Assembly: GCA_965197525.1 (NCBI GenBank) | Contig: OZ240211.1 | Location: 1,152,001-1,216,000 of the forward strand | DNA length: 64,000 nucleotides | Source of the DNA: Nitrosopumilus sp. | GTDB taxonomy: Archaea > Thermoproteota > Nitrososphaeria > Nitrososphaerales > Nitrosopumilaceae | Reading direction: 5' to 3' | Shown here: positions 1-64,000 of the stretch, piece after piece | Layout of the letters: each line of letters opens with the position of its first letter | Position numbering within the stretch: the first letter of the stretch is position 1 | The notes under the pieces: generated by a model | The model's input: the letters and a program-made list of their open reading frames with translations, nothing else | Database searches by the model: none | Told to the model about the DNA's origin: nothing | Program-made: the position numbers and the translations under genes

Positions 1-177
1 GGTCTTGAATATTGCAATGTATTCTGTGGCATTCTCCATCTTGCCATCCCAAGTATACAATGAAGAGATCTTGGAGATGTTAACACATGCTATTACCCTG
101 TCTGCCAAGAGTCTCTTTGCAATGGCGGTAACAGACCTTTTGCTAGGATAAGTAGAGATTATCATTACTGGTTTCAT
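1..177 (-). CDS. cutA: Divalent-cation tolerance protein CutA (3' part outside the window)
   Basis: Not in the ORF track. Manual translation from ATG at 177: MKPVMIISTYPSKRSVTAIAKRLLADRVIACVNISKISSLYTWDGKMENATEYIAIFKT, with the CutA ACVN...SLYxWxG..E motif. Runs off the window edge. Confidence 0.9.
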   Translation of the reverse strand, partial: MKPVMIISTYPSKRSVTAIAKRLLADRVIACVNISKISSLYTWDGKMENATEYIAIFKT

Positions 178-408
178 GTGTGTTATAGAATAGAGGATAT
201 TTTAAATGATCTTGTGTGTGTTCGTCTGGTAATAATCTGTAACAGTTTGTTTCTTTATATTGTGTTTAACAATAACTGTAAAACAGATCTCAGATGCTCC
301 GCTATGCTACTGTACTATTCATGATGGTGATATGTACCATGAATGTTGATGATGCGTTTGTTGCAGGTACATATGATCACATCTAACAAACTAGTGAGCA
401 AAAGATCA

Positions 409-1197
409 TTATTTTGCCATTTCTGTAATCACTCGTGAAATCTCATCTTGGTCAATACCTATTATATTGGAAACGGAACTGTAATCCGGACCTGTAAATT
501 TGGAAACTGTTAACAAGATTTTTTTGGAACCGCATATTTTCTGAACACGTTGTTTTAAATCTAGAAATTTTATACCAGAATACCACATAAGAGAATAGAT
601 ATCAGCAATATCCTTAATCCGCTTGTCTTCTTTGTTCCTGTTTAGAACAGAATTTATCTTCATCGAAACTAGTATTTCTGGGCGTGGAAGCATCACCTCT
701 TTTCCAAAGTATCCTGATAGAACAAATTGATTATCTGAAAAAACATTGGCAAGCAGGGGCTCATCAATTGGACTTAATCCGAATAGTATTTTTGCTCTTG
801 GATGTATTTTGTCAACGACTGGGTCGACAAACAGATCAAACATATCATATTTGGGACGTTTTTTGGATTCTTCTTCTGTTAAAAGCTGTCTAGTTTTAAG
901 ATCGTGGTGTTGCACAAAGCGTGATCCTATTCCATAATATTTCATATCTTTTAGAATCTCAATTGATTTGGAAAATGCCGATTTTTGTAATTGCTCATCA
1001 GACCAGGTATCATCCATGTGAAAGCCAAGATCTATATCTCTTGAACCAATGTAATCTCTTCTTTGTTCAGCTTTGAATCTTTGATTTACGGTAATGTAAA
1101 CTGCCCATCCACCCATCAAACATGCAGGTTCTTTGACGTTTGAAATAACAGTCGACATGTTTGATTTTGAAATTTCTACCTCATCTTCTGTGTACAA
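409..1197 (-). CDS. AbiEii/DUF1814-like nucleotidyltransferase (type IV TA toxin-like)
   Basis: 262 aa. Motifs GGWAV, GSRDIDL (NTase DxD) and C-terminal KxxxxxxR...RIKDIADI. Overlaps the upstream HTH gene by 17 bp. Confidence 0.7.
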   Translation of the reverse strand: MYTEDEVEISKSNMSTVISNVKEPACLMGGWAVYITVNQRFKAEQRRDYIGSRDIDLGFHMDDTWSDEQLQKSAFSKSIEILKDMKYYGIGSRFVQHHDLKTRQLLTEEESKKRPKYDMFDLFVDPVVDKIHPRAKILFGLSPIDEPLLANVFSDNQFVLSGYFGKEVMLPRPEILVSMKINSVLNRNKEDKRIKDIADIYSLMWYSGIKFLDLKQRVQKICGSKKILLTVSKFTGPDYSSVSNIIGIDQDEISRVITEMAK

Positions 1198-1792
1198 ATT
1201 GTTCTTCCGCCTTTTCTATTAGCATCTCTGATGCCTCTGCGCACGGTCCTCCCTCCATTAACAGATCCATTACTAGTTGTGGAATAGATACCGTCTTGAA
1301 TTCTTCTTTTTCTGCCAAGTTGTAAAAAACATGAGGATCCCCAATTAACACTCTGGTATTTCCTTTTCCTACAAGACCTTCATATGACAGAATGTTGTGC
1401 CATTTTACTTTGTCTTGTGGATCAATGTAAAAATCCACTCGGGATGGAAACAGATACTTTTGTGTCAGATTTTCTGCTACATATGTGGTAAGTGCATATT
1501 TTAGCTTTGAAGATTTGAGAAGCTCGAGAGGATTTTGTATCATGTATTCTTTCTTATCTGGAGCTATCCGGAGCGTTCTCCAAAGGGAGACTAGTTCTCT
1601 GTAGTTTATCACTCTGGTTTTTGTTATCAAATCGCGGTCTTCTAAGCGTTTAAGAAAATCATGAGTCCAAGAGTATGCTGCGTCTGCTAATTTTGCCACT
1701 CTGTATTTTGTAAGGTTGCCGCCGGGATTATCAAGCAATATTCTGATTATTCTCTCTTTTACAAATCCTCTCTTTTTAGGCATCTTCGTCAT
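1181..1792 (-). CDS. AbiEi-like winged-helix transcriptional regulator/antitoxin
   Basis: 203 aa. N-terminal HTH (LTKYRVAKLADAAYSWTHDFLKRL); C-terminal AbiEi-like VSIPQLVMDLL. Directly upstream of the NTase. Confidence 0.65.
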   Translation of the reverse strand: MTKMPKKRGFVKERIIRILLDNPGGNLTKYRVAKLADAAYSWTHDFLKRLEDRDLITKTRVINYRELVSLWRTLRIAPDKKEYMIQNPLELLKSSKLKYALTTYVAENLTQKYLFPSRVDFYIDPQDKVKWHNILSYEGLVGKGNTRVLIGDPHVFYNLAEKEEFKTVSIPQLVMDLLMEGGPCAEASEMLIEKAEEQFVHRR

Positions 1793-1793
1793 G

Positions 1794-1870
1794 TATATCG
1801 GTACATCTTAAATAATATAAGGATTACCGATATATCGGTAACTGGCTAAGTATTTAAGGCTAACCGATAG
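1794..1870. promoter_or_regulatory. Palindromic operator cluster upstream of the AbiE-like operon
   Basis: Perfect 18-bp palindrome TTACCGATATATCGGTAA at 1824-1841. Half-site TATATCGGTA at 1794-1803 next to the start codon, and TAACCGATA at 1861-1869. TTAAATA box on the minus strand. Confidence 0.7.
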
Positions 1871-1994
1871 TTTAGCATATGTTTGTCGCCAGATATGGAA
1901 ATTTTCTTTTCAGAGGATTCAGATAAATCATCAAAGAATTTTTAGTCATAAAACTGTGTCAAATTTTGCAGGATGTTTCTTATACATGGAATCT

Positions 1995-2166
1995 ACTTGT
2001 ATTTTGTAAAGTTGGCATCAGGATGATTCTCAAACGATACTCTGACTATTTTCTCTTACAAGTCCGTTTTTTCAGGTAGCGCCTGCATTACCACACACCA
2101 ATATGTCTCAAGTCCAAATTATCGATATATCGGTAACGAGCAATGTATTTGAGATGAACTGATACC
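1995..2166 (-). pseudogene. Decayed duplicate of the 5' end and promoter of the AbiEi-like gene
   Basis: Minus strand ~2077-1995 reads ..EKIVRVSFENHPDANFTKYK*, versus ERIIRILLDNPGGNLTKYR in the intact gene. A second operator copy TTATCGATATATCGGTAA (17/18 match) lies at 2119-2136 with a similar downstream ~27 bp. Confidence 0.7.
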
Positions 2167-2238
2167 TCTGATTATAGAAGAATTATTCGTTTACAGAAAC
2201 CGATAAATGACCTCTTTTTAAAAAAATAAAGAGTTAGT

Positions 2239-3435
2239 TTGGAACATAATTTTCTTACAGATAATCCGATAATCTACGTCTTGATTGCATGGGTAATAAC
2301 GGTGATTGCAGCCAAGGCGCTAAAGATAGAGAGATACGGTTTTGAGATTAAAGCATACAGTCTGGTATACAAGAATAGAGGAGTAAACACTGCACTAGTC
2401 AGAATGCTAGGCAGAACAAAACGAGGAATCAGGGTGTTTGCAGATACCAGTGTGATTGCAGGTTTTATAATGATGGGTTTTGCCTTTTGGTTTCTGCTAA
2501 ACAACATTGCGAACTTTTTTGTAGCAGAGACAGAGTTTGCAGAATTAACGGTGTTGATTCCGGGTGTAACGCTGACTTCGGCATCATCAATTATGTACTT
2601 TTTGCTGTCAATCCCAATCGTACTGGTTATTCACGAGGGTGCACACGGTATAGTGGCTGCACTAGAGAAGATAAAGATAAAGACGGGGGGCTTTGCGATA
2701 TTTATTGCAATGTTTGCGGGTTTTGTAGAACCTGACGAGGAGGAATTTGATAAAGCAAAAAAGATCTCAAAATTGCGGGTGATTGGAGCTGGCGCAACAT
2801 CAAATGTGCTGTTTGCATTTGCGCTAGGTGCCTTGCTGTTAACAAACCCGATTTTCGCAATAATACTGCCTGAGCCAATCCAAAGTACGTTTTATGACAT
2901 ACCTGACGGAGTGTTGGTACTCTCGATAATAGAGAACTCGGGAGCAGAACAAGCAGGATTGCTTGCAAATGACATCATTACGTCAATTAACGATATACCG
3001 ATTCGGAGTCCTGCGGATTTCCCCGTATTGAATCCGGGTGATGCTGCAAGTGTGGAGGTGATCAGGGATAGCCAAGAGTTGGAGTTTGGAGTGGAGATAA
3101 TGGCAGCACCTGACGACCCTGAGAGAGGGCTGATAGGCATCATGAGGGATAACACGTTTTCATACAAGCCGGTACTCGATTTCATTGAATGGAATGATCC
3201 GAACGTGTCGCTGTTTTTGCTGTGGCTGTGGATGATCTCATTTTTCATCGGAATAATCAACATGCTGCCACTGCCAATCCTGGATGGAGGAAAGTTCATT
3301 TACATCATTATTGAGAAAAAGATTTCAGAAAAGTCAGTAAACATGGTAATGTGGGGAATTTACGCATTTACATTTGTGGTGTTTGGCCTGAATATAGCGC
3401 TGTCGTATATTAAATCCGGATGGTTTACCATCTAG
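2239..3435 (+). CDS. Site-2 protease family (M50) membrane metalloprotease with PDZ domain
   Basis: HEGAH (HExxH) motif, C-terminal NMLPLPILDGG, PDZ-like segment, multiple TM helices. Confidence 0.95.
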   Translation: MEHNFLTDNPIIYVLIAWVITVIAAKALKIERYGFEIKAYSLVYKNRGVNTALVRMLGRTKRGIRVFADTSVIAGFIMMGFAFWFLLNNIANFFVAETEFAELTVLIPGVTLTSASSIMYFLLSIPIVLVIHEGAHGIVAALEKIKIKTGGFAIFIAMFAGFVEPDEEEFDKAKKISKLRVIGAGATSNVLFAFALGALLLTNPIFAIILPEPIQSTFYDIPDGVLVLSIIENSGAEQAGLLANDIITSINDIPIRSPADFPVLNPGDAASVEVIRDSQELEFGVEIMAAPDDPERGLIGIMRDNTFSYKPVLDFIEWNDPNVSLFLLWLWMISFFIGIINMLPLPILDGGKFIYIIIEKKISEKSVNMVMWGIYAFTFVVFGLNIALSYIKSGWFTI

Positions 3436-3549
3436 TAGGTCAATGAGATGCGATTCTTGTTTCATCACTGTGCATCCTTGGTTAATCTGCATCCACAAAA
3501 ACATGTAAGAATGATTATACACTGGTTATAGGTGAACCTGGACAGATAC

Positions 3550-3678
3550 CCATTTTTATTGACTGCAGGCAGGCAAGAGAATATAACATCAGATAAACTA
3601 GAGAAAAAACTTCAAGGGATACAGCAAAAATATCATGAACACGAGAAAAAAAAAGTCAATGGAATCATACCCGAAGAG
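3550..3678 (+). repeat. Direct repeat copy 1, within a possible 55-aa ORF at 3532-3699
   Basis: Aligns with high identity to 7654-7779. Translates PFLLTAGRQENITSDKLEKKLQGIQQKYHEHEKKKVNGIIPEE. Confidence 0.9.
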
Positions 3679-3892
3679 AGTGTGACTGTGAGCATTTAAA
3701 GTACAATTTGTCTAACATGTATACAGTTATTGTTGTATAATGTCATTTTGACTGAAAAATTTGCAAAATCCTGTCTAGTATGGCGTTAGTTATGATCATA
3801 CTGACTTGGTAATTTTGGGTTAGATGTCATGATTTAAACGACAAGATAATGCGAACAGCACAGTTTAACTAGTTTTTTATTTCATTTATCAT

Positions 3893-6800
3893 ATGGAACC
3901 TCAAATCACAGATCCAGTAAAGATCATACGTGATAGAATAAAAGAGTTTGAACCATATGAGATCTTGTCTTATGTTGCACTTTTAGATGCACTGCCTGGA
4001 AATGAGAACAAATTCGTGCGTTTGGAGACACTCTGCAAAGTGATCCTCTCGACTAGACAGAAAAAATTCAAAAATTTGGAATTTGGCAAAGATGACATAG
4101 CACAGTTGCTTGATGATTTGGATTCTTTTCATGATTGGAGTCCTCTTGAGGACGTTATTCCCGTGTCACTACTTGACCATCCCGGCGTCTGGCTTTTGGG
4201 GAGAAGATACCACATATTTACAGGCATCGAATACCGTTTTTCTGACTTTTGGAGGCAGTTGATCTCTGACATGTACCCTGTTCGTAAATCTTTTCATGCC
4301 AAGGGATATGACCCAATCCATATCATTGAGGATATACTGTCCCTTCAGTCAAGACTCGTATCTGTTATTTATGAGCACAAGGATTCAATATCGAAAATTG
4401 GAGATGTGAGCGTCCCGTCACCGGAGCTGTTCGAATCATGGAAACACACCATAAATCAATGGTATCAACAGACACCTCACCAGAGCTTCTATGCCCAACA
4501 CTCAGTATCCCTTGGACGAAAGATGGATCAATCACTTATTACCGAGCCGGACCTTTTAACTCCATCTACATTCTTCTCAGTTGATATAGCCGGCAGAACT
4601 GTTCTGATTTTTCAACGCGGTCTGCTGAATTGTTTGAGTGCTTTGTTTTTAGATGATTTTAAGAGCTTGCACCAACAGAATCCCTCATTACTGTATGATT
4701 CTTCTGATGTATTGTTACGACATTTATCAAAATTATTTCTGTCTGAGAATATTTTACCGCATTTTTCTGTAAATGATTTAGAAGAGGTTGTCGACTTTGC
4801 AACAATTTTTGATAGTAATAAACTGTTTTTGTTCAAGATTATTCATCCTGATTTTGCAGATGATTCAGACGAGCATCTAAAGGAATCAGTCAATAAACTT
4901 AAAAAAATTACTCGCTATGTCCCTATCGGCAAGACAAATTTCAAAACTTTTCAGACATCTGTAGAGGTATCTGAATCCATCCAGTATGAGACCATCTCTA
5001 TTTTATTGGTCAATTCACTTTATGATATGCCCCCGAAGACCGGCCTTAGGATTGATAGTGATACTTTTTTGATCATTCCGTTTCATGATTTTATTGCAAT
5101 CTGTAATGAAATCAAAGATGGAATGAAACTATTAAAATTTCTCAGATATTATCACGGCGCCAACAAGGAATTTTCCCCAGATGCCAGAATGTTAGATGTG
5201 TATACTGCTGTTTTTTGCGATGTTGATTCCTTTTTACCACCTGACTCACTGTTTGGGTATGAATATGTTTGGGATCAATATTATATGCATAAATTAAGAA
5301 CTACACCGAATTTTCAGCCAAGACTAGATGAGGACGAACCTGCAGATTTGTGGGATGCCAATCCCATCTCTGATAAGGTTTTTCAAATGTATGATGCCCA
5401 AGCACACAGGCTGGCCAGTGTTTTTAGGCTAAACGATGACAGAGCTGTTTGGATACTGCCCTCAAACACTGTTTTGGACTATCATCCAAATGAGTTACAC
5501 GCATTTAATCTTTTGATGCAGCTTGTCCCATTTCGTCTTACGTCCAGTAACACCTTTGAGACATTTTTGCAAAAGTGTGGCATGGATTCTGTTAACCAGA
5601 TGCGATTCGTGCTGTATCCTACCTCTTTTATCAAAAGACGGGGATTGCAGGATTATAACAAGTTTCTGCCTTTGGCAAGTAATGATGAAGGCCCGGTATT
5701 TGTGAGAGTAAATCATGTCCCCAATGCTGACAGACCAGTATTTGATATAATATTCTCTTTGAGTCATCTATCAAAATTATCTAAAAGTGACTATCTGAGT
5801 GCAGAAAAGGCTATCATCAGGTCAATACTCTCTGAGATATCAAGACAGTCGTTGCAGTTATCTGTAGATGAGATTGACAAGTTTACAGAAGAGATCTTTG
5901 AAGATGATTCATCTGACTTTAACATTACGCCGATGAATAATCAATCGTTGTTACTATCCACATTGACATCTGCAAACCATCCCAAAATACCAAGTGAGAA
6001 CATGTTTGATATTTATAATCAAATCCAGGAATGTGTCGCAGAACGTGCCATTATTGGGCCACAAAGCACGGAAGACGCCAGATACATTGTAGACGAGGTA
6101 ATTAATCACTTGGAGAGGTCGTTAATCGAAAAATTACACCAGTACTCCCTTGCCGATATTCTGTCATATGCTGTACGTGTTAATAGCACTCTGTATGAAT
6201 CCAGGTATATCACACAATACATATCCAAAGATGACTATGGGTATGAAGAATATAATATCAGTACACGGTACTATGACAAGGATTTGAAACTATCAGAACT
6301 ATCTGCTATGGTAAGGTATATTGCAGAACTTGCCATAAGGATTAATCCGCAGGGTGACTCTTTGCTGTCAGATGAACGGTGGCTTGAGATACAGGCTTAC
6401 TTTGGCGAGCTCGGATCTTATGTATTTGCACGAAATGCCATTGATCTCAAGCCGGATGGTTTTACACTGACAGTCGATCATGACCATACTGCCAGATGGG
6501 ATTCTAGTGACGATGGCATCAATGCTTTAATTGAGTATTCCAAACATTTTGATAATGATGTTCCCGTACTGCCAATAGAATCTACATCCACATTTGATTT
6601 GAATGGTATGTTTGATGATGTAAATCCGTCATTTCTTGATGAATTCGGCGTCTCTTTTGAAGATTTTTTAAAAGTTTTAGAATGTTGTGTGTCATTATCC
6701 CATGATAAATCCAAACACATAGTTATTGTAGACTATACCAGTTTGATCTTAGATATACAGTCAGTATCTGGCATGGATAAAGATGCTGTAACTTGCGGAT

Positions 6801-7543
6801 TGAAGCTGGCGTCACTTGCACACGGAGATTTAGTAGACACTAAGATTTATCCAATCGATATTAAAAATACCAAACTTCGTTCTTTGGTAAAACCGATTCC
6901 GGTATTTCAACGAGGCAAACAAAAGATGTGCGTGCTAAACTCCTTGAGTATTATTATCTCAAAACATCGCTGGTTTGAGGCTATGAGACAGGGGCATCTG
7001 CCATTTTTAATCAGTGGTAGTAGGCAAGAGAATGCAACGTCCGATAAATTGACAATGAAATTACAAGAGATGCAACAAGACGTTATCTCAGAGCATAAAA
7101 GAGAGATTAATGATATAATGAGACAGAAAACGGTTTATTGTCATTCTGATGCTGGCAGTACAAGCAAGGTCTTTTCACAAATTCCTGAGAATATTGTGGG
7201 CGTGATTGACAGCCTATCGATTCATCCTAGCTTAAAACAGGTGATACTAATTGAGGCAAAGCAGTTTTACTGGAATATGTCTTTAGATGAGATTAAAGAT
7301 GAGATGTTAGAGTATACTAGCGATGGTGGCTACATTGAGGTATTATCCCAAAAGATGCAGTATGTAAAAAAATACCTGAGTGCTATTCTCCGATATCACG
7401 GATTAGATTCTGGTGGTGGTGGTAAAGAGGATGAGGAGGATTGGCAGGTCAAGGGTTACTTTGTTACTACAAATGATGCATTTCCAGTTGTGATGCCGCC
7501 TAGAATCAACATTATTAATATTAGCAAGTTGGATGCTATCTAG
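3893..7543 (+). CDS. Large hypothetical protein with a C-terminal PD-(D/E)XK/NERD-like nuclease motif
   Basis: 1216-aa open frame with T-rich composition unlike the neighbouring core genes. C-terminal VGVIDSLSIHPSLKQVILIEAK fits D-x(n)-E-x-K. The rest is unrecognised. Confidence 0.6.
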   Translation: MEPQITDPVKIIRDRIKEFEPYEILSYVALLDALPGNENKFVRLETLCKVILSTRQKKFKNLEFGKDDIAQLLDDLDSFHDWSPLEDVIPVSLLDHPGVWLLGRRYHIFTGIEYRFSDFWRQLISDMYPVRKSFHAKGYDPIHIIEDILSLQSRLVSVIYEHKDSISKIGDVSVPSPELFESWKHTINQWYQQTPHQSFYAQHSVSLGRKMDQSLITEPDLLTPSTFFSVDIAGRTVLIFQRGLLNCLSALFLDDFKSLHQQNPSLLYDSSDVLLRHLSKLFLSENILPHFSVNDLEEVVDFATIFDSNKLFLFKIIHPDFADDSDEHLKESVNKLKKITRYVPIGKTNFKTFQTSVEVSESIQYETISILLVNSLYDMPPKTGLRIDSDTFLIIPFHDFIAICNEIKDGMKLLKFLRYYHGANKEFSPDARMLDVYTAVFCDVDSFLPPDSLFGYEYVWDQYYMHKLRTTPNFQPRLDEDEPADLWDANPISDKVFQMYDAQAHRLASVFRLNDDRAVWILPSNTVLDYHPNELHAFNLLMQLVPFRLTSSNTFETFLQKCGMDSVNQMRFVLYPTSFIKRRGLQDYNKFLPLASNDEGPVFVRVNHVPNADRPVFDIIFSLSHLSKLSKSDYLSAEKAIIRSILSEISRQSLQLSVDEIDKFTEEIFEDDSSDFNITPMNNQSLLLSTLTSANHPKIPSENMFDIYNQIQECVAERAIIGPQSTEDARYIVDEVINHLERSLIEKLHQYSLADILSYAVRVNSTLYESRYITQYISKDDYGYEEYNISTRYYDKDLKLSELSAMVRYIAELAIRINPQGDSLLSDERWLEIQAYFGELGSYVFARNAIDLKPDGFTLTVDHDHTARWDSSDDGINALIEYSKHFDNDVPVLPIESTSTFDLNGMFDDVNPSFLDEFGVSFEDFLKVLECCVSLSHDKSKHIVIVDYTSLILDIQSVSGMDKDAVTCGLKLASLAHGDLVDTKIYPIDIKNTKLRSLVKPIPVFQRGKQKMCVLNSLSIIISKHRWFEAMRQGHLPFLISGSRQENATSDKLTMKLQEMQQDVISEHKREINDIMRQKTVYCHSDAGSTSKVFSQIPENIVGVIDSLSIHPSLKQVILIEAKQFYWNMSLDEIKDEMLEYTSDGGYIEVLSQKMQYVKKYLSAILRYHGLDSGGGGKEDEEDWQVKGYFVTTNDAFPVVMPPRINIINISKLDAI

Positions 7544-7653
7544 AGTCGTTTCAAAATTAAACTAATAATTTAATGTCAAGTTTTGAGTTAAAAAGTGCTG
7601 TTTAGAGTATTTCAAAACGCCGCTGGCAGAATGATTTGATCAGAGGCAATCTA

Positions 7654-7779
7654 CCATTTTTATTGACTGCCGGCAAGCAAGAGAATACAACATCAGATAA
7701 ACTAGAGAAGAAACTTCAAGGGATACAACAAAAATATCATGAACATGAAAAATAAGTCAATGAGATAATGCCTGAAGAG
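7654..7779 (+). repeat. Direct repeat copy 2 (pseudogene-like fragment, 7609-7803)
   Basis: Translates SISKRRWQNDLIRGNLPFLLTAGKQENTTSDKLEKKLQGIQQKYHEHEK*VNEIMPEE. Homologous to copy 1 and to 6958-7120 inside the 1216-aa gene. Confidence 0.9.
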
Positions 7780-7973
7780 CTTGATTCTGGTCGTGTTGCC
7801 TAGAATCTCAGATCTAAAATATTTTGTCACTTGTCATGTGAGATGATAGTATGCCTTGTTTGTTGATCCATACTGTTGCTAGTGTGAGAGATTGGGATCA
7901 AAACCATCAGATAACAGAAAACCTCAAACATGGTACCTAAAGAATCATTAATGGAAAAAAACTGCATCATGGT

Positions 7974-8954
7974 ATGAAATGTCATAGATGCAGCAGTCAA
8001 GCAGCAGTATACACTAGGAAATACTCTGGGGAGTCATTGTGTTCTGCATGCTTTACAAAATCCATTGCAAAAAAGACTGCAAAGACCATATCAAAGTACA
8101 ACATGATAAAACACGATGACTTGGTTGCAGTTGCAGTTTCTGGAGGTAAGGACTCGCTGGTGCTGTTAACAGTGATCAACGAGATGGCAAAGAACCATCA
8201 CTTTGACATTATGGCAATTACGATTGACGAAGGTATACCGGGATACAGAGACGAAGCATTACACATAGTAGAAGAGTTTTGCAAGAAACTGAATGTAAAA
8301 CACAAGGTGTATTCATACAAGGACCTCTTTGAGATGACGCTAGATGAGGCATTAGACATCAGAGACGGACAGAAAAATACCATCACTATAAACGCAAAAG
8401 ACGGCGCAAGTGTATCTCCTCTGGCTAGAACGAGTACCACATCGTCCTGTTCCATATGCGGAACACTAAGACGGCGCGCAATAGACCATGCAGCAAGAGA
8501 CAACAATGCAAACGTCATTGCAACGGGACATAATCTAGATGATACGCTACAGACATTTGTAATTAATATGCTCTCAGGTGATACCACAAAGATAGGATGG
8601 ATGGACCCTGACACGTCTGCAAACACGATTAGAAAGATAAAGCCGTTCTGCGAGATATACGAGTCAGAGATTGTATTTTACGCATTTACAAACGACATAC
8701 CGTTCCAGTCAGAACCGTGTCCCCACATGAACGAGGGGATTAGGACTGAGATTCGTGAATTTCTAAATTCATTAGAGACAAAGCATACAGGAATAAAGAA
8801 CAGCTTTTATCAATCAGTGCTAAAGGTATCTGACTCTGTAAAAAAGGACAATAAAGATATAAAAACAAAGAGAAGATGCCAGAACTGCGGCAGCGAGTCC
8901 ACAGGCAAAACGTGCTCTGTATGCAACACGCTACTACAACTAAAAAAGAACTAA
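7974..8954 (+). CDS. tRNA 2-thiolation PP-loop ATPase (NcsA/Ctu1/TtuA, TIGR00269-like)
   Basis: N-terminal CxxC...CxxC, PP-loop SGGKDS, CSICGTLRR, TGHNLDD, C-terminal zinc finger. Confidence 0.92.
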   Translation: MKCHRCSSQAAVYTRKYSGESLCSACFTKSIAKKTAKTISKYNMIKHDDLVAVAVSGGKDSLVLLTVINEMAKNHHFDIMAITIDEGIPGYRDEALHIVEEFCKKLNVKHKVYSYKDLFEMTLDEALDIRDGQKNTITINAKDGASVSPLARTSTTSSCSICGTLRRRAIDHAARDNNANVIATGHNLDDTLQTFVINMLSGDTTKIGWMDPDTSANTIRKIKPFCEIYESEIVFYAFTNDIPFQSEPCPHMNEGIRTEIREFLNSLETKHTGIKNSFYQSVLKVSDSVKKDNKDIKTKRRCQNCGSESTGKTCSVCNTLLQLKKN

Positions 8955-9004
8955 AACCTAATGCAAATATAACAGATTTTTTCTACATACTATGGTAGTA
9001 GGTA

Positions 9005-9298
9005 GGATCAGGGTGCCAGCCGTGCCCTATTCTGAAACCGGCTATATGCAGAGATCAGCAACTGTTGGGTAAATCTCTAGATTGGTAATTCCCGCTTGGT
9101 GTGCGGAAATGAAATCACGCCGAGGCGGGTGGTTGCAAATCAAGAAATATCCGAAGGGATAGCTTCTAAGATTGAACCATTGAAAGTGATGAGGTCCGGG
9201 AGGGAGCAGTCATAAGGTGGGGCATCCACGCTTCCTCGTCTACGTGGCGGATCTTGTATGCCTTGAAAAGGGGCTATCAGCCTAGAGTGGAGCCAATG
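9005..9298 (+). ncRNA. ffs: Archaeal signal recognition particle (7S) RNA; ends approximate
   Basis: ~300-nt GC-richer intergenic stretch. Helix 6 TATCC-GAAG-GGATA at 9148-9161 and helix 8 signature GAGGTCC-GGGA-GGGAGCAG at ~9191-9209. Confidence 0.85.
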
Positions 9299-9396
9299 GA
9301 ACTACTACTATATCATATCATCTGTTTATTGTTATTATTATTGCTGTTGTTGTTGTTTGTATTACTATTTTTATAGACTATACCATAACAACATAC

Positions 9397-9723
9397 ATGA
9401 TAATCGCATCCTCGTCGGGAAACATGAGAACGTATCAAGATTTTAAAAGACATATTCCTAATGCGGTAAAACCACTGTTTGAGGATATACGGGACTATTG
9501 TCTTGCACTTGATGACAAGGTAGTCGAGAATGTCAGAATGCACAGAATCGTATTTTGCAAATCAATTACATTCAGATGGTTTCTAGATGTAGAACCGCAG
9601 CCAGACTGTGTCATCTTGAAGATTCAAAGGGACAGAAAAGAACCGATACAGACTGTCAGTATCAACAAGACGACACCAGACGTATTGCGCCAGATAAAAC
9701 AGGCGTTTAACTCTATACACTAG
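9397..9723 (+). CDS. Conserved hypothetical protein (DUF5655-like); start may be the Met at 9424
   Basis: 108-aa ORF in a gap between genes. The LFEDIRDYCLALDDKVVE...IVF pattern resembles DUF5655. Confidence 0.55.
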   Translation: MIIASSSGNMRTYQDFKRHIPNAVKPLFEDIRDYCLALDDKVVENVRMHRIVFCKSITFRWFLDVEPQPDCVILKIQRDRKEPIQTVSINKTTPDVLRQIKQAFNSIH

Positions 9724-10016
9724 TACGTAATTACAAAATCAGTATACACAAAGTCATCCGTGCATGGTACAACCTTGACATCATCTACTCGAGAACCTGC
9801 AGGTCCATGATGTGCCCACTCCACTACGGCATCGACGCTTGACTCGTCGCCTTGCAACAAGGCCTCAACTCTGCCGTCTGGAAGATTCTTCACCCATCCA
9901 AATATGCTGTGTCTCTCTGCAGTATTCTTCAGATTCAAACGAAAGTATACACCTTGAACCTTGCCAGTTACAAACACGTTAACACATTTTTTGGACATGA
10001 TAACAAAACAAGGCAA
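9720..10016 (-). CDS. acyP: Acylphosphatase
   Basis: GKVQGVYFR and GWVKNLPDGRVE signatures. Confidence 0.95.
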   Translation of the reverse strand: MPCFVIMSKKCVNVFVTGKVQGVYFRLNLKNTAERHSIFGWVKNLPDGRVEALLQGDESSVDAVVEWAHHGPAGSRVDDVKVVPCTDDFVYTDFVITY

Positions 10017-10044
10017 CTACTAGTTTATGAATTTTAATGGGTTG

Positions 10045-10779
10045 TTACCGTCTCTCTTTGATTCTGGCACGACCGGTCTTTCTTGCAGCAATGCTGCCTA
10101 CCTTTGCGCCAGGTGGTGCATCCCTTGATACTGTGGAGCTCTGTCCTACGTGCTGGTGTCTGCCACCACCGTGTGGATGAACATATGCTGCCTGTGCTAC
10201 ACCACGGACTATAGGGTACTTTTTGCCCTTTGCCTTGAAACTGCGCCATTTGTTGCCTGCGCTCATAAAGTGACGTTCTGATGCGCCGCCGCCTGCCAGA
10301 GTCCCTATCATTGCCCTATTCTTTGGATTCAGCGTAGTAAACTTGCCTGAAGGTAGTTTTACAGTTACACCATCATCGCCGTGTGAGAATATGGTGGCGT
10401 TTGTACCAGCTGACTTTACTATTGCGCCGCCATCACCGAAGTGTTTTTCGATGTTGCACACGATTGTGCCGTCAGGAATGTTTTGAACGCTGATGACGTT
10501 ACCCTGTTCAATCTTTGATTTTAATCCAAAATGTAACGATTGGCCAACCGTAGTTCCCAAAACTGCAGGGACATAAGAGACAGAACCGTCCTCAAATCTT
10601 ACTTTGGCTAGCGGTGCTTCCCTACCTCGCTCATGCACTAGATCGATTATTTCGCCTGCACGCTGCTCAGAGAGTGCAAATCGTGGATAATTGGCTTGTG
10701 AGCCTACTTTACCAGTAGATGTTGATCTAAACTGATTGCCTCCACGGCCACGTCTTCGAACTAGCGGTCTCTTACCCAA
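10045..10779 (-). CDS. rpl2: 50S ribosomal protein uL2
   Basis: (M)GKRPLVRRRGRG...VRGVAQAAYVHPHGGG...GSIAARKTGR. Start re-set to TTG at 10779 (244 aa); the track's extension to 11004 is not L2-like. Confidence 0.97.
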   Translation of the reverse strand: MGKRPLVRRRGRGGNQFRSTSTGKVGSQANYPRFALSEQRAGEIIDLVHERGREAPLAKVRFEDGSVSYVPAVLGTTVGQSLHFGLKSKIEQGNVISVQNIPDGTIVCNIEKHFGDGGAIVKSAGTNATIFSHGDDGVTVKLPSGKFTTLNPKNRAMIGTLAGGGASERHFMSAGNKWRSFKAKGKKYPIVRGVAQAAYVHPHGGGRHQHVGQSSTVSRDAPPGAKVGSIAARKTGRARIKERR

Positions 10780-11239
10780 GTTAGTAGTTTTGTAAAAGAC
10801 AGAGAATTTTAAGCTTGTGATACTAACTAACACTGCTACAGATATAGAAGATAGATGAATGCCGGTAAATGGTAAGTGAGCCCAAAGACTGCAAAAGATA
10901 CAGAGGCATGCATAAGAGATGTCAGTAGAAGAATAGTAACAAGAATGGATAATGACGATGATATGCCAGTGAGTAACGCAGAATACAGGATTTGATGCTA
11001 TCACGCCTGAGTGTCATTAATCATCATCGTTACCATCATCGTTAAAATAACAACTGATAACAGACACGCCTGTGTGTGTGCGAGCTAGTCAATAATGTCG
11101 AGATAAACAAACCATCCACGCATGCCGACTGCCACACCAGCTATTTACTGCGATAATTTTGTAAAATATCGACTGTAGGCGTGCAACACATCACAAGATT
11201 GCTACAAAGATATAAAAATTAGACACTGCATGATGTAGT

Positions 11240-13429
11240 ATGAGTCAAAGCGCTTTATCACTAAAAGTATTAGAAGCATACACAAGAGACGTAGGCAGAG
11301 GTGTAGCAAGAATTGATTATGATTCCATGGATACGCTAAATGCGTCAACTGGCGATGTAATTGAGATTAAAGGTAAGCGTAGAACAGTAGCTAAATGTCT
11401 TCCATTATACCCATCAGACGAGGGTAAAGGAATTATCAGAATAGACGGACTGGGTAGAAACAACTCGGGTATTGCAATAGGGGATACCATATCTGTCAGA
11501 AAGATAAAGGCAGCAGCAGCAGAAAAGGTAGTTGTTGCACCACTAGAGGCAATTCCTCCAATTGATGAAAGATATCTAGCTGATGCACTAGAGAGTGTTC
11601 CATTAATCAAAGGTGATAACGTAATGGTCCCATACTTTGGCGGACGTCTCACATTCCAGGTAATAGGTGTAACACCGGCAGCTGATGCAGTACTAGTTAC
11701 GCAAAAAACTGTATTCCACATTGCAGAGAAGGGTGAGACGCTGCGAGGAGTTCCTCAAGTGACATACGAGGATATTGGAGGAATATCAAATGAGATTAAA
11801 AAGGTAAGAGAGATGATAGAGCTGCCATTAAGACATCCAGAGATATTTGAGAAACTGGGTATTGAGGCGCCAAAAGGTGTATTGCTGTATGGTCCGCCAG
11901 GAACAGGCAAGACGTTGCTAGCTAAAGCCGTTGCAAACGAGAGCAATGCGCATTTTATCAGCATATCGGGTCCTGAGATTATGAGCAAGTTTTATGGTGA
12001 GAGTGAGGCAAGACTGCGTGAGATATTCAAAGAAGCCAGAGAAAAGGCACCATCAATAATATTTGTAGACGAGATCGACTCCATTGCGCCAAAACGAGAA
12101 GAGGTTACAGGAGAGGTCGAACGCCGTGTGGTCTCGCAGATGCTATCACTGATGGATGGTCTAGAGGCAAGAGGCAAAGTCATCGTCATATCTGCAACGA
12201 ACCGACCAAACGCAATAGACCCCGCACTAAGAAGACCAGGACGATTTGACAGAGAGATAGAGATCAAGGTACCTGACAAGAAAGGAAGAAAGGACATCCT
12301 GGCAATACACAGCAGGAACATGCCATTATCTGAAGATGTAAATATAGACAAGATATCAGCAGTAAGCCACGGATACGTCGGGGCGGATTTAGAGTATCTA
12401 TGTAAAGAGGCGGCAATGAAGTGTCTGAGAAGGCTGTTACCAGTATTGAATCTAGAAGAAGAGAAACTGCCACCAGAAACCCTAGACAAACTGATTGTAA
12501 ATCACGATGACTTTCAAAAGGCACTCATAGAGGTGACGCCATCTGGAATGAGAGAGGTGTTCATCGAAAACCCAGATGTGAAATGGGAAGATGTTGGAGG
12601 CCTAGAGGAGGTAAAAAGAGAGCTGCAAGAGGCAGTGGAGTGGCCAATGAAATACCCTGGCCTGTATGATAAACTGGGACACAATATGCCCAGAGGAATT
12701 TTGTTGCACGGACCTAGCGGTACGGGTAAGACGTTACTAGCAAAGGCTGTTGCCACCCAAAGTGAGGCAAACTTTGTATCAGTCAGAGGTCCTGAACTGC
12801 TATCAAAATGGGTCGGTGAGTCAGAGAGAGGCATCAGGGAGATATTCAAACGAGCACGCCAATCAGCACCATGTGTGGTATTCTTCGATGAGATCGACTC
12901 TATTGCGCCAGTTAGGGGTGCAGGTGGAGAGACTGCAGTTACTGAGCGTGTGGTATCACAACTACTAACTGAACTTGACGGAATGGAGAACATGCACGGT
13001 GTTATTGTGCTTGCAGCAACGAACAGGGCAGATATGATTGACCCTGCATTGTTACGACCAGGAAGATTTGACAAGATTATACAGATTCCACTGCCTGACA
13101 AAGAGAGCAGAAAGAGTATCGTCAAGATTAACGCTGAGAAGATACCAACAGTGACTGATGAGAGTGATCCAATGTGCGTCAATCTTGACAAGATTGCCGA
13201 ACTAACTGACGGATTGAGTGGTGCCGATACTGCATCAATTGCAAATACGGCAGTGTCGTTGGTCATTCACGAATTTTTGGACTCGCACCCTGATGTCAAG
13301 GATATAGAGAAGAAGAACAAAGATGAGGTAAAGGTGACTATGAAGCACTTTGAGGAAGCAGTCAAAAAGGTACGTGAGCAAAAGGACTTGAAACTAGGCG
13401 AGAAACTAGTAGCATCGTATTACAGATAG
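11240..13429 (+). CDS. cdc48: CDC48/VCP family AAA+ ATPase
   Basis: N domain plus two AAA modules ([16 protein letters not shown]; DEIDSI; ALRRPGRFD). Confidence 0.97.
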
Positions 13430-13456
13430 TTAATTAAATGATATATCATACAGAGA

Positions 13457-14821
13457 TTGATGTCAGATACTGACAATAATAACAATATTGCAGGGTATAC
13501 AGGAAGAACTTTAACATTTTTGAGGGAGAATAACGTTGCAGTAAATGATACTGTGACGGTTACGGTAGATGGTGATGATGGGGATAATGATGAAAAGATA
13601 CAGGCAACAATCATGCCGCGATACGAGTATTGTGACGATAGACACATCACAGTGAAACTAAAGAGTGGGTACAATGTTGGTTTGCCAATTGATACAATCA
13701 GGGACATCTCTAGAATAAAGTTAGATGATGATGATGATGCCAAAAAAATAATAAAAAAGGACAATAAAACAAAAGACAGGTCAGACTTGCCCAAAGTTCT
13801 GCTGCTGACTACCGGAGGTACCATTGCAAGCAAGGTCGATTACAGAACAGGGGCTGTGATACCAGTACTGACTGCAGACGAGCTGATAGAATCGGTTCCC
13901 GAGTTGTCAGACATTGCAGACATCCACTCACAGGTGCTGTTCTCTGAGTATTCAGAGAACATCTTGCCAAAACATTGGTTGAATATTGCACATTCGATAT
14001 CCGAAGAGGATACAAATTATTATACGGGGATTGTTATTGCGCATGGAACTGACACCATGCATTACACATCGTCGTTTCTTAGCTTTGCACTGGCAGGCTA
14101 TCCCATACCAATAGCGTTGGTGGGAGCACAGAGATCATCTGACAGAGCATCATCAGATGCCGCGCTGAATTTGGTTGGCGCAGTAAAGTTTGTAGTGGAG
14201 AATAATACAAGAGGAGTGTATGTTGTAATGCACAAGGACAGCAACGACGGCGTGATTGCGTGTCATGCAGGTACGCGGGTAAGAAAGAACCACACCAGCA
14301 AGAGGGGGGCATTTGAGACAGTTGGCAGCAAGCCTGCATACCTGGTAGATATAAAATATGAGGATAATAATGATATAGCCATTCACAAGAATGCGCAAAA
14401 AGATTTTTTTGCAGGTACAGAATACCTGCCGAAGATAAAACTAGATGAGAATGTAGCGTTGATAAAGTATTATCCTGGGTACAAGCCAGAGATGTTACAG
14501 TCCGTTATCGATTCAGGATGCAAGGCAATAATCTTTGAGGGTACAGGACTGGGACATATCGGCAAGAACATGTATGATACTGTGGCAAATGCACAAAAGC
14601 AGGGCGTGTTTATGGGGATGACGTCCCAATGTATAGACGGCAAAGTAAGAATGACAGTGTATGAGAGCGGTCGTGACTTGCTGAGTTTGGGTGTGGTACC
14701 GCTAGGTAGTATGCTGCCTGAGACGGCGTTGGTAAAGGCAATGTGGGCTGCAGGTAACGTCAATAGCACAAAAGAGATACAGGATACGATGCTAAAGGAG
14801 ATAGCATCAGAGTTTTCATGA
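13457..14821 (+). CDS. gatD: Glu-tRNA(Gln) amidotransferase subunit D
   Basis: N-terminal KLKSGYNVG, asparaginase motifs TGGTIAS and HGTDTM. Adjacent to gatE. Confidence 0.95.
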   Translation: MMSDTDNNNNIAGYTGRTLTFLRENNVAVNDTVTVTVDGDDGDNDEKIQATIMPRYEYCDDRHITVKLKSGYNVGLPIDTIRDISRIKLDDDDDAKKIIKKDNKTKDRSDLPKVLLLTTGGTIASKVDYRTGAVIPVLTADELIESVPELSDIADIHSQVLFSEYSENILPKHWLNIAHSISEEDTNYYTGIVIAHGTDTMHYTSSFLSFALAGYPIPIALVGAQRSSDRASSDAALNLVGAVKFVVENNTRGVYVVMHKDSNDGVIACHAGTRVRKNHTSKRGAFETVGSKPAYLVDIKYEDNNDIAIHKNAQKDFFAGTEYLPKIKLDENVALIKYYPGYKPEMLQSVIDSGCKAIIFEGTGLGHIGKNMYDTVANAQKQGVFMGMTSQCIDGKVRMTVYESGRDLLSLGVVPLGSMLPETALVKAMWAAGNVNSTKEIQDTMLKEIASEFS

Positions 14822-14851
14822 GTAGTATAGAGGTAGGATGCGGGAATAATA

Positions 14852-16789
14852 ATGAACGAGTTTTCAATCAAGGATGCAAAAGTCAAGGTGGGACTAGAGA
14901 TTCACCAGCAGCTGGATACTGGGAAAAAACTGTTTTGTGACTGCGCATCTGCAGAATCTGCCGGATACACGACAGAGTTTGAGAGAAAACTGCGGGTATC
15001 GAGGGGCGAGCAGGGGACGTTTGATGCTGCCGTACTCTTTGAGAGTGCAAAGTCAAAGAGTGTAAAATACTATGCTGATGATGCTACCAGCTGTCTTGTG
15101 GAGCAGGATGAGGCACCGCCTGACGAGCTTGATGCAGATGCAAAACGCATTGCATTGACAGTATGTGCTTCACTGCACTCAAATGTGTATACAGAGATAT
15201 ACCCCATGAGAAAGACGGTGATTGACGGTTCTAACACTACCGGTTTTCAGAGGACCATGGTGGTATCGCGCGGCGGGTTTTTTGATGTTGGTGCAGATAA
15301 GAGGATTGGAATACAATCAATATGTCTAGAAGAGGATGCAGCAAAGATACTAGGAGACAAGGGATCAGTAAGGGAGTACGGGCTGGAGCGTCTGGGCGTA
15401 CCTCTAGTAGAGATTGCAACTGACCCATTTGAGATGAGAGATACACGCGAGATAAAGGATATTGCGTTGAGTTTGGGGTGGATACTGCGCAGTACAAAAA
15501 AAGTAAAGAGGGGCCTGGGCACGATCAGGCAGGATGTCAATGTATCTGTAAAGGACGGTAACGGAGTAGTCATCGAGGTCAAGGGCGTACAGCAATTAGA
15601 ACAGTTGGAGAAAGTAGTGGAATACGAGGCAAAGAGACAGCAGGGACTAGTAGAGATATCAAAGAAGATCAAAGGTGCCGGCTGGCAGCATACAAATGAT
15701 TCAAAGAGAGATGTTACGGGGCTGTTTGCAGACTGTCAGTCAAAGATTATTCAAAAGGCCATCAAGGCAGGACACGCGGTGACTGCCATCGTGTTTAGAG
15801 GGATGTCAGGGCTGTTTGGATATACGCCGTATGAGGGCATACGATTAGGAAGAGAGATAGCAGAACTGGTAAGATTCTTTGGCATAGGAGGGGTATTCCA
15901 TTCAGATGAAGAGTTGATAGGCTATGGGATAACCAGAGACGAGCTGGACGAGTTGGCAAAGATGTTTGGTATGAGTAAAGATGATGACGCGTTTTTGATT
16001 CTAGCAGCGCCAAAAGACAAGATAGACGTGGTTGTACAGCAGATAGTATCAAGAGTAGAGTACATCAGAGATAACGGCATACCGATTGATACGCGACTTG
16101 CAACAATGTCAGGTGAGACAAAATTTTTGAGACCCCGCCCCGGGGATGCTAGGATGTATCCAGAGACTGACATACCGGTGGTATCAGTCACAGAAGAAGA
16201 GTGGGATGCTGCAGTGAATAGCATTCCAAAGAGTTGGGACGAGTCAATCAAAGAGGTGCAGACAAAGTATGATATCAACGCGCAGCTAGCAGAACAGCTG
16301 TTTGACTCGCGTTATATGGAGTTGTTTGAAAAGATAGTAAACGCAGATGGAGGAGGAGGAGCAAAAGAGACCAGTCCTACGTTTGTAGCCTCTATGCTGT
16401 GCTCTACCATTACAAGCTTGGAGAGGAGTGGATTGGATTCTAGATTACTAAAAGATGATGACATAGTAAGGGTTTTTGAGTTGCTAGACAAAAGAGAGAT
16501 AGCAAAAGAGTCAGTGGAAGTGCTCTTTGAGGGGATGATGTCTGCCAAGATAAAGAGTGTTGATGAGGCATTAAGACAGGGTCTGGTCCAAGTGGTAAAT
16601 GACGATGAACTAGTGAAGATTATCAAGGGAATAATAAAGAATAACGAATCACTTGTAAAAAATCAGAGAGAGCGGGCAGTAAAGCCGTTGATGGGTATTG
16701 CGATGAAGGAGTTGAGAGGCAAGGCGTCAGGAGAGGCTGTAAACAAGATGTTGTTAGATGGCATCAAAGAAGCATTGAGAAATAGCTAG
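14852..16789 (+). CDS. gatE: Glu-tRNA(Gln) amidotransferase subunit E
   Basis: KVGLEIHQQL, IDGSNTTGFQRT, GLGTIRQDVNVS, RMYPETDIP. Confidence 0.97.
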   Translation: MNEFSIKDAKVKVGLEIHQQLDTGKKLFCDCASAESAGYTTEFERKLRVSRGEQGTFDAAVLFESAKSKSVKYYADDATSCLVEQDEAPPDELDADAKRIALTVCASLHSNVYTEIYPMRKTVIDGSNTTGFQRTMVVSRGGFFDVGADKRIGIQSICLEEDAAKILGDKGSVREYGLERLGVPLVEIATDPFEMRDTREIKDIALSLGWILRSTKKVKRGLGTIRQDVNVSVKDGNGVVIEVKGVQQLEQLEKVVEYEAKRQQGLVEISKKIKGAGWQHTNDSKRDVTGLFADCQSKIIQKAIKAGHAVTAIVFRGMSGLFGYTPYEGIRLGREIAELVRFFGIGGVFHSDEELIGYGITRDELDELAKMFGMSKDDDAFLILAAPKDKIDVVVQQIVSRVEYIRDNGIPIDTRLATMSGETKFLRPRPGDARMYPETDIPVVSVTEEEWDAAVNSIPKSWDESIKEVQTKYDINAQLAEQLFDSRYMELFEKIVNADGGGGAKETSPTFVASMLCSTITSLERSGLDSRLLKDDDIVRVFELLDKREIAKESVEVLFEGMMSAKIKSVDEALRQGLVQVVNDDELVKIIKGIIKNNESLVKNQRERAVKPLMGIAMKELRGKASGEAVNKMLLDGIKEALRNS

Positions 16790-16865
16790 AGTAAAAATTA
16801 GAGAACTGCCTACATGTTTAGCATTTAAGATGTGCTGATAACATAATACCTAGAGACTATATAAA

Positions 16866-17708
16866 ATGGGCATTGTAGTGCAGTGTCTAAAATGTATAAT
16901 GGATAAGAAGATTATGAAGGATAAAAGATTAATTAAATATTCGTGCAAGAATACCAATAGCTGTTGTGAAGGAATAACATTTGATGAAGTATTTACAAGA
17001 GATTATCTAAGAACTAGAGTAAGCGAAAAATATTATGATAAAAAAGGCACGCAAACACTAGAAAACAATTTTACCAGTATAAGTGATACGGGTTTTGCGC
17101 AAAAAATGTTCAAAGAAGATATGAGCATTAATCCCATGATCAAAGAATGGAGAATTGGTGAATGTATGGCTGAATGCTATTTGGAAGACTATCACAATGT
17201 GCGTTTTTATTATCAATCAAGCAGAGATGCAAAAAATCAGGAAGGAAATCAGCACGGTGCAGATATCGTAGGGTTTGCAGAGATAAATGACAAGACAGTT
17301 TTTGTTTTTGGAGAAGTAAAAACATCAGCAGATACCAATTCACCACCAGGTGTCATGTATGGTCACTTGGGAATGATCTGTCAAATGGAAAATATCATGG
17401 ATGATAATGAAGCAAGAAAGTCGCTAATCCGATGGCTGGCATTCAAAGTTCAGGATAAAAAAGAGAGTGACTCGTTTAGAAAAGATTTTGAATATGCATA
17501 TGAGAGTTATTACAAGTCCAAGCGCAGAAAAATAAAGTTGGCAGGCATTTTGATACGTGATACTAGTCCAAATCCCAAAGATTTGGCATCTGGATATGAA
17601 AAATTGATGAAAAAACTAAACTCAGAGATGTTTTTGCATCTGTCAGGAATTTATCTGCCAATCAAGATAATAAACATGAAAAAATACCTAAAGAAAGAAG
17701 ATAGATAA
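16866..17708 (+). CDS. hamA: Hachiman HamA-like (DUF1837-type) nuclease
   Basis: IGECMAECYLE...GADIVGF...FGEVKTS (D-x(n)-E-x-K). Its stop overlaps the start of a Ski2-like helicase (TAATG). Confidence 0.65.
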   Translation: MGIVVQCLKCIMDKKIMKDKRLIKYSCKNTNSCCEGITFDEVFTRDYLRTRVSEKYYDKKGTQTLENNFTSISDTGFAQKMFKEDMSINPMIKEWRIGECMAECYLEDYHNVRFYYQSSRDAKNQEGNQHGADIVGFAEINDKTVFVFGEVKTSADTNSPPGVMYGHLGMICQMENIMDDNEARKSLIRWLAFKVQDKKESDSFRKDFEYAYESYYKSKRRKIKLAGILIRDTSPNPKDLASGYEKLMKKLNSEMFLHLSGIYLPIKIINMKKYLKKEDR

Positions 17709-20700
17709 TGGCCTCACAAGTTGAAATGATTAGTTTACTGGAGGGAAGGGATCAAAAAGCGATAAGCATAGTCAAACACATGAAAATAAACAAGGCAATT
17801 AATTTGGATTTTGCATCAGATACGAAATCACATACTCTGATTAATGATACAGTTGAAGTTTACGAGTTGGCTATAATAGAATTATGGAAATTTGCTTTTG
17901 ATAAATCAGCAGAGAACCATAAAAATAAAATGCTTTTTAACAGGTACTGTAAAGAATGCTTTCAGCTACTGCAAAGTCTCCCAATTCCTGATGAACCGAT
18001 TGAAAAGATCAAACATGTGCTAAAATTATTCACATATTCATATTTGGGAGAAAAGTGGGAAGATATGAGAAGAATATTAATAAAAGATGATACACTACAG
18101 GATTTGAAAAATATTTTGCCTGATTGGGATGCAAGATTATTTTCCACAATTTACCAAGCAATATTGCACTTGGTTAAAAAAGAGACATGGGAAGACTTGA
18201 GCAAGACGTCTGAGTTAATCATTCAACTACGAAATGAACAGAAACAATTCGAAGAGGCATACTTGAATGATCGACAGGATGAATTCAAATTAGGTGCTGC
18301 TTGTGAACTGGGATCATTGTATCATCTTGCTAAAAGTGTGGAACTGCTAGGAGAATACATGCGGAATGGAACCCCAAACCAAATTTTAGTCATGTTAGAT
18401 ATGAATTTTGATAAAGCAATAGAGTATAGTAGTCAAGGTAGACAAGTAGAATTAGAGATAATCTTGAGAATGCTGCAATTGACATTCAAAAAGATGGTTG
18501 AGAATTCAGTATGGTCTGTGGCAAAAAGAATTGATTCAAGGGCAAAGACGTTCGTAGAATCAATTACAACACAGTCTAAACCAATATTTGAGTTGATGTA
18601 TCCCCAAAGAATTGCAATTTTAGAGAAGGGATTGCTAGACCCGGCTAATAGAGCAGTTGTAGTCACACTACCAACATCAGGAGGTAAAACAATGATTGCA
18701 GAATTTAGAATCCTCCAAGCATTAAATCAATTTTCAGATCAGAGGATGTGGATCGCGTATGTAGTTCCCACACGTGCCTTAGTGAATCAAATTACCAACA
18801 GATTGAGGAGAGATTTAGGTCGTTTGCCACTTGGTATACGAGTTGAAAAGATGAGTGGTGCTATTGATACGGATATGTTTGAGGAATCCCTGATTAATGA
18901 GAACAATATGTTTGATATCCTAGTAGTCACGCCAGAAAAACTGAATTTATTGATACGGCAAGGCACTGAAAACGGATTCAATGATTCACTGGTTTTAGCA
19001 ATTATAGATGAGGCGCATAATATTGGAGATAAGAGCAGGGGATTGAATTTAGAGATGCTTGTATCTACAATCAAAAATGACTGCGAGAGAGCGAATTTGC
19101 TATTATTAACACCGTTCATACCTAACAGTGAAGAGTTATCCCAATGGCTTGATGCAGAGAATCCAAAATCAATCGGAATTGAATTTGATTGGAAGCCAAA
19201 TGATAGTTCCATAGGACTGTGTTATGCGACGGGGCATAGGCGTGATGTTACCACATACTATCAACCATTACTAGAACCGACAAATGAAGAGGCCTCCCAA
19301 GAGATAACACTTGAGAAGATGCCTGAATGTAAATTTCCCATAAGTAAAGTTAAAGGAACAAAATATCGTCTGGCGTCACTTGCTGCTAAAACGTTGACAA
19401 AGCGCGGAAATGTTTTGGTTCTAGGAGGCAAGATAAGTGTTACATGGAATATTGCAAAGACGCTTTCAGATATAATGCCAAAAGTAAAACCATTAGATGG
19501 TCGTGTAATACTTGTCCAAAAATTTATTTCAGCAGAACTAGGAAGAGATTTCCCTCTGATAGAATATCTGAATTACGGTATAGGGGTACACAATGCAGGA
19601 TTACCCGATGAGATTAAACAGTTAATGGAGTGGCTAATGGAAAATGATCTACTACGGGTACTAGTTGCGACTACAACCATAGCTCAGGGAATGAACTTTC
19701 CTGTATCCTCAATTTTACTTGCAACGTATTCGTATCCGTACACGAATATGCCCAAGCGTGATTTTATGAATTTGGTGGGTAGGGCAGGCAGAATAGATCA
19801 TGAGGGTATTGGAATAGTAGGAATATCAGTTGACGGCAAGGAAACAAAAGATGCGCAAAAAGCAGCAGAATTTGTCAAAAAGTCAGTTGAAGAGATTGTC
19901 TCGGTTTTAGCACAGCTAGTTAATGAATCAACTGAGAAAAACAATAGCTTAGATTTAAAAGCTCACTATCATCAACCAGAGTGGTCAAATTTTTTGGGTT
20001 ATCTAGCACATATGTATAATCAATCAAGGGATTTACAAGATTATATTTCTCGTATCGAAATTACATTGCGCAATACATATGGATATCTACAGTTAGAAGA
20101 TAGCAAAAAGACAGTTTTGTTAAAGGCCGTAACAAATTATGGAAAAGAATTAGATAAGAATCAAACAAATTCGTCGTTATCAGATCAGACAGGATTTTCG
20201 CCTGAAACCATACAGGCAACGATAGACAAAGTAAGAGATTTGAAAATAAAACAGGCGGACTGGGATAGTAGTAAACTGTTTTCAGGCCCCTCAAAAACTC
20301 TGACTAAATTAATGAAAGTCATGATGAACAATATTCCGGAAATCAAGGCGTCGTTATCAGGCATTAGAACAGAGACACAGATAGATGAATCACTACTTGG
20401 CAGTATCGTATCTGATTGGGTCTCTGGAAAAGAACTAGCTAAAATATCTAAAGAGTACTTTGGAGGGGCAGATGAGGATTCAATGAAGCGTTGCGTTACA
20501 GCAGTGTATAATAAAATATCAAACTTTACAACTTGGGGTCTATCCTCAATACAGAAGATATCCTCAGAGATAGAGTCAAGTGACGTATCTGAGGATGAAA
20601 AAACGAGGATGCGAAACCTGCCTGCAATGATCTATTATGGTGTTAATTCAGATGAGGCGATACTAATGCGAATGAACAATGTTCCACGAAGTATAGCAGA

Positions 20701-20908
20701 CAGTATCGGGAAACTGTATCTCAAAGAACACGAGTCAGAAACATTGTATGAATCACGTTCAAGCGATGTGATAAAATGGCTGGATGGCATGAATGTGGAG
20801 AAATGGAACTCTGTAATCCCTAAAAATAAGGAGATTAAAGGGTCAGATTACAGGCAAATTTGGAGACAGATTTCAGAAATAGATAATTCAGGGAATGATG
20901 ACAAATGA
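17708..20908 (+). CDS. hamB: Ski2-like DEAD/DEAH helicase, Hachiman HamB-like
   Basis: PTSGGKT, YVVPTRAL, DEAH, GVHNAGL, TTTIAQGMNFP, NLVGRAGR; long helical N-terminal domain; 1066 aa. Confidence 0.75.
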   Translation: MASQVEMISLLEGRDQKAISIVKHMKINKAINLDFASDTKSHTLINDTVEVYELAIIELWKFAFDKSAENHKNKMLFNRYCKECFQLLQSLPIPDEPIEKIKHVLKLFTYSYLGEKWEDMRRILIKDDTLQDLKNILPDWDARLFSTIYQAILHLVKKETWEDLSKTSELIIQLRNEQKQFEEAYLNDRQDEFKLGAACELGSLYHLAKSVELLGEYMRNGTPNQILVMLDMNFDKAIEYSSQGRQVELEIILRMLQLTFKKMVENSVWSVAKRIDSRAKTFVESITTQSKPIFELMYPQRIAILEKGLLDPANRAVVVTLPTSGGKTMIAEFRILQALNQFSDQRMWIAYVVPTRALVNQITNRLRRDLGRLPLGIRVEKMSGAIDTDMFEESLINENNMFDILVVTPEKLNLLIRQGTENGFNDSLVLAIIDEAHNIGDKSRGLNLEMLVSTIKNDCERANLLLLTPFIPNSEELSQWLDAENPKSIGIEFDWKPNDSSIGLCYATGHRRDVTTYYQPLLEPTNEEASQEITLEKMPECKFPISKVKGTKYRLASLAAKTLTKRGNVLVLGGKISVTWNIAKTLSDIMPKVKPLDGRVILVQKFISAELGRDFPLIEYLNYGIGVHNAGLPDEIKQLMEWLMENDLLRVLVATTTIAQGMNFPVSSILLATYSYPYTNMPKRDFMNLVGRAGRIDHEGIGIVGISVDGKETKDAQKAAEFVKKSVEEIVSVLAQLVNESTEKNNSLDLKAHYHQPEWSNFLGYLAHMYNQSRDLQDYISRIEITLRNTYGYLQLEDSKKTVLLKAVTNYGKELDKNQTNSSLSDQTGFSPETIQATIDKVRDLKIKQADWDSSKLFSGPSKTLTKLMKVMMNNIPEIKASLSGIRTETQIDESLLGSIVSDWVSGKELAKISKEYFGGADEDSMKRCVTAVYNKISNFTTWGLSSIQKISSEIESSDVSEDEKTRMRNLPAMIYYGVNSDEAILMRMNNVPRSIADSIGKLYLKEHESETLYESRSSDVIKWLDGMNVEKWNSVIPKNKEIKGSDYRQIWRQISEIDNSGNDDK

Positions 20909-21237
20909 ATAAGGGATTCAAAGAGATGTGAGCACTCGTTTGACGTATCTGCTATGTGATATAGGGAGTGAACTACTTTTTGGACAAGACAGACAGGTTC
21001 AAAAAAAAATATTATTCGTTTGGTAAGTCATCTTTAATTGAAGTACTTTCACACTCAAAAATTTACTACAAACATGCTGCATGTTATATTAACAAATGAA
21101 AGAGTTTATGTGGAAAATGCTTAGAAATGAAAATCAAAGTGATCAAACGAGCCATTATCAAATTGGGATACTATGCATAGAATCTATTGAATGTATTATT
21201 CATCGTTGGATGAGACGCCGATTAAGGTTTTAATTTT

Positions 21238-21672
21238 CTAGGCGTTTATTGGTTCTTCTAGTTTTTTTATCTCAGTTTTCGTCTGTCTTTCTAGTTTTTT
21301 CAGGTCTGCGATTCTGCGTCTATGTTTAAATTTTCTTGTCATTATTTTTATAGGTAAAATCTGTATTCTCTTCGCTTCTTTATCTGCCAATCTCTCAGAA
21401 ACAAAATCGATACTTTCTCTTATGTTTTGAGTCAGGGGGCTTTCCAAATTGATATAGTATCGCTTGGGCCCAGTTGGTTCTGAGTTTGCAGATACCGTAC
21501 CAATATTCAACAAACCTTTAGAGTATTTGTAAAAGATAGTCTTAGACATGCCCAGATCCTCAACGATCTCAGTTGCTGTAAACTTGCTTTTAGGAAAACT
21601 CATCAACAAATCAAGTATATTGATTATTGGGGATTTGCCATAGATTGCGAATATTAGCTTCTCTTGTTCCAT
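21238..21672 (-). CDS. Winged-helix DNA-binding protein
   Basis: FAIYGKSPIINILDLL...TATEIVEDLGMSKTIFYKY...YYINLESP, an archaeal wHTH pattern. Confidence 0.75.
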   Translation of the reverse strand: MEQEKLIFAIYGKSPIINILDLLMSFPKSKFTATEIVEDLGMSKTIFYKYSKGLLNIGTVSANSEPTGPKRYYINLESPLTQNIRESIDFVSERLADKEAKRIQILPIKIMTRKFKHRRRIADLKKLERQTKTEIKKLEEPINA

Positions 21673-21750
21673 TGTTTATTCATTAACTCACTATAACTTT
21701 AAACCAAACTTATAAAAATTGTGTTGTTCCATGGTACGATAAGTGTACTG

Positions 21751-22026
21751 GTGAAAAACGAGTTCAACGATGATGAATTAAAAGCTCAAATCATTTCTTA
21801 TTTATGGGATCAAGGCGCGTGGGTCAGATGTATGTTAATTATTCGAGGATGAAAAATAGATTAAGTAAAATAGTTAACAATAATGGAAAACATAGAGAAA
21901 AAAGTAAGGATGTTGTCAAGTCTTCAGTGGGTAACAGTGTTAAAAAATGGTAATACAATATCACTAAATCCACGATACAAATCAATAATTAAAGCATACA
22001 GAAATGCTCATATTTTATATGACTAA
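21751..22026 (+). pseudogene. Frameshifted small gene divergent from the HTH gene
   Basis: Joining frames gives VKNEFNDDELKAQIISYLWDQGAW/QMYVNYSRMKNRLSKIV.../KNGNTISLNPRYKSIIKAYRNAHILYD*, which needs about two frameshifts. Confidence 0.45.
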
Positions 22027-22137
22027 ATACCAAATTTACTCTATACAAACCAAAATACGTGTAGATTCTGTATTTGAGACGGGATGCGATGACATAATCA
22101 TATGTTCTAGTGGTTTTTTACAACGTGTATAGTTTAA

Positions 22138-22269
22138 TCACTGTATTCGCAGGTATTGTAGCGTATGATTTTGGATGCATTCTAATGCATAGTCTTTGTC
22201 GACTACTGCAGGTTTTTGTCTCTGCGCTGCAAGTACACGTATATCATCGTTTGTAAGAATAGCAACCAC
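22138..22269 (-). pseudogene. Truncated AbiEii nucleotidyltransferase toxin (N-terminal 43 aa)
   Basis: GTG 4 nt after the AbiEi stop: VVAILTNDDIRVLAAQRQKPAVVDKDYALECIQ...*. The xKDY motif matches AbiEii N-termini; there is no catalytic domain. Confidence 0.7.
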
Positions 22270-22273
22270 GCAC

Positions 22274-23134
22274 CTATGTTGCTGACTTTGCCTCCAAGAG
22301 GGATTCTGCAGACACGTTTACAAATAGGTTCCATTTCATGTTTGACTTTTTTTTCTTGTTTGTTGCAATTGTAGCCAAATGAGGATCCAACCAGGAACGA
22401 CCCGAACCGATCAAGTCTCGCATTTGTTCGTAAAGATCAGATGACACGTCAATCTCAAGCACATCGATCAGGTATCCTAGTCTTTTGATTACGGTGCTGT
22501 TTTTTATTTTCTTGGCATATGTCATTATCTTTTCAAAGGAGGCATCCTCTTTTGCATTCCACAAGCACTTTGCAACCTCTTCTATTCCCCCACAACATTC
22601 TGGATGATCCAGTGCATCTACAATGGTTTTTTCCTTGTCTGAGATGGCTATCATTTGTCTTGCGACCATGTAATTTTTTATACCAAAGAGTTTTGTCTTG
22701 TTTATTGTAACAAACTTGTAGCTTACTCCGTGGATCTTGACACTAGGTATTCTGCAAGCTGTTGCAACAAAGACGGTAAACGGGGTCTGCTCTGTATATC
22801 CGTAATAATTCAACGCACTCCAATACGCAATATAGTAAGAGTTTTTTTTGGCAAGATCAGCTGCTATGACAAACTCGTGTTCCGTGTATTCTGATTTGAC
22901 TCCTGCACTCAACGGCGATATAAGGTATCTTCCGTTGGTTATCAGTACAAGCCATTTTTTGTTGCAAAGTCTGTTTGCCATGACTTTGGCATAACCGTAT
23001 GAGGCACCTGTGACGCGGATAACGTCTTTTAAATTAATGATCGTCTTGCCCTCTTTTGCAAGCGTACTGAGAAGATAGGTCTCCTTTTCAGATATTCCCT
23101 TACGTATATTTTGTGTAGAATTAGTAACATCCAT
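22274..23134 (-). CDS. Type IV TA antitoxin, AbiEi family
   Basis: N-terminal wHTH; YIAYWSALNYYGYTEQ; ISDKEKTIVDALDHPECCGGIEEV; KRLGYL. Confidence 0.85.
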   Translation of the reverse strand: MDVTNSTQNIRKGISEKETYLLSTLAKEGKTIINLKDVIRVTGASYGYAKVMANRLCNKKWLVLITNGRYLISPLSAGVKSEYTEHEFVIAADLAKKNSYYIAYWSALNYYGYTEQTPFTVFVATACRIPSVKIHGVSYKFVTINKTKLFGIKNYMVARQMIAISDKEKTIVDALDHPECCGGIEEVAKCLWNAKEDASFEKIMTYAKKIKNSTVIKRLGYLIDVLEIDVSSDLYEQMRDLIGSGRSWLDPHLATIATNKKKKSNMKWNLFVNVSAESLLEAKSAT

Positions 23135-23164
23135 ATGTTACTAATATTACATAGAATATACGTA
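23101..23164. promoter_or_regulatory. 30-bp inverted repeat centred on the AbiEi start codon (putative operator)
   Basis: Arms 23101-23130 and 23135-23164 match at 26/30 (inner 11 bp perfect), with a 4-nt spacer CCAT containing the ATG. Confidence 0.8.
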
Positions 23165-23223
23165 AAAACTTTACTGGTATGGACTGAAATTATTAAGATC
23201 CTGCTCTGCAATTGCCAAAACGC

Positions 23224-23330
23224 TGCCATCAGGAATTTCTCGTCATGTTCGTTCGGAAAACGCGCTGCCTCCACATTGCCAAACTCACGATCCATGTTAG
23301 TAACCGTGCACGAGCCGTAATGAAATATCT
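23224..23330 (-). mobile_element. ISH3-family transposase relic
   Basis: Reads ARARLL/MDREFGNVEAARFPNEHDEKFLMAA, paralleling IRARRL/MDREFYSTEIIRLVSEQRHKFLMPA in the element at 47481-48778. Confidence 0.55.
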
Positions 23331-23426
23331 AAGAACCGCTACATTCAATCAAAATATTGAACAGTACCTGTTCAGAAAATCAATTGCAAAGACTTAATGA
23401 CGCCACCCTAGATTAAATTAAAACAA

Positions 23427-24434
23427 ATGGAGTTTGAAAAGAGGGCAGATAACGACTTTGAAGAAGAGTTTATACGTATATTGGTAAAAGGGAGTAAAAA
23501 TAACACATACAAGTTTGCACTTAGCAGGTTTCTTTTAGATTATAGTAATGAATACGAGTCAGACACAATACGATATGCCACAATTGCCAAATATTTTTTC
23601 AAATATTATTGGTTGCAAGAATGCAAATCCAAGCTGCGCCAGGGACCAAAGAACCAAGAACCCGAGATAATATCAATAATACGCAAAGAATTTACAGAAA
23701 ATGCATATCCACAGACATTTAAAAAACTAAAAGAAGAAGAGTTAGAAAAGATACAGAGATGTGAAGAGCAGATCGTAAAGAAATGCTTTGATGATGTGAT
23801 ACCACGATTTCAAAATACTAGAAACAATAAAGAGATGTTTTTCAAGTATTTTGCAAAAGAGTACAAGGATTCAGCTGACAACAAAAAGATTGATCAGGGA
23901 GGAGGAATACTCTTGAATTGTGATGCAATGTGTTTTTTCAGAGAGAATTATGTAGCCCTGTACAAAGTTGTAATTCTTGAATGGATACGATTTTTAGAGA
24001 TACGTAACTTTGGAACCCCAAACCTGGTGAGAAAGATTGAAAGTGACGGTATGGGTCCAAGAAACCAAGGAAGATTCCGCAAGCATCTAGAGTCGTTTGT
24101 TGATGGCGATAACTGTTTTTACTGCAAGGCCAAGCTAGAACCCGGTAAAAATACACATGTAGACCACGTAATTCCATTTGACTATATCGGGGATACGGAA
24201 CTCTGGAATATGGTATTGTCATGCCAGATATGCAACTGTGAGAAATCAGGCAATCTGCCGCCACGTAGCTATATTGAAAAGTTGCTAGAACGGAACAGTG
24301 AGCATCAATCCGATAAAAAATTACAAAATTCACTTGATGTATTGAATCACGGTCAACACGACGTTAATTGGCATTACAAAAACGCCCAAAAACACGGATA
24401 TGAAACGCTAAAAAATTTTCCAAAGAAAAGGTAA
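23427..24434 (+). CDS. HNH endonuclease with N-terminal helical recognition domain (candidate restriction nuclease)
   Basis: CFYC...HVDHVIP...WNMVLSCQICNCEKS; N-terminal NTYKFAL motif. Confidence 0.85.
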   Translation: MEFEKRADNDFEEEFIRILVKGSKNNTYKFALSRFLLDYSNEYESDTIRYATIAKYFFKYYWLQECKSKLRQGPKNQEPEIISIIRKEFTENAYPQTFKKLKEEELEKIQRCEEQIVKKCFDDVIPRFQNTRNNKEMFFKYFAKEYKDSADNKKIDQGGGILLNCDAMCFFRENYVALYKVVILEWIRFLEIRNFGTPNLVRKIESDGMGPRNQGRFRKHLESFVDGDNCFYCKAKLEPGKNTHVDHVIPFDYIGDTELWNMVLSCQICNCEKSGNLPPRSYIEKLLERNSEHQSDKKLQNSLDVLNHGQHDVNWHYKNAQKHGYETLKNFPKKR

Positions 24435-25331
24435 ATGCCTGATCAAAAATTTACCTGCAAGCAAAACACCACACACACAACAGTCAAGGAATAAAACAGC
24501 ACAGCACAAAGTCAATTACCAGTAATGTAGCAGACTTTGATACTATCCGGATTCTCGATTAGATATAATTAGTCTCAAATTAGTACAAATCTATACAAAT
24601 CAAGGCAGTATAATAATACTTGATGAATATTACTTTGATAAAACTACTGTAGTAATGTCAGGACAAAAGGAGAAATGCAGAAATTGATATTATCGTCTGC
24701 TATGAGAGAAGAGGCAGATATTCGAGACTATGGCAAGTTAAAGTAGGATTATTACGAAACGAGCATGTATTTTTGCTCAAAGCAGTGGCAAATAGAGAAG
24801 GGGCATTCAGGATATGGCAGCACTAGTTAGAGGTAGTCTAGATACAGTGCATGAATTACAACATACCTCATTTGATTGGAGTTTGGTGCGAGATGAGATG
24901 TTAAATCAAGAGACTGCTAGTCCCACAAAGAATTTTACTCCTAGCATTATGGATCAGATATCATACCTTGCAGAACAGATCGGAATAGTCGCCCATTCTT
25001 TGAGAAGTGAAAAAGACGCATAGTTGACATGTTGATTCAGCAACTGATACGTGGAGAGATTATGATGTTGACTCGTGGTGCATCAGTCATGTTGATGTAT
25101 GGATTCATCAAGCTGAGATGTATAATAGCATGAATTAAGAAATAGCATTGCAAAGATTTCATTACTGCTGATAAAGATATCGCAAAACGGCTAAAAGCTA
25201 AACAAGACGTATTTATTGAATAGTTTTTTTGTTGGGATTGTTTTTTTTTCTAGAACGTCTGCATAAACTAAATCTAAACCATTTACATAGATGTTCACTA
25301 GGATTATATTTTACCAAGAAGGAATTTCAAC

Positions 25332-26309
25332 ATGTCGTTTCCCATAAGAAGGCTCAGGAGGTTGAGAACAACATCAAAAATGCGAGAACTAGTCCAAGAG
25401 ACGACACTAACTACAAGTAACTTGATCTGTCCAATTTTTGTCCAAGAGGGACTCAAAACCAAGGCCAGAGTAGACTTGATGCCTGATATTGAGAGATTGC
25501 CGCTTGATGACATTAACGACGAGGTGGGAACTGTTGTTGATTTGGGCATACCTGCAATAATGTTGTTTGGAATTCCCAAAAACAAAGACGATGCTGGTAC
25601 ATCGGCGTTTGATGAGAATGGGATCGTACAAAGAACGATCTCTCAGATTCGGCAGAACTTTGGCGACAAGATCGTAGTAATGTCAGATGTATGCCTCTGC
25701 CAGTATACACCGATGAGTCACTGTGGAATTTTAAGCGGCGGCAAAATAGACAACGATCAGAGCGTTGATACGCTAGTAAAGGTTGCAGTAAGCCAGGCCA
25801 GGGCTGGAACTGACACTGTGTCACCATCTGCAATGATGGATGGACAAGTAGCTGCAATCAGGACGGCGCTAGATGATGAAGGCTTTACAGATGTGTCAAT
25901 CATGCCACAATCAGCAAAGCACAGCTCGTCGTTTTATTCGCCGTTTAGAGATGCTGCAGAATGCGTCCCAAAGCTAAGTGACAAGAAGACCTACCAAGTT
26001 CCTTTCACCAATGCCAGAGAGATAATGAGAGAGATTGAAGCAGATATTAACGAGGGTGCCGATATTGTGATGATAAAACCTGCACTTGCATACTTGGACC
26101 TTATTGCAGAGGCTAGAAAGAGATTCGATATTCCAGTCGCAACGTACAGCGTTTCTGGAGAATACGCCATGATCAAGGGAGCTGCAAGTCAAGGCTGGAT
26201 CAGTGAAAAAGACGCTACAATGGAGATTCTTTATTCTATAAAACGCGCAGGTGCCGACATGATAGTGACTTATTTTGCAAAATCGGCAGCAAAGTTTCTT
26301 ATGCCATGA
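25332..26309 (+). CDS. hemB: Porphobilinogen synthase (ALA dehydratase)
   Basis: DVCLCQYT..SHCG zinc site, SPSAMMDG, MIKPALAYLD, YSVSGEYAMIK. Confidence 0.97.
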   Translation: MSFPIRRLRRLRTTSKMRELVQETTLTTSNLICPIFVQEGLKTKARVDLMPDIERLPLDDINDEVGTVVDLGIPAIMLFGIPKNKDDAGTSAFDENGIVQRTISQIRQNFGDKIVVMSDVCLCQYTPMSHCGILSGGKIDNDQSVDTLVKVAVSQARAGTDTVSPSAMMDGQVAAIRTALDDEGFTDVSIMPQSAKHSSSFYSPFRDAAECVPKLSDKKTYQVPFTNAREIMREIEADINEGADIVMIKPALAYLDLIAEARKRFDIPVATYSVSGEYAMIKGAASQGWISEKDATMEILYSIKRAGADMIVTYFAKSAAKFLMP

Positions 26310-26533
26310 GATATGATGAATGTTTTGAGAGGCCCGGATATATCGACCTAGATCATCTTTATCCCTGAATGCACTTTTGACGAGCTGCAACACGAGTTCG
26401 TTTCTCTTCCAAAAAATTCCTTGTCGACTGGCAGTCAGACAAATCTCTTAGAACCTACGTCTTTGCTCTCTTTGATAATTCCTCACACTTGATAATCATA
26501 TGCTTGATACAGGTATCTACGCACGGAATGTAG

Positions 26534-26618
26534 TGCGGGAGATGGGATTTGAACCCACGAACTCCTAAAAGATAAGGATCTGAACCTTACGCCGTTGACC
26601 AGGCTGGGCGACTCCCGC
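26534..26618 (-). tRNA. tRNA-Leu (anticodon CAG), 85 nt, CCA not encoded
   Basis: GCGGGAG acceptor stem, anticodon arm TAAGG-TTCAGAT-CCTTA, long variable arm, GGTTCAAATCC T-loop. Confidence 0.95.
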
Positions 26619-26830
26619 ACTATAAAAAGTCAAAAGTCATGAATAAGTTTCTTATTGTACCAAAATACAGACTAACCTAATGGATTTCAGAGAGGTCTAC
26701 TGCTCTACCTGTAAAAAAGTGATTGGACGGTATAATACAGAATTCTACAAGGATGACAAGATACAAGAGCTGTTAAACACCAGACATTCCACGCACATAA
26801 AAGACGGCCATCGTGTAGACATCAGGAGAT

Positions 26831-27406
26831 TCAAGAAGAACCAAATAGTTTGATCTGTTTTATTGCTTGTGGCAGATCATCGACGCGATGAATTGTATTA
26901 TTACTATTATTGTTATCATCAGATATATGCAGGTTCCAAGGTTGTGTATACAGTAGCATCTTTTTGCCTTTCTCGATAAATTTTTGCGCGTTTAATGGAG
27001 AGTCGTCAATGAACACGTCATAGTCTAAATCAGCCTTCATTGGTCCGTCAATTACTGACACGTAATTATCAAAATGTATGTGATGGTGTGCCAACCACTC
27101 TTTTACAAAACTGTCTGTGGATTGTACGCGAGCTGTGACAATATCCACTTGGCCCAAGTCAGATAACAGTTTTGTAGATGCTGACAAGTCAGATTCGGTA
27201 GTCGGGATGGACATCCAATCCTCCCAACAAGCGTTTAACTCGTCGTAAAAATCATAACGGTTAACATTATACGCACTCCAAAAATTCCAGCTAGTCATCT
27301 GCTGTTTTGTTAGTTTAGATCTATTGGCTTGGCTGTTGTTATACACCAACCAAGACTGCACAACATCAGCTAACACGCCATCTACATCTAGTGCAATCCT
27401 GACCAT
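26831..27406 (-). CDS. HAD-superfamily 5'(3')-deoxyribonucleotidase-like hydrolase
   Basis: DVDGVLAD, IVTAR, FIDDSP, QPWN motifs. Confidence 0.85.
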   Translation of the reverse strand: MVRIALDVDGVLADVVQSWLVYNNSQANRSKLTKQQMTSWNFWSAYNVNRYDFYDELNACWEDWMSIPTTESDLSASTKLLSDLGQVDIVTARVQSTDSFVKEWLAHHHIHFDNYVSVIDGPMKADLDYDVFIDDSPLNAQKFIEKGKKMLLYTQPWNLHISDDNNNSNNTIHRVDDLPQAIKQIKLFGSS

Positions 27407-27408
27407 TA

Positions 27409-28488
27409 CTAATCACTTGATCTTTGAAACTCATCAAGGAGGTTCTTTTGGTGTTTGCTTAATTTTTTGGGAATGTTGACTACCAATCTGACAAACTGAT
27501 CCCCCTTGCCATGAGCTTGGATATGTGTAACTCCCTTGCCTTTTAGCTTGATTATGGTGTTTGGCTGACTCCCAGCACTAACTTTGATCTTTTCTTGGCC
27601 GTGCAGAGTTGGGACAACGATATCGCAGCCCAGTGTGACGTCAACCATGGATATATCTTGATCATAAAAGATATCACGGCCATCTCGCTTGAATTGAGTA
27701 TGGGGTTTTATCTTTACCCTGACTATAAGATCACCGTTATCACCATCAGGCACCTCGTCTCCTTCGTTAGGTACCGTGTACTCTCCTGTGTCAACGCCTG
27801 GAGGAATAGAGAATGTTACTCGTTTGTTGCCACGCCTCACGCCCTGACCTCGGCATTCACCGCACGGTGATTCAATCTCAGAGCCTTGGCCCCTGCATTT
27901 AGGACAGGTAGTCGAGGTAACAAACGAGGCAAACCCCATGGTACGTCTCTGACTTACTTGACCTTGACCATTACAGCTTGTACAGCGTTTTTTGCTTGTG
28001 CCAGGCTTGCAGCAAGTACCATTACATGCATCGCACAGGATTTGCTTTTGCATGTCAATCTCTATCTTTTTTCCATGTAGCACATCCTCCAATGTCAGAT
28101 AGGTCTCATAGAGGCGATCATCGCCTTGCTGCCGTCTCTGTTGCTGACCGAAGCCAAATCCTCCGCCTCTGCCACCACCACCGCGGCCAAACAGAGTCTC
28201 AAATATTGAATCAAACCCTCCGCCTTGTGAACCTCTAAAGATATCTTCGGTGGAATACCTGCCGTCAACACCTTGGTGACCGTGTTGATCATAGAGTTGC
28301 TTTTTTTCAGGATCAGAGATAACAGCGTATGCCTCTGAGATCTCTTTAAAATGCTCAGCCGCTTCTGAAGATTTGTTACGGTCCGGGTGAAATTTCAATG
28401 CCAGTTTTCTATACTGTTGTTTAACCTCATCGGGGGCAGACGTCTTTGTAACCCCTAAAACCTCATAATAATCACGTTTTGCACTCAT
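27409..28488 (-). CDS. dnaJ: Chaperone DnaJ
   Basis: J domain with HPD, G/F region, four CxxCxGxG-type repeats. Confidence 0.97.
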
Positions 28489-28536
28489 GAGATATACCCC
28501 GTCATATTTGTTGTATAAATGGTAGAGTTAAGAATA

Positions 28537-30561
28537 CTAGTTAGCCTTCTTCTCATCATCGGATGCTGTTGTCGATGTAGTCGATTCTCCAGTACTGTTG
28601 CCATCATTGTTAGTCTGCTGGGTTGAATCTTCTTGCTGAGTTGCACCTTGTTCTTGAGTATCATTACTATTACTATTATCATCATCATCATTACCAGTAG
28701 AACCAGATTGTCCTTGTGCGTCTCCTTCAGGTCCGCCTGACGCGCCTGCGTTTGGATCACCTGCGCCTCCACTACTACTACTACCATCACCAGCAGCAGC
28801 ATCAGCTGCTACGTTCTTGTAAAGTTCCGTAGTCACCTCATTTACTAGTGCCTGTAACGCATCTAGTTTAGGCTTTAACGCTTCAGGCTCTTTATCCAAC
28901 ACCTCTTTGACCTCTCTTACAGCATCAGTAATCTTGATGCCTTGCTCTTGGGTTATCTTGTCCTTCATATCATGATTTACCAGCTTCTCTGTAGTGTAGA
29001 TGTAACTTTCAGCCTCATTCTTTAAATCAATCTTCTCTCTCTTCTTTTTATCCTCATCAGAGAATTTCTCAGCATCTTCCTTTAGTTTCTCAATCTCGTC
29101 AGGGGATAGTTTGGATGTAGACTCGATTGTGATCTTTGCCTCTTTCTGCGTTCCCAAATCCTTTGCAGTTACATTGATGATGCCGTTTGCGTCAATATCA
29201 AACTTGACCTCAATCTGAGGCACTCCTCTAGGAGCAGGTGGGAGATCAGTAAGATTAAAGCTGCCCAATGACACGTTGTCAGTTGCCATAGGTCGCTCAC
29301 CTTGAACGACGTGTATGGTAACTGCCGTCTGGTTGTCAGCTGCAGTTGTAAAGACTTTGCTTTTAGAAGTTGGAATAGTAGTATTTCGCTCAATTAATGG
29401 CTCACGCACTCCTCCTAGCGTCTCAATTCCCAGAGTCAGCGGTGTTACGTCCAATAGTACAATATCGCTGCTCACGTCGCCTGCAATAATGCCAGCTTGG
29501 ATTGCAGCTCCCATAGCAACTGCCTCCATTGGGTCGACACCTGATTCGGTTTTTTGGCTAATTATCTTGCTTACAAACTCTCTTACCAAAGGAATACGAG
29601 TAGGTCCGCCAACCATGACAATCTTGTTAATGTTACTGGGTTCGAGTTTTGCATCCTCTAAAGCCTTTAGCACTGATGGTTTGCATCGTTCGACAATTGG
29701 TCCTATCAATTCATCTAGCTTTGCACGCGTTATTCTTATCTCTAAATTCCTGGCGCCAGTTGACGCATCGTGTGCAATAAATGGTAAATTAACATCAGTC
29801 TCCATAACAGTTGATAATTCAATCTTTGCCTTCTCTGCTGCCTCTCTGATTCGGGTAATAGCTGTGGAGTCAGATGTAAGATCAACACCTTCCTTCTTTT
29901 TGAACTCGTCTACAATATAATCAACTAAAACTTGGTCCATGTCAGTGCCACCCAACTGTGTATCACCTGACGTACTGAGAACCTCAAATACGCCGCCGCC
30001 CATCTCCATGATGGTAACATCCAAGGTACCACCACCGAAATCAAATACAAGAATCTTCATATCCTCTTTTGACTTGTCTAATCCAAACGCCAGAGATGCG
30101 GCAGTGGGTTCGTTGATGATTCTGACAACATCCAACCCTGCAATTGTACCTGCATCCTTGGTTGCCTGACGTTGATTGTCATCAAAGTATGCAGGAACGG
30201 TAATTACCACTTTGTTTATTGGTTCACCAACAAATGCTTCGGCGTCTTTTTTGATCTTTTGTAAAATGAATGCGGATATCTGCTGAGGCTTGTAGGACTT
30301 GTCAAGAACTTTAAATGTATGTTCAGTGCCCATCTTCCTCTTGGCTGCAACAATAGTGTTATCAGGATTGGTCACTGACTGGCGCCTTGCAGGTTCGCCT
30401 ACTAGAAGGTCGCCGTCTTTTCCAAAGGCAACAACTGATGGAAATGCCTTGCCGCCCACTGTGGCACCCTCTGCTGCCGGAATTATGGTAGGCTTTCCGC
30501 CCATCACAACTGCTGCCGCAGAATTGCTTGTCCCTAAATCAATACCAATAATCTTAACCAT
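28537..30561 (-). CDS. dnaK: Chaperone DnaK (Hsp70)
   Basis: [26 protein letters not shown]; long low-complexity C-terminal tail. Confidence 0.98.
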
Positions 30562-30570
30562 ATATCATCA

Positions 30571-31419
30571 CTACTCCTTTTTTGTTATCTCTACTAGGGT
30601 GGGTCTTATAACTATACCATTTGAGGTATAGCCTCGCCTAAGCTCTTGTGTAATAGTACCCTCATCCAAACTGGGATCAGGGACAACAGATATTGCCTCA
30701 TGAAGATGTGGATCAAATATTTCGCCTAGGGCGTCAATGTGATGGATATTATATTTACTCAAGACAGAGTCCATATTCTTTAAGATAGAATTCATGCCTT
30801 CTGTATTAATTTTGCTTTCTATAAATACGTTTTTTGCTCGCAGAAAGTCATCATAGATTTTTATAAAATCTAGTGCGAATTCGTTGAGTTTGGTACTAAT
30901 GCCAGTCTCTATATCAGAGCTGGTCTTTCGGCGAAGGTTCTGATAATCTGCAAGCGCATGTTTTAACTTTTCTTCAAACTGAGACGACTTTAGTTTCTCT
31001 TGTTGGAGTAGCTGCAATAGTTGACTGGCTGTTAGTTTTGATGGCTCTGCGTTTATGTCGTTTTGGATAGAGTCGTCATTTGTTGTAGCAGAAGGTTCTG
31101 TTACGCTGTTGTCTTGTGTGGGTGATGTATTATCATTGTTGTTATTATCATTGTTATTGTTATTGTTATTATTATTTTTATTATTATTATTCACATCTCT
31201 AGTTTGAATGACTGGAACCTCGTCACCATCTTCTTTGTCATCCTGAAAATCGTTGGTACTATCACTGTCATCAGGATTGTCACCGTCTGATGCATTCAGA
31301 GTCTGTGTATCATTTAAGATATCCCTTGCCACATCATTAGAGGACAAGTTAGTTGAAGCATCATTTACATCTCGTGTTAATGATGACGATGAACCATCAA
31401 GGTTACCTCTAGTTGACAA
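30571..31419 (-). CDS. grpE: Nucleotide exchange factor GrpE with long low-complexity N-terminus
   Basis: ADYQNLRRK, FDPHLHEAI, GYTSNGIVIRPTLV; upstream of dnaK. Confidence 0.93.
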   Translation of the reverse strand: MSTRGNLDGSSSSLTRDVNDASTNLSSNDVARDILNDTQTLNASDGDNPDDSDSTNDFQDDKEDGDEVPVIQTRDVNNNNKNNNNNNNNNDNNNNDNTSPTQDNSVTEPSATTNDDSIQNDINAEPSKLTASQLLQLLQQEKLKSSQFEEKLKHALADYQNLRRKTSSDIETGISTKLNEFALDFIKIYDDFLRAKNVFIESKINTEGMNSILKNMDSVLSKYNIHHIDALGEIFDPHLHEAISVVPDPSLDEGTITQELRRGYTSNGIVIRPTLVEITKKE

Positions 31420-31442
31420 CTCAACATGAATAGCAATTATAG

Positions 31443-32594
31443 CTAATTTATATTAATATTGAGAACCTCGCACAGCGGATTTGCCTTGATGATAATCAGA
31501 TTAGAGTCGCTGGAACTCTTCTCAACTAGATCGGCGTCAAACTTTGAACACACAATAACGATTGTAATTTTGTCATCAAAGAACATATGAGAGCTTTGAT
31601 CAGCGTATGCTTCAACATCACCAATGTAATCACATAGTTTCGTCTTGAGAGTCTCTAACATGACGAGTTTGTCTCCGCGTATTGAGTACGGGTCAAGCGT
31701 CCATGATATGGCAACCTTTGTTTTACTTGCCTTGAGATTGTTGTTTTTGAGTGTTAAACGAGTTGTGTCAACTAACCGCTTCACATATGTATCAATTCCC
31801 TTTGTACTTGTATTAATCAGATACATCAGAGTGTTTGGACCTTCAAAGGATGTGCCAAGGGAACGCAAGTCAAACAGACCGCCTAACATCTCGTCGATGA
31901 ATATGTTCTGAAAACCAGTGGTGGTAAGATCCTGTTTTGGAATCTCTTTTTTAGCGTATTTGCAGACTTCCAAAACACTGGATATGGCAGAGAAACGAGA
32001 CAGGACGGTAATAATATGAAAGTATTCTGATGATGCCAAAGCAACAAACTTCTTTTTTGTGGTGCCGACTGAAAGCAGGTCAGCTAGTACGTCATCTGTC
32101 TTTGTACGAAACGAGCCAATAGTCTTTGGCGGATCGTATGGTTCCTCTAATGGATAATAAAAATAAGATATGTGTTTTCCTACACGGAAACCTGTAACAT
32201 GTTCCATATACGAGATATAGTCATTGTTCCCATCAAGTCCCGTAGGCAGACAAAAGATCACGGAACTGTTTTTTTTCATTGATGTTATGGCATCTTTGAA
32301 CTTTTGAAGGATTTCAGTCTTGAGATCCTGTCCTATCTTTCTAATCCTTGGAGTAAAAAACAGATACTTTGCCTTTGATATTGCGACATCGATTGGCTCC
32401 ACTGCAAGCAAGGGTTCGTCTTCTTTCAAGGCAGAGACATTAGGATAGGTTTTAGCGACTTCGGCGCTTAGCATAATTGCCGAAGGCGTCGATTCATCAA
32501 CGATGTAGACGGTAGCTCCTTTCATTGCCATTTGTGACGCAATGGTATAGCCTTCTGTACTGAGACCAAAAATAACAACTTTTGTGCTTGCCAT
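31443..32594 (-). CDS. Nucleotide-sugar dehydrogenase-like protein with degenerate motifs
   Basis: Start re-set to MASTKVVIFGLSTEG (Rossmann-like). UDP-Glc/GDP-Man dehydrogenase-like layout, but no GxGGxC catalytic motif. Confidence 0.6.
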   Translation of the reverse strand: MASTKVVIFGLSTEGYTIASQMAMKGATVYIVDESTPSAIMLSAEVAKTYPNVSALKEDEPLLAVEPIDVAISKAKYLFFTPRIRKIGQDLKTEILQKFKDAITSMKKNSSVIFCLPTGLDGNNDYISYMEHVTGFRVGKHISYFYYPLEEPYDPPKTIGSFRTKTDDVLADLLSVGTTKKKFVALASSEYFHIITVLSRFSAISSVLEVCKYAKKEIPKQDLTTTGFQNIFIDEMLGGLFDLRSLGTSFEGPNTLMYLINTSTKGIDTYVKRLVDTTRLTLKNNNLKASKTKVAISWTLDPYSIRGDKLVMLETLKTKLCDYIGDVEAYADQSSHMFFDDKITIVIVCSKFDADLVEKSSSDSNLIIIKANPLCEVLNININ

Positions 32595-32950
32595 CACAGA
32601 TAGTAAAGAATAGACTAAGAAAAACTTATTGAAGTTAGATGAATCCACGAGATTTTGGTTGTAAAGTGGTAATACTGGAAAGATCAGCATCTTGAGGAAT
32701 GTTAGGATTGCGTAAAGATGCATAAAAAGACAACATATGGTATTAAGACTTGTTTTAGGTTGATTGGAAATTATTTTACCATTTATTTTTAAAAACAGTC
32801 AAAAATGTTGCAGATAGTTTGACTAGAGTATTGCAATGTTGTGCACTATTCAATCTTAGGATGTTTCCAACTAGTTGTACATTGTTTAATCTTAGAGTGT
32901 TTTAGATGGGTATTAACTTGGGTTGGTAAATTCTCAAAATTAAGCATTTT

Positions 32951-33609
32951 TTATTCTGATATTACAATTATCGTTCCTAGCATCCACGGATGCACTATAC
33001 AGAAGTATGGATATTCCCCAACTTCAGTTGTAGACCATTCGTATGTGGAACCAGGCAATAGTAAACTGGTATCAAATACTGATCCAGAATTATCGTCTGA
33101 TATTAGGCCTGACACGGATGTGTGCGCTACGTTATCGGTGTTTGAGAAAATTACTGTTCCTCCAACACCAACTGTTGCTACACTTGGGAGGAAACATCCT
33201 TCTTCAGTGTCTTCACAGCCCGACACACTAGAACCCGACGCATTCTCAATTACTATCTCATTACCTGTATTTGTTGGCGGTGAGGGGGTTGGTGTAATGG
33301 GAGTAGGGTTTAAATTATTTTCAATCTCTAATTCTAATGCCTCTATCTCTAATTTCAGTTGTTGGTTTTTTGCTTCTAATTCTTGGACTCTTGGAATTGT
33401 AGGATTTAGAACGTCATTCTCAATTAAAAATTCTAATGCATCCATAAACTCTGAATCACTTATATCTTATCTTCAGCCCAAAAGCCAGCAATGCCCTTTA
33501 CCCAGCTTGGAATTATATTTTGTTGAGCTATTGCCTGATCTATAGCATAAACTGTAAACATAGATCCTGTTATTATGATACTTAGTATTATAACAGAAAT
33601 TTGTTTCAT
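32951..33609 (-). pseudogene. Secreted cupredoxin (blue copper) protein, split by a 2-nt frameshift at ~33461-33465
   Basis: 33609-33460 gives a signal peptide plus IPSWVKGIAGFWAEDKI*. The next frame continues SDSEFMDALEFLIEN... to a cupredoxin with H...C-x2-H-x2-M ligands (AHTS, YFCIVHPWM). Confidence 0.8.
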
Positions 33610-33822
33610 AAGATATACTCATCAGACTATATTATAAAGAAAACGTATTTTTACACTGTTCAATATTGTGTTTTATAGACATGATACATGCCAAAATTAC
33701 GATAATGGTGCCAAAGATGGACTGCAATCTTCTTGGATGTTTATGCTCCTTGTTTGTGTATGATTGAAAAAATGCAACATTGTATGATAACTTAATATTA
33801 ATTTCATTATCTCATAGCAACA

Positions 33823-35211
33823 TTGGATGAAGATAGGCGCAAGGGAGTACTGGATTTAGAGTTCTCAGAATGGGTAAAAAAGATCAAAAACAACAGTCTC
33901 AACGTTGCAGTGATAGGATTGGGCAGAATCGGACTGCCTACTGCCGTTACTATTGCACAAGCTGGCCTGCCAACTGTCGGGGCAGACATTAATGCCGAGA
34001 TTGTAAAATCGGTAAATAGCGGTAAACTGGTAGTAAATGACGAACCGGGATTAAAGGATGCATTATACAAAGTAGTCAAAAGCCAAAAACTTACAGCCAG
34101 TACAGAAATTGCCGTTGCAGTCAGAGACGCAGATGTAATAGTGGTCTGTTTGCCTACACCACTTGAGGCGGATTCTAAAAAAACCAACTATCAGTTTCTG
34201 CTTGACGGGTGCGCAGAGATTGCAAAACATATGGGGAGACAGTCATTAATCATCATAGAGAGTACGGTAGGACCAAACATAGTTGAGGACAAGGTCATAC
34301 CGATACTAGAAAAACACAGTAGCCTGACACCAAAAAAAGACTTTGGGGTTGTAGCCTGCCCTGAGCGTGCAAATCCGTCAACAATCATGACTGATTTTAG
34401 CAATATTCCCCGAATTGTAGGCGGCATAAATCAGAAATGTACCGATTTTGTGGTATACTTGTACGAATTTATCTTTAATACCAGCGTCATACCCGTCAGT
34501 GACTGCAAGACTGCAAATGCAGTCAAAGTGGTTGAAAACGTATTCCGTGACGTAAATGTTGCGTTCATAAACGAAATGGCAATTTTTTGTGACAGAATAG
34601 GAATAGATGTAAACGAGTTAATCAAGGGGTGTGATACAAAGTATAACTTTATTCCACATTTCCCAGGACCCGGCGTTGGTGGACCGTGTCTACCGGTAAA
34701 CCCTTACCAGTTGTTGGATGCGCCAGAAGCAGAAGATATTCTGCAATTGGTTAGAACTGCAAGAGAGGTAAATACACAGATGCCGTCCTATGTCATAGGC
34801 ATACTGACAGACTCTCTCAAAGAGATAGACAAAAATCACGCAGACGTTACAGTCGGAATATTAGGGATAGCATACAAACCAAATGTTGCAGATGTACAGC
34901 TAACGCCAATCAGAGAGATAGTCAATGGGTTGCAGGATATGAATGTAAAGAGCATAAAGATATTTGATCCATTTTTCATCAACGAAGAGTTCTCCGGAAT
35001 AAAGACAGAAGAGAGTTTAGAGATGCTTGCAAGGGACTGTGACGTATTGATACTGGGAACAGATCACGACGAATTCCTAAAACTAGACTACAAAAAGATA
35101 AAGGGACTGATGAGACAGCAGGGCATCATAATTGATACGAGGGGAAAGCTGTCACACTCTGATATTAGGGATGCAGGGTTGATATTTCATGGAATAGGGC
35201 GGCATGGGTAG
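33823..35211 (+). CDS. UDP-N-acetyl-hexosamine / nucleotide-sugar dehydrogenase (WecC/WbpA family)
   Basis: GLGRIG, CLPTP, IESTVGP, CPER, GPGVGGPCLP, GIAYKPNVAD. Confidence 0.93.
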   Translation: MDEDRRKGVLDLEFSEWVKKIKNNSLNVAVIGLGRIGLPTAVTIAQAGLPTVGADINAEIVKSVNSGKLVVNDEPGLKDALYKVVKSQKLTASTEIAVAVRDADVIVVCLPTPLEADSKKTNYQFLLDGCAEIAKHMGRQSLIIIESTVGPNIVEDKVIPILEKHSSLTPKKDFGVVACPERANPSTIMTDFSNIPRIVGGINQKCTDFVVYLYEFIFNTSVIPVSDCKTANAVKVVENVFRDVNVAFINEMAIFCDRIGIDVNELIKGCDTKYNFIPHFPGPGVGGPCLPVNPYQLLDAPEAEDILQLVRTAREVNTQMPSYVIGILTDSLKEIDKNHADVTVGILGIAYKPNVADVQLTPIREIVNGLQDMNVKSIKIFDPFFINEEFSGIKTEESLEMLARDCDVLILGTDHDEFLKLDYKKIKGLMRQQGIIIDTRGKLSHSDIRDAGLIFHGIGRHG

Positions 35212-35244
35212 TAGTAGTAGCAGCAGCAGTAACAACATAACCAG

Positions 35245-36006
35245 CTAAAAGTTTAGCTTACCGTACAGTTTTAAGGCGATTGCAAAAAATATGCCTGCAA
35301 GGCATGTCAAGGCAAGCATCTCAAAGAGAACAGTGTCTGTAACCGTACCAAATATACCAGCCCGCACGGTATCGGCAAGATATGTCAATGGATTTAGATA
35401 AAATGCAGTCCGTAAAGGTTCGGGGACGTTCTCGGCCGGATAAAATGTGGTACTAACAAAGGCAAAAAACAGAAACACGGTATTAATAATGACATTAAAC
35501 CCTTCACTTGAGCGTAATCGGAGTGAGATGATGGATGCCAGGGATCCGAACAGTATGGCACCAACTACTGCACAGAATACAATTAATGGAATGGTGAATG
35601 CAGAGAACTCTACTGATTCAAAGAATACAGGATAGCCAACAGCTGCAATCAGTACTGCACTTATCAGTCCGATAAGACCAATGGTGCAGATATTGCTAAT
35701 AATATAATGACTCTTTGTAAATGGCCCCACCAAAATTTGCTCAAACATGCCGTTTCGTTTATCATTCCACAAAATAATACCTGAGATAAGAGTACTATTC
35801 ATAATGTTAAACCCGATCATGCCTGATGCAAGAAATGCAGGATAATCCAACGACTTGCCATCAAATGGTATCTGGCTAATCAGGGGCGCATACGCAAACC
35901 CTGCAACAAAGATGTATATCAGAGGAAATATCACCTGCCAGATTAAAAATCCCGGATGCAGGGAGATTGTGAGGTTTCGGTTTACTAGCCTAATTATCGG
36001 GTGCAT
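35245..36006 (-). CDS. ABC-2 type transporter permease
   Basis: Six TM helices, FLASGMIG, NPLTYLAD; follows the ABC ATPase. Confidence 0.92.
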   Translation of the reverse strand: MHPIIRLVNRNLTISLHPGFLIWQVIFPLIYIFVAGFAYAPLISQIPFDGKSLDYPAFLASGMIGFNIMNSTLISGIILWNDKRNGMFEQILVGPFTKSHYIISNICTIGLIGLISAVLIAAVGYPVFFESVEFSAFTIPLIVFCAVVGAILFGSLASIISLRLRSSEGFNVIINTVFLFFAFVSTTFYPAENVPEPLRTAFYLNPLTYLADTVRAGIFGTVTDTVLFEMLALTCLAGIFFAIALKLYGKLNF

Positions 36007-37051
36007 CGTCTTCTTTATCCATCATTTTTAAAAAGATGTCTTCTAGGTTTATGGGAACGGCAGATATGTCCTGAATTGGTATTGCGTTATCATGTAGGAT
36101 CTTTAGTACTTGGGATAGTATCAACTCTGATTGCTCAGAGTTAATCACAATGTTGATGCCAGGCACGGTCTCTTTTGGGGCTTGGCCGTTGGTTTGGGCA
36201 GTAGATACATTAGCAGTATCTCTATTACCGTTACCAGCTACTACTGCTGCAGCGGCCTCAACAGCGTTATCAACTGTACACTCGGGTATATCATGCAACA
36301 GGGAAGCAACAAAAGATTGTTGTTGGGACACGCGAATCTTGATGGTCTTTGTCTGACCAAATCTGGTTTTTAATGCATTAGGAGAATCGACTGCCAGTAT
36401 TTTGCCGTTGAGAATAATTGCAACCTCGTCGCACAGATATTCTGCCTCAGATAAAATGTGTGTAGTATAAAAAACCGTCAGTCCCGCCTTTACCTTTTTT
36501 TTGATATAGTCAAGCAGCTTTCGCCTTGCATTAGGATCCAGTCCGGCTGTTGGCTCATCTAAGAACAGCAACTCCATATCATGCATAAACTCACGCGCAA
36601 CTTGAACGCGCCTTCGCTGACCAATGGACAGATCCTCGTTTTTCTTCTTGCGGATATCAGCCAGATCAAAATCCTTCAAGAGCTGCTCTATTCTTTTTTT
36701 GCGTTCAGATTTTGGCACATTCCACATCATTCCGTACTTGTCAAGTGCACGCTCAACTGAAAGGGTAGGTTCGTAACTTGGCTGCTGTAAAACAACCCCG
36801 ATCCTGTGACGAATTGATAACGGATCACTATACACATCGACACCCAAAACAGTCAGCGAGCCGTTTGTAGGTTTGATCAGGGTAGTGAATAATTTGATGG
36901 CAGTTGATTTTCCAGCGCCGTTTGGTCCTAAAAATCCAAATACCTGTCCTGTCTTTATGGATAATTTGATATCATCTACTGCACGTAGCGAGCCGTATGA
37001 CTTTGTCAGGCAATCTGCCTCAATACACGTTGTAGATGGTGATGATGACAC
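35990..37051 (-). CDS. ABC transporter ATP-binding protein (DrrA-like)
   Basis: GPNGAGKS, LSIGQ signature, LFLDEPT, TTH. Confidence 0.95.
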   Translation of the reverse strand: MSSSPSTTCIEADCLTKSYGSLRAVDDIKLSIKTGQVFGFLGPNGAGKSTAIKLFTTLIKPTNGSLTVLGVDVYSDPLSIRHRIGVVLQQPSYEPTLSVERALDKYGMMWNVPKSERKKRIEQLLKDFDLADIRKKKNEDLSIGQRRRVQVAREFMHDMELLFLDEPTAGLDPNARRKLLDYIKKKVKAGLTVFYTTHILSEAEYLCDEVAIILNGKILAVDSPNALKTRFGQTKTIKIRVSQQQSFVASLLHDIPECTVDNAVEAAAAVVAGNGNRDTANVSTAQTNGQAPKETVPGINIVINSEQSELILSQVLKILHDNAIPIQDISAVPINLEDIFLKMMDKEDDAPDN

Positions 37052-37175
37052 ACAGATGATTCGTTGTGCCTATTAATTTAGTTAGTGAGCTAGGTACAAA
37101 AAAATGCCTACAATACAAATCCCAGATGCCTAACAGTGAAATTGTTATAAATAGAGCGATGTCAAATAATTATGA

Positions 37176-38591
37176 ATGTCAGAATCAGACGATCTCCTCA
37201 ACAAGCTGCTAGAGCAGAGGCCAGAGTTGACAAAAGCAGAGGTAGAAGAGAAGATTCAGCAAAAAAAGGACAAGATTGGTGCAGGGTACCTAACTGACCA
37301 AGGAGCAATATTTCTAATTGCAGCAGACTATGGCATCTCGTTGACTGAGACCAAAAAGACAGAACTGAGTCTGAAGGATCTGTACGCAGGAGCAAAGGAC
37401 ATACAGCTAATGGCAAGAGTCCTAAGTGTTACGCCGACAAAAAACCTGACAAGAAAAGACGGCTCTCCCCTTTATTTGAGAATAATTACCATTTATGATG
37501 CAGACGCCACAGCAGACGTAAAGATATGGGACGATAATGCAAATCTGCCAGTCTTTGATACCTTGAAACCAGGCGATCTCGTCAAGATAGAAAAAGCATA
37601 TGTAAAATCAGAATTTGACGGTGCACTGGCAATACACATGGGTACAGGCGCAAACATAGAGGCAACCGAGAATGATGCAGGTAATAACATACCAGGCATT
37701 GATAGTGTAACCAAGGATGTCAGTGAACTGACAAAGGATGACAGGGATATTGTAGTAACTGGCATCAACGATGGTTTGATTGCAGAGATGCAGTTTACAA
37801 GCAGTAAAGGCAGACCTGGTAAAGCACTAAAGATGAGACTAAAGGGCAAAGACGGTACCACGTCACTGCGTGTGGTGTTGTGGGGCCAAGACGAGTCATC
37901 AATCCCAAATATAGTTTCAAGTACCGCCAAAGTAAAACTGATAGGCGTGAAAGTGAAGAGTACGGAGACTGGAATGGAGATTCATGGGAACGAAGGCACG
38001 GTAATTGAGATTGAAGGAAGCAAGGATGCGGAACCTGTAATAACTAGGATCCTAGCAAAAATTGATACTGCTAGTGACAAGAATTTCATACTAGCAGTGG
38101 ACAAGGACAAAAAGATATTCAACATTACAGACACAGCAAATGTTACTAATGGTATGTGTGTAGAAGGCGACATTATAGAGTGCATGCCAACAAAGATTTA
38201 TGGAAATTCAATGACGTTGGATGGAAACTCTTTTGTAAGAAAGCTAGACGGTGATGAGGCAAACGCACTCCCAACAATTGCCGAGCTACGAACAAAGATC
38301 AACGACATTAGCGCAGATATAACATGCTGTTTGGAGGGAATCATACTAAAGATATCAGATAGGCGTGAGATACAGACAAAGAGCGGAGAGACAGTTGCGC
38401 TATCTGAGATGTTCATCGAGGATGATACGGGACAGATATGGGTAAAAGGCTGGAGAGACAAGGCAATAGAGATTGACCAGTGCCAGTTAGGTGAAATCGT
38501 ATCAATTGTAGGAATAAGCGCAAGGCCGGGATACGAAGGAAAGTTAGAATTAACACTAAATGCGTTCTCTAGAATTATAAAAAAGAGTTAG
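37176..38591 (+). CDS. rpa: Replication protein A / multi-OB-fold ssDNA-binding protein
   Basis: Repeated OB folds (IYDADATADVKIWD; LRVVLWG; IEDDTGQIWVKGW) and an N-terminal GYLTDQGAIFLIA motif. Confidence 0.85.
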   Translation: MSESDDLLNKLLEQRPELTKAEVEEKIQQKKDKIGAGYLTDQGAIFLIAADYGISLTETKKTELSLKDLYAGAKDIQLMARVLSVTPTKNLTRKDGSPLYLRIITIYDADATADVKIWDDNANLPVFDTLKPGDLVKIEKAYVKSEFDGALAIHMGTGANIEATENDAGNNIPGIDSVTKDVSELTKDDRDIVVTGINDGLIAEMQFTSSKGRPGKALKMRLKGKDGTTSLRVVLWGQDESSIPNIVSSTAKVKLIGVKVKSTETGMEIHGNEGTVIEIEGSKDAEPVITRILAKIDTASDKNFILAVDKDKKIFNITDTANVTNGMCVEGDIIECMPTKIYGNSMTLDGNSFVRKLDGDEANALPTIAELRTKINDISADITCCLEGIILKISDRREIQTKSGETVALSEMFIEDDTGQIWVKGWRDKAIEIDQCQLGEIVSIVGISARPGYEGKLELTLNAFSRIIKKS

Positions 38592-38771
38592 GAATAAGCG
38601 TACAATATGTACGGACTCAAGATACGCAAAATGTAAGTGTTCATTTTTCACCTTCTTGTATAACTGCAACCGGTCTGCATGTCCATAAGACGGATCAAGA
38701 AGAGACGTGAACATTTGTCACAGAATAATATAACCTTAAGAGATAAAACCTACCGATAATGATGCAAGCTA

Positions 38772-39632
38772 ATGAAACGCGCCAAAAAGAAGGATATTCG
38801 TGAGGAGATGATCAAGAATATACTAGATGGTCTTGCAGTAAAGGAATTGGGGGACTTTGTGATCTCAGAGATAAGGAAAGATGAATCCATGTGTGGGAGA
38901 TTTCTATCACGATTTGGCGGAGTTGCAGGGTTGTCCATACGTAACTTTCGTAGGGAGATAAATGATGCATATCTTGACGTAGCGCCGGGATTTAACTTGG
39001 AACCTGATGAATTTATCGAGGATGCAAAAGAAATTGAGAATGCAGGAAAACCAGCAGAGGCCATCAAGGCGTTTCGTGGAATTGCAGATGGTATAGCAGA
39101 TAATGGTGACAGGTTAGATGAATCTGAGGCTTTTGACGTGGTGTATTTTAAGGAGGCCATACAGGGTATGGCCCGTTGCATAAATCAACAAAATATGACA
39201 CATCAAAAAAAACGCAAGTACATATTGTATCTGTTTGAGAAGATTAGAGACGAGTGCTATTATTATTGGGAGGGTGCGTGTATTCCCGCCCTCGAAGAGA
39301 TATGTACCTATATAAAAGATCTCAGATATTGGCTGGAGCTTTTAGAGTCGGCTACTTTGGATTATAAGAATAGAAAAGAATTTTATGAAGATTCTGACGT
39401 TGTACATATGATAGCACGCATGCAAACTTTTGTGCGCAAAAAGATTGGCAAAGAACCGTTAGAGGATATTTATCAGACCTATTACCTCATGAACCGTGAT
39501 GTATGTGTTGAATACGTCTCGTTTCTGGCAGAGTCAAATCCTGACAAAGCAAAACAGGTAGCCAGGGAGGGTTGTGATCTATTCTCTAGGATGGATAGTA
39601 ATAGTGTTATCTTCAAAGCTCTAAAGAGTTGA
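38772..39632 (+). CDS. Hypothetical helical (TPR-like) protein
   Basis: 286-aa open frame with no recognised catalytic motif; lies between rpa and lhr. Confidence 0.55.
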   Translation: MKRAKKKDIREEMIKNILDGLAVKELGDFVISEIRKDESMCGRFLSRFGGVAGLSIRNFRREINDAYLDVAPGFNLEPDEFIEDAKEIENAGKPAEAIKAFRGIADGIADNGDRLDESEAFDVVYFKEAIQGMARCINQQNMTHQKKRKYILYLFEKIRDECYYYWEGACIPALEEICTYIKDLRYWLELLESATLDYKNRKEFYEDSDVVHMIARMQTFVRKKIGKEPLEDIYQTYYLMNRDVCVEYVSFLAESNPDKAKQVAREGCDLFSRMDSNSVIFKALKS

Positions 39633-39759
39633 TTTTTGAATCTATTTGATTGCACGTAACGTTCATGTCCTTTGTTGATTCTTACTTCAAAAACGTATGA
39701 TTGGAAATGATTAGGCATTATTGCAGGTGGACTCGAATAGCTACAAATAAAATTATCAG

Positions 39760-42660
39760 CTATGAATCCCAAAAGCCGCGAGTAACGACATACTGGCGTT
39801 CTGCCTCGTAAATTTGTTTAAAGATGTGATCGTCTTCGCCGTCTACCATATTTCGCAAGATTCTAGCAGCAGTGTCGGCGCCAACACCGTATCCCGACAT
39901 TACGGTAACTGCAATCTTGCCAAAATTTTCAATCAGGGAGGCCACCTTCCATGCACGTTCGTATTTGTGGTACTCGTCTTTTGTTAGTTTTTTATCCGCA
40001 TGCTGTTTTCTAATTATCTTGGGCAGGTCCAAGTCAGATGGATACGTCGCAGTTATCTGTCTGCATTTACAGTAGGGGCAGAACAGTCTGTCTGGGACAT
40101 CAGATGTCTGGGTTAGCCGCTCCCACCGTCCACAACGGGCACATACCAAACGATGTTTTGTTTTGCCTAACCGTGTCTTTACCAGATCAATTATTCCTTT
40201 GTCAAGATTTGCAGGCGATGAATAATATCTGGCGGTGTGATCAAGTATTGGCTCTGCGAGCTTTGAGAATTTATCGACTTCCTGCCATGTAATGCTGATG
40301 ACACCATCCCTTATCTTTTGTAAGACATCACTGCATGCACTCAGATCATACTTGTCATGAAATAACTCGCGTAGTGCTTCTGAGACCAATACGGTTTTGG
40401 AGTATCGCTCGTAGAGAAATCTGGCAGTCTTTCTCTCGTATACAGCACCACGACCTACGATGCCAAACTTTTTTGCAACGCACCATGTTCTCCAGTTTAC
40501 GTTGTGGGTTCCACTCAGTGATGCAGATACTATGGATGGTACGTCATACTCGTCCTTTATGACCTCAAAGAACAGTTTTTGGGATATTCGAGAGCTTGAT
40601 GATAAGACTATTCTATAGCCATCAGAACGCGAATCGACTACATGGCCTAGTATCGAGGATAGCATAGATGAGAGGATTGCAGCAAGAGTGGTATTGACTT
40701 TGGTACCAAGACACGCATGAATGACGATTGAGCCTTGGGCGCGACATGATTCGACTAGGATGCTATCAGCGTCAAGAATCAAGCTGTTGCAAGTATTGGT
40801 GTCAGCAGTAGCAGCATCATTGGTGGCAACATCAGTGTTGTTAGTAGCTGCTACAGTAGTAGCAGCAGCAGCAACTGTAGTATCAACATTATTGGCAGTA
40901 TCATCGTCGCCATCATTATCGACAACAACAGCAACAGTATCACCAAAATCCAGACTCTCAATGACGTCATTGGCTAGTTTGAGCTCGCCGTCCATTACCT
41001 TGCTACGGTATCTACCCACCTGTCTTGCAGTCTTGTAGTCAATCGGAATGTTCTCACCTTCCCAATATGGAACTGTGATACCGCCGCCACGGAACGGTTC
41101 TACGTTTACAGTAAACGATTTTTCATCAACATTGAGTATCCTCCATTGGGACCCTTTCAAGACAAAGATGTTGCCAGAGTCGCCAAAGTCGCCTACAAAC
41201 CTTTGATCCAAAGAACCAATGATGCGCTTGCCTACACTATCGAACACCTTGAACTTTAGGATGTCAGGAATCGTTGAAAGGTTCTCAAAGTAGTACTTGA
41301 ATGCCCGTCCCTTTTTGTAGAAAGTCATCTTTGTCTTATCAAAGAATACGAGATAGTTTGCATCAAGTAAATCTAGCACGTCAACGAATGCAGAGAACTG
41401 CAAATTTCTAAAAGGATATGCCTGTACTACCAGCTCATATGCATCAGTGGCACCAAGTTCTCTTCCTACCTGCATTGATAATCCTACCAGATGGTGTGCT
41501 AACACATCAAGTGAGTTGTCATGGATTAGCTGCTCTTCCATGGAGCCGTCACGGATACGACTGAGTATTGCCTGTGCCTCAAACTCATCGTCTGCGTTAT
41601 TTGTGACTATTAGACCGCGTGCAGACGAATCACGATTATGCTTGCTACGACCTATCCTTTGGACAAACTTTGAGACTTGTCTTGGAGAGCCATAATGAAC
41701 GACTAGTTCGACTGAATCAATATCTAATCCCAACTCCAAGGACGATGTGCATACTACAATACTGCATACGCCATTACGTAGTACCTGTTCGGTCTCTTCT
41801 CTGACTTCTTTTGAGAGCGAGCCGTGGTGTAACAGCACTGAGATACGCGACATATCCTTGAGAATGGATGCTAGGAACTCTGCCTCCCCGCGTGTATTGG
41901 TAAACAGGAGGATGGGAGAGGTTAGCTTTGATGCGTCGATATACCGTATAATTTTTTGAGCGACATCAGAGATTGTACCATCAACGTATATGATCTCTAC
42001 ATCGTACTGTCTCACAGTAGTGTCCCTTATCACCTTGCATTGTCGCTTGGAGCCTACAACAAACTTGCCTGCAGTTAATGGATTCCCAACTGTTGCTGAT
42101 AGCCCTATGCGGCTCAGCGGAAACACAGAGTTTAGCTGTAAGCGCTCTAGGCACAACGTCAGCTGGGAACCACGCTCACTTGATAGCAGTTCGTGTACCT
42201 CATCGACTACTACCCATTGTAATGCAGACAGTGCTGCAAGCATCTTTGGTTGGGTCAACAAGATAACCAAGGTTTCAGGAGTGGTTATCAGGATGTCAGG
42301 AGGATGTTCTCTTATTTGCCGTCTGTCTTTTTGCGTAGTATCCCCATGACGAATAGCTATAGCAAGCGAATCAGCATGCGCGTATTTTGTTATCCTTCTG
42401 AACACGTCACGATTCAATGCCCTCAACGGAGTGACATACAACATGATGGTTTTGCCAGGCTTTTTTGATTTTTTTAGTAACGAGAATATTGGAATAACTG
42501 CACATTCAGTCTTTCCTGAACCGGTTGGCGCAATAACCAAGCAGTCTTTTTTTTGCAAGATGGTAGGAGACGCCTTTCTCTGAATCTCAGTCAGTTCTGA
42601 GAATCCAAATCTTTGGAATAGCATCTTGAGGAAAGTAGATGCGCCCGGGTTATCGGTCAT
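39760..42660 (-). CDS. lhr: Lhr-family SF2 helicase
   Basis: APTGSGKT, TTPETL, VDEVH, LSAT, HHGSLS, TSSLELGLD, QRIGRS, C-terminal zinc finger. Confidence 0.92.
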   Translation of the reverse strand: MTDNPGASTFLKMLFQRFGFSELTEIQRKASPTILQKKDCLVIAPTGSGKTECAVIPIFSLLKKSKKPGKTIMLYVTPLRALNRDVFRRITKYAHADSLAIAIRHGDTTQKDRRQIREHPPDILITTPETLVILLTQPKMLAALSALQWVVVDEVHELLSSERGSQLTLCLERLQLNSVFPLSRIGLSATVGNPLTAGKFVVGSKRQCKVIRDTTVRQYDVEIIYVDGTISDVAQKIIRYIDASKLTSPILLFTNTRGEAEFLASILKDMSRISVLLHHGSLSKEVREETEQVLRNGVCSIVVCTSSLELGLDIDSVELVVHYGSPRQVSKFVQRIGRSKHNRDSSARGLIVTNNADDEFEAQAILSRIRDGSMEEQLIHDNSLDVLAHHLVGLSMQVGRELGATDAYELVVQAYPFRNLQFSAFVDVLDLLDANYLVFFDKTKMTFYKKGRAFKYYFENLSTIPDILKFKVFDSVGKRIIGSLDQRFVGDFGDSGNIFVLKGSQWRILNVDEKSFTVNVEPFRGGGITVPYWEGENIPIDYKTARQVGRYRSKVMDGELKLANDVIESLDFGDTVAVVVDNDGDDDTANNVDTTVAAAATTVAATNNTDVATNDAATADTNTCNSLILDADSILVESCRAQGSIVIHACLGTKVNTTLAAILSSMLSSILGHVVDSRSDGYRIVLSSSSRISQKLFFEVIKDEYDVPSIVSASLSGTHNVNWRTWCVAKKFGIVGRGAVYERKTARFLYERYSKTVLVSEALRELFHDKYDLSACSDVLQKIRDGVISITWQEVDKFSKLAEPILDHTARYYSSPANLDKGIIDLVKTRLGKTKHRLVCARCGRWERLTQTSDVPDRLFCPYCKCRQITATYPSDLDLPKIIRKQHADKKLTKDEYHKYERAWKVASLIENFGKIAVTVMSGYGVGADTAARILRNMVDGEDDHIFKQIYEAERQYVVTRGFWDS

Positions 42661-42716
42661 GATATATCAAATAACTCTGAACAATTAATGTTTTAGATTG
42701 TCACACAGAATGATGG

Positions 42717-43397
42717 TTACGTATTCTTATCGGTGATAGAGTACAGCCCAGTATGATTGATTCCATATGCAAAATACTCTTTGTGCAACGCCCAGTATAT
42801 CCTGCCATTGTACTTGGTAGAGTTCTTAAACAGATGAATCTTAATGTGTGTAAATGGATCTATTGCACTCTTCATGTTCTCAACCTCTTTATCTTTTAGA
42901 TTTCGTATCATGTTTGTAATGATGATAGTAATCTTGCTTGTGACTGCCATATGGGATAAATTACGCATGTACTTCATAAATAACGCATTCTTTAGAGCAA
43001 TGGATTCACGTGCAGTATACTCGTATGAGAATAGGTCGGTGATATTATCAATCACAATCAGGGAATAGTCATCTGGATTCTTCAAGTTTTGAAGGGCGTC
43101 TATCTGCTCAAACGTGTTGGTGACACGGGATACGGTTATCTTTCCGAGGAGATCAAAGTTTATTCCAGACGATTTTTGAATCTCGAGGATTCGTTCTGGT
43201 CTAAACCCGCCGGTCGTATCAATGTACAATATGCGTCCACCATTCTTGATAGAGTTGACTGCTAGCTGTAAAGATAGCAACGTCTTGCCTGTTGCGTTCC
43301 CACCAAATATATCAACAATTACACCGGATGGTATGCCGCCTAAAAGGAATCTATCCAGTTGTTTCAAGCCGGTTGGAATCATCTCTAAATGATACAA
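42717..43397 (-). CDS. RadA paralogue (RadB/aRadC-like RecA-family ATPase)
   Basis: IPTGLKQLDRFLLGG, GGNATGKT, YIDTTGGFRPERI, IITNMIR; lacks the N-terminal HhH domain. Confidence 0.85.
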   Translation of the reverse strand: MYHLEMIPTGLKQLDRFLLGGIPSGVIVDIFGGNATGKTLLSLQLAVNSIKNGGRILYIDTTGGFRPERILEIQKSSGINFDLLGKITVSRVTNTFEQIDALQNLKNPDDYSLIVIDNITDLFSYEYTARESIALKNALFMKYMRNLSHMAVTSKITIIITNMIRNLKDKEVENMKSAIDPFTHIKIHLFKNSTKYNGRIYWALHKEYFAYGINHTGLYSITDKNT

Positions 43398-43488
43398 AAC
43401 AGTGAAAAATTTAAAGAATTACTAGATTGATACACCTAGGTAAGGCTTTTATGGTAGATAACTGACTTTTCAATTAAGTGAACAATTA

Positions 43489-43749
43489 GTGTCCCAGACA
43501 AATAGTAGTAGTAGCAGTAGTGCAAAACGACCTCTGACAACCCTTCAAAAAAATACAAAGAAGAAAGTTATCGTCAGATTAAAAAATGAGGTAGAATACA
43601 AAGGAAAGATGGATAATGTGGATTCTTATATGAACCTGATAATGACTGACGCAGAAGAGGTTCACGATGGTAAGACTATAGCAAATTATGGCAGGGTTAT
43701 CGTTAGAGGTAACAACGTACTGTTCATCAAGCTAGAAAACGAGTTGTAG
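43489..43749 (+). CDS. Sm-like (LSm/SmAP) RNA-binding protein
   Basis: Sm1 GKMDNVDSYMNLIM and Sm2 VIVRGNNVLFI. Confidence 0.95.
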   Translation: MSQTNSSSSSSAKRPLTTLQKNTKKKVIVRLKNEVEYKGKMDNVDSYMNLIMTDAEEVHDGKTIANYGRVIVRGNNVLFIKLENEL

Positions 43750-43767
43750 TGTGCGTGAAGTGGTTTT

Positions 43768-44982
43768 ATGGCCAGCAACAATCAAAATAATAATAACAAC
43801 AACAACAATAATTTCCTCTTTACATCAGAGTCAGTAACAGAAGGGCATCCTGACAAGGTGTGCGACCACATATCTGACGCATTTCTAGATGAATACCTCA
43901 GACAGGATCCCGATTCACGAGTAGCAATAGAGACGATGGTCACAACAGATTTTGTAGTGGTGTCAGGCGAGGTTACATCAAAGGCCGTGTTTGACAAGGC
44001 GCAGCAAGAACAGTTGGTAAGGCAGACAATCAAGGATATCGGATACAATAACAGTGATCTGATGTTTGATGGCGATACCTGTAAGATAGACTTGAGATTA
44101 CATTCACAGAGTCCTGATATCAGTCAGGGGGTGACTGCAACTGAGAGTAGAGAGCAAGGAGCAGGCGATCAAGGTCTGATGTTTGGCTATGCAACAGATG
44201 AGACAGAAGAGCTGATGCCAATGCCAATACTATTGGCACACAAGTTAATTGAACGGCTATCTCGTGTAAGACGAGATGGTACGATACCATGGGTTAGGCC
44301 TGACGGCAAGTCGCAGGTGTCAGTAAGATACCAAGACAACAAGCCGACAAAGATAGAGACGGTAGTTATATCTACACAACACGCGCCTGACGTATCATAC
44401 AAAGAGATTACAGAAGAGATTACACACAAGGTCATCAGACCGGTGTTAGGGAAGCTGTGGAATGATGATATTGTTATTCATATTAATCCAACCGGAAAGT
44501 TCGTTATAGGAGGACCGCACGGGGATGCAGGTCTTACAGGACGAAAGATTATCGTTGATAGTTATGGGGGATTCGGAAGACACGGAGGCGGTGCATTTTC
44601 AGGTAAGGATCCATCAAAGGTGGACAGATCGGCGTGTTACATGTGCAGGTATATTGCAAAGAACATTGTAGCTGCCAAACTAGCTGATAGATGTGAGGTC
44701 CAGCTAGCATATGCAATAGGAGTGGCAGAACCGGTGTCTCTGTATATCAATACGTTTGGAACAAACAAGATTCCAGAAGACAGGATTGTACAGCTAGTCA
44801 GAGAGAACTTTGATATGAAGCCCAGTGGAATAATTGCCCAACTAGATTTAAAGAGGCCGATATACAAAAAGACTGCATCATACGGTCATTTCGGACGGGA
44901 TGAGCCAGAGTTTACCTGGGAGAGGACAGACAAGGCAGATACGTTAAGACGCGCAGTTGACGGGTTAACCATTAACAACTGA
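43768..44982 (+). CDS. metK: S-adenosylmethionine synthetase, bacterial/eukaryal type
   Basis: [41 protein letters not shown]. Confidence 0.97.
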
Positions 44983-45843
44983 CTGTAGTTGTATCTGAGC
45001 TAGTTCTTGTAGTTTTTTATAGTCGCCTGTAAAGCTGCCAATCAGGATACAGAGATCGTCTACTCCCAGTTCAGAGTCTTTGTTGGTTATTGCGTTGTGG
45101 TATGCATCCTCTAGTGAAATTTCTGTGAGCGGTGTGTTCTTGGCATATGATGTAACGTACTGCTTGAAGGTAACAGTGTCAGGACCCACTAGATCAATTA
45201 TACCATTATTGAAGTTTTGATTGTGCGTTGACTCGTAGATGATACGGGTTACGTCATCAATATGTATTGGCTGAATGTGATAGTTGCCAGAGCCTGGAAT
45301 ATTGATGCTGTGTTGGTTTTTTTGCTGTCTTTTGATATATTTTGTAAGATGGTCGTCTGCGCCTATAATGTATGATGGTCGAAATATGGTATAGTTGATA
45401 GACGAGTTGATGACTAGCTGCTCTGCCTTGTATTTAGAGATGAACAGTGCCAGACTGGTGTTAGGCGAGACGCCCAAGCCGCTCAGATATACAATCTTTT
45501 TGATGTTCGAGCGTCTGCACAGCTCTACAATATCTTTGGTTAGGTTGATGTGTATGGCAGTATAATCTGCTGCAGGTGACTGTCTTCCTACACCTATCAG
45601 ATGAATCAAGGCATCGGCTCCCTGTATGGAATCAAGGTTGGAATAATCCTGAGAGACTATCTTGGTCTCACCATCAAATGTGTCAAAATCTCTGCGTGCT
45701 ATGGAGATTAGATTAACGCCTTTTGAGGCAAGATATGCCCGGAGGTTCCTTGCAACAAATCCGGTTGCTCCAGTAATTACTATGGTTGGCATGATGCTCA
45801 CATAGTCTTTGATTTTGAATCTATTTAGAGTAATTGCAGGCAA
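44965..45843 (-). CDS. NAD-dependent epimerase/dehydratase (atypical SDR)
   Basis: [14 protein letters not shown], YxxxK-like [14 protein letters not shown]. Confidence 0.88.
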
Positions 45844-46082
45844 GTCTTGACAGATTTTTCATATTGTTTATGATCGACAACCATGTGATCTTGGCATTCA
45901 TGGAGTTTTTGATTTCTAATGATGAATGCAGATGGTATAATTTCATGTCCGGATACGTACAAAACAATATACCTAATTACTCTTGCATAGATTTTGGCGC
46001 ATAAAACACCTAATTGAGTGTATCCTGAATGATATTTGTTACTAGATAACTTCGCAGAACCACTACGTGGAAAGTTAATAAT

Positions 46083-46541
46083 CTATTTTTGTTTACTGTC
46101 ATTAGTTTCTAATTTAACATTTTTCATGCGAATTTGTCTTGCTTCCAGATAACCTGTAAATCTACGACGATAAAAATTGTTATTGGTGTAAAATTTAGAT
46201 TGTTTGTAACATTTTGGACACTTCTTTTTTGATTGCGGAATATGCTGATTACAATACATACATATATTTTTTGATTTTCTAAACTCATATTCATCATAAC
46301 AAAAAATATGCTCAGGATCAGGTAAGCGCCATTCGACATTGGCATCATCTAAAATTTTCCCCACCGATTCGTGACAAAAACGACATTTCTTACTATTTGC
46401 TGGATTTGGATAACATTCAACATGTGTGGTCTTATTACATCTATATGTAAAACCATCTTCATCAGTAAGTTTGCCACTTACAGTTTGCCCGCACTTTCCA
46501 CACATTCCGTTTTCTATATTATGTAGTATTTTTCTATGCAT
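46083..46541 (-). CDS. Cys-rich putative zinc-finger protein
   Basis: CGKC, CRFC, CMYC and CPKC pairs plus extra C/H residues in 152 aa; AT-rich. Confidence 0.55.
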   Translation of the reverse strand: MHRKILHNIENGMCGKCGQTVSGKLTDEDGFTYRCNKTTHVECYPNPANSKKCRFCHESVGKILDDANVEWRLPDPEHIFCYDEYEFRKSKNICMYCNQHIPQSKKKCPKCYKQSKFYTNNNFYRRRFTGYLEARQIRMKNVKLETNDSKQK

Positions 46542-47161
46542 AAAAAAATTACTTTAACAGATTCTGTCGGGTTATCAAGAGCTGGCGCAGTCAGACAATA
46601 CCATTATGTAACGATTCCAAATGATTTCAGTGATAATAAAAATAAACCCCGCGGATGTGCCGATTCCACCGACGGCCCGAAATGGAGCGGTTATGGGGGT
46701 GCGATACCGGCATCGAATCGGTCATACGCATCACCTAACGATTCATAAATGAGGAGCCATGATTCGGTACACTTCCGTTTACGATGCACAAACCCGGCAA
46801 ATCCACGCGAGATGACGGGGAGTAAAAGTTTACGCGGATCTTTTGGTGTTTTTCGGGCAAGCTATTTTCCATGATCGATTCTGCCACTGTCTTTTCCCTT
46901 GCTCCGATACGTGCACTAGTCCATGATCATCTAATCCCTTTTCTTGCCATCTGCCATTACCTTGCCGGTTCGTCCCGTAACATCTTGGCCTCTGAATATG
47001 ACAACGAAATGGTTTGGATGTGATGAAACTGACTTGAGAAAGTCTGACTTTGTGCCTAATCTGATCTGCTACAAAACACCATGAAAACCATTTATCATTA
47101 TCGGAGATGTCCTTTGATCTCTGCAGGGGCCTGCCATGTCCTCAGGCCTTGCCTTGATGCC

Positions 47162-47428
47162 TCAATGTCTCTTTAGGCCTTTGATCAAAGCCACTACGCC
47201 TCCTGCAATGGGTCCAATAATTATTCCAAATAAAATCACCTGACTAAGTGTTCTGGACGTACAATCAACCTCAGTAGGTGGCCAGTCGGTGTGGAATACG
47301 TAACATTTTCCAGATTCTTCATATTCGTGCGTCATCATAGAATGACTATCCAAATAGGATCCATTTATGATGATTAATCCTGTGAGGATCAGCACGCTTC
47401 CAACAATGATAAATCCCACGTTAGTCAT
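47162..47428 (-). CDS. Small two-TM membrane protein
   Basis: Hydrophobic N- and C-terminal helices around a His/Cys-containing loop. Confidence 0.55.
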   Translation of the reverse strand: MTNVGFIIVGSVLILTGLIIINGSYLDSHSMMTHEYEESGKCYVFHTDWPPTEVDCTSRTLSQVILFGIIIGPIAGGVVALIKGLKRH

Positions 47429-47480
47429 AACCGGTTCACAAGCATGTCGTATTTACATTTAGCCTTATTGAACTCAATAC

Positions 47481-48778
47481 CAGTAGTCGAAAATTTACTC
47501 CTTAGGCAGATCCTCCGACATCATATGGTTGACCCACAATCCTACATAATTCTAATGCAGTCATTGCCGCAGCATATGCGACAAGCGCCAGAGTTACCCG
47601 ATCATAACTCGAATCTTCACGGTACTGCTCTACTGCCCACGTGTTGTACATGAACAGCGAGACGTAAAACATTATTGCCCTAAACGACACATTGCGACTT
47701 GTTGTCCTCGGACGCACCTGCTCGACCTGCTTGTATCCTGTCTCTATCCCCCACCTCCTTCTGTACTCCTCTGGAAGCGTCTCAATCTCGTCTAGTGCCC
47801 TGACCTGGGAAAGGTTGGTGGCAAAGACATGGTATCTTTCTGTGGCATCAGCATCAGGATCGTCTATCTTTTTTGAGGGCGTGATTATCAATGTGAATGT
47901 GGCAGACTAGCCTGCTGCGTTTCTGACGGTGTACTGTGAGACTGCCTTGCGTAATTTATCGTGATGCTCCCGTATCACCCTCTTTATCCCCGTGTTCTTG
48001 ACTGCCGGCATCAGGAACTTGTGTCTCTGTTCTGATACAAGCCTGATTATCTCAGTCGAGTAAAACTCGCGGTCCATCAGAGCCGCCGGGCCCGTATCCT
48101 GTAACCCTTGAGTTTTTGCACGAATTTACGCACAAAATCGGCGTCATCCACGCTGCGCGTGACTTGCATGCACTCCAAAATGGTCGGAACCTGTTCTGCT
48201 ACCACATGCATTGTTGCGTAACACTCGAACTTGCTTGTACCGCCCTTTGGTTTGGGCCTTGTCAGATGTGACATGTTGTCCTTGTCGTGCCTTGGTATCA
48301 GATGTTTATCTATTGCTACTAGTACGCCCCCCTTGTACCGACACGTATTCTTGGCAAGCCTTGCGGTGCGTGTGATCATATCCATGCAGAGTTCGTCTGC
48401 ACTGTCTGTTCCAGCGAGTTTATCATGTTGCGAAACCACTTGGGCGACGGCATCTTCTTTTTGGCGTGCTTGAGCAGCCGGATTGCCTCCTCGGAGGCTA
48501 TGTTGGATTCAGACATCTTCATCAATATGGCTGCAAACTCGCTCACCCCGTATTGGGCATTGTTCCTCGTAGAGAATCCTATGGATGAAGATTCTAGTAT
48601 TCCTGACAAGGTAGTAAGTATCCTTGCTCCGATATTATTGTGGTGTACCTGCCCACCTTTTTGCTCGAACACTAAGGTGGGTAAGGGCACTGTGGATAAT
48701 AGATCGGTATGTTCGAAAAATGTTAACGCATCTGAGAATATTTGTTAGCTGGCTTAGAAGGCAAATTTCCTACTACTG
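47481..48778 (-). mobile_element. ISH3-family (IS4-like DDE) insertion sequence with inactivated transposase
   Basis: TIRs CAGTAGTCGAAAATTT (47481-47496) and CAGTAGTAGGAAATTT (rc of 48763-48778) match 14/16. Flanks AATAC/AATAT look like a degenerate 5-bp TSD. Motifs VAIDKH, LMDREF and YRRRWGIETGY are spread over two frameshifts and a TAG at ~47907. Confidence 0.9.
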
Positions 48779-48879
48779 AATATGTATAAAAGATTAAAAA
48801 AAGACACGTAGAACTGCTTCGAAAAGAGTATACAATATCAGAAATAAGAGTTATTACTTTAAAAATGATCTAAAACATA

Positions 48880-49971
48880 TTGGCAACAAAGGAGAAAGAG
48901 AGACTAAGAACAGGTTACACAACAGGCAGTTGTGCAACGGCTGCAGCATGCGCTGCCTTGCTGTCAATTAAAAACCAGGAAAAGATAACAAGTGTAGACA
49001 TACTGTTACCAAATAGGTCGCACATTACAATTCCGATACATGACTGCAGATACTCTAAAGAAACTGCGACATGTACTGTAATCAAAGACGGTGGGGACGA
49101 CCCTGACGTTACACACGGTGCGGAGATGATAGTAGAGCTGGTACTGACTGATAACAATCCAGATACAATAGAGATTGGCGGAGGCAGGGGAGTAGGAATA
49201 GTAACAAAGCCCGGACTAGGATTAGAGATAGACAAGCCTGCCATAAACCCGGTACCAAAAAAGATGATTCAAGAGAATCTGCGACTAGTAGCAGGAAAAA
49301 TACTAAAGAATCACGGTATCAAACTAGTCATCACAGTACCAAAAGGCGAGGAACTGGCACCAAAAACGGACAATCCAAGACTGGGAATAATTAATGGAAT
49401 ATCCATTTTGGGAACAAGTGGTATCGTAATCCCGTTCTCTACTGCATCATACGCTGCATCAATCAGGCAAAACTTGGATGTTGCAATTGCAATGAAAGAG
49501 GATACGGTCGTACTAACAACTGGTGGACGTAGTGAAGAGTTGGCAAAGAAGATTATCAAGCTGCCACAGCACTGTTTTGTCCAGATGGGTGATTTTTCGG
49601 GGTACACCATACAGCAATGCAACAAAAAGAAAAAGATCAAAAAAGCGTACATTGTAGGATTTGTTGGAAAATTAGCAAAGATGGCAGCAGGAGTAAAACA
49701 GACGCATGTAAAAGGCTCAAAAGTGAATATGGGTTTTCTAGCAGAGCTGGCAAAGGCTTCCGGTGCTAACGATGACGTCATTACAAAGGTCAGGCGCGCA
49801 AATACGGCACGACATGTATCTGAGATTATAGTAGAGAATGACATCAAAGGATTCTTCGAGTTGATATGCGAGAACACTCACAGGCATATGAGCGAGCACT
49901 CGAAGAATAACGTGTTAATTGATGTAATATTGTTCGGGTTTGACGGTACCATTCTTGCAAGAAAAAAGTAG
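48880..49971 (+). CDS. cbiD: Cobalt-precorrin-5B C1-methyltransferase
   Basis: LRTGYTTGSCATAAA, KDGGDDPDVTHG, GISILGTSGIV. Confidence 0.96.
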   Translation: MATKEKERLRTGYTTGSCATAAACAALLSIKNQEKITSVDILLPNRSHITIPIHDCRYSKETATCTVIKDGGDDPDVTHGAEMIVELVLTDNNPDTIEIGGGRGVGIVTKPGLGLEIDKPAINPVPKKMIQENLRLVAGKILKNHGIKLVITVPKGEELAPKTDNPRLGIINGISILGTSGIVIPFSTASYAASIRQNLDVAIAMKEDTVVLTTGGRSEELAKKIIKLPQHCFVQMGDFSGYTIQQCNKKKKIKKAYIVGFVGKLAKMAAGVKQTHVKGSKVNMGFLAELAKASGANDDVITKVRRANTARHVSEIIVENDIKGFFELICENTHRHMSEHSKNNVLIDVILFGFDGTILARKK

Positions 49972-50007
49972 CAAGGTATTTTATTTAACTAGCACACAGT
50001 TTCAAAT

Positions 50008-51078
50008 ATGGACAGAGTTGCAGTCTTGGCTATTACAAAGAATGGGATAACAATTGGGCAAAACTTGAAAAGACAGTTTCCAGAATTTCAAGTATTTGCA
50101 CCGCAAAAGCTATCAGATGATGCAATAAATGACATTGTATGGTATGACGCCACTACAACTCAAAAGATAGTAGAGTTATTCAAAGGGAGTGATGCTCTGA
50201 TATGCCTGTTTTCCTTGGGTGCAGTCATTAGACTGATTGCGCCGCACCTCAAAGACAAAAAGACCGATCCTGCGGTAATTGTGATTGATGACAAGACAAA
50301 TTTTGTGATAAGTGTGCTGTCAGGTCATATTGGAGGTGCAAACAAGATGACAGACGACATAGCTGCAAAACTAGGTGCAATACCCGTCATCACAACTGCG
50401 GCAGATGTAAACAAAACCATATCAGTTGACTTAGTTGGAAGAGAGTTCGGATGGGTAATAGACGACGATACACACGTAACTGCCGTCAGTGCAGACATGG
50501 TAAATGAGGAGCCAATAGGTGTATATCAGGACGTGGGCAGAACTGATTGGTATGCAAGGAAGCTGCCAAAGAATGTTACAGTGTATGACAGTATGAATGA
50601 TTTAAGAGATTCGGATTCTAAAGCGCATTTGATAATCTCAGACAGAGTGTTGGAGGGTGATACAATAGAGAGAAGGGTGGTGGTGTATCGTCCCAAAAGT
50701 TTGGTAATAGGGATAGGGCTGCACCACGATACAGACAAGGACACCATCAAAAATGGCGTAGAGGAGTGTTTGAGACGATTCGAGCTATCACCAAAATGTG
50801 TTGCAAAGTTGGTATCAATAAAAAAGCCAAAGGATGTCCAAGGTTTGATTGACATAGGTAAAGAGATGATGATACCAGTGGAATATGTAGACAGAGAAGA
50901 GTTAGCAGAGATTACTGCGCCTAATCCATCAGATACTGTCATGGCATTTGAGGGAACGGCAAGCGTGTCAGAGGCTGCTGCAATAAAGGTATCAGGCGGT
51001 GGTGGCACCCTAGTAGTAGAAAAACAGAAATTCCCACCAAACCTGACGATTGCTATAGCGAGGATGAGCAAAGTATAA
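50008..51078 (+). CDS. cbiG: Cobalt-precorrin-5A hydrolase
   Basis: DKKTDPAVIVID, SGHIGGAN, PVITTAAD, SVSEAAA. Confidence 0.95.
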   Translation: MDRVAVLAITKNGITIGQNLKRQFPEFQVFAPQKLSDDAINDIVWYDATTTQKIVELFKGSDALICLFSLGAVIRLIAPHLKDKKTDPAVIVIDDKTNFVISVLSGHIGGANKMTDDIAAKLGAIPVITTAADVNKTISVDLVGREFGWVIDDDTHVTAVSADMVNEEPIGVYQDVGRTDWYARKLPKNVTVYDSMNDLRDSDSKAHLIISDRVLEGDTIERRVVVYRPKSLVIGIGLHHDTDKDTIKNGVEECLRRFELSPKCVAKLVSIKKPKDVQGLIDIGKEMMIPVEYVDREELAEITAPNPSDTVMAFEGTASVSEAAAIKVSGGGGTLVVEKQKFPPNLTIAIARMSKV

Positions 51079-51842
51079 TGAAAGAGAAGAAGAAGCGAGG
51101 GCTACTAGTCATTGATAGAGGAAGCAGGCAACGAGAGGCATCTGAAGAGCTGGAGGCCATCTGCAACGGAGTAAAAACAAAGGGAGGGTACGTCTTTGCA
51201 GATTTCTGTTTTCTAGAGGTAGAGCCGCCATACATAGAGGACGGGATTACACGCTGTCTTGGAGAGGATATTGATTCTCTTACCATAGTTCCCTACTTTT
51301 TGTATCCAGGCAAAAAGGTAAAAAATGCAGTCACAGATGTTATGAAGTTTCAGAGTGATACACAAGTAAAGTTTCTAGTTACAAAACCAATGAGTATGCA
51401 CAAGACCCTAGTTGATATAGTAAAGAGCAGAATAACTGATACCATTGCAGAAAATAATGTAGAACTTCCAGACAAGGATGTAGATATAATGATAATAGGA
51501 CATGGCAGTGTCGATCCCAACGCACAGAGATCGTTGAATTACGTTGTAGACGAGTTACAGGACGCGTACAGAAACGTCAGTCGCTGCTGGCTTGAGATAG
51601 AGCAGCCAGACATCGTGGCAGGTATTGCAAAATGCCAGGCAGACAAGCCTCAAGTACTTGTAATAGTGCTCTATTTTCTGCACGAGGGTGCGCACGTCAA
51701 AAACGACGTAAACAACGACTTGATACCTGCCTTGGCCAACTCTACAATAAGCAAGACGTTTACCACAAAACATATTGGGGCAGATGAGAACATGATAAAT
51801 CTGGTACTAGAGAGAGCCCAAGAGGTAGAAGATGCAGACTAG
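51078..51842 (+). CDS. cbiX: Sirohydrochlorin cobaltochelatase, two-domain CbiX
   Basis: RGSR...FLEVEPP...PYFLYPG and GHGS...WLEIEQP...YFLHEGAHV repeats. Confidence 0.88.
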   Translation: MKEKKKRGLLVIDRGSRQREASEELEAICNGVKTKGGYVFADFCFLEVEPPYIEDGITRCLGEDIDSLTIVPYFLYPGKKVKNAVTDVMKFQSDTQVKFLVTKPMSMHKTLVDIVKSRITDTIAENNVELPDKDVDIMIIGHGSVDPNAQRSLNYVVDELQDAYRNVSRCWLEIEQPDIVAGIAKCQADKPQVLVIVLYFLHEGAHVKNDVNNDLIPALANSTISKTFTTKHIGADENMINLVLERAQEVEDAD

Positions 51843-52464
51843 ATTGGGACAGTCCATAGAGGACGCAAGCATGAGAATGATAGAAGACGAGATAGGTTCT
51901 CACGGGTACGATGAGATGGAATGGCCCATCGTCAGGCGTGTCATTCATTCTACTGCTGACTTTGACTTTGCAGGTAACAACAAGTTGCTATTCCACAAGG
52001 ATGCAATAAAGAGCGGAATGGACGCCTTGAGGGACGGATGTAGCATAGTAGTTGATGTTAACGGTGTGATAGGAGGATTCAACAAGCAGAATCTGCGGGA
52101 TTTTAAAAATGAGACAGTGTGCCATATCTCTAGCTCAGATGTAATGGAGCAGGCAAAGAAGGAAGGCAAGACGCGCTCTCAGGTGGCAATGAGGGTGGCA
52201 GCGCCGGATATTGACGGAGGCGTGGTAGTGATTGGAAACGCGCCTACCGCGTTACAAGAGGTGATTCAGATGGTGCAAGAAAAGGTAGCCACGCCTGCAC
52301 TGATAGTCGGAATTCCAGTCGGATTCATATGTGCTGCTGAATCAAAAGCCGAGTTATCAAAGGTGGCAGAGGCACCATACATTACAAACATTGGAAGAAA
52401 GGGCGGGAGTTCGTCAGCTTCTGCCATAGTTAATGCGCTGTTCAAGCTGATAAGGGCTCAATAG
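51832..52464 (+). CDS. cbiC: Precorrin-8X methylmutase
   Basis: RRVIHSTADF, IGNAPTAL, GIPVGFI, GRKGGS. Confidence 0.95.
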   Translation: MQTRLGQSIEDASMRMIEDEIGSHGYDEMEWPIVRRVIHSTADFDFAGNNKLLFHKDAIKSGMDALRDGCSIVVDVNGVIGGFNKQNLRDFKNETVCHISSSDVMEQAKKEGKTRSQVAMRVAAPDIDGGVVVIGNAPTALQEVIQMVQEKVATPALIVGIPVGFICAAESKAELSKVAEAPYITNIGRKGGSSSASAIVNALFKLIRAQ

Positions 52465-52473
52465 TACAGTTGT

Positions 52474-53841
52474 TTATTTTTTTGAATATCGTCTGCAGTT
52501 ATTTACAAACGAGGATGCAAAAGAGGAATCGGATGCAAAGTAAACATGCCCATAAGAGGCCAAGGTGTTATTTTGAATCAGTCCGTCCATGTGTCGTGTA
52601 ATACCCTGACCAATCTCAAGATCGTACGCAAATTTAGAGTCAGAGGGCACGTTCTCTAACTGAGAGTAATGGAATTCATGGCCGTGAATATTGCGTGCTG
52701 CACCCGAGATTACGGTCTTGGCAGACAGAGTTCCACTGGTATAGTTTAGCGTCATCTTGTCAGTCATGACAGTATCTGCATCAAATAGACCAACCATCTT
52801 GTGTCTCTTATTACCAGAAGATATTGACCGTGTCAGATACATCAAACCGCCGCATTCGGCGTATATTGGCATGTCCTGTTGGGCTAGTCTTTTGATTGAT
52901 TTTTTCATCGGTTGGTTTTTTGCAAGCGAATCTGCTAGAACCTCAGGGAATCCACCTCCGATGTACATGCCATCGCATGTAGGAATTGTTTTGTCTTTGA
53001 CTGGACTAAAGAATTTTAAATCTGCGCCATGATTACGCAACGACTCCAGATTGGCAGGATAATAAAAATTAAAAGATGTGTCTTGCGCCACTGCAATTGT
53101 AGTAACGAGAGGTTTCTTTGGAATGGGTTTTACAGCAGTGATTACAGGTTTAGAGTTTTTTAGTATTGAGAGAATCATGTCAATGTCAATTGATTTTGAT
53201 AGGACGTTTGTAATTTTTGTTAGCTGTTTCCTTTGAGCGTTTTTTTCCTGTGTGGTGATTAATCCCAAGTGGCGTGATGGTATGTGTAAGGTTGGATTTC
53301 GCGGGATTGACGCTACAACTGGAATGTTGAATTTTTGTAACGCGTCTCTACACAGTCTGTCATGTTTGGGACCGGCGATATTGTTTAGGATGATACCGCA
53401 GATTCGACTGTTTCTTGTAAATTTTAAGAATCCTAAAACGATGGCAGCAACAGAGCGAGCAGATTTTGATGCATCAGCTACCAGTATTACAGGGGATTTT
53501 GTGATTGTAGCTACATGGTATGTGCTGGAATGGTTTGAGCTTCCCGAATACCCGTCATAGTATCCCATGACGCCTTCTATAATGGACATGTCAGACTTTG
53601 AATTGGTGATAAGAGTGTCTAGGACGTGTCGGTCCCTCATAAGCCAGACATCAAGATTGTAGGTATTCTGGTTTGAGATGCTGGACAGGTAAGACGGGTC
53701 AATATAGTCAGGTCCCACCTTGAATGGCTGAACAGTCAAACCACGTTTCTGTAGGGCATGAATAATAGAACATGTAATGATGGTCTTGCCTACACCGCTC
53801 GTCGTGCCTGCAATTACAACTCTGGGAATAGCGGTATTCAA
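52474..53841 (-). CDS. cbiA: Cobyrinate a,c-diamide synthase
   Basis: SGVGKT, FKVGPDYIDP, IEGVMG, GGGFPE, YAECGGLMYL, GHEFHYS. Confidence 0.96.
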   Translation of the reverse strand: MNTAIPRVVIAGTTSGVGKTIITCSIIHALQKRGLTVQPFKVGPDYIDPSYLSSISNQNTYNLDVWLMRDRHVLDTLITNSKSDMSIIEGVMGYYDGYSGSSNHSSTYHVATITKSPVILVADASKSARSVAAIVLGFLKFTRNSRICGIILNNIAGPKHDRLCRDALQKFNIPVVASIPRNPTLHIPSRHLGLITTQEKNAQRKQLTKITNVLSKSIDIDMILSILKNSKPVITAVKPIPKKPLVTTIAVAQDTSFNFYYPANLESLRNHGADLKFFSPVKDKTIPTCDGMYIGGGFPEVLADSLAKNQPMKKSIKRLAQQDMPIYAECGGLMYLTRSISSGNKRHKMVGLFDADTVMTDKMTLNYTSGTLSAKTVISGAARNIHGHEFHYSQLENVPSDSKFAYDLEIGQGITRHMDGLIQNNTLASYGHVYFASDSSFASSFVNNCRRYSKK

Positions 53842-53925
53842 TGTGAGAGTTGAGCGCGTTTTTTATTTAAATTAACGGATTATAGGGAAGTTTATGTTTT
53901 TAGTGAGATGTTATATTGATAGGAT

Positions 53926-54459
53926 ATGGAAAGAGACGGCCTAGTCATTGTTTATACAGGCAATGGAAAGGGTAAGACAACTGCTGCATTGGGAATTGCG
54001 CTACGCGCTACAGGTTACAAAAAGAGGATATGTATGATTCAATTTATCAAAGGGTCGTGGCATTACGGTGAGATGGATTCATCAAAGAGGCTGGAGCCAG
54101 AGTTTGAGATGGTGGCAGTAGGCAAAGGATTTGTAGGCATTATTGATGACAAGAGCCCAAGAGAGGATCATGAGAATATTGCAAAAGAGGCAGTAAGAGT
54201 CAGTAATGAAAAGATACAGTCAGGCGACTATGATATTGTGATTTTAGATGAGATAAACTATGCTGTGAATTTGAAACTAATTACAGTAGAGCAGGTGTTG
54301 GATATCATCAAATCAAAACCAAGAACAGTAGACCTGGTGCTGACAGGGAACCATGCAAAAGAGGAGGTAATAGAGATAGCTGATCTAGTCACAGAGATGA
54401 GGGTGATAAAGCATCCGTTCCAACGCGGGATTAAAGCCAAGAAAGGAATCGATTTTTGA
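53926..54459 (+). CDS. cobO: Cob(I)alamin adenosyltransferase (CobO/BtuR)
   Basis: YTGNGKGKTTAALG, QFIKG, ILDEI, LTG, KHPF..G. Confidence 0.96.
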   Translation: MERDGLVIVYTGNGKGKTTAALGIALRATGYKKRICMIQFIKGSWHYGEMDSSKRLEPEFEMVAVGKGFVGIIDDKSPREDHENIAKEAVRVSNEKIQSGDYDIVILDEINYAVNLKLITVEQVLDIIKSKPRTVDLVLTGNHAKEEVIEIADLVTEMRVIKHPFQRGIKAKKGIDF

Positions 54460-54959
54460 TTGATAGAATGATGATTAGATTATTGTACGTGAGTTTAGAT
54501 GTATAATTCCATGCTTGATATGTTGCATCATATATGAGTTAAAACTAGTAAAACAAATGATTATAGAATCATATGACGTGTTTCAGCATATCTAATACAA
54601 AAAATATGTAAAATGTATGATAGGGCAATAACTTGAACCTTTATAATATTACTCTGAAAAAAATTTATCTTGTAATTGATCTCTTTTTTTCTCTCTCTAT
54701 CTCTCAAGTTATTTTATATCTGCATAGTTTAGAATTATATGTACATGTATCATTTACTGGAATAAAACACTTTTTGATCACTCTAAAATAGTATATCTTA
54801 CATTAAGCAATTTAATTATCGGAATCTTATCCAGTGATGCATATATTTTTGATCCAAAACATAGTATTGCATATGAGTAGCTGTTACTGACACTCATAAT
54901 ATGGAATTATAATAATACAAATAGATAGACTTTAAGACTAGGCATCATCACATACTACA

Positions 54960-56063
54960 TTGAATATAGACTATGACACAAGTCATGTGGTAAATCTCAA
55001 CTCTCTGCAAGACAACCAGATGAGAAAGATGGGAATACTAAGAGAAAAGGTCAGAGAATTAGAGGTGATTCCAATAGAGCCTGCGGGCTCATACATGCCC
55101 GTGACGTTCAAATCGTTTGATGGTGGCAGATTTGATATGCACTTTGAACCGTTTGAATTCGAGATAGTCAAAGTAGCAGATTCAAGTGGTAACGTTAGGA
55201 TGAACTTTGCGGCGCCTGTAGGAGATATGAGTAATGATAAAGTGTTAGAGGAGATGTTAGAGCCGTTAAACTCGCATCCTGTCATGTGCCACTTTTTAGA
55301 CATAATGGGCAAATCATCGCTAACAGAGATATCTGACATTCTAACTGCCAAAGGTACGCTGATGGAGATTGCAGAGTTTGCATGTATGTTTGATGCCATA
55401 AAACATGCCTCAAGAGATAACAAAACGATAATTCTCAAAGATGGATTGCTGCGTACTAAGAAGATAAAACATGAACTAATTCCATCACTTGTAGAAGTAT
55501 TACACAGAAACAAAGATCATGTAAAGGTGATAGGTGTAGCAAAAACATCAAGATTAGTATTTTTGCTACAAGCAGCACTTGCATGTGAGAAGATCTTCCC
55601 AAGAGAACAGATTGGATATGTCAGGATTCCATTAGGGATAGAGAACATGGCGTACAGATGGAATGGTGCAGGAACCATCCTGCGCGAAATGCCCACCAAG
55701 CTTACATACTCGTTTGGTAATCTGTACATTGCAAAACTCTCACGATACAAGAATCTCTTTGTAACAGTGGAACTGCCCCAAAGAACGGATGGAAGTAATG
55801 TATATTCTGAGGAAGAGGTGACAGAGATAATGAGCTATCTAGCAAAAGATGCAATGTATTCCTACCCCATGATAGGATATCCACAAACCATAATGCGAGC
55901 ACATGAATCAGCTGCAGGACTAGGAATTCCTGCATCCATGTTACATGAGAGTATAATAAAGGGGTTGATAAATAGATCCGATCCATTACTGGCAGAGTAC
56001 ATACGTGACTCAGTCATGCTTGATGAGATAATATCAAAGGAGTATCTTGGAGGCAAGGCATAA
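54960..56063 (+). CDS. nurA: NurA-family (RNase H-like) nuclease
   Basis: FKSFDGG, IILKDGLLR, VIGVAKTS, GYPQTIMRAHESA; TAATG overlap with the downstream ATPase. Confidence 0.75.
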   Translation: MNIDYDTSHVVNLNSLQDNQMRKMGILREKVRELEVIPIEPAGSYMPVTFKSFDGGRFDMHFEPFEFEIVKVADSSGNVRMNFAAPVGDMSNDKVLEEMLEPLNSHPVMCHFLDIMGKSSLTEISDILTAKGTLMEIAEFACMFDAIKHASRDNKTIILKDGLLRTKKIKHELIPSLVEVLHRNKDHVKVIGVAKTSRLVFLLQAALACEKIFPREQIGYVRIPLGIENMAYRWNGAGTILREMPTKLTYSFGNLYIAKLSRYKNLFVTVELPQRTDGSNVYSEEEVTEIMSYLAKDAMYSYPMIGYPQTIMRAHESAAGLGIPASMLHESIIKGLINRSDPLLAEYIRDSVMLDEIISKEYLGGKA

Positions 56064-57889
56064 TGGATGACGACGTAGTAGGAGTATTTACCGGTCTTGA
56101 GAGCTCATTATACGAGTACGTTGCAAAGATAATTGCCCCGTACAGACCCAACTTTAGGCTCGAGATAGGGACGCTGTTGCTAGTCCAGAATATGAAAGAA
56201 GACATAGTAGCAAGAATAATGGACTATTCGCCTAGTGGTGAATTTACTACTGCCATGGGGGAAAAGTGGTTAAGTGAGATAGCGTCCCAGGGCGCCATAG
56301 ATGAGATTGGTCATGACATAAAGAAGAGCAAGATAATCTACAAGATCAGGATAAAGGTATTAGGTTCCATAGAGGAAGGAGTATTTACTGCAGGACTCAA
56401 GAGAATACCGCAGATCACAAGCAAGGTAAAGCTGCCAAACAGGGAGCACCTGCAGACCATAATAAGCAAGGTGATGGAGGGACAAGGTGGCGGTGTACAT
56501 ATAGGCCACTACATCATGGATGAAGACATACAGATAACATTTGATGAAAGCAAGCTCAACTCAAAGAGGACCTTTGTATTTGCAAGGGCAGGATATGGAA
56601 AGAGTAATCTGATGAAGATAATATGCAAAGAATGGAGTAACCGCAACGGCGGACTGTTGGTATTTGATCAAGACGGCGAATACGCAGTAACGGATACTGA
56701 GGGAAGACCAGGTATCATGGACGGAAGAGAGGCGATTCTCATCACGAACCAAAAGATGAATGAAACCCTTGCAAACGTCTATCACAACAACAAGGTAAAT
56801 CTAGCTGATCTACCACACAGGATGATAGTACCGTTGTTGGTAAACCCCATCAAACATGAGACGGTTTTCTTTGGCAAGCTTATGGGCATGAAACCAAACA
56901 AATGGCCAGAACTAGTGAATTTACTACACACAAAAGGATGGGCAGCTGATTATGATGAAATAGATAAGATTGTGACAGGCGGTTCTTCAAGAGGGCCAAG
57001 CGAGATAGACATTAAACCTATACTGAACAATCTGGTGCCATCAATAAACAGTATACATGATCCAGATTCCAAGACAATTCAGATTGTTGAACAATCGCTA
57101 CGCCAAGGAAACGTGGTAATATTTGACATATCCCGGCTTGACTCCCAGACTGCGCGATGGCTGAGCTCCATGATAGTCACGATGATATTCAACCGGAACA
57201 AGGAGAATTTCATCAAGCATGGAGGAACCGGCCTCATCAAGGCTACATTTGTACTAGAAGAGGCGCACAATGTACTAGGTGGAAGTGATAGATCGTCTGC
57301 TCCGTCTGCGTTTGTTGAACTTGCAAAAGAGGGAAGAAAGTACAACCTAGGTGGAATATTCATAACCCAGCAACCCGGAAGCATACCTACTGATATCGTA
57401 AGCCAAGGCGACAACTTTTTTGTCTTCCATCTGTTAAGCAGAAAGGACCTCGAATCACTATCCAACGCAAACGCGCATTATTCTCGAGACATCATAACAC
57501 AGATACTCAATGAACCGATAAGAGGGAAGAGTTACATGTGGACGTCTCACCAACCGTTTGTCATACCTGTAATGATGAGGAATTTTGAGGATCTAGTACA
57601 ACCTAACAAAAGTGTGGAGAAACAAGCTGCTTCTCCTATCCTCCCACACATGCTAAAAGGTATGAGGGAGAAGGACAAAAATCCGATTATAAGATCAGTG
57701 TATGAAAAGTTTATCAAGATAGAAAAAGATCCGTCAATAGCTCAAGATAAAAAAGGTGTTGAAACTTTTAAAATTCTAACAGATGATGAAAAACAATATC
57801 TTGATGGCATAGATGCATTGCAGCCTGGTCATGATGGCAAACCATTTGCCCTCTCATACCCATATCAACGTAAACTAAAAGCCATGTGA
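56063..57889 (+). CDS. herA: HerA/FtsK-family ATPase (DUF87) with N-terminal HAS-like barrel
   Basis: Variant Walker A FARAGYGKS, FDQDGEY, Walker B LEEAH, AKEGRKY...ITQQP. Confidence 0.85.
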   Translation: MDDDVVGVFTGLESSLYEYVAKIIAPYRPNFRLEIGTLLLVQNMKEDIVARIMDYSPSGEFTTAMGEKWLSEIASQGAIDEIGHDIKKSKIIYKIRIKVLGSIEEGVFTAGLKRIPQITSKVKLPNREHLQTIISKVMEGQGGGVHIGHYIMDEDIQITFDESKLNSKRTFVFARAGYGKSNLMKIICKEWSNRNGGLLVFDQDGEYAVTDTEGRPGIMDGREAILITNQKMNETLANVYHNNKVNLADLPHRMIVPLLVNPIKHETVFFGKLMGMKPNKWPELVNLLHTKGWAADYDEIDKIVTGGSSRGPSEIDIKPILNNLVPSINSIHDPDSKTIQIVEQSLRQGNVVIFDISRLDSQTARWLSSMIVTMIFNRNKENFIKHGGTGLIKATFVLEEAHNVLGGSDRSSAPSAFVELAKEGRKYNLGGIFITQQPGSIPTDIVSQGDNFFVFHLLSRKDLESLSNANAHYSRDIITQILNEPIRGKSYMWTSHQPFVIPVMMRNFEDLVQPNKSVEKQAASPILPHMLKGMREKDKNPIIRSVYEKFIKIEKDPSIAQDKKGVETFKILTDDEKQYLDGIDALQPGHDGKPFALSYPYQRKLKAM

Positions 57890-58133
57890 TACTCTGGCAA
57901 CTAGATCATCTCACTTTTTCTGCAGGAGGATATAACACGCAGACAGCTAGCAAAAATAATATTCTAGAATGCAGAGATTCAATTTAGAAGAATCATAGTG
58001 TTTGGATACCGCTATCAGCAAAACGATCCACGCAATCAACACGCAGATAATCAAGTTTTATGGAACTAGATGTAGTTCCAAATAACAAAATGATCTACAC
58101 ATGGAATCATTTACCGGTTGTCATTATGATCCG

Positions 58134-60350
58134 TCAGTGTCCTTCTATATCAAACTCATCCTTTCTGGATTTTCTCATCGCCTCTAGCTTGGCTGCCTTT
58201 TTGGGTCGTAGGATCAGTACATAGCTTGATGCCACAAGGTACACGCTAAGCAGAACTATCTGTGCTACCACCGTCTCCAACGTCGGATATATTCCAGTCA
58301 TGGTGGCAAGATTGATGTCCAGTCTTGGTACCACACCCAACATGCTGGTGTATGGCACAAAGTCCAGTACCTGCAGCTCCCTTACTGCATTACCCAAAAA
58401 TGCAATAGAGAGGTATGCCCCTATTCCCATAGTCAGACCAAAGAGGACCCTTAGTGGCAAGCGTTTGCCCAGTCTTCTCATCACGAAATATATCAAGAGC
58501 AACGAGCCTATACCCACAATAAAGCCAAGGCCCACATAGAGCTCCAGATACTTTGCAAAGCCGAACATCGCCTGGTAGAACAGCACCGTCTCAAACCCCT
58601 CACGATAAATGGTAAAAAACGACAATAAGATAAAGACAGTCGCGCTTCCGGTAGTGGTAGCCTGCCAGACCTTGGCCTTTACAAACTCCATCCATTTCTT
58701 GTGTTCTATCTTGTTGAGTATCCAAAAGCTTACATAAAACAGCACAGCAGTCGCAGACAGGGCAGCAATAGCCTCAATAAGTTCCCGATTGGCGCCTGAT
58801 ATCTCTATGACATACGACGCTACCACCCACGTGATTCCAGTTGCCACTATTCCTGCCAGGATGCCATAGTAGACATGTGATTTGAACCGTGTGCTACGTG
58901 AGGCTTCCAGATACGTGAGTATAGCACCAAGTATGAGGACTGACTCTAGTCCCTCCCTAAATATGATGGCAAATGAGGCAGTAAATGCTATGAGCGGGGC
59001 GATCTGACCACTTCCAGTTACCAAGCGTTCGGATTCGTCCAAGTTGCGATCTATGGCTATGGATACTCGCTGGACATCCTCGTATGGAGCTTGTTCCTTG
59101 ATGAGGTTGCGCAGTTCGGCGAACTGATACTCCACCTCTAATGTAAAGTCAGGTGCAATAGGCCGTAGTGGGATCTCTACATATTCGTAGCTGTCAAGGT
59201 ACGCTGTCCTAGAGGTTGCATATGCAGAGGCATAATCACCATTCTCATAATGTATGAGCATCTCCTGTAGACTGGAGCGGATAAAATCGATCTCAGTCCT
59301 TACCTCAGCCTGCTGGTCTTCTGTGGAATCACCTCTCTCCTTGAGTGTCCTCTCAGCGTTGGCTGCCAACGGATCGGTGGTAGTAGCCAAGAATGCAACT
59401 GTCATCTCCTCGCCTCTGTTCAAATCTGGCAGTATGGACACCTCTAGAAATTCTCTGATTTCATCCGGACTCTGGCCATCCTTTATCATTCCTCTTAGCT
59501 CTTCTCTCATATCAATCTCCAGCGCATACATGAACTCGGCATCAATTATCTCCAGAGTGGGTTCCAAGTATTCAAAATTCTCCAAGTATGCCTCTATTGC
59601 TAGCTCCTCTGCTGCATCATAATCTCCTGCATCGACTGCCTCTAACAGCTTGGCGTACAGTACCCTGATGTTCTCGTACAGTTTCTCCTGATCGTGTCCT
59701 GCAGTCTGTGTACCTAAGAGATCCCGTTGTATGGCACTCACTATGTTGCCTATTGGTACGAATCCCATCCTGTTCTCCACACCTTCTTCCAAGTCGTTGA
59801 AGAACGATTGTTGCTCCAAGTCCAGCATCACGTTCAAATTCGCGTCCTGTTCAAAGAGCATCTTGGATTCTGAGAATATGGTTCTTGCGATCTCGTAGGC
59901 GGCATCATTCTCCTCGTCGATTGCAACAACATACTCCTCGTAGGCTGCTGACAGCATGTCAACTACCACTAGGTCGAGGTTTTCTGCATGAACATCATAA
60001 GCATTTAGTTGTGATAATATAGAGTCAAACTCCTGAGTCGAACCAGATTTTATGGATACTGGAAGATCCAAAAGGGATATGTGTAACTCGTTAGTGACAG
60101 ACTGGTCATGCTCCCGCAACCCCTGCAGACCCAGTGCTAGGTTATTTGACGCGAATTCTGCAGCGTATCGTGCGTTTTCTGCATCCCCATCTTGAGCAAA
60201 ATCTTTTCCAATGTTCAGTCCGGTCTCCACAATCTTCAGTGTGGAGACAGGCGAGTGTACAAATCCTTGCTGGAATGATTCAGATGGGATAAATAACAAT
60301 AAACTGACTATTACAGTTAACAGAAAATATCTATGGATAACTCGAAGCAA
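58134..60350 (-). CDS. FTR1/EfeU-family high-affinity iron permease with large N-terminal soluble region
   Basis: Two RExLE-type motifs (FREGLES, YREGFET) in the TM domain; soluble AYLENFEYLE and AYLDSYEYVE modules. Confidence 0.92.
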   Translation of the reverse strand: MLRVIHRYFLLTVIVSLLLFIPSESFQQGFVHSPVSTLKIVETGLNIGKDFAQDGDAENARYAAEFASNNLALGLQGLREHDQSVTNELHISLLDLPVSIKSGSTQEFDSILSQLNAYDVHAENLDLVVVDMLSAAYEEYVVAIDEENDAAYEIARTIFSESKMLFEQDANLNVMLDLEQQSFFNDLEEGVENRMGFVPIGNIVSAIQRDLLGTQTAGHDQEKLYENIRVLYAKLLEAVDAGDYDAAEELAIEAYLENFEYLEPTLEIIDAEFMYALEIDMREELRGMIKDGQSPDEIREFLEVSILPDLNRGEEMTVAFLATTTDPLAANAERTLKERGDSTEDQQAEVRTEIDFIRSSLQEMLIHYENGDYASAYATSRTAYLDSYEYVEIPLRPIAPDFTLEVEYQFAELRNLIKEQAPYEDVQRVSIAIDRNLDESERLVTGSGQIAPLIAFTASFAIIFREGLESVLILGAILTYLEASRSTRFKSHVYYGILAGIVATGITWVVASYVIEISGANRELIEAIAALSATAVLFYVSFWILNKIEHKKWMEFVKAKVWQATTTGSATVFILLSFFTIYREGFETVLFYQAMFGFAKYLELYVGLGFIVGIGSLLLIYFVMRRLGKRLPLRVLFGLTMGIGAYLSIAFLGNAVRELQVLDFVPYTSMLGVVPRLDINLATMTGIYPTLETVVAQIVLLSVYLVASSYVLILRPKKAAKLEAMRKSRKDEFDIEGH

Positions 60351-60489
60351 TATATTGATTGAATGTCGGTGTTTATTAAAAGCTTAATTTCATTCCATAG
60401 TTATAGAGTAGCCACGTACACTAACGGTATTAGAGGAGAGACACTATCTAAAATAAGAGCCAAAGTCAAAAAAAAATGGAATTGTTGTG

Positions 60490-63400
60490 CTATGCTGTGT
60501 ATCGCAGGCGTGTATTGTAACGTAGTCCTAGTACAACAGCAGATGTTATGGCAATGCCCAAGACTATCATAGCCAAGGTGCCAAACTCTGGTACGATCAC
60601 TGCGACTGTGTCCATTCTTTCCATCAACGCATCTATACGTTCGTTGATCTCGGCTACCGGAGCACCAGCATTCATCCTGTCTCGTAGTTCTTCACGCATG
60701 AGAGTCTCCACTTCTAGCATCAGATCCCGCTCACCAGCATCATCTAGTGGTCCTTCCAAGAACTCGTAATTATCAAGATATGCTTCTCTTACGAAACTCT
60801 CAGCCAAGGCAGCGTTACCTTGTCTGTACTCAATTCTTGCGTCTTCAAGTAATCGTCGAATTTCTGAGACGTAATCAAGCAGGTTTTCTTCTACTATCTC
60901 TCCAGAGAGATTCTGTAACGTCTTGACATTGTCCAAGCCTTCTGATACCAAGGTCGTCACCGTAGCCGTACTACCGTAAGACGTGACAATTGAGTCGATC
61001 TCATCGAGTATCGAGCCTAGTCTGGAAGTATCAGATGTAGATAGTGCTGAAAACTCACCAGAATTGGAATTGTATAGACTTTGTGCCCTGGATAGGAACG
61101 CCACGGTCTCGTCATACTCCACCTGATTCACTATTTTGCCGTCTGCGACAGCATCTACATATTCTATATCAATTAGGGTAAGTCTGTCTTTGATTCCAGA
61201 TAACGCAATGCCTATTGGACTAGTGTCTCCGCCCTCATATTGACGTATGACCGTCTCGACTATGGACAGTGAGGTCTCAAGTTTCTGGATCTTTGTGTTT
61301 TTACTTAGTGTAGATTCGGTGACCCTTATTACCTCCTCCATCTGGCGTAACACAGATCCGGCCTTGTCAGAATCCAATACGCGCTCCATATCTGGATGTA
61401 GTGTACGATAATAATAGAGTCCCTCGTATGCAAATTTCTTGGATCCTTGGGCGTCATCATCCTGCAACGCCTTGATTGCAGCTTCTATCTCTTCTACTGT
61501 CTTGAGTTTGAATATTTCAAGCAGATCGTCCTTGATTGTGTCACCTTGTTCAGGAGTCACGCTTCCAGTAGAGGAGATCGTGGCCAGAACATCATTTGTT
61601 GCATAATCTTTCTCAGATATTCCAAACTTTTTCTCCATCACATCAAACCATGCCAAGAGTCTATTAGCGTCATTTGTAACGATTGCATTCTCTATTTCGT
61701 GGTATGCGATCTTGTATATGGTCTTGTCAATTATCTGCCGATTGAGTTTTACCTGATCAACGTTGCCTTGTTTGAGCAGACGATCATCCTCGGAGAACGT
61801 GTCTGTGATTAACATGTCGTCTTGGGCGTCATTTGCCTTGGCTGCTGATTGGAAGACATCCTCGTAGATGGATTTCGCGCTATTTAGTTTGGATATGGCC
61901 TCGTTTGTGGTAGATGCCTTCTCAGATGCTGACAGTTCAGACTTTATCATACTCCAAGAGTCACCCAATGGGGTTGTTGGAGTGCCAGATAGTACAGCTG
62001 CTACCGTGTTCATCTTACCAAGTATGGTATTGATTCTAGAGTCTATCTCGGCTACCGGAGCACCAGATCTAATCCTGTCTCGCAGTTCCTCACGCATCAG
62101 AACCTCGACCTCTTCCATTAACCCACGCTCTCCGGCCTCTACGAGCGGTCCCTCTATGAACTCATAGTTGTCAAGGTATGCCTTTGTGACATAACTCAAT
62201 GCAAGATCAGAGTTGCCTTGACGGTATTCAGATTTTGCATCAGTAAGAAGTGTGTTAATTGTATCAACATAGTTTGACAAATTACTGGATTCATCATCAT
62301 ATCCGGTCATCTCGTCAATCTCATGTATTATTCCACCTGCCAGTGTCTCTACCGTATCAGGACTTGCTATTTGGTCGTATGCTGCCCAGAGTTCCTCGTA
62401 GAGTTCCTCAATCTCGTCTGCCTCATGACTATCAATGTCAGACTTTATCTCATTGAAGATCTGCTGGGATCTCCACACAAATGCAGAGCCGTCCTGGAAT
62501 TCTGCTACCTCTGTAATGGCACCGTTGGTAACTGCCTCACCATATTCTGCAATGGATGTCTCTAGAAGACCTTTCATAAGTAATAGTTTAAAGTTAGGAT
62601 CAGCACTCACTCCTGCATTTATGACCGTGTTGCGTACGGTCTCGACTAGTTCCTTTGCATCATCGACTGCCTGTTGTGCTTGGGCACGTGACACATCAGT
62701 TGATGCCTTGTCCTTTAGTTCTACGAGCACGGTTCGGAATTGGGCGTCAAGTGCTGGATTTGCATCTTGTATAACTGGTTTCATGACATCGTATAGTTCA
62801 GCAATTGGATGCGTTGCATGAACAATAGCTAGTTCAGCATTTCTCTCATCTAAATTCAATTCAATAGCCCAGAAGTGACCCAATGTCTCTTCGAGGCTTC
62901 CTGCAAACGCGACAGTTGCATCATCATATCCGGTAAGATCATCAATCTCGTGGATTATTCCACCTGCCAGTGTCTCTACCGTATCAGGACTTGCTATTTG
63001 GTCGTATGCTGCCCAGAGTTCCTCGTAGAGTTCCTCAATCTCGTCTGCCTCATGACTATCAATGTCAGACTTTATCTCATTGAAGATCTGCTGGGATCTC
63101 CACACAAATGCAGAGCCGTCCTGGAATTCTGCTACCTCTGTAATTCACCATATTCTGCATGTCTCTAGAAGACCTTTCATAAGTAATAGTTTAAAGTTAG
63201 GATCAGCACTCACTCCTGCATTTATGACCGTGTTGCGTACGGTCTCGACTAGTTCCTTTGCATCATCGACTGCCTGTTGTGCTTGGGCACGTGACACATC
63301 AGTTGATGCCTTGTCCTTTAGTTCTACGAGCACGGTTCGGAATTGGGCGTCAAGTGCTGGATTTGCATCTTGTATAACTGGTTTCATGACATCGTATAGT

Positions 63401-63603
63401 TCAGCAATTGGATGCGTTGCATGAACAATAGCTAGTTCAGCATTTCTCTCATCTAAATTCAATTCAATAGCCCAGAAGTGACCCAATGTCTCTTCGAGGC
63501 TTCCTGCAAACGCGACAGTCTCATCACTATCTGCAAATGCAAGTGGAGTGGCAGATAAAATTGTCAATATAGATACTGTAAACAGTATTTTATCATATTG
63601 CAT
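60490..63603 (-). pseudogene. PEFG-CTERM surface protein of Glu-rich helical modules (putative iron capture), one frame interrupted by a UGA at 63145-63147
   Basis: Track ORFs 63145-63603 and 60490-63105 are in the same frame. N-terminal signal peptide, C-terminal VPEFG + TM + basic tail, AYLDNYEF(I/L)EGPL twice. Confidence 0.85.
62292..63519. repeat. Near-identical tandem duplication (627-bp unit; second copy 603 bp)
   Basis: CATCATCATATCCGGT recurs at 62292 and 62919 (offset 627); GACAGT at 62911 and 63514 (offset 603). The difference is 19-nt and 5-nt deletions near 63144-63160. Confidence 0.95.
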
Positions 63604-64000
63604 AATAGAATTTGTTCTTATGTGCTTTTTAAGTTGTTTGCAGGTTATAGAATGATATTTTATGAGTATAAAATAAGTATAGAGAATGTATTTTAGAAAA
63701 TAATTTGATTATTCGCATCTTTGGTTGATTTACATTTCTAAATAATGTATGAAACAAAGCACGAGTTATAGGTAATCTAAGCAGCTAGAAAGTTAATTTG
63801 GAAAATTAATTTTATCAAAAAGGTACTTGCTCACATCCCTCTTGATTAGTGCCTATGGATAGGTCGATGTGGATTATAGTTATGCACGGAGTAAGGTATG
63901 ACGTGAACAAGTACTCAAAAAGAATTTCAATATGATTCTGGTACAAACTTGATAAAAAAGATCAAAATATGTGTATTTATACAAATCCTACAACTCGAAA

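Follow-up and report, generated by a model that had tools for sequence, protein, structure and literature searches.

The locus described here raises the question of why a large nuclease gene of an ammonia-oxidising archaeon should be enclosed by two direct copies of a sequence that the gene also carries, in a more distant form, within itself. The window, i.e., the whole stretch of 64,000 nucleotides that was analysed, comes from Nitrosopumilus sp., and the genes and repeats discussed below all lie on its plus strand. The gene occupies positions 3893..7543, one repeat lies upstream of it (3550..3678) and the other downstream (7654..7779). In the initial annotation, the gene was described as an orphan nuclease, and the repeats were read as relics of a lost paralogue array, as recombination handles or, more speculatively, as the source of a regulatory peptide. 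In our judgement the probable answer is that a divergent archaeal Upx resides at an insertion hotspot between the genes for an M50 protease and a TtuA-like protein, where it is flanked by non-functional remains of one or more Upx-like genes of another lineage.

The repeats are real, and local alignment places them at exactly the limits claimed for them, 3550-3678 (129 nt) and 7654-7779 (126 nt), with a score of 97, whereas none of 100 shuffles exceeded 18. Nothing further alike was found by local alignment between the two intergenic regions. The copies differ by 12 substitutions and one in-frame gap of 3 nt, identical runs between them reach 21 nt at most, and their overall identity is approximately 88-92 %, varying with the stretch chosen and with the way in which the gap is counted. 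A repeat finder gave 92 % identity for 3550-3651 versus 7654-7755 and 81 % for a second stretch, 3647-3678 versus 7748-7779, as opposed to 64 % for the internal segment of the gene at 7001..7102 (within residues 1015-1098); the flanks are indeed closer to each other than to the internal copy. The homology of the flanks to this segment is significant for both DNA and protein. The upstream repeat scored 33 against 6901-7200 (200 shuffles: mean 10.5, maximum 16), and the downstream fragment scored 59 against the internal segment (shuffle mean 10.7, maximum 14). When the gene was compared by tblastn with its own 2.21-Mb genome, the only matches were the gene itself and the two flanking pieces: 3538-3684, which matches residues 1033-1081 (43 % identity, E 6.7e-6, no stop), and 7588-7836, which matches residues 1015-1098 (40 % identity, E 2.1e-11, three stops). 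The same two relics were recovered when all six-frame pieces of the genome were searched with a family HMM (E 3.5e-9 and 3.1e-7; next best piece 0.18). The translations of the repeats quoted in the initial annotation are correct, the 55-codon frame from GTG at 3532 to TAA at 3699 is uninterrupted in the ORF list, and the downstream copy, for which a stop had been reported, is part of a relic with three of them.

What had been called an orphan is, on the evidence of profiles and a structure model, a full-length representative of Upx, a known family of single-protein antiviral nucleases. The ORF encodes 1216 aa; the family representatives are mostly 1200-1290 aa long, and the Upx chain 9wuf_A, from the Upx structure solved by cryo-EM (PMC13099982), has 1272 aa. 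As in Upx, a single large polypeptide is encoded without an obligatory partner gene, and the ORF list contains no other frame of more than 90 codons in 3436-7933. With the family profile (A4), 637 representatives were collected at E<=1e-3, of which 232 passed E<=1e-10 and 74 passed E<=1e-30. Full-length homology to the characterised Upx was obtained transitively, via these representatives and then via a broad profile of 92 rows (A5) that includes the resident protein and matches 9wuf_A end to end (E 9.6e-54; profile positions 10-1224 versus structure positions 40-1255). A narrower profile of 10 rows by itself fell short of 9wuf. In PADLOC, the resident protein matched no family at E<=0.1 and had no direct match to the curated Upx model PDLC02221; this model was matched collinearly by 3 of 20 more distant A4 representatives (E 3.7e-5 to 3.4e-4). 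The local Pfam library, among whose models PF28173 (Upx-like) is not present, gave no direct match to the resident protein. Two observations from the ESM Atlas (score 0.98) serve as leads only: all 30 clusters among the 30 matches listed sit in the PF28173 Upx-like set, and PF28173 is carried by 31-59 % of the members in the three clusters shown. Close homologues of the resident protein number only nine, all of them metagenomic.

The AF2 model of the resident protein (pLDDT 88.0, pTM 0.87) reproduces the three-domain overall fold of the Upx cryo-EM structure. Using Foldseek against the PDB, 9wuf was found at E 6e-29 (probability 1.00, TM 0.63/0.62) and was the only match with E<=0.001 among the 500 matches listed (60,000 candidates aligned), the next having an E value of 0.083. 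The identity in the structural alignment is just 12 %. The C-terminal part of the model is predicted to form a PD-(D/E)xK core in which strand 2 bears the Asp and strand 3 the ExK. According to the family alignments and the model, the catalytic residues would be D1106, E1121 and K1123, the codons of which lie in 7208..7261. Across the 92 rows of the family alignment, G1103, D1106 and K1123 hardly vary (D1106 and K1123 appear there as D1090 and K1107, in 1200-residue numbering), and position 1121 is a Glu in seven of the nine covering rows of the 10-row subfamily alignment, with Gln in P0002 and Asp in P0005. As in Upx, D1106 and E1121-x-K1123 are on adjacent strands, formed by model residues 1089-1095 and 1100-1107. 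The spacing between Asp and Glu is 15 residues, the same as in Upx, of which the catalytic residues are D1161, E1176 and K1178 (PMC13099982), and 93 residues separate the Lys from the C-terminus, compared with 94 in Upx. The internal segment resembled by the repeats would encode the linker and the first helix of this core (model residues 1035-1063, or 1051-1079 in full-length numbering). The helix had been placed just before the nuclease domain; its presence is borne out by the model, in which it belongs to the PD-(D/E)xK core itself.

The gene and its flanking relics together fill a gap between two core genes that are syntenic in relatives, that for an M50 site-2 protease with a PDZ domain (2239..3435; PF02163, E 2.5e-22) on the left and that for a TtuA-like PP-loop tRNA thiolase (7974..8954; PF01171, E 8.7e-21) on the right. 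The variable insert extends over 3436..7933, from the M50 stop codon to a conserved sequence just upstream of TtuA: a stretch of 23-25 nt (7934-7961 in the window) adjoins TtuA in all five relatives inspected. In the two relatives that were inspected fully, M50 and TtuA are 44-56 nt apart. Among 29 TtuA loci of congeners, 25 were informative in that their upstream DNA extended for at least 1.1 kb. The site is empty, with M50 within 77 nt of TtuA, in 17 of these 25; the gap is 670 nt in one, and M50 is absent within 1.1-1.5 kb in the other seven. The inserts inspected in relatives carry unrelated cargo, i.e., an ACP/FkbH-like cluster, an AbiEii-like pair or 2.1 kb without long ORFs, and the AbiEii-like pair that fills the M50-TtuA gap in one relative occupies the neighbouring gap in the present genome. 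The same core genes thus border differing cargo, or none, among relatives, as is characteristic of a variable hotspot. The GC content is 0.36-0.41 in the Upx-like gene and 0.42-0.47 in the flanking core genes. No tRNA gene was found within positions 1-12000 of the window, and neither an integrase nor a conserved attachment repeat was found at the boundaries of the insert. Cargo is presumably exchanged by homologous recombination in the flanking genes.

The relics themselves are unequal. The downstream one (7588..7836) begins 45 nt past the stop codon of the resident gene and comprises 84 codons corresponding to approximately residues 1015-1098, with two TAG and one TAA stops; it keeps its match to the family beyond the repeat on both sides, whereas the upstream copy, of 43 codons, does not and ends sharply at both sides against unrelated sequence. 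Identity to the resident protein amounts to 32 of 80 and 22 of 55 residues for the two pieces and, at approximately 40 %, is too low for them to be copies of the resident gene; they are even less identical to the eight other family members with which they were compared. The repeats accordingly appear, from their sequence, to encode the linker and first nuclease-core helix of a different Upx-like lineage. A close strain apparently carries two Upx-like genes on a contig of 101,259 bp: P0168, an orthologue differing from the resident protein at 27 residues, and P0004, a second paralogue with 44 % identity; the two are almost certainly on that one contig. A full-length gene of the relics' own lineage was not found when the 55-aa peptide was compared with longer proteins, which is weak evidence. 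Most likely, judging from these comparisons, the repeats are dead leftovers of one or more other Upx-like genes that would have lost their function, and not a working device; of the readings offered in the initial annotation, that of a lost paralogue array is therefore favoured. It may be added that, for one gene to be flanked on both sides by relics of exactly the same short segment, this model needs at least three events.

How the two copies came to differ bears on whether they were once independent. Of the 12 substitutions that separate the repeats, eight fall at third codon positions (binomial P=0.019, with just 12 sites); 6 of the 11 codons affected still encode the same residue, and the indel keeps the reading frame. 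Together these features suggest that the relic copies diverged while still coding. A rather unlikely alternative is that only a single earlier Upx-like gene existed and that the insertion of the present gene, in the course of repair or replication, duplicated a target of approximately 130-200 bp, the 5' part being lost later. The repeats would then be one relic doubled in place, and fewer ancestral genes would be needed. Duplication of a target would account for the same segment being present on both flanks, and it fits both the position of the downstream relic, so close behind the resident stop codon, and the sharp end of the upstream repeat against unrelated sequence. Dead copies, however, should diverge irrespective of codon position, and the codon-position bias and in-frame indel argue against this, albeit mildly, since the sample is small.

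The two functional readings of the repeats fare less well. As working handles, the repeats would allow the 4.1-kb cassette to be excised or amplified, and a circle with one repeat could re-enter any genome that has a copy. The gene with its upstream region is wholly bracketed by the direct repeats, the cargo at this hotspot changes, and a single crossover of such a circle gives exactly this geometry. Nevertheless, we regard this as very improbable, given that the repeats are imperfect, with no identical run beyond 21 nt, and that contigs from three runs (two samples of one study) pass through both repeats into the flanks and have no joint at the repeats, with the proviso that assembled contigs can miss rare excised forms. 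The only joint near the region connects 3299 with 8631, both within the core genes, and occurs in contigs of approximately 20-fold higher depth; it therefore derives from an abundant relative. An empty site with one repeat was looked for in related genomes and none was seen: the empty sites have no copy, and the loci of five relatives gave no repeat match. Nor does 3436-7933 hold an ORF of the size of a recombinase, and with the tRNA gene also missing and the repeats derived from the cargo family instead of from M50 or TtuA, the insert does not have the makeup of an integrative element. The proposal that the 55-codon frame around the upstream relic, which is no demonstrated gene, is expressed, and that its product copies the first nuclease-core helix and thereby inhibits or decoys the Upx nuclease, seems to us the least credible, and likewise very improbable. 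The frame is directly upstream of the Upx-like gene on the same strand, it spans the helix bearing the conserved His and Glu of the nuclease core, and it is also open in a second assembly, where the peptide differs by one residue (G29E). Yet a search of 5.8 billion clustered proteins for homologues, whether of 30-97 aa or longer, gave nothing beyond the peptide itself and its G29E strain variant, and the other nine family members have no such partner among their called proteins. The divergence between the strains, 1 of 55 residues, is similar to that of neighbouring genes (27 of 1216 and 6-8 of 326) and therefore gives no sign of special constraint. The start codon is GTG, and an archaeal promoter was not evident by eye in 3436-3531. 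The frame is probably open because the relic is recent. An upstream frame open in two strains is not what a purely neutral history predicts.

The closest characterised counterpart is the Upx of Salmonella enterica (9WUF; PMC13099982, PMC13601566), with which the archaeal protein shares a single polypeptide of approximately 1200-1270 aa, the predicted fold, a family profile that aligns end to end and a C-terminal PD-(D/E)xK core with an Asp strand followed by an ExK strand. It differs in its low identity, in its archaeal host and in being missed by the PADLOC Upx HMM. The Salmonella protein (SeUpx) has, in addition, an atypical nuclease pocket at its N-terminal end, with D122, D127-x-R129, E147 and D173. 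In the legend to Fig. 4a of PMC13601566, a second Upx associated with Upx is given as a recurrent arrangement. As far as that legend describes such loci, the present one resembles them in that Upx-like genes occur in more than one copy at or close to a single locus, seemingly with an intact pair in the close strain, and differs from them in that the extra copies in this genome have been cut to 43 and 84 codons. Variable defence hotspots bounded by core genes are likewise comparable, as M50 and TtuA are neighbours in most relatives but have unrelated cargo between them in others; the M50-TtuA insert departs from these in that its boundaries are marked by neither an integrase nor a tRNA gene nor a conserved attachment repeat. 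Genes for polymorphic toxins of the Rhs/CdiA type can be followed by displaced 'orphan' C-terminal modules. The downstream relic recalls these in being a same-strand piece of a different allele that lies behind an intact gene and begins close to where the C-terminal effector module is delimited. It is not such a module, being limited to residues 1015-1098, interrupted by stops and devoid of the catalytic strands and of an immunity-type partner, and no further ORF precedes TtuA; the model does not predict a second copy upstream either.

The history that we put forward for the remains of other Upx-like genes has three parts and was chosen because it is the simplest that fits all boundaries; the order of events is what we infer. 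The hotspot would once have housed one further Upx-like gene of a different lineage, or two, and a pair of related copies, whether paralogues in tandem or alleles that succeeded each other, would have diverged while coding. The present gene would then have ended up with the end of one copy (to approximately residue 1081) on one side of it and the tail of the second copy (from approximately residue 1015) on the other, and later deletions would have taken away the remainder of both. A bolder scenario, which we hold to be decidedly improbable, is one of serial replacement of Upx alleles at the hotspot with repeated breaks in the linker and first-helix segment, the joint of sensor and nuclease, as a preferred site for swapping sensors and effectors, the 4.1-kb cassette possibly excising as a circle and moving between strains and the 55-codon piece perhaps yielding a peptide that mimics the helix and tunes the nuclease.

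In bacterial Upx, for which antiviral protection has likewise been described, the protein sensed is the large terminase's ATPase domain (PMC13601566, PMC13099982). By analogy, the resident gene would have a role in defence, its N-terminal and middle part sensing a viral protein and its C-terminal PD-(D/E)xK nuclease acting as the effector. As a divergent member of the Upx family at a variable site of an archaeal genome, the locus is an ordinary yet instructive example.

The gene at 3893-7543 (+ strand), which lies between the two direct repeats, encodes a protein of 1216 residues for which no family was found in Pfam or PADLOC and only a chance-level match (E 0.069) in NCBIfam. A word-indexed search yielded just nine homologues with identities of 33 to 48 %, all from metagenome assemblies, and searches of the PDB sequences with the single sequence and with a 10-row profile both failed to reach Upx. 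In the ESM Atlas, all 30 listed clusters fell in a set whose family is Pfam PF28173, "Upx-like", which is carried by 31-59 % of the members in the three clusters shown. This placement was taken as a lead and then checked in four steps. A profile of five members retrieved, from 1.84 billion representatives, 637 at E ≤ 1e-3, 232 at E ≤ 1e-10, and 74 at E ≤ 1e-30; they are mostly 1200 to 1290 residues long, and three of 20 matched the PADLOC model of Upx collinearly. When a 92-row family alignment with the resident protein as its first row was compared with the PDB, a single match was obtained, to the Upx structure 9wuf_A (1272 residues), with an E value of 9.6e-54 over 10-1224 versus 40-1255. 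An AlphaFold2 model of residues 17-1216 based on the same alignment had a pLDDT of 88.0 and a pTM of 0.87; it replaced a model made from a 9-row alignment, which was discarded for its poor pLDDT of 56.2. Using Foldseek against the PDB, 9wuf was found with E 6e-29, probability 1.00, and TM 0.63/0.62, while the runner-up had E 0.083. G1103, D1106, and K1123 are near-invariant in the 92 sequences, and D1106 and E1121-x-K1123 are located on consecutive strands in the model. The 15-residue spacing from D1161 to E1176/K1178 in Upx, as described in PMC13099982, is the same in the resident protein, and the distance to the C-terminus is equal to within one residue. Judged by these profiles and by the predicted fold, the resident gene is a divergent, full-length Upx, and the label "orphan" used in the initial annotation, understandable in view of just nine homologues, can be dropped because of its membership in the Upx family.

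According to PMC13099982 and PMC13601566, Upx is a single-protein system: defence requires its C-terminal PD-(D/E)xK nuclease, while recognition of the ATPase domain of the large terminase of phages falls to its large N-terminal part. It is described as present "across bacterial and archaeal phyla". Finding Upx in an archaeon is thus nothing new in itself, and the resident gene adds a new and divergent member from the archaea to a known family rather than founding another type of system. The list of Upx homologues and pairings in Supplementary Data 5 of PMC13601566 may already include the resident protein or similar pairs. The family was present in one of 41 genomes among the relatives and in one of 401 sampled from the phylum, in both cases the genome studied here, and loci of its other members were not found by alignment-based pattern scans of genome, metagenome, and viral contig collections. 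The GC content of the gene is 0.36-0.41, compared with 0.42-0.47 for the flanking core genes. No break in identity was seen at residue 1015 when the protein was compared with eight homologues in windows of 100 residues, and thus no mosaic was seen.

The direct repeats occupy 3550-3678 and 7654-7779, limits that were reproduced exactly by local alignment of the two intergenic regions, which revealed no further similarity outside the repeat. Their alignment scored 97, whereas the best of 100 shuffles reached 18. Between the two copies there are 12 substitutions and an in-frame gap of 3 nt, and no identical stretch is longer than 21 nt. A repeat finder gave 92 % identity between 3550-3651 and 7654-7755 and 64 % with 7001-7102 inside the gene, so the flanks are closer to each other than to the internal copy. 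At the DNA level, the upstream and downstream copies scored 33 and 59 against the internal segment, while 200 shuffles gave means of approximately 10.6 and maxima of 16 and 14. At the protein level, the downstream and the upstream relic matched the resident gene with tblastn E values of 2.1e-11 and 6.7e-6, respectively. A family HMM run on all six-frame pieces of the 2.21-Mb genome found them at E 3.5e-9 and 3.1e-7, the next piece having E 0.18; neither tblastn nor this HMM disclosed another copy or fragment of the family in the genome. The repeat observation is real and statistically solid. The initial annotation had described the repeats accurately, had rightly related both flanks to the internal segment and more closely to each other, and had correctly seen an open 55-codon frame (3532-3699) upstream and a stop in the downstream copy.

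The two flanks are not equivalent in extent. The downstream relic (7588-7836) corresponds to family residues 1015-1098, carries two TAG codons and one TAA codon, extends past the repeat on both sides, and starts just 45 nt past the stop codon of the resident gene. The upstream relic corresponds to residues 1033-1081 only and has sharp ends on both sides, where it is bordered by sequence unrelated to the rest of the locus. In the model, residues 1017-1034 (1033-1050 in full-length numbering) form a low-confidence loop and residues 1035-1063 (1051-1079) a long helix leading into the first strand of the nuclease core, so that the repeat is predicted to cover the linker and the first helix of the PD-(D/E)xK core, including a conserved His/Glu position. 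The helix that had been described as lying just before the nuclease domain is essentially the right one, but it belongs to this core, as its first helix. In the segment shared with the resident protein, 32 of 80 and 22 of 55 residues of the relics are identical, and each of the eight other family members compared resembles them less. By these identities, the relics represent a different lineage of the same family and were not derived from the resident gene. Third codon positions hold eight of the 12 substitutions between the relics (binomial P = 0.019), the change is synonymous in six of 11 altered codons, and the indel preserves the frame. This pattern hints at divergence of the two copies at a time when both belonged to working genes, either tandem paralogues or alleles of different strains, and speaks against duplication of DNA that was already dead.

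Most likely, the flanks are pseudogene relics of another Upx-like lineage, located at a hotspot of gene turnover. The initial suggestion that they stem from a lost paralogue array is favoured by their state as pseudogene pieces, by their other lineage, and by the second paralogue apparent in a close strain. Starting from two related Upx-like copies, the resident gene would have come between a copy truncated after about residue 1081 and one truncated before about residue 1015, and a deletion would then have taken the 5' part of the first copy as far as residue 1033, an order of events that would fit every boundary. If the present gene had instead entered a single earlier copy and duplicated 130-200 bp of its target, fewer ancestral genes would be needed, but the codon-position pattern is mildly against this route, which we regard as rather unlikely.

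The repeats had also been proposed to act as recombination handles for excision or amplification of the gene. Uninterrupted identity between them does not exceed 21 bases, and none of the loci of five relatives, where an empty site with one repeat had been sought, holds a copy of the repeat. Three sequencing runs of one study contained the region, in the form of contigs, a type of evidence in which rare excised forms are not visible; in these contigs neither a joint at the repeats nor an excision product was seen. In two samples, the upstream repeat is spanned by contigs that connect the M50 protease gene (2239-3435, +) with the resident gene, and the downstream relic by contigs that connect the resident gene with the TtuA gene (7974-8954, +). 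A role as handles is thus very improbable. The one nearby joint, from 3299 to 8631, falls inside both core genes at roughly 20-fold higher depth and belongs to an abundant relative in which the gap is unoccupied or differently occupied. The reading of the 55-codon ORF as a regulatory or antitoxin peptide of the nuclease is hardly credible: among 5.8 billion clustered proteins it had no homologue of any length except one strain variant. A predicted complex of the peptide with the nuclease domain (985-1216) scored 0.00 against a mark of 0.32, which counts neither for nor against binding. The variant, with one change (G29E), is on a 49.7-kb contig; as neighbouring genes vary at this rate too, a single change in 55 residues is uninformative on constraint. 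A sigma-70 promoter scan was set aside, as the host is archaeal. The repeat structure is probably evolutionary debris that requires no new mechanism.

Loose contig ends at 3725/3760 were ruled out as a structural variant, as they represent other genomic copies of a five-copy repeat of 580-790 bp. The stretch 3725-3760 upstream of the Upx-like gene matches part of this repeat over 31-36 nt (86-90 %, E 1e-4); the similarity may reflect a promoter or leader element common to both, or chance. The five sites are near 390359, 498805, 864311, 1860920, and 2084810 of the genome contig; the copy inspected, near 1860796, directly precedes sequence with long internal tandem repeats.

The presence of an archaeal AmoA gene in the genome marks the host as an ammonia-oxidising archaeon. 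Inspection of 18 kb in five congeners showed the genes in the order cutA, M50 protease, TtuA, small ORF, acylphosphatase, ribosomal protein L2, and Cdc48. The M50-TtuA spacing is 44-56 nt in two of the five and 2.1, 4.5, and 5.5 kb in the other three. After four uninformative loci with too little upstream DNA had been left out of 29 congener TtuA loci, M50 was found upstream of TtuA within 77 nt in 17 of 25, at 670 nt in one, and not within 1.1-1.5 kb in seven. The cargo of the inspected inserts is unrelated: an acyl-carrier/FkbH-like cluster, a stretch without long ORFs, and a winged-helix and AbiEii-like pair. In all five relatives, a conserved stretch of 23-25 nt just before TtuA (7934-7961) delimits the insert on its right side. 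No tRNA gene was found in 1-12000, and no recombinase-sized ORF in the insert (3436-7933).

The cutA-M50 gap is a second variable spot. Here it holds genes, overlapping by 17 nt, for a winged-helix protein (203 residues) and an AbiEii-like nucleotidyltransferase (262 residues) at 409-1792 (- strand); the latter matched with E 0.0061 in Pfam and 0.00084 in PADLOC, both under the curated cut-offs. Homologues of the pair with 45-51 % identity are located in the M50-TtuA gap of relative G017 (locus L034, 8006-10202), where the second gene encodes 536 residues. A 47-nt repeat with the palindrome TTACCGATATATCGGTAA occurs three times upstream of the winged-helix gene, at 1786-1869 and 2118-2164, and its copies look like candidate operator sites for autoregulation of the pair. 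The 4.7-kb cutA-M50 gap of relative G018 contains an ORF with a Cas12f1-like TNB domain (TnpB-like, E 3.6e-14; locus L038, 9429-10190) and an inositol monophosphatase gene. TtuA has 326 residues, compared with about 310 in most congeners, and its match splits near residues 135-155 in many relatives, which suggests an insertion of about 16 residues in the genome studied here. Directly past TtuA, an archaeal SRP RNA gene at 8996-9307 (99 bits, E 6.5e-22), the sole Rfam match, explains the very high metagenomic depth there; it is followed by a low-complexity run (9321-9370).

Strain variants of the Upx-like protein (P0167, with two changes beyond a different start, and P0168, with 27) and of TtuA (six to eight changes) were found in the protein collection. 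For P0168, the TtuA variant P0172, and P0004, a paralogue 44 % identical to the resident protein, the longest contig reported is alike 101,259 bp, and all three almost certainly lie on the same contig. It therefore seems that a close strain holds the orthologue and a second intact Upx-like gene, which is absent from the genome studied here. Family members are often broken or frameshifted in assemblies (P0010, P0024, P0109, P0158, P0160, P0161, P0165), reflecting either frequent gene decay or assembly errors. The cluster of P0003 has broken members of 84-611 residues, and in P0024 an out-of-frame N-terminus precedes a C-terminus nearly identical to that of P0003.

Ammonia-oxidising archaea are important in the nitrogen cycle, and to our knowledge their antiviral systems have been little studied. 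A large gene that was blank in Pfam, NCBIfam, and PADLOC now has a name and a testable function, which helps annotation, and the locus serves as a modest example of how defence genes come and go in these organisms. If this Upx acts like the bacterial ones, ammonia-oxidising archaea would sense head-tailed viruses via their terminase. The relics, the variable M50-TtuA gap, and the second paralogue together give a concrete picture of fast defence-gene turnover within one archaeal species.

What the first reader, a model, noticed from the sequence alone, without database searches (positions are those of the whole stretch)
54460..57889. Stand-alone, translationally coupled NurA-HerA pair with variant Walker A: candidate anti-MGE nuclease-translocase
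Seen: nurA and herA overlap (TAATG), follow a ~500-bp very AT-rich spacer, and sit between cobO and the iron locus with no mre11/rad50 nearby. HerA Walker A is ARAGYGKS rather than GxxGxGKS. Established: the archaeal repair HerA-NurA is normally encoded with mre11-rad50, and HerA ATPases paired with effectors (Sir2-HerA, DUF4297-HerA) are anti-phage systems. Inference: this is a second, accessory NurA-HerA module that may be a defence system rather than a repair enzyme.
Basis: partly seen in the sequence, partly recalled or inferred. Interest (0 to 1): 0.75.

Follow-up and report, generated by a model that had tools for sequence, protein, structure and literature searches.

The report
Accessory TdpAB-like NurA-HerA nuclease-motor pair
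Besides its normal DNA-repair operon, this ammonia-oxidising archaeon carries a rare, horizontally acquired nuclease and DNA-motor gene pair whose closest studied relative is an anti-virus system (TdpAB), so it is probably a foreign-DNA shredder, though nothing has been tested by experiment.

Summary
A NurA-like gene (55020-56063) and a HerA gene (56063-57889) overlap as TAATG. They follow a 560-bp spacer of 27.5% GC and lie between cobO and an FTR1 locus. The "variant" Walker A (ARAGYGKS) is ordinary [AG]xxxxGK[ST].

- The genome has a canonical nurA-herA-mre11-rad50 operon about 100 kb upstream, plus a third, unrelated NurA-HerA pair.
- True orthologues of the window pair occur in only 4 of 301 genomes of the order, and in one relative they sit in a different place.
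- The HerA branches far from the canonical copy.

Both proteins are closest to TdpAB, the restriction half of the phosphorothioate-based TdpABC defence. The NurA model matches TdpB at TM 0.72, and the family profiles hit TdpB at 2e-16 and TdpA at 1e-35.

In 80 related loci the pair is always coupled. It is flanked by DruA in 29 and by a DNA methylase in 13. Here, and in its Nitrosopumilaceae sisters, it stands alone, with no DruA anywhere in four complete genomes, yet it is under strong purifying selection.

Most likely (about 0.55) it is a self-sufficient anti-mobile-element translocase-nuclease. A second repair complex is the main rival.

This scan has already found the DruA-NurA-HerA cassette in at least 32 other genomes. 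This window holds the DruA-less form.

The parts
54460..55019 (.). AT-rich non-coding spacer between cobO and the cassette. It presumably carries the cassette's promoter. It is not conserved in the G018 orthologous locus.
   Evidence: GC is 27.5%, in the lowest 0.6% of 500-bp windows of the genome, and the sequence is unique in the genome. No ORF of 60 aa or more, no Rfam family, no tRNA, no flanking repeats. DNA homology with G018 starts only at 55005.
55020..56063 (+). NurA-like (TdpB-like) RNase H-fold nuclease, 347 aa from ATG 55020. The mechanical ORF starts at TTG 54960.
   Evidence: Pfam NurA scores 26.4 bits. In the 45-sequence family alignment, D34, E119, G142 and R145 are invariant and H295 and D277 nearly so. 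NurA motifs I (SFDGG), II (ILKDGLL) and III (MRAHESAA) are all present. The AF2 model has pLDDT 87.7. Its best fold match is TdpB 8wfd_G at TM 0.72/0.70, against Sso NurA at 0.46 and Deinococcus NurA at 0.44. The family profile hits TdpB at 2.1e-16 and no other NurA in the PDB.
56063..57889 (+). HerA-family (TdpA-like) hexameric DNA-translocase ATPase, 608 aa. Its start overlaps the NurA stop (TAATG).
   Evidence: DUF87 scores 64.8 bits. Walker A is ARAGYGKS (residues 174-181) and Walker B is FVLEEAH (396-402); K180, E400, R425 and Q436 are invariant in the family. The best PDB sequence relative is TdpA 8wet, at 9e-30 for the single sequence and 1.3e-35 for the profile. Sso HerA scores 4e-14 and 2.8e-20. 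Deinococcus HerA is not hit.
57890..58133 (.). Non-coding spacer of 244 bp between the HerA stop and the end of the convergent FTR1 gene.
   Evidence: Unique in the genome. Homology with G018 ends at 57905.
54460..64000 (.). Variable block of about 10.2 kb, running on to window-equivalent 64634, just past the window end. It is absent between cobO and the next gene in the three nearest relatives. It holds the spacer, the NurA-HerA cassette, the FTR1 permease, the PEFG-CTERM protein and a small ORF.
   Evidence: In G014, G009 and G021, cobO is followed within about 30 bp by a 269-aa gene whose G000 orthologue starts at genome 1216635. In G021 the FTR1 pair lies elsewhere, inside a region syntenic with G000 at 197-219 kb.

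Best explanation
The pair is a horizontally acquired, accessory two-gene cassette. It encodes a TdpAB-like complex: a HerA-family ring ATPase that pumps double-stranded DNA into a NurA-fold nuclease.

It is separate from the cell's repair machinery, which is the canonical nurA-herA-mre11-rad50 operon elsewhere in the genome. It most likely degrades invading DNA from viruses, plasmids or other linear or unprotected molecules.

In other genomes the same cassette carries a third gene: DruA, or a DNA methylase. In the characterised cousin TdpABC the third gene is the phosphorothioate-writing TdpC. That third gene probably marks or regulates self DNA. The Nitrosopumilaceae branch, including this window, has kept only the nuclease-motor pair.

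Shown:
- gene content, coupling and catalytic motifs;
- closest relatives by structure and by sequence;
- patchy distribution, different insertion sites, and purifying selection.

Inferred:
- the 6:2 complex and the DNA-shredding activity, by homology with TdpAB and HerA-NurA;
- the defence role;
- how self DNA is spared. One possibility is that the complex needs free DNA ends. Another is that it reads a mark made by an unlinked enzyme.
For: - A canonical repair operon exists elsewhere, so this pair is surplus to repair.
- It is rare and mobile. It occurs in 2 of 37 genomes of the genus and 4 of 301 of the order. G018 has an unrelated insertion site, with homology limited to 55005-57905. In G000 the pair lies in a 10.2-kb block missing from the three nearest relatives.
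- Relatives at 45-60% identity occur across archaeal phyla, and at 31-37% across many bacterial phyla. The tree mixes phyla.
- TdpAB is the closest solved relative of both subunits. tdpABC is a phosphorothioate-based restriction-modification-like defence (PMC12914056, citing An et al. 2025).
- NurA sits directly upstream of HerA in about 75 of 80 related loci.
- DruA is the adjacent third gene in 29 loci (Pfam DruA 218-295 bits in three representatives; PADLOC DruA1 388 bits in one), and an N6/N4 methylase in 13. The type of third gene follows the HerA tree.
- Catalytic and ATPase residues are intact.
- Selection is purifying: dN is 0.12 for HerA and 0.21-0.23 for NurA, with synonymous sites saturated, against solo orthologues.
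Against: - No experiment exists for this family.
- The window cassette has no modification or sensor gene next to it. Its neighbours here and in G018 are housekeeping or transport genes, not a defence island.
- A PADLOC scan of 123 near and 125 far neighbour proteins across the 80 loci gave only scattered defence hits in both sets, with no clear enrichment beyond the third gene.
- PADLOC and NCBIfam HerA models score the canonical repair HerA as high as this one (93 against 96 bits), so those hits say nothing about defence.
- TdpAB is a distant cousin (18% identity for the nuclease), not an orthologue.
- Base composition is not foreign: the pair is 41.9% GC against 39.6% for the genome.
- A nuclease-motor without a self-marking partner could equally be a repair or recombination device.
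Confidence: 0.55

Rival explanations
1. It is a second DNA-repair or recombination end-resection complex: a paralogous HerA-NurA used for a special repair task such as stalled forks or stress, working without Mre11-Rad50, as the Deinococcus and Thermus pairs do.
For: The NurA fold and HerA ATPase have intact catalytic motifs. Bacterial NurA-HerA pairs without mre11-rad50 linkage are described as resection enzymes (PMC9960219). No modification gene is adjacent, and no DruA exists in four solo-carrying genomes. The neighbours are housekeeping genes. Selection is purifying.
Against: Presence in 4 of 301 genomes of the order, at different chromosomal sites, fits an accessory trait and not core repair. 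The genome already has a full canonical operon. The pair is not of the Deinococcus type: DrHerA is absent from the PDB hits and DrNurA reaches only TM 0.44. Its nearest solved relative is a defence complex, and its family is linked with DruA or methylases.
Confidence: 0.25
2. It is a leftover of a three-gene DruA-NurA-HerA (or methylase-linked) cassette that lost its third gene. It is now functionless or drifting, kept only by chance.
For: One Nitrosopumilus relative (L023) and the neighbouring archaeal branches still carry DruA. Solo forms are scattered through the tree, which suggests repeated loss.
Against: Both ORFs are intact with all catalytic residues. dN is 0.12-0.23 with saturated dS against other solo orthologues. 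Six of the seven Nitrosopumilaceae rows are solo and span 57-81% identity, so the solo state is old and maintained. Metagenome homologues at 87-91% identity are full length.
Confidence: 0.08
3. It belongs to a mobile element's own machinery, serving DNA processing, packaging or transfer for an integrated virus or plasmid, as other HerA/FtsK ATPases do.
For: HerA/FtsK ATPases pump DNA for conjugative elements and some viruses (PMC10853773). The pair lies in a variable 10-kb block.
Against: No relative was found in 72,556 plasmid records, 50,697 phage records or the IMG/VR contigs with the patterns used. No integrase, tRNA, terminal repeat or other element gene flanks the pair. In G018 only the two genes are shared.
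Confidence: 0.05

Closest known systems
TdpAB, the restriction half of the TdpABC phosphorothioate-based defence of thermophiles (An et al., Nat Chem Biol 2025; PDB 8wet, 8wfd, 8y1k)
   Same: It is a two-subunit HerA-type ATPase plus NurA-fold nuclease. It is the best solved relative of both window proteins: TdpA at E 9e-30 (profile 1.3e-35), and TdpB at fold TM 0.72/0.70 and profile E 2.1e-16. The subunit sizes are similar.
   Different: It is a distant cousin only, with about 18% identity for the nuclease. The window has no third gene, and I could not test for a TdpC homologue because no TdpC sequence was available. Phosphorothioate sensing cannot be tested here. The host is a mesophilic ammonia oxidiser, not a thermophile.
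DruA-NurA-HerA (and methylase-NurA-HerA) cassettes. I found no paper describing them in the searched library. This scan has noted them repeatedly (for example e1-3205912, e1-5202751, e1-5597203).
   Same: The window HerA and NurA are true members of this family. The archaeal clade of 16 rows has 99% support. NurA and HerA have the same order and the same overlap.
   Different: The third gene is missing. G000 has no DruA by tblastn or by six-frame HMM. Three other solo-carrying genomes have none either, while the positive controls were found.
Canonical archaeal HerA-NurA of the nurA-herA-mre11-rad50 repair operon
   Same: Same two protein families, same gene order (nurA then herA), and the same NurA motifs I-III and HerA Walker motifs.
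   Different: The genome's canonical copy is a separate operon about 100 kb away. The two HerAs share 27% identity over the C-terminal half only. The window NurA model fits Sso NurA at only TM 0.46. Distribution is sporadic, not lineage-wide.
Bacterial NurA-HerA of Deinococcus radiodurans (PDB 7WRW, 7WRX, 7F6D; PMC9960219)
   Same: It is a stand-alone two-gene nurA-herA operon without mre11-rad50, and its HerA is about 600 aa.
   Different: DrHerA is in the PDB but is not among the sequence hits of the window HerA or of its family profile. DrNurA reaches TM 0.44.
Sir2-HerA and DUF4297-HerA anti-phage systems
   Same: A HerA-family ATPase is paired with an effector in a two-gene system.
   Different: The effector here is NurA, not Sir2 or DUF4297. 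The NCBIfam anti-phage HerA models score 61 and 45 bits against cut-offs of 800 and 850. PDB relatives 8j4u and 8xau are weaker hits than TdpA.

Membership tests
Canonical archaeal HerA-NurA DSB-repair module | Encoded with, or orthologous to, the herA/nurA of the mre11-rad50 cluster | tested here: not met
   No mre11 or rad50 is adjacent. The canonical nurA-herA-mre11-rad50 operon is at genome 1103154-1109563. The window HerA is far from it on the tree.
Canonical archaeal HerA-NurA DSB-repair module | Conserved across the lineage, as core repair genes are | tested here: not met
   True orthologues occur in 4 of 301 genomes of the order. HerA ORFs of 513-531 aa, the size of the canonical copy, appear in 33 of 36 genomes of the genus.
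Canonical archaeal HerA-NurA DSB-repair module | NurA RNase H-like fold with motifs I-III, and HerA with Walker A/B | tested here: met
   Motif definitions are from PMC13748450.
TdpABC | TdpA-like HerA ATPase and TdpB-like nuclease encoded together | tested here: met
   TdpA is the best PDB sequence hit. TdpB is the best fold hit at TM 0.72 and the only NurA-type profile hit, at 2.1e-16. The homology is distant.
TdpABC | Adjacent tdpC gene that writes the phosphorothioate mark | tested here: not met
   No third gene is present. The cassette is bounded by cobO and a convergent FTR1 gene. A TdpC homologue elsewhere in the genome could not be searched, because no TdpC sequence was available.
TdpABC | Translocation and nuclease activity blocked by phosphorothioate in self DNA | not testable with these tools
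   This needs biochemistry and analysis of DNA modifications.
DruA-NurA-HerA cassette (undescribed family) | HerA and NurA orthologous to those of DruA-linked cassettes | tested here: met
   The window lies in an archaeal clade (99% support) with DruA-linked rows from Thermoplasmata, Methanoperedens, Micrarchaeia and one Nitrosopumilus.
DruA-NurA-HerA cassette (undescribed family) | DruA (PF14236) gene adjacent to the pair | tested here: not met
   None is adjacent and none exists anywhere in G000. None was found in G018, G074 or G250, while the positive controls were found.
Sir2-HerA / DUF4297-HerA | Sir2 or DUF4297 effector next to HerA, and HerA above the curated anti-phage HerA cut-off | tested here: not met
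   The partner is NurA. NF042943 scores 60.9 bits and NF042944 scores 44.6 bits, against cut-offs of 800 and 850.
Deinococcus-type bacterial NurA-HerA | Sequence or fold closest to DrHerA and DrNurA | tested here: not met
   DrHerA (7WRW, 7WRX, 7F6D) is absent from the hit lists. DrNurA reaches TM 0.44, against 0.72 for TdpB.

The most novel reading that the evidence does not exclude
TdpAB-like NurA-HerA pairs are the common engine of a broad, modular class of "shred foreign DNA" immune systems. The self-marking or regulatory partner is interchangeable: TdpC (phosphorothioate), a DNA methylase, or DruA. The solo Nitrosopumilaceae form shows that the engine can be kept for long periods with no partner at all. 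It would therefore tell self from foreign in some other way, for example by needing free DNA ends or by reading a mark made by an unlinked enzyme. That would also mean DruA is not an obligatory antidote to the nuclease.
Probability: 0.35. Interest if true: 0.75.

Novelty: new variant of a known kind. Interest (0 to 1): 0.55.

Why it matters
HerA-NurA is usually read as archaeal DNA repair, and genome annotation would file this pair there. Here one small genome holds three such pairs. Only one is the repair operon, and the window pair belongs to a mobile family whose nearest studied relative is an immune nuclease.

If the solo form defends the cell, it is a minimal two-gene DNA-degrading immune module in ammonia-oxidising archaea, a globally abundant group whose antiviral systems are poorly known.

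It also gives a natural "minus DruA" control for working out what DruA, the unexplained signature protein of Druantia, does.

Tried and rejected
- The Walker A "variant" was rejected. It fits the general motif, and the canonical HerA of the same genome also begins with Ala.
- PADLOC and NCBIfam HerA hits were rejected as evidence for defence. The canonical repair HerA scores the same.
- A decayed third gene in the AT-rich spacer or downstream gap: no DruA or methylase remnant by tblastn or six-frame HMM. No ORF, RNA family, tRNA or repeats.
- DruA as a solved structure: a DruA neighbour gave no PDB sequence hit, so its relation to TdpC stays open. The TdpABC paper itself is not held.
- Carriage on mobile elements: nothing in plasmids, phages or IMG/VR.
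- A conserved alternative third gene in solo loci: the neighbours vary. They include enoyl-CoA hydratase, a solute-binding protein, an aldolase, DUF3047, an HNH protein, a STAND-like ATPase and DUF4268.
- Defence-island enrichment by PADLOC on near against far neighbours was inconclusive. The tool reports counts per family, not per protein.
- A maximum-likelihood tree with the mixture model did not finish in the time allowed, so FastTree was used. The canonical and locus-B rows sit on very long branches, so their exact placement is unsure.
- dN/dS could not be given as a ratio for most pairs, because synonymous sites are saturated.
Full report
**What is in the sequence.** The stretch holds two co-oriented ORFs. 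The first runs to 56063. Its mechanical start is TTG 54960, but ATG 55020 is the likelier start, because DNA homology with the one orthologous locus in the genus begins at 55005. It matches Pfam NurA at 26.4 bits against a cut-off of 21. The second, 56063-57889, encodes 608 aa and matches the HerA central domain DUF87 at 64.8 bits. The NurA stop and the HerA start share one base, giving TAATG.

Upstream, 54460-55019 is 560 bp of 27.5% GC. That places it in the lowest 0.6% of 500-bp windows of a 39.6% GC genome, and it is unique in the genome. It has no ORF of 60 aa or more, no Rfam match and no tRNA, and no repeats flank the cassette. The neighbours are cobB and cobO on one side and a convergent FTR1/EfeU-like permease and a PEFG-CTERM protein on the other.

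ARAGYGKS (residues 174-181) fits [AG]xxxxGK[ST] and is conserved family-wide. The genome's canonical HerA also has Ala first, as ATTGRGKS.

**Three NurA-HerA pairs in one 2.2-Mb genome.** A whole-genome search found three DUF87 genes, each preceded by a NurA-domain gene.
- Locus A (genome 1103154-1109563) is nurA(379)-herA(525)-mre11(416)-rad50(813). The last two have Mre11 and Rad50 as their best NCBIfam hits, below the lineage-specific cut-offs. The gene order matches the one reported for Nitrososphaera genomes (PMC13707971).
- Locus B (1131159-1135337) is NurA(389)-HerA(606) followed by a C5 cytosine methylase.
- The window pair is the third.

The three are very divergent. Window HerA against A shows 27% identity over the C-terminal half. 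Against B, only a 43-residue patch aligns.

**An accessory, mobile gene pair.**
- Within the genus, one other genome (G018) of 36 searched has a true orthologue, at 80% identity. The other HerA hits are 513-531-aa ORFs at about 25% identity.
- In an even draw of 301 genomes of the order, 4 have the pair.
- Between G000 and G018, only 55005-57905 is alignable. In G018 the pair sits between tatC and purF-purL-purQ.
- In the three nearest relatives, cobO is followed directly by a 269-aa gene whose G000 orthologue lies 10.2 kb further on. The spacer, the pair and the FTR1/PEFG-CTERM genes therefore form a variable block. The FTR1 genes lie elsewhere in other species.
- The pair's GC (41.9%) is close to the genome's, so the acquisition is not recent or came from a similar donor.
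- Against the solo orthologues, dN is 0.12 for HerA and 0.21-0.23 for NurA, with synonymous sites saturated. This shows strong purifying selection.

**The wider family.** The HerA has hundreds of homologues. In the species-representative genomes, relatives at 45-60% identity occur in Nitrosopumilaceae, Thermoplasmata, Methanoperedens, Micrarchaeia and Promethearchaeota. Relatives at 31-37% occur in many bacterial phyla. A NurA-like ORF lies directly upstream in about 75 of the 80 loci kept.

Clustering the neighbours showed a recurrent third gene next to the pair, on either side and in either orientation. It is DruA in 29 loci; the three representatives scanned score 218-295 bits against PF14236, and the one scanned with PADLOC scores 388 bits against DruA1. 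It is an N6/N4 DNA methylase in 13 loci. Twenty-nine complete loci have neither.

On a FastTree of the HerAs, the methylase-linked rows form one bacterial subclade, and most DruA-linked rows lie in one other bacterial subclade and in the archaeal clade. Solo rows are interspersed among them. The window lies in an archaeal clade of 16 rows (99% support). Its Nitrosopumilaceae subclade has six solo rows and one DruA-linked row. Solo loci share no alternative third gene.

DUF4338/DruA has been called a GNAT-like domain (PMC10853773). Its function is unknown.

**The closest characterised relative is a defence complex.** By sequence, the best PDB hit of the HerA is TdpA, at 9e-30 for the single sequence and 1.3e-35 for the family profile. 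Sulfolobus HerA scores 4e-14 and 2.8e-20. Deinococcus HerA is in the PDB but is not hit.

The NurA alone finds nothing in the PDB by sequence. A 45-sequence family profile hits TdpB at 2.1e-16 and no other NurA. An AlphaFold model (pLDDT 87.7) superposes best on TdpB, at TM 0.72/0.70. That is well ahead of Sulfolobus NurA (0.46), Deinococcus NurA (0.44) and Thermococcus NurA (0.38).

tdpABC is a phosphorothioate-based restriction-modification-like system in which tdpC alone writes the mark (PMC12914056). From my own knowledge of An et al. 2025, which I could not read here, TdpA is the hexameric translocase and TdpB the nuclease, and phosphorothioate in self DNA blocks them.

The NurA motifs defined in PMC13748450 are all present. 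D34, E119, G142 and R145 are invariant, and H295 and D277 nearly so.

**The solo state.**
- G000 has no DruA, by tblastn with 29 DruA proteins and by a six-frame HMM search.
- A DruA profile found nothing in the three other solo-carrying Nitrosopumilaceae genomes (98-99% complete). It did find the gene in both positive-control genomes.
- The pair is therefore kept under selection without DruA in cis or in trans.
- Nothing related was found on plasmids, phages or IMG/VR contigs.

**Interpretation.** The best reading, at about 0.55, is an accessory TdpAB-like translocase-nuclease that attacks foreign DNA. It is a partner-less member of a family whose other members carry DruA or a methylase. The defence role, the complex and the way self DNA is spared are all inferred.

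The main rival, at about 0.25, is a second repair or recombination complex. The lack of any marking gene, the housekeeping neighbours and the inconclusive PADLOC comparison of near and far neighbours keep it alive. A decaying remnant and a mobile-element function are less likely, for the reasons given under the rival explanations.

**Known or new.** I found no paper in the searchable library that links NurA-HerA with DruA or describes such pairs as defence. A 2026 review still treats bacterial and Asgard NurA homologues as uncharacterised. This scan has already reported the DruA-NurA-HerA cassette in at least 32 other genomes, and the same stretch was noted from an overlapping window. I found the DruA link independently before reading those notes.

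What this window adds:
- the DruA-less form, with evidence that it is maintained;
- three NurA-HerA families co-existing in one genome.

I rate it a new variant of a known kind (TdpAB-type nuclease-motor), of moderate interest.

**Limits.**
- The tree is FastTree only, and the two outgroup rows are on long branches.
- Gene calls in the related loci are greedy longest ORFs.
- The 80 loci are the best of 440 confirmed relatives, not a census.

Noticed in passing
outside the window: G000 genome 1131159-1135337 (L006:6160-10338): A third NurA(389 aa)-HerA(606 aa) pair, unrelated in sequence to the window pair, is followed by a C5 cytosine DNA methylase. Its HerA family was found in 0 of 73 other genomes of the same family, but in 21 of 73 genomes of another family of the order, at 37-50% identity. 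NurA is adjacent there. No methylase was seen in the 1.5-kb flanks of five relatives.
   Followed up: partly
outside the window: G000 genome 1103154-1109563 (L005:7155-13564): Canonical nurA-herA-mre11-rad50 operon, with four tightly packed genes. The best NCBIfam hits are HerA, Mre11 and Rad50, all below the lineage-specific equivalog cut-offs.
   Followed up: yes
window 54460-64000, running on to about 64634: A block of about 10.2 kb is absent between cobO and the next gene in the three nearest relatives. Its FTR1 permease and PEFG-CTERM protein pair sits in a different chromosomal context in G021, G002 and G018, so the iron-uptake pair also moves between sites.
   Followed up: partly
L019 (G018:C1:1670000-1689000) compared with the window: Two genomes placed in one genus differ greatly in base composition: about 55-60% GC around the G018 cassette against about 40% in G000. 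The shared cassette has followed each host's composition.
   Followed up: no
L088:14828-16114: One Phycisphaeraceae locus has a second NurA-like ORF about 3 kb downstream of its NurA-HerA-methylase cassette.
   Followed up: no
L035:3842-5344: In a Thermoplasmatota locus, an N6/N4 methylase fused to an Mrr-like restriction-endonuclease domain lies directly upstream of a NurA-HerA-DruA cassette. That cassette therefore has both a methylase and DruA beside it.
   Followed up: no
window 56063-57889 and L005:8296-9873: PADLOC HerA model PDLC04105 scores the canonical repair HerA (93 bits) about as high as the accessory HerA (96 bits). HerA hits in PADLOC alone cannot separate defence copies from repair copies.
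   Followed up: yes
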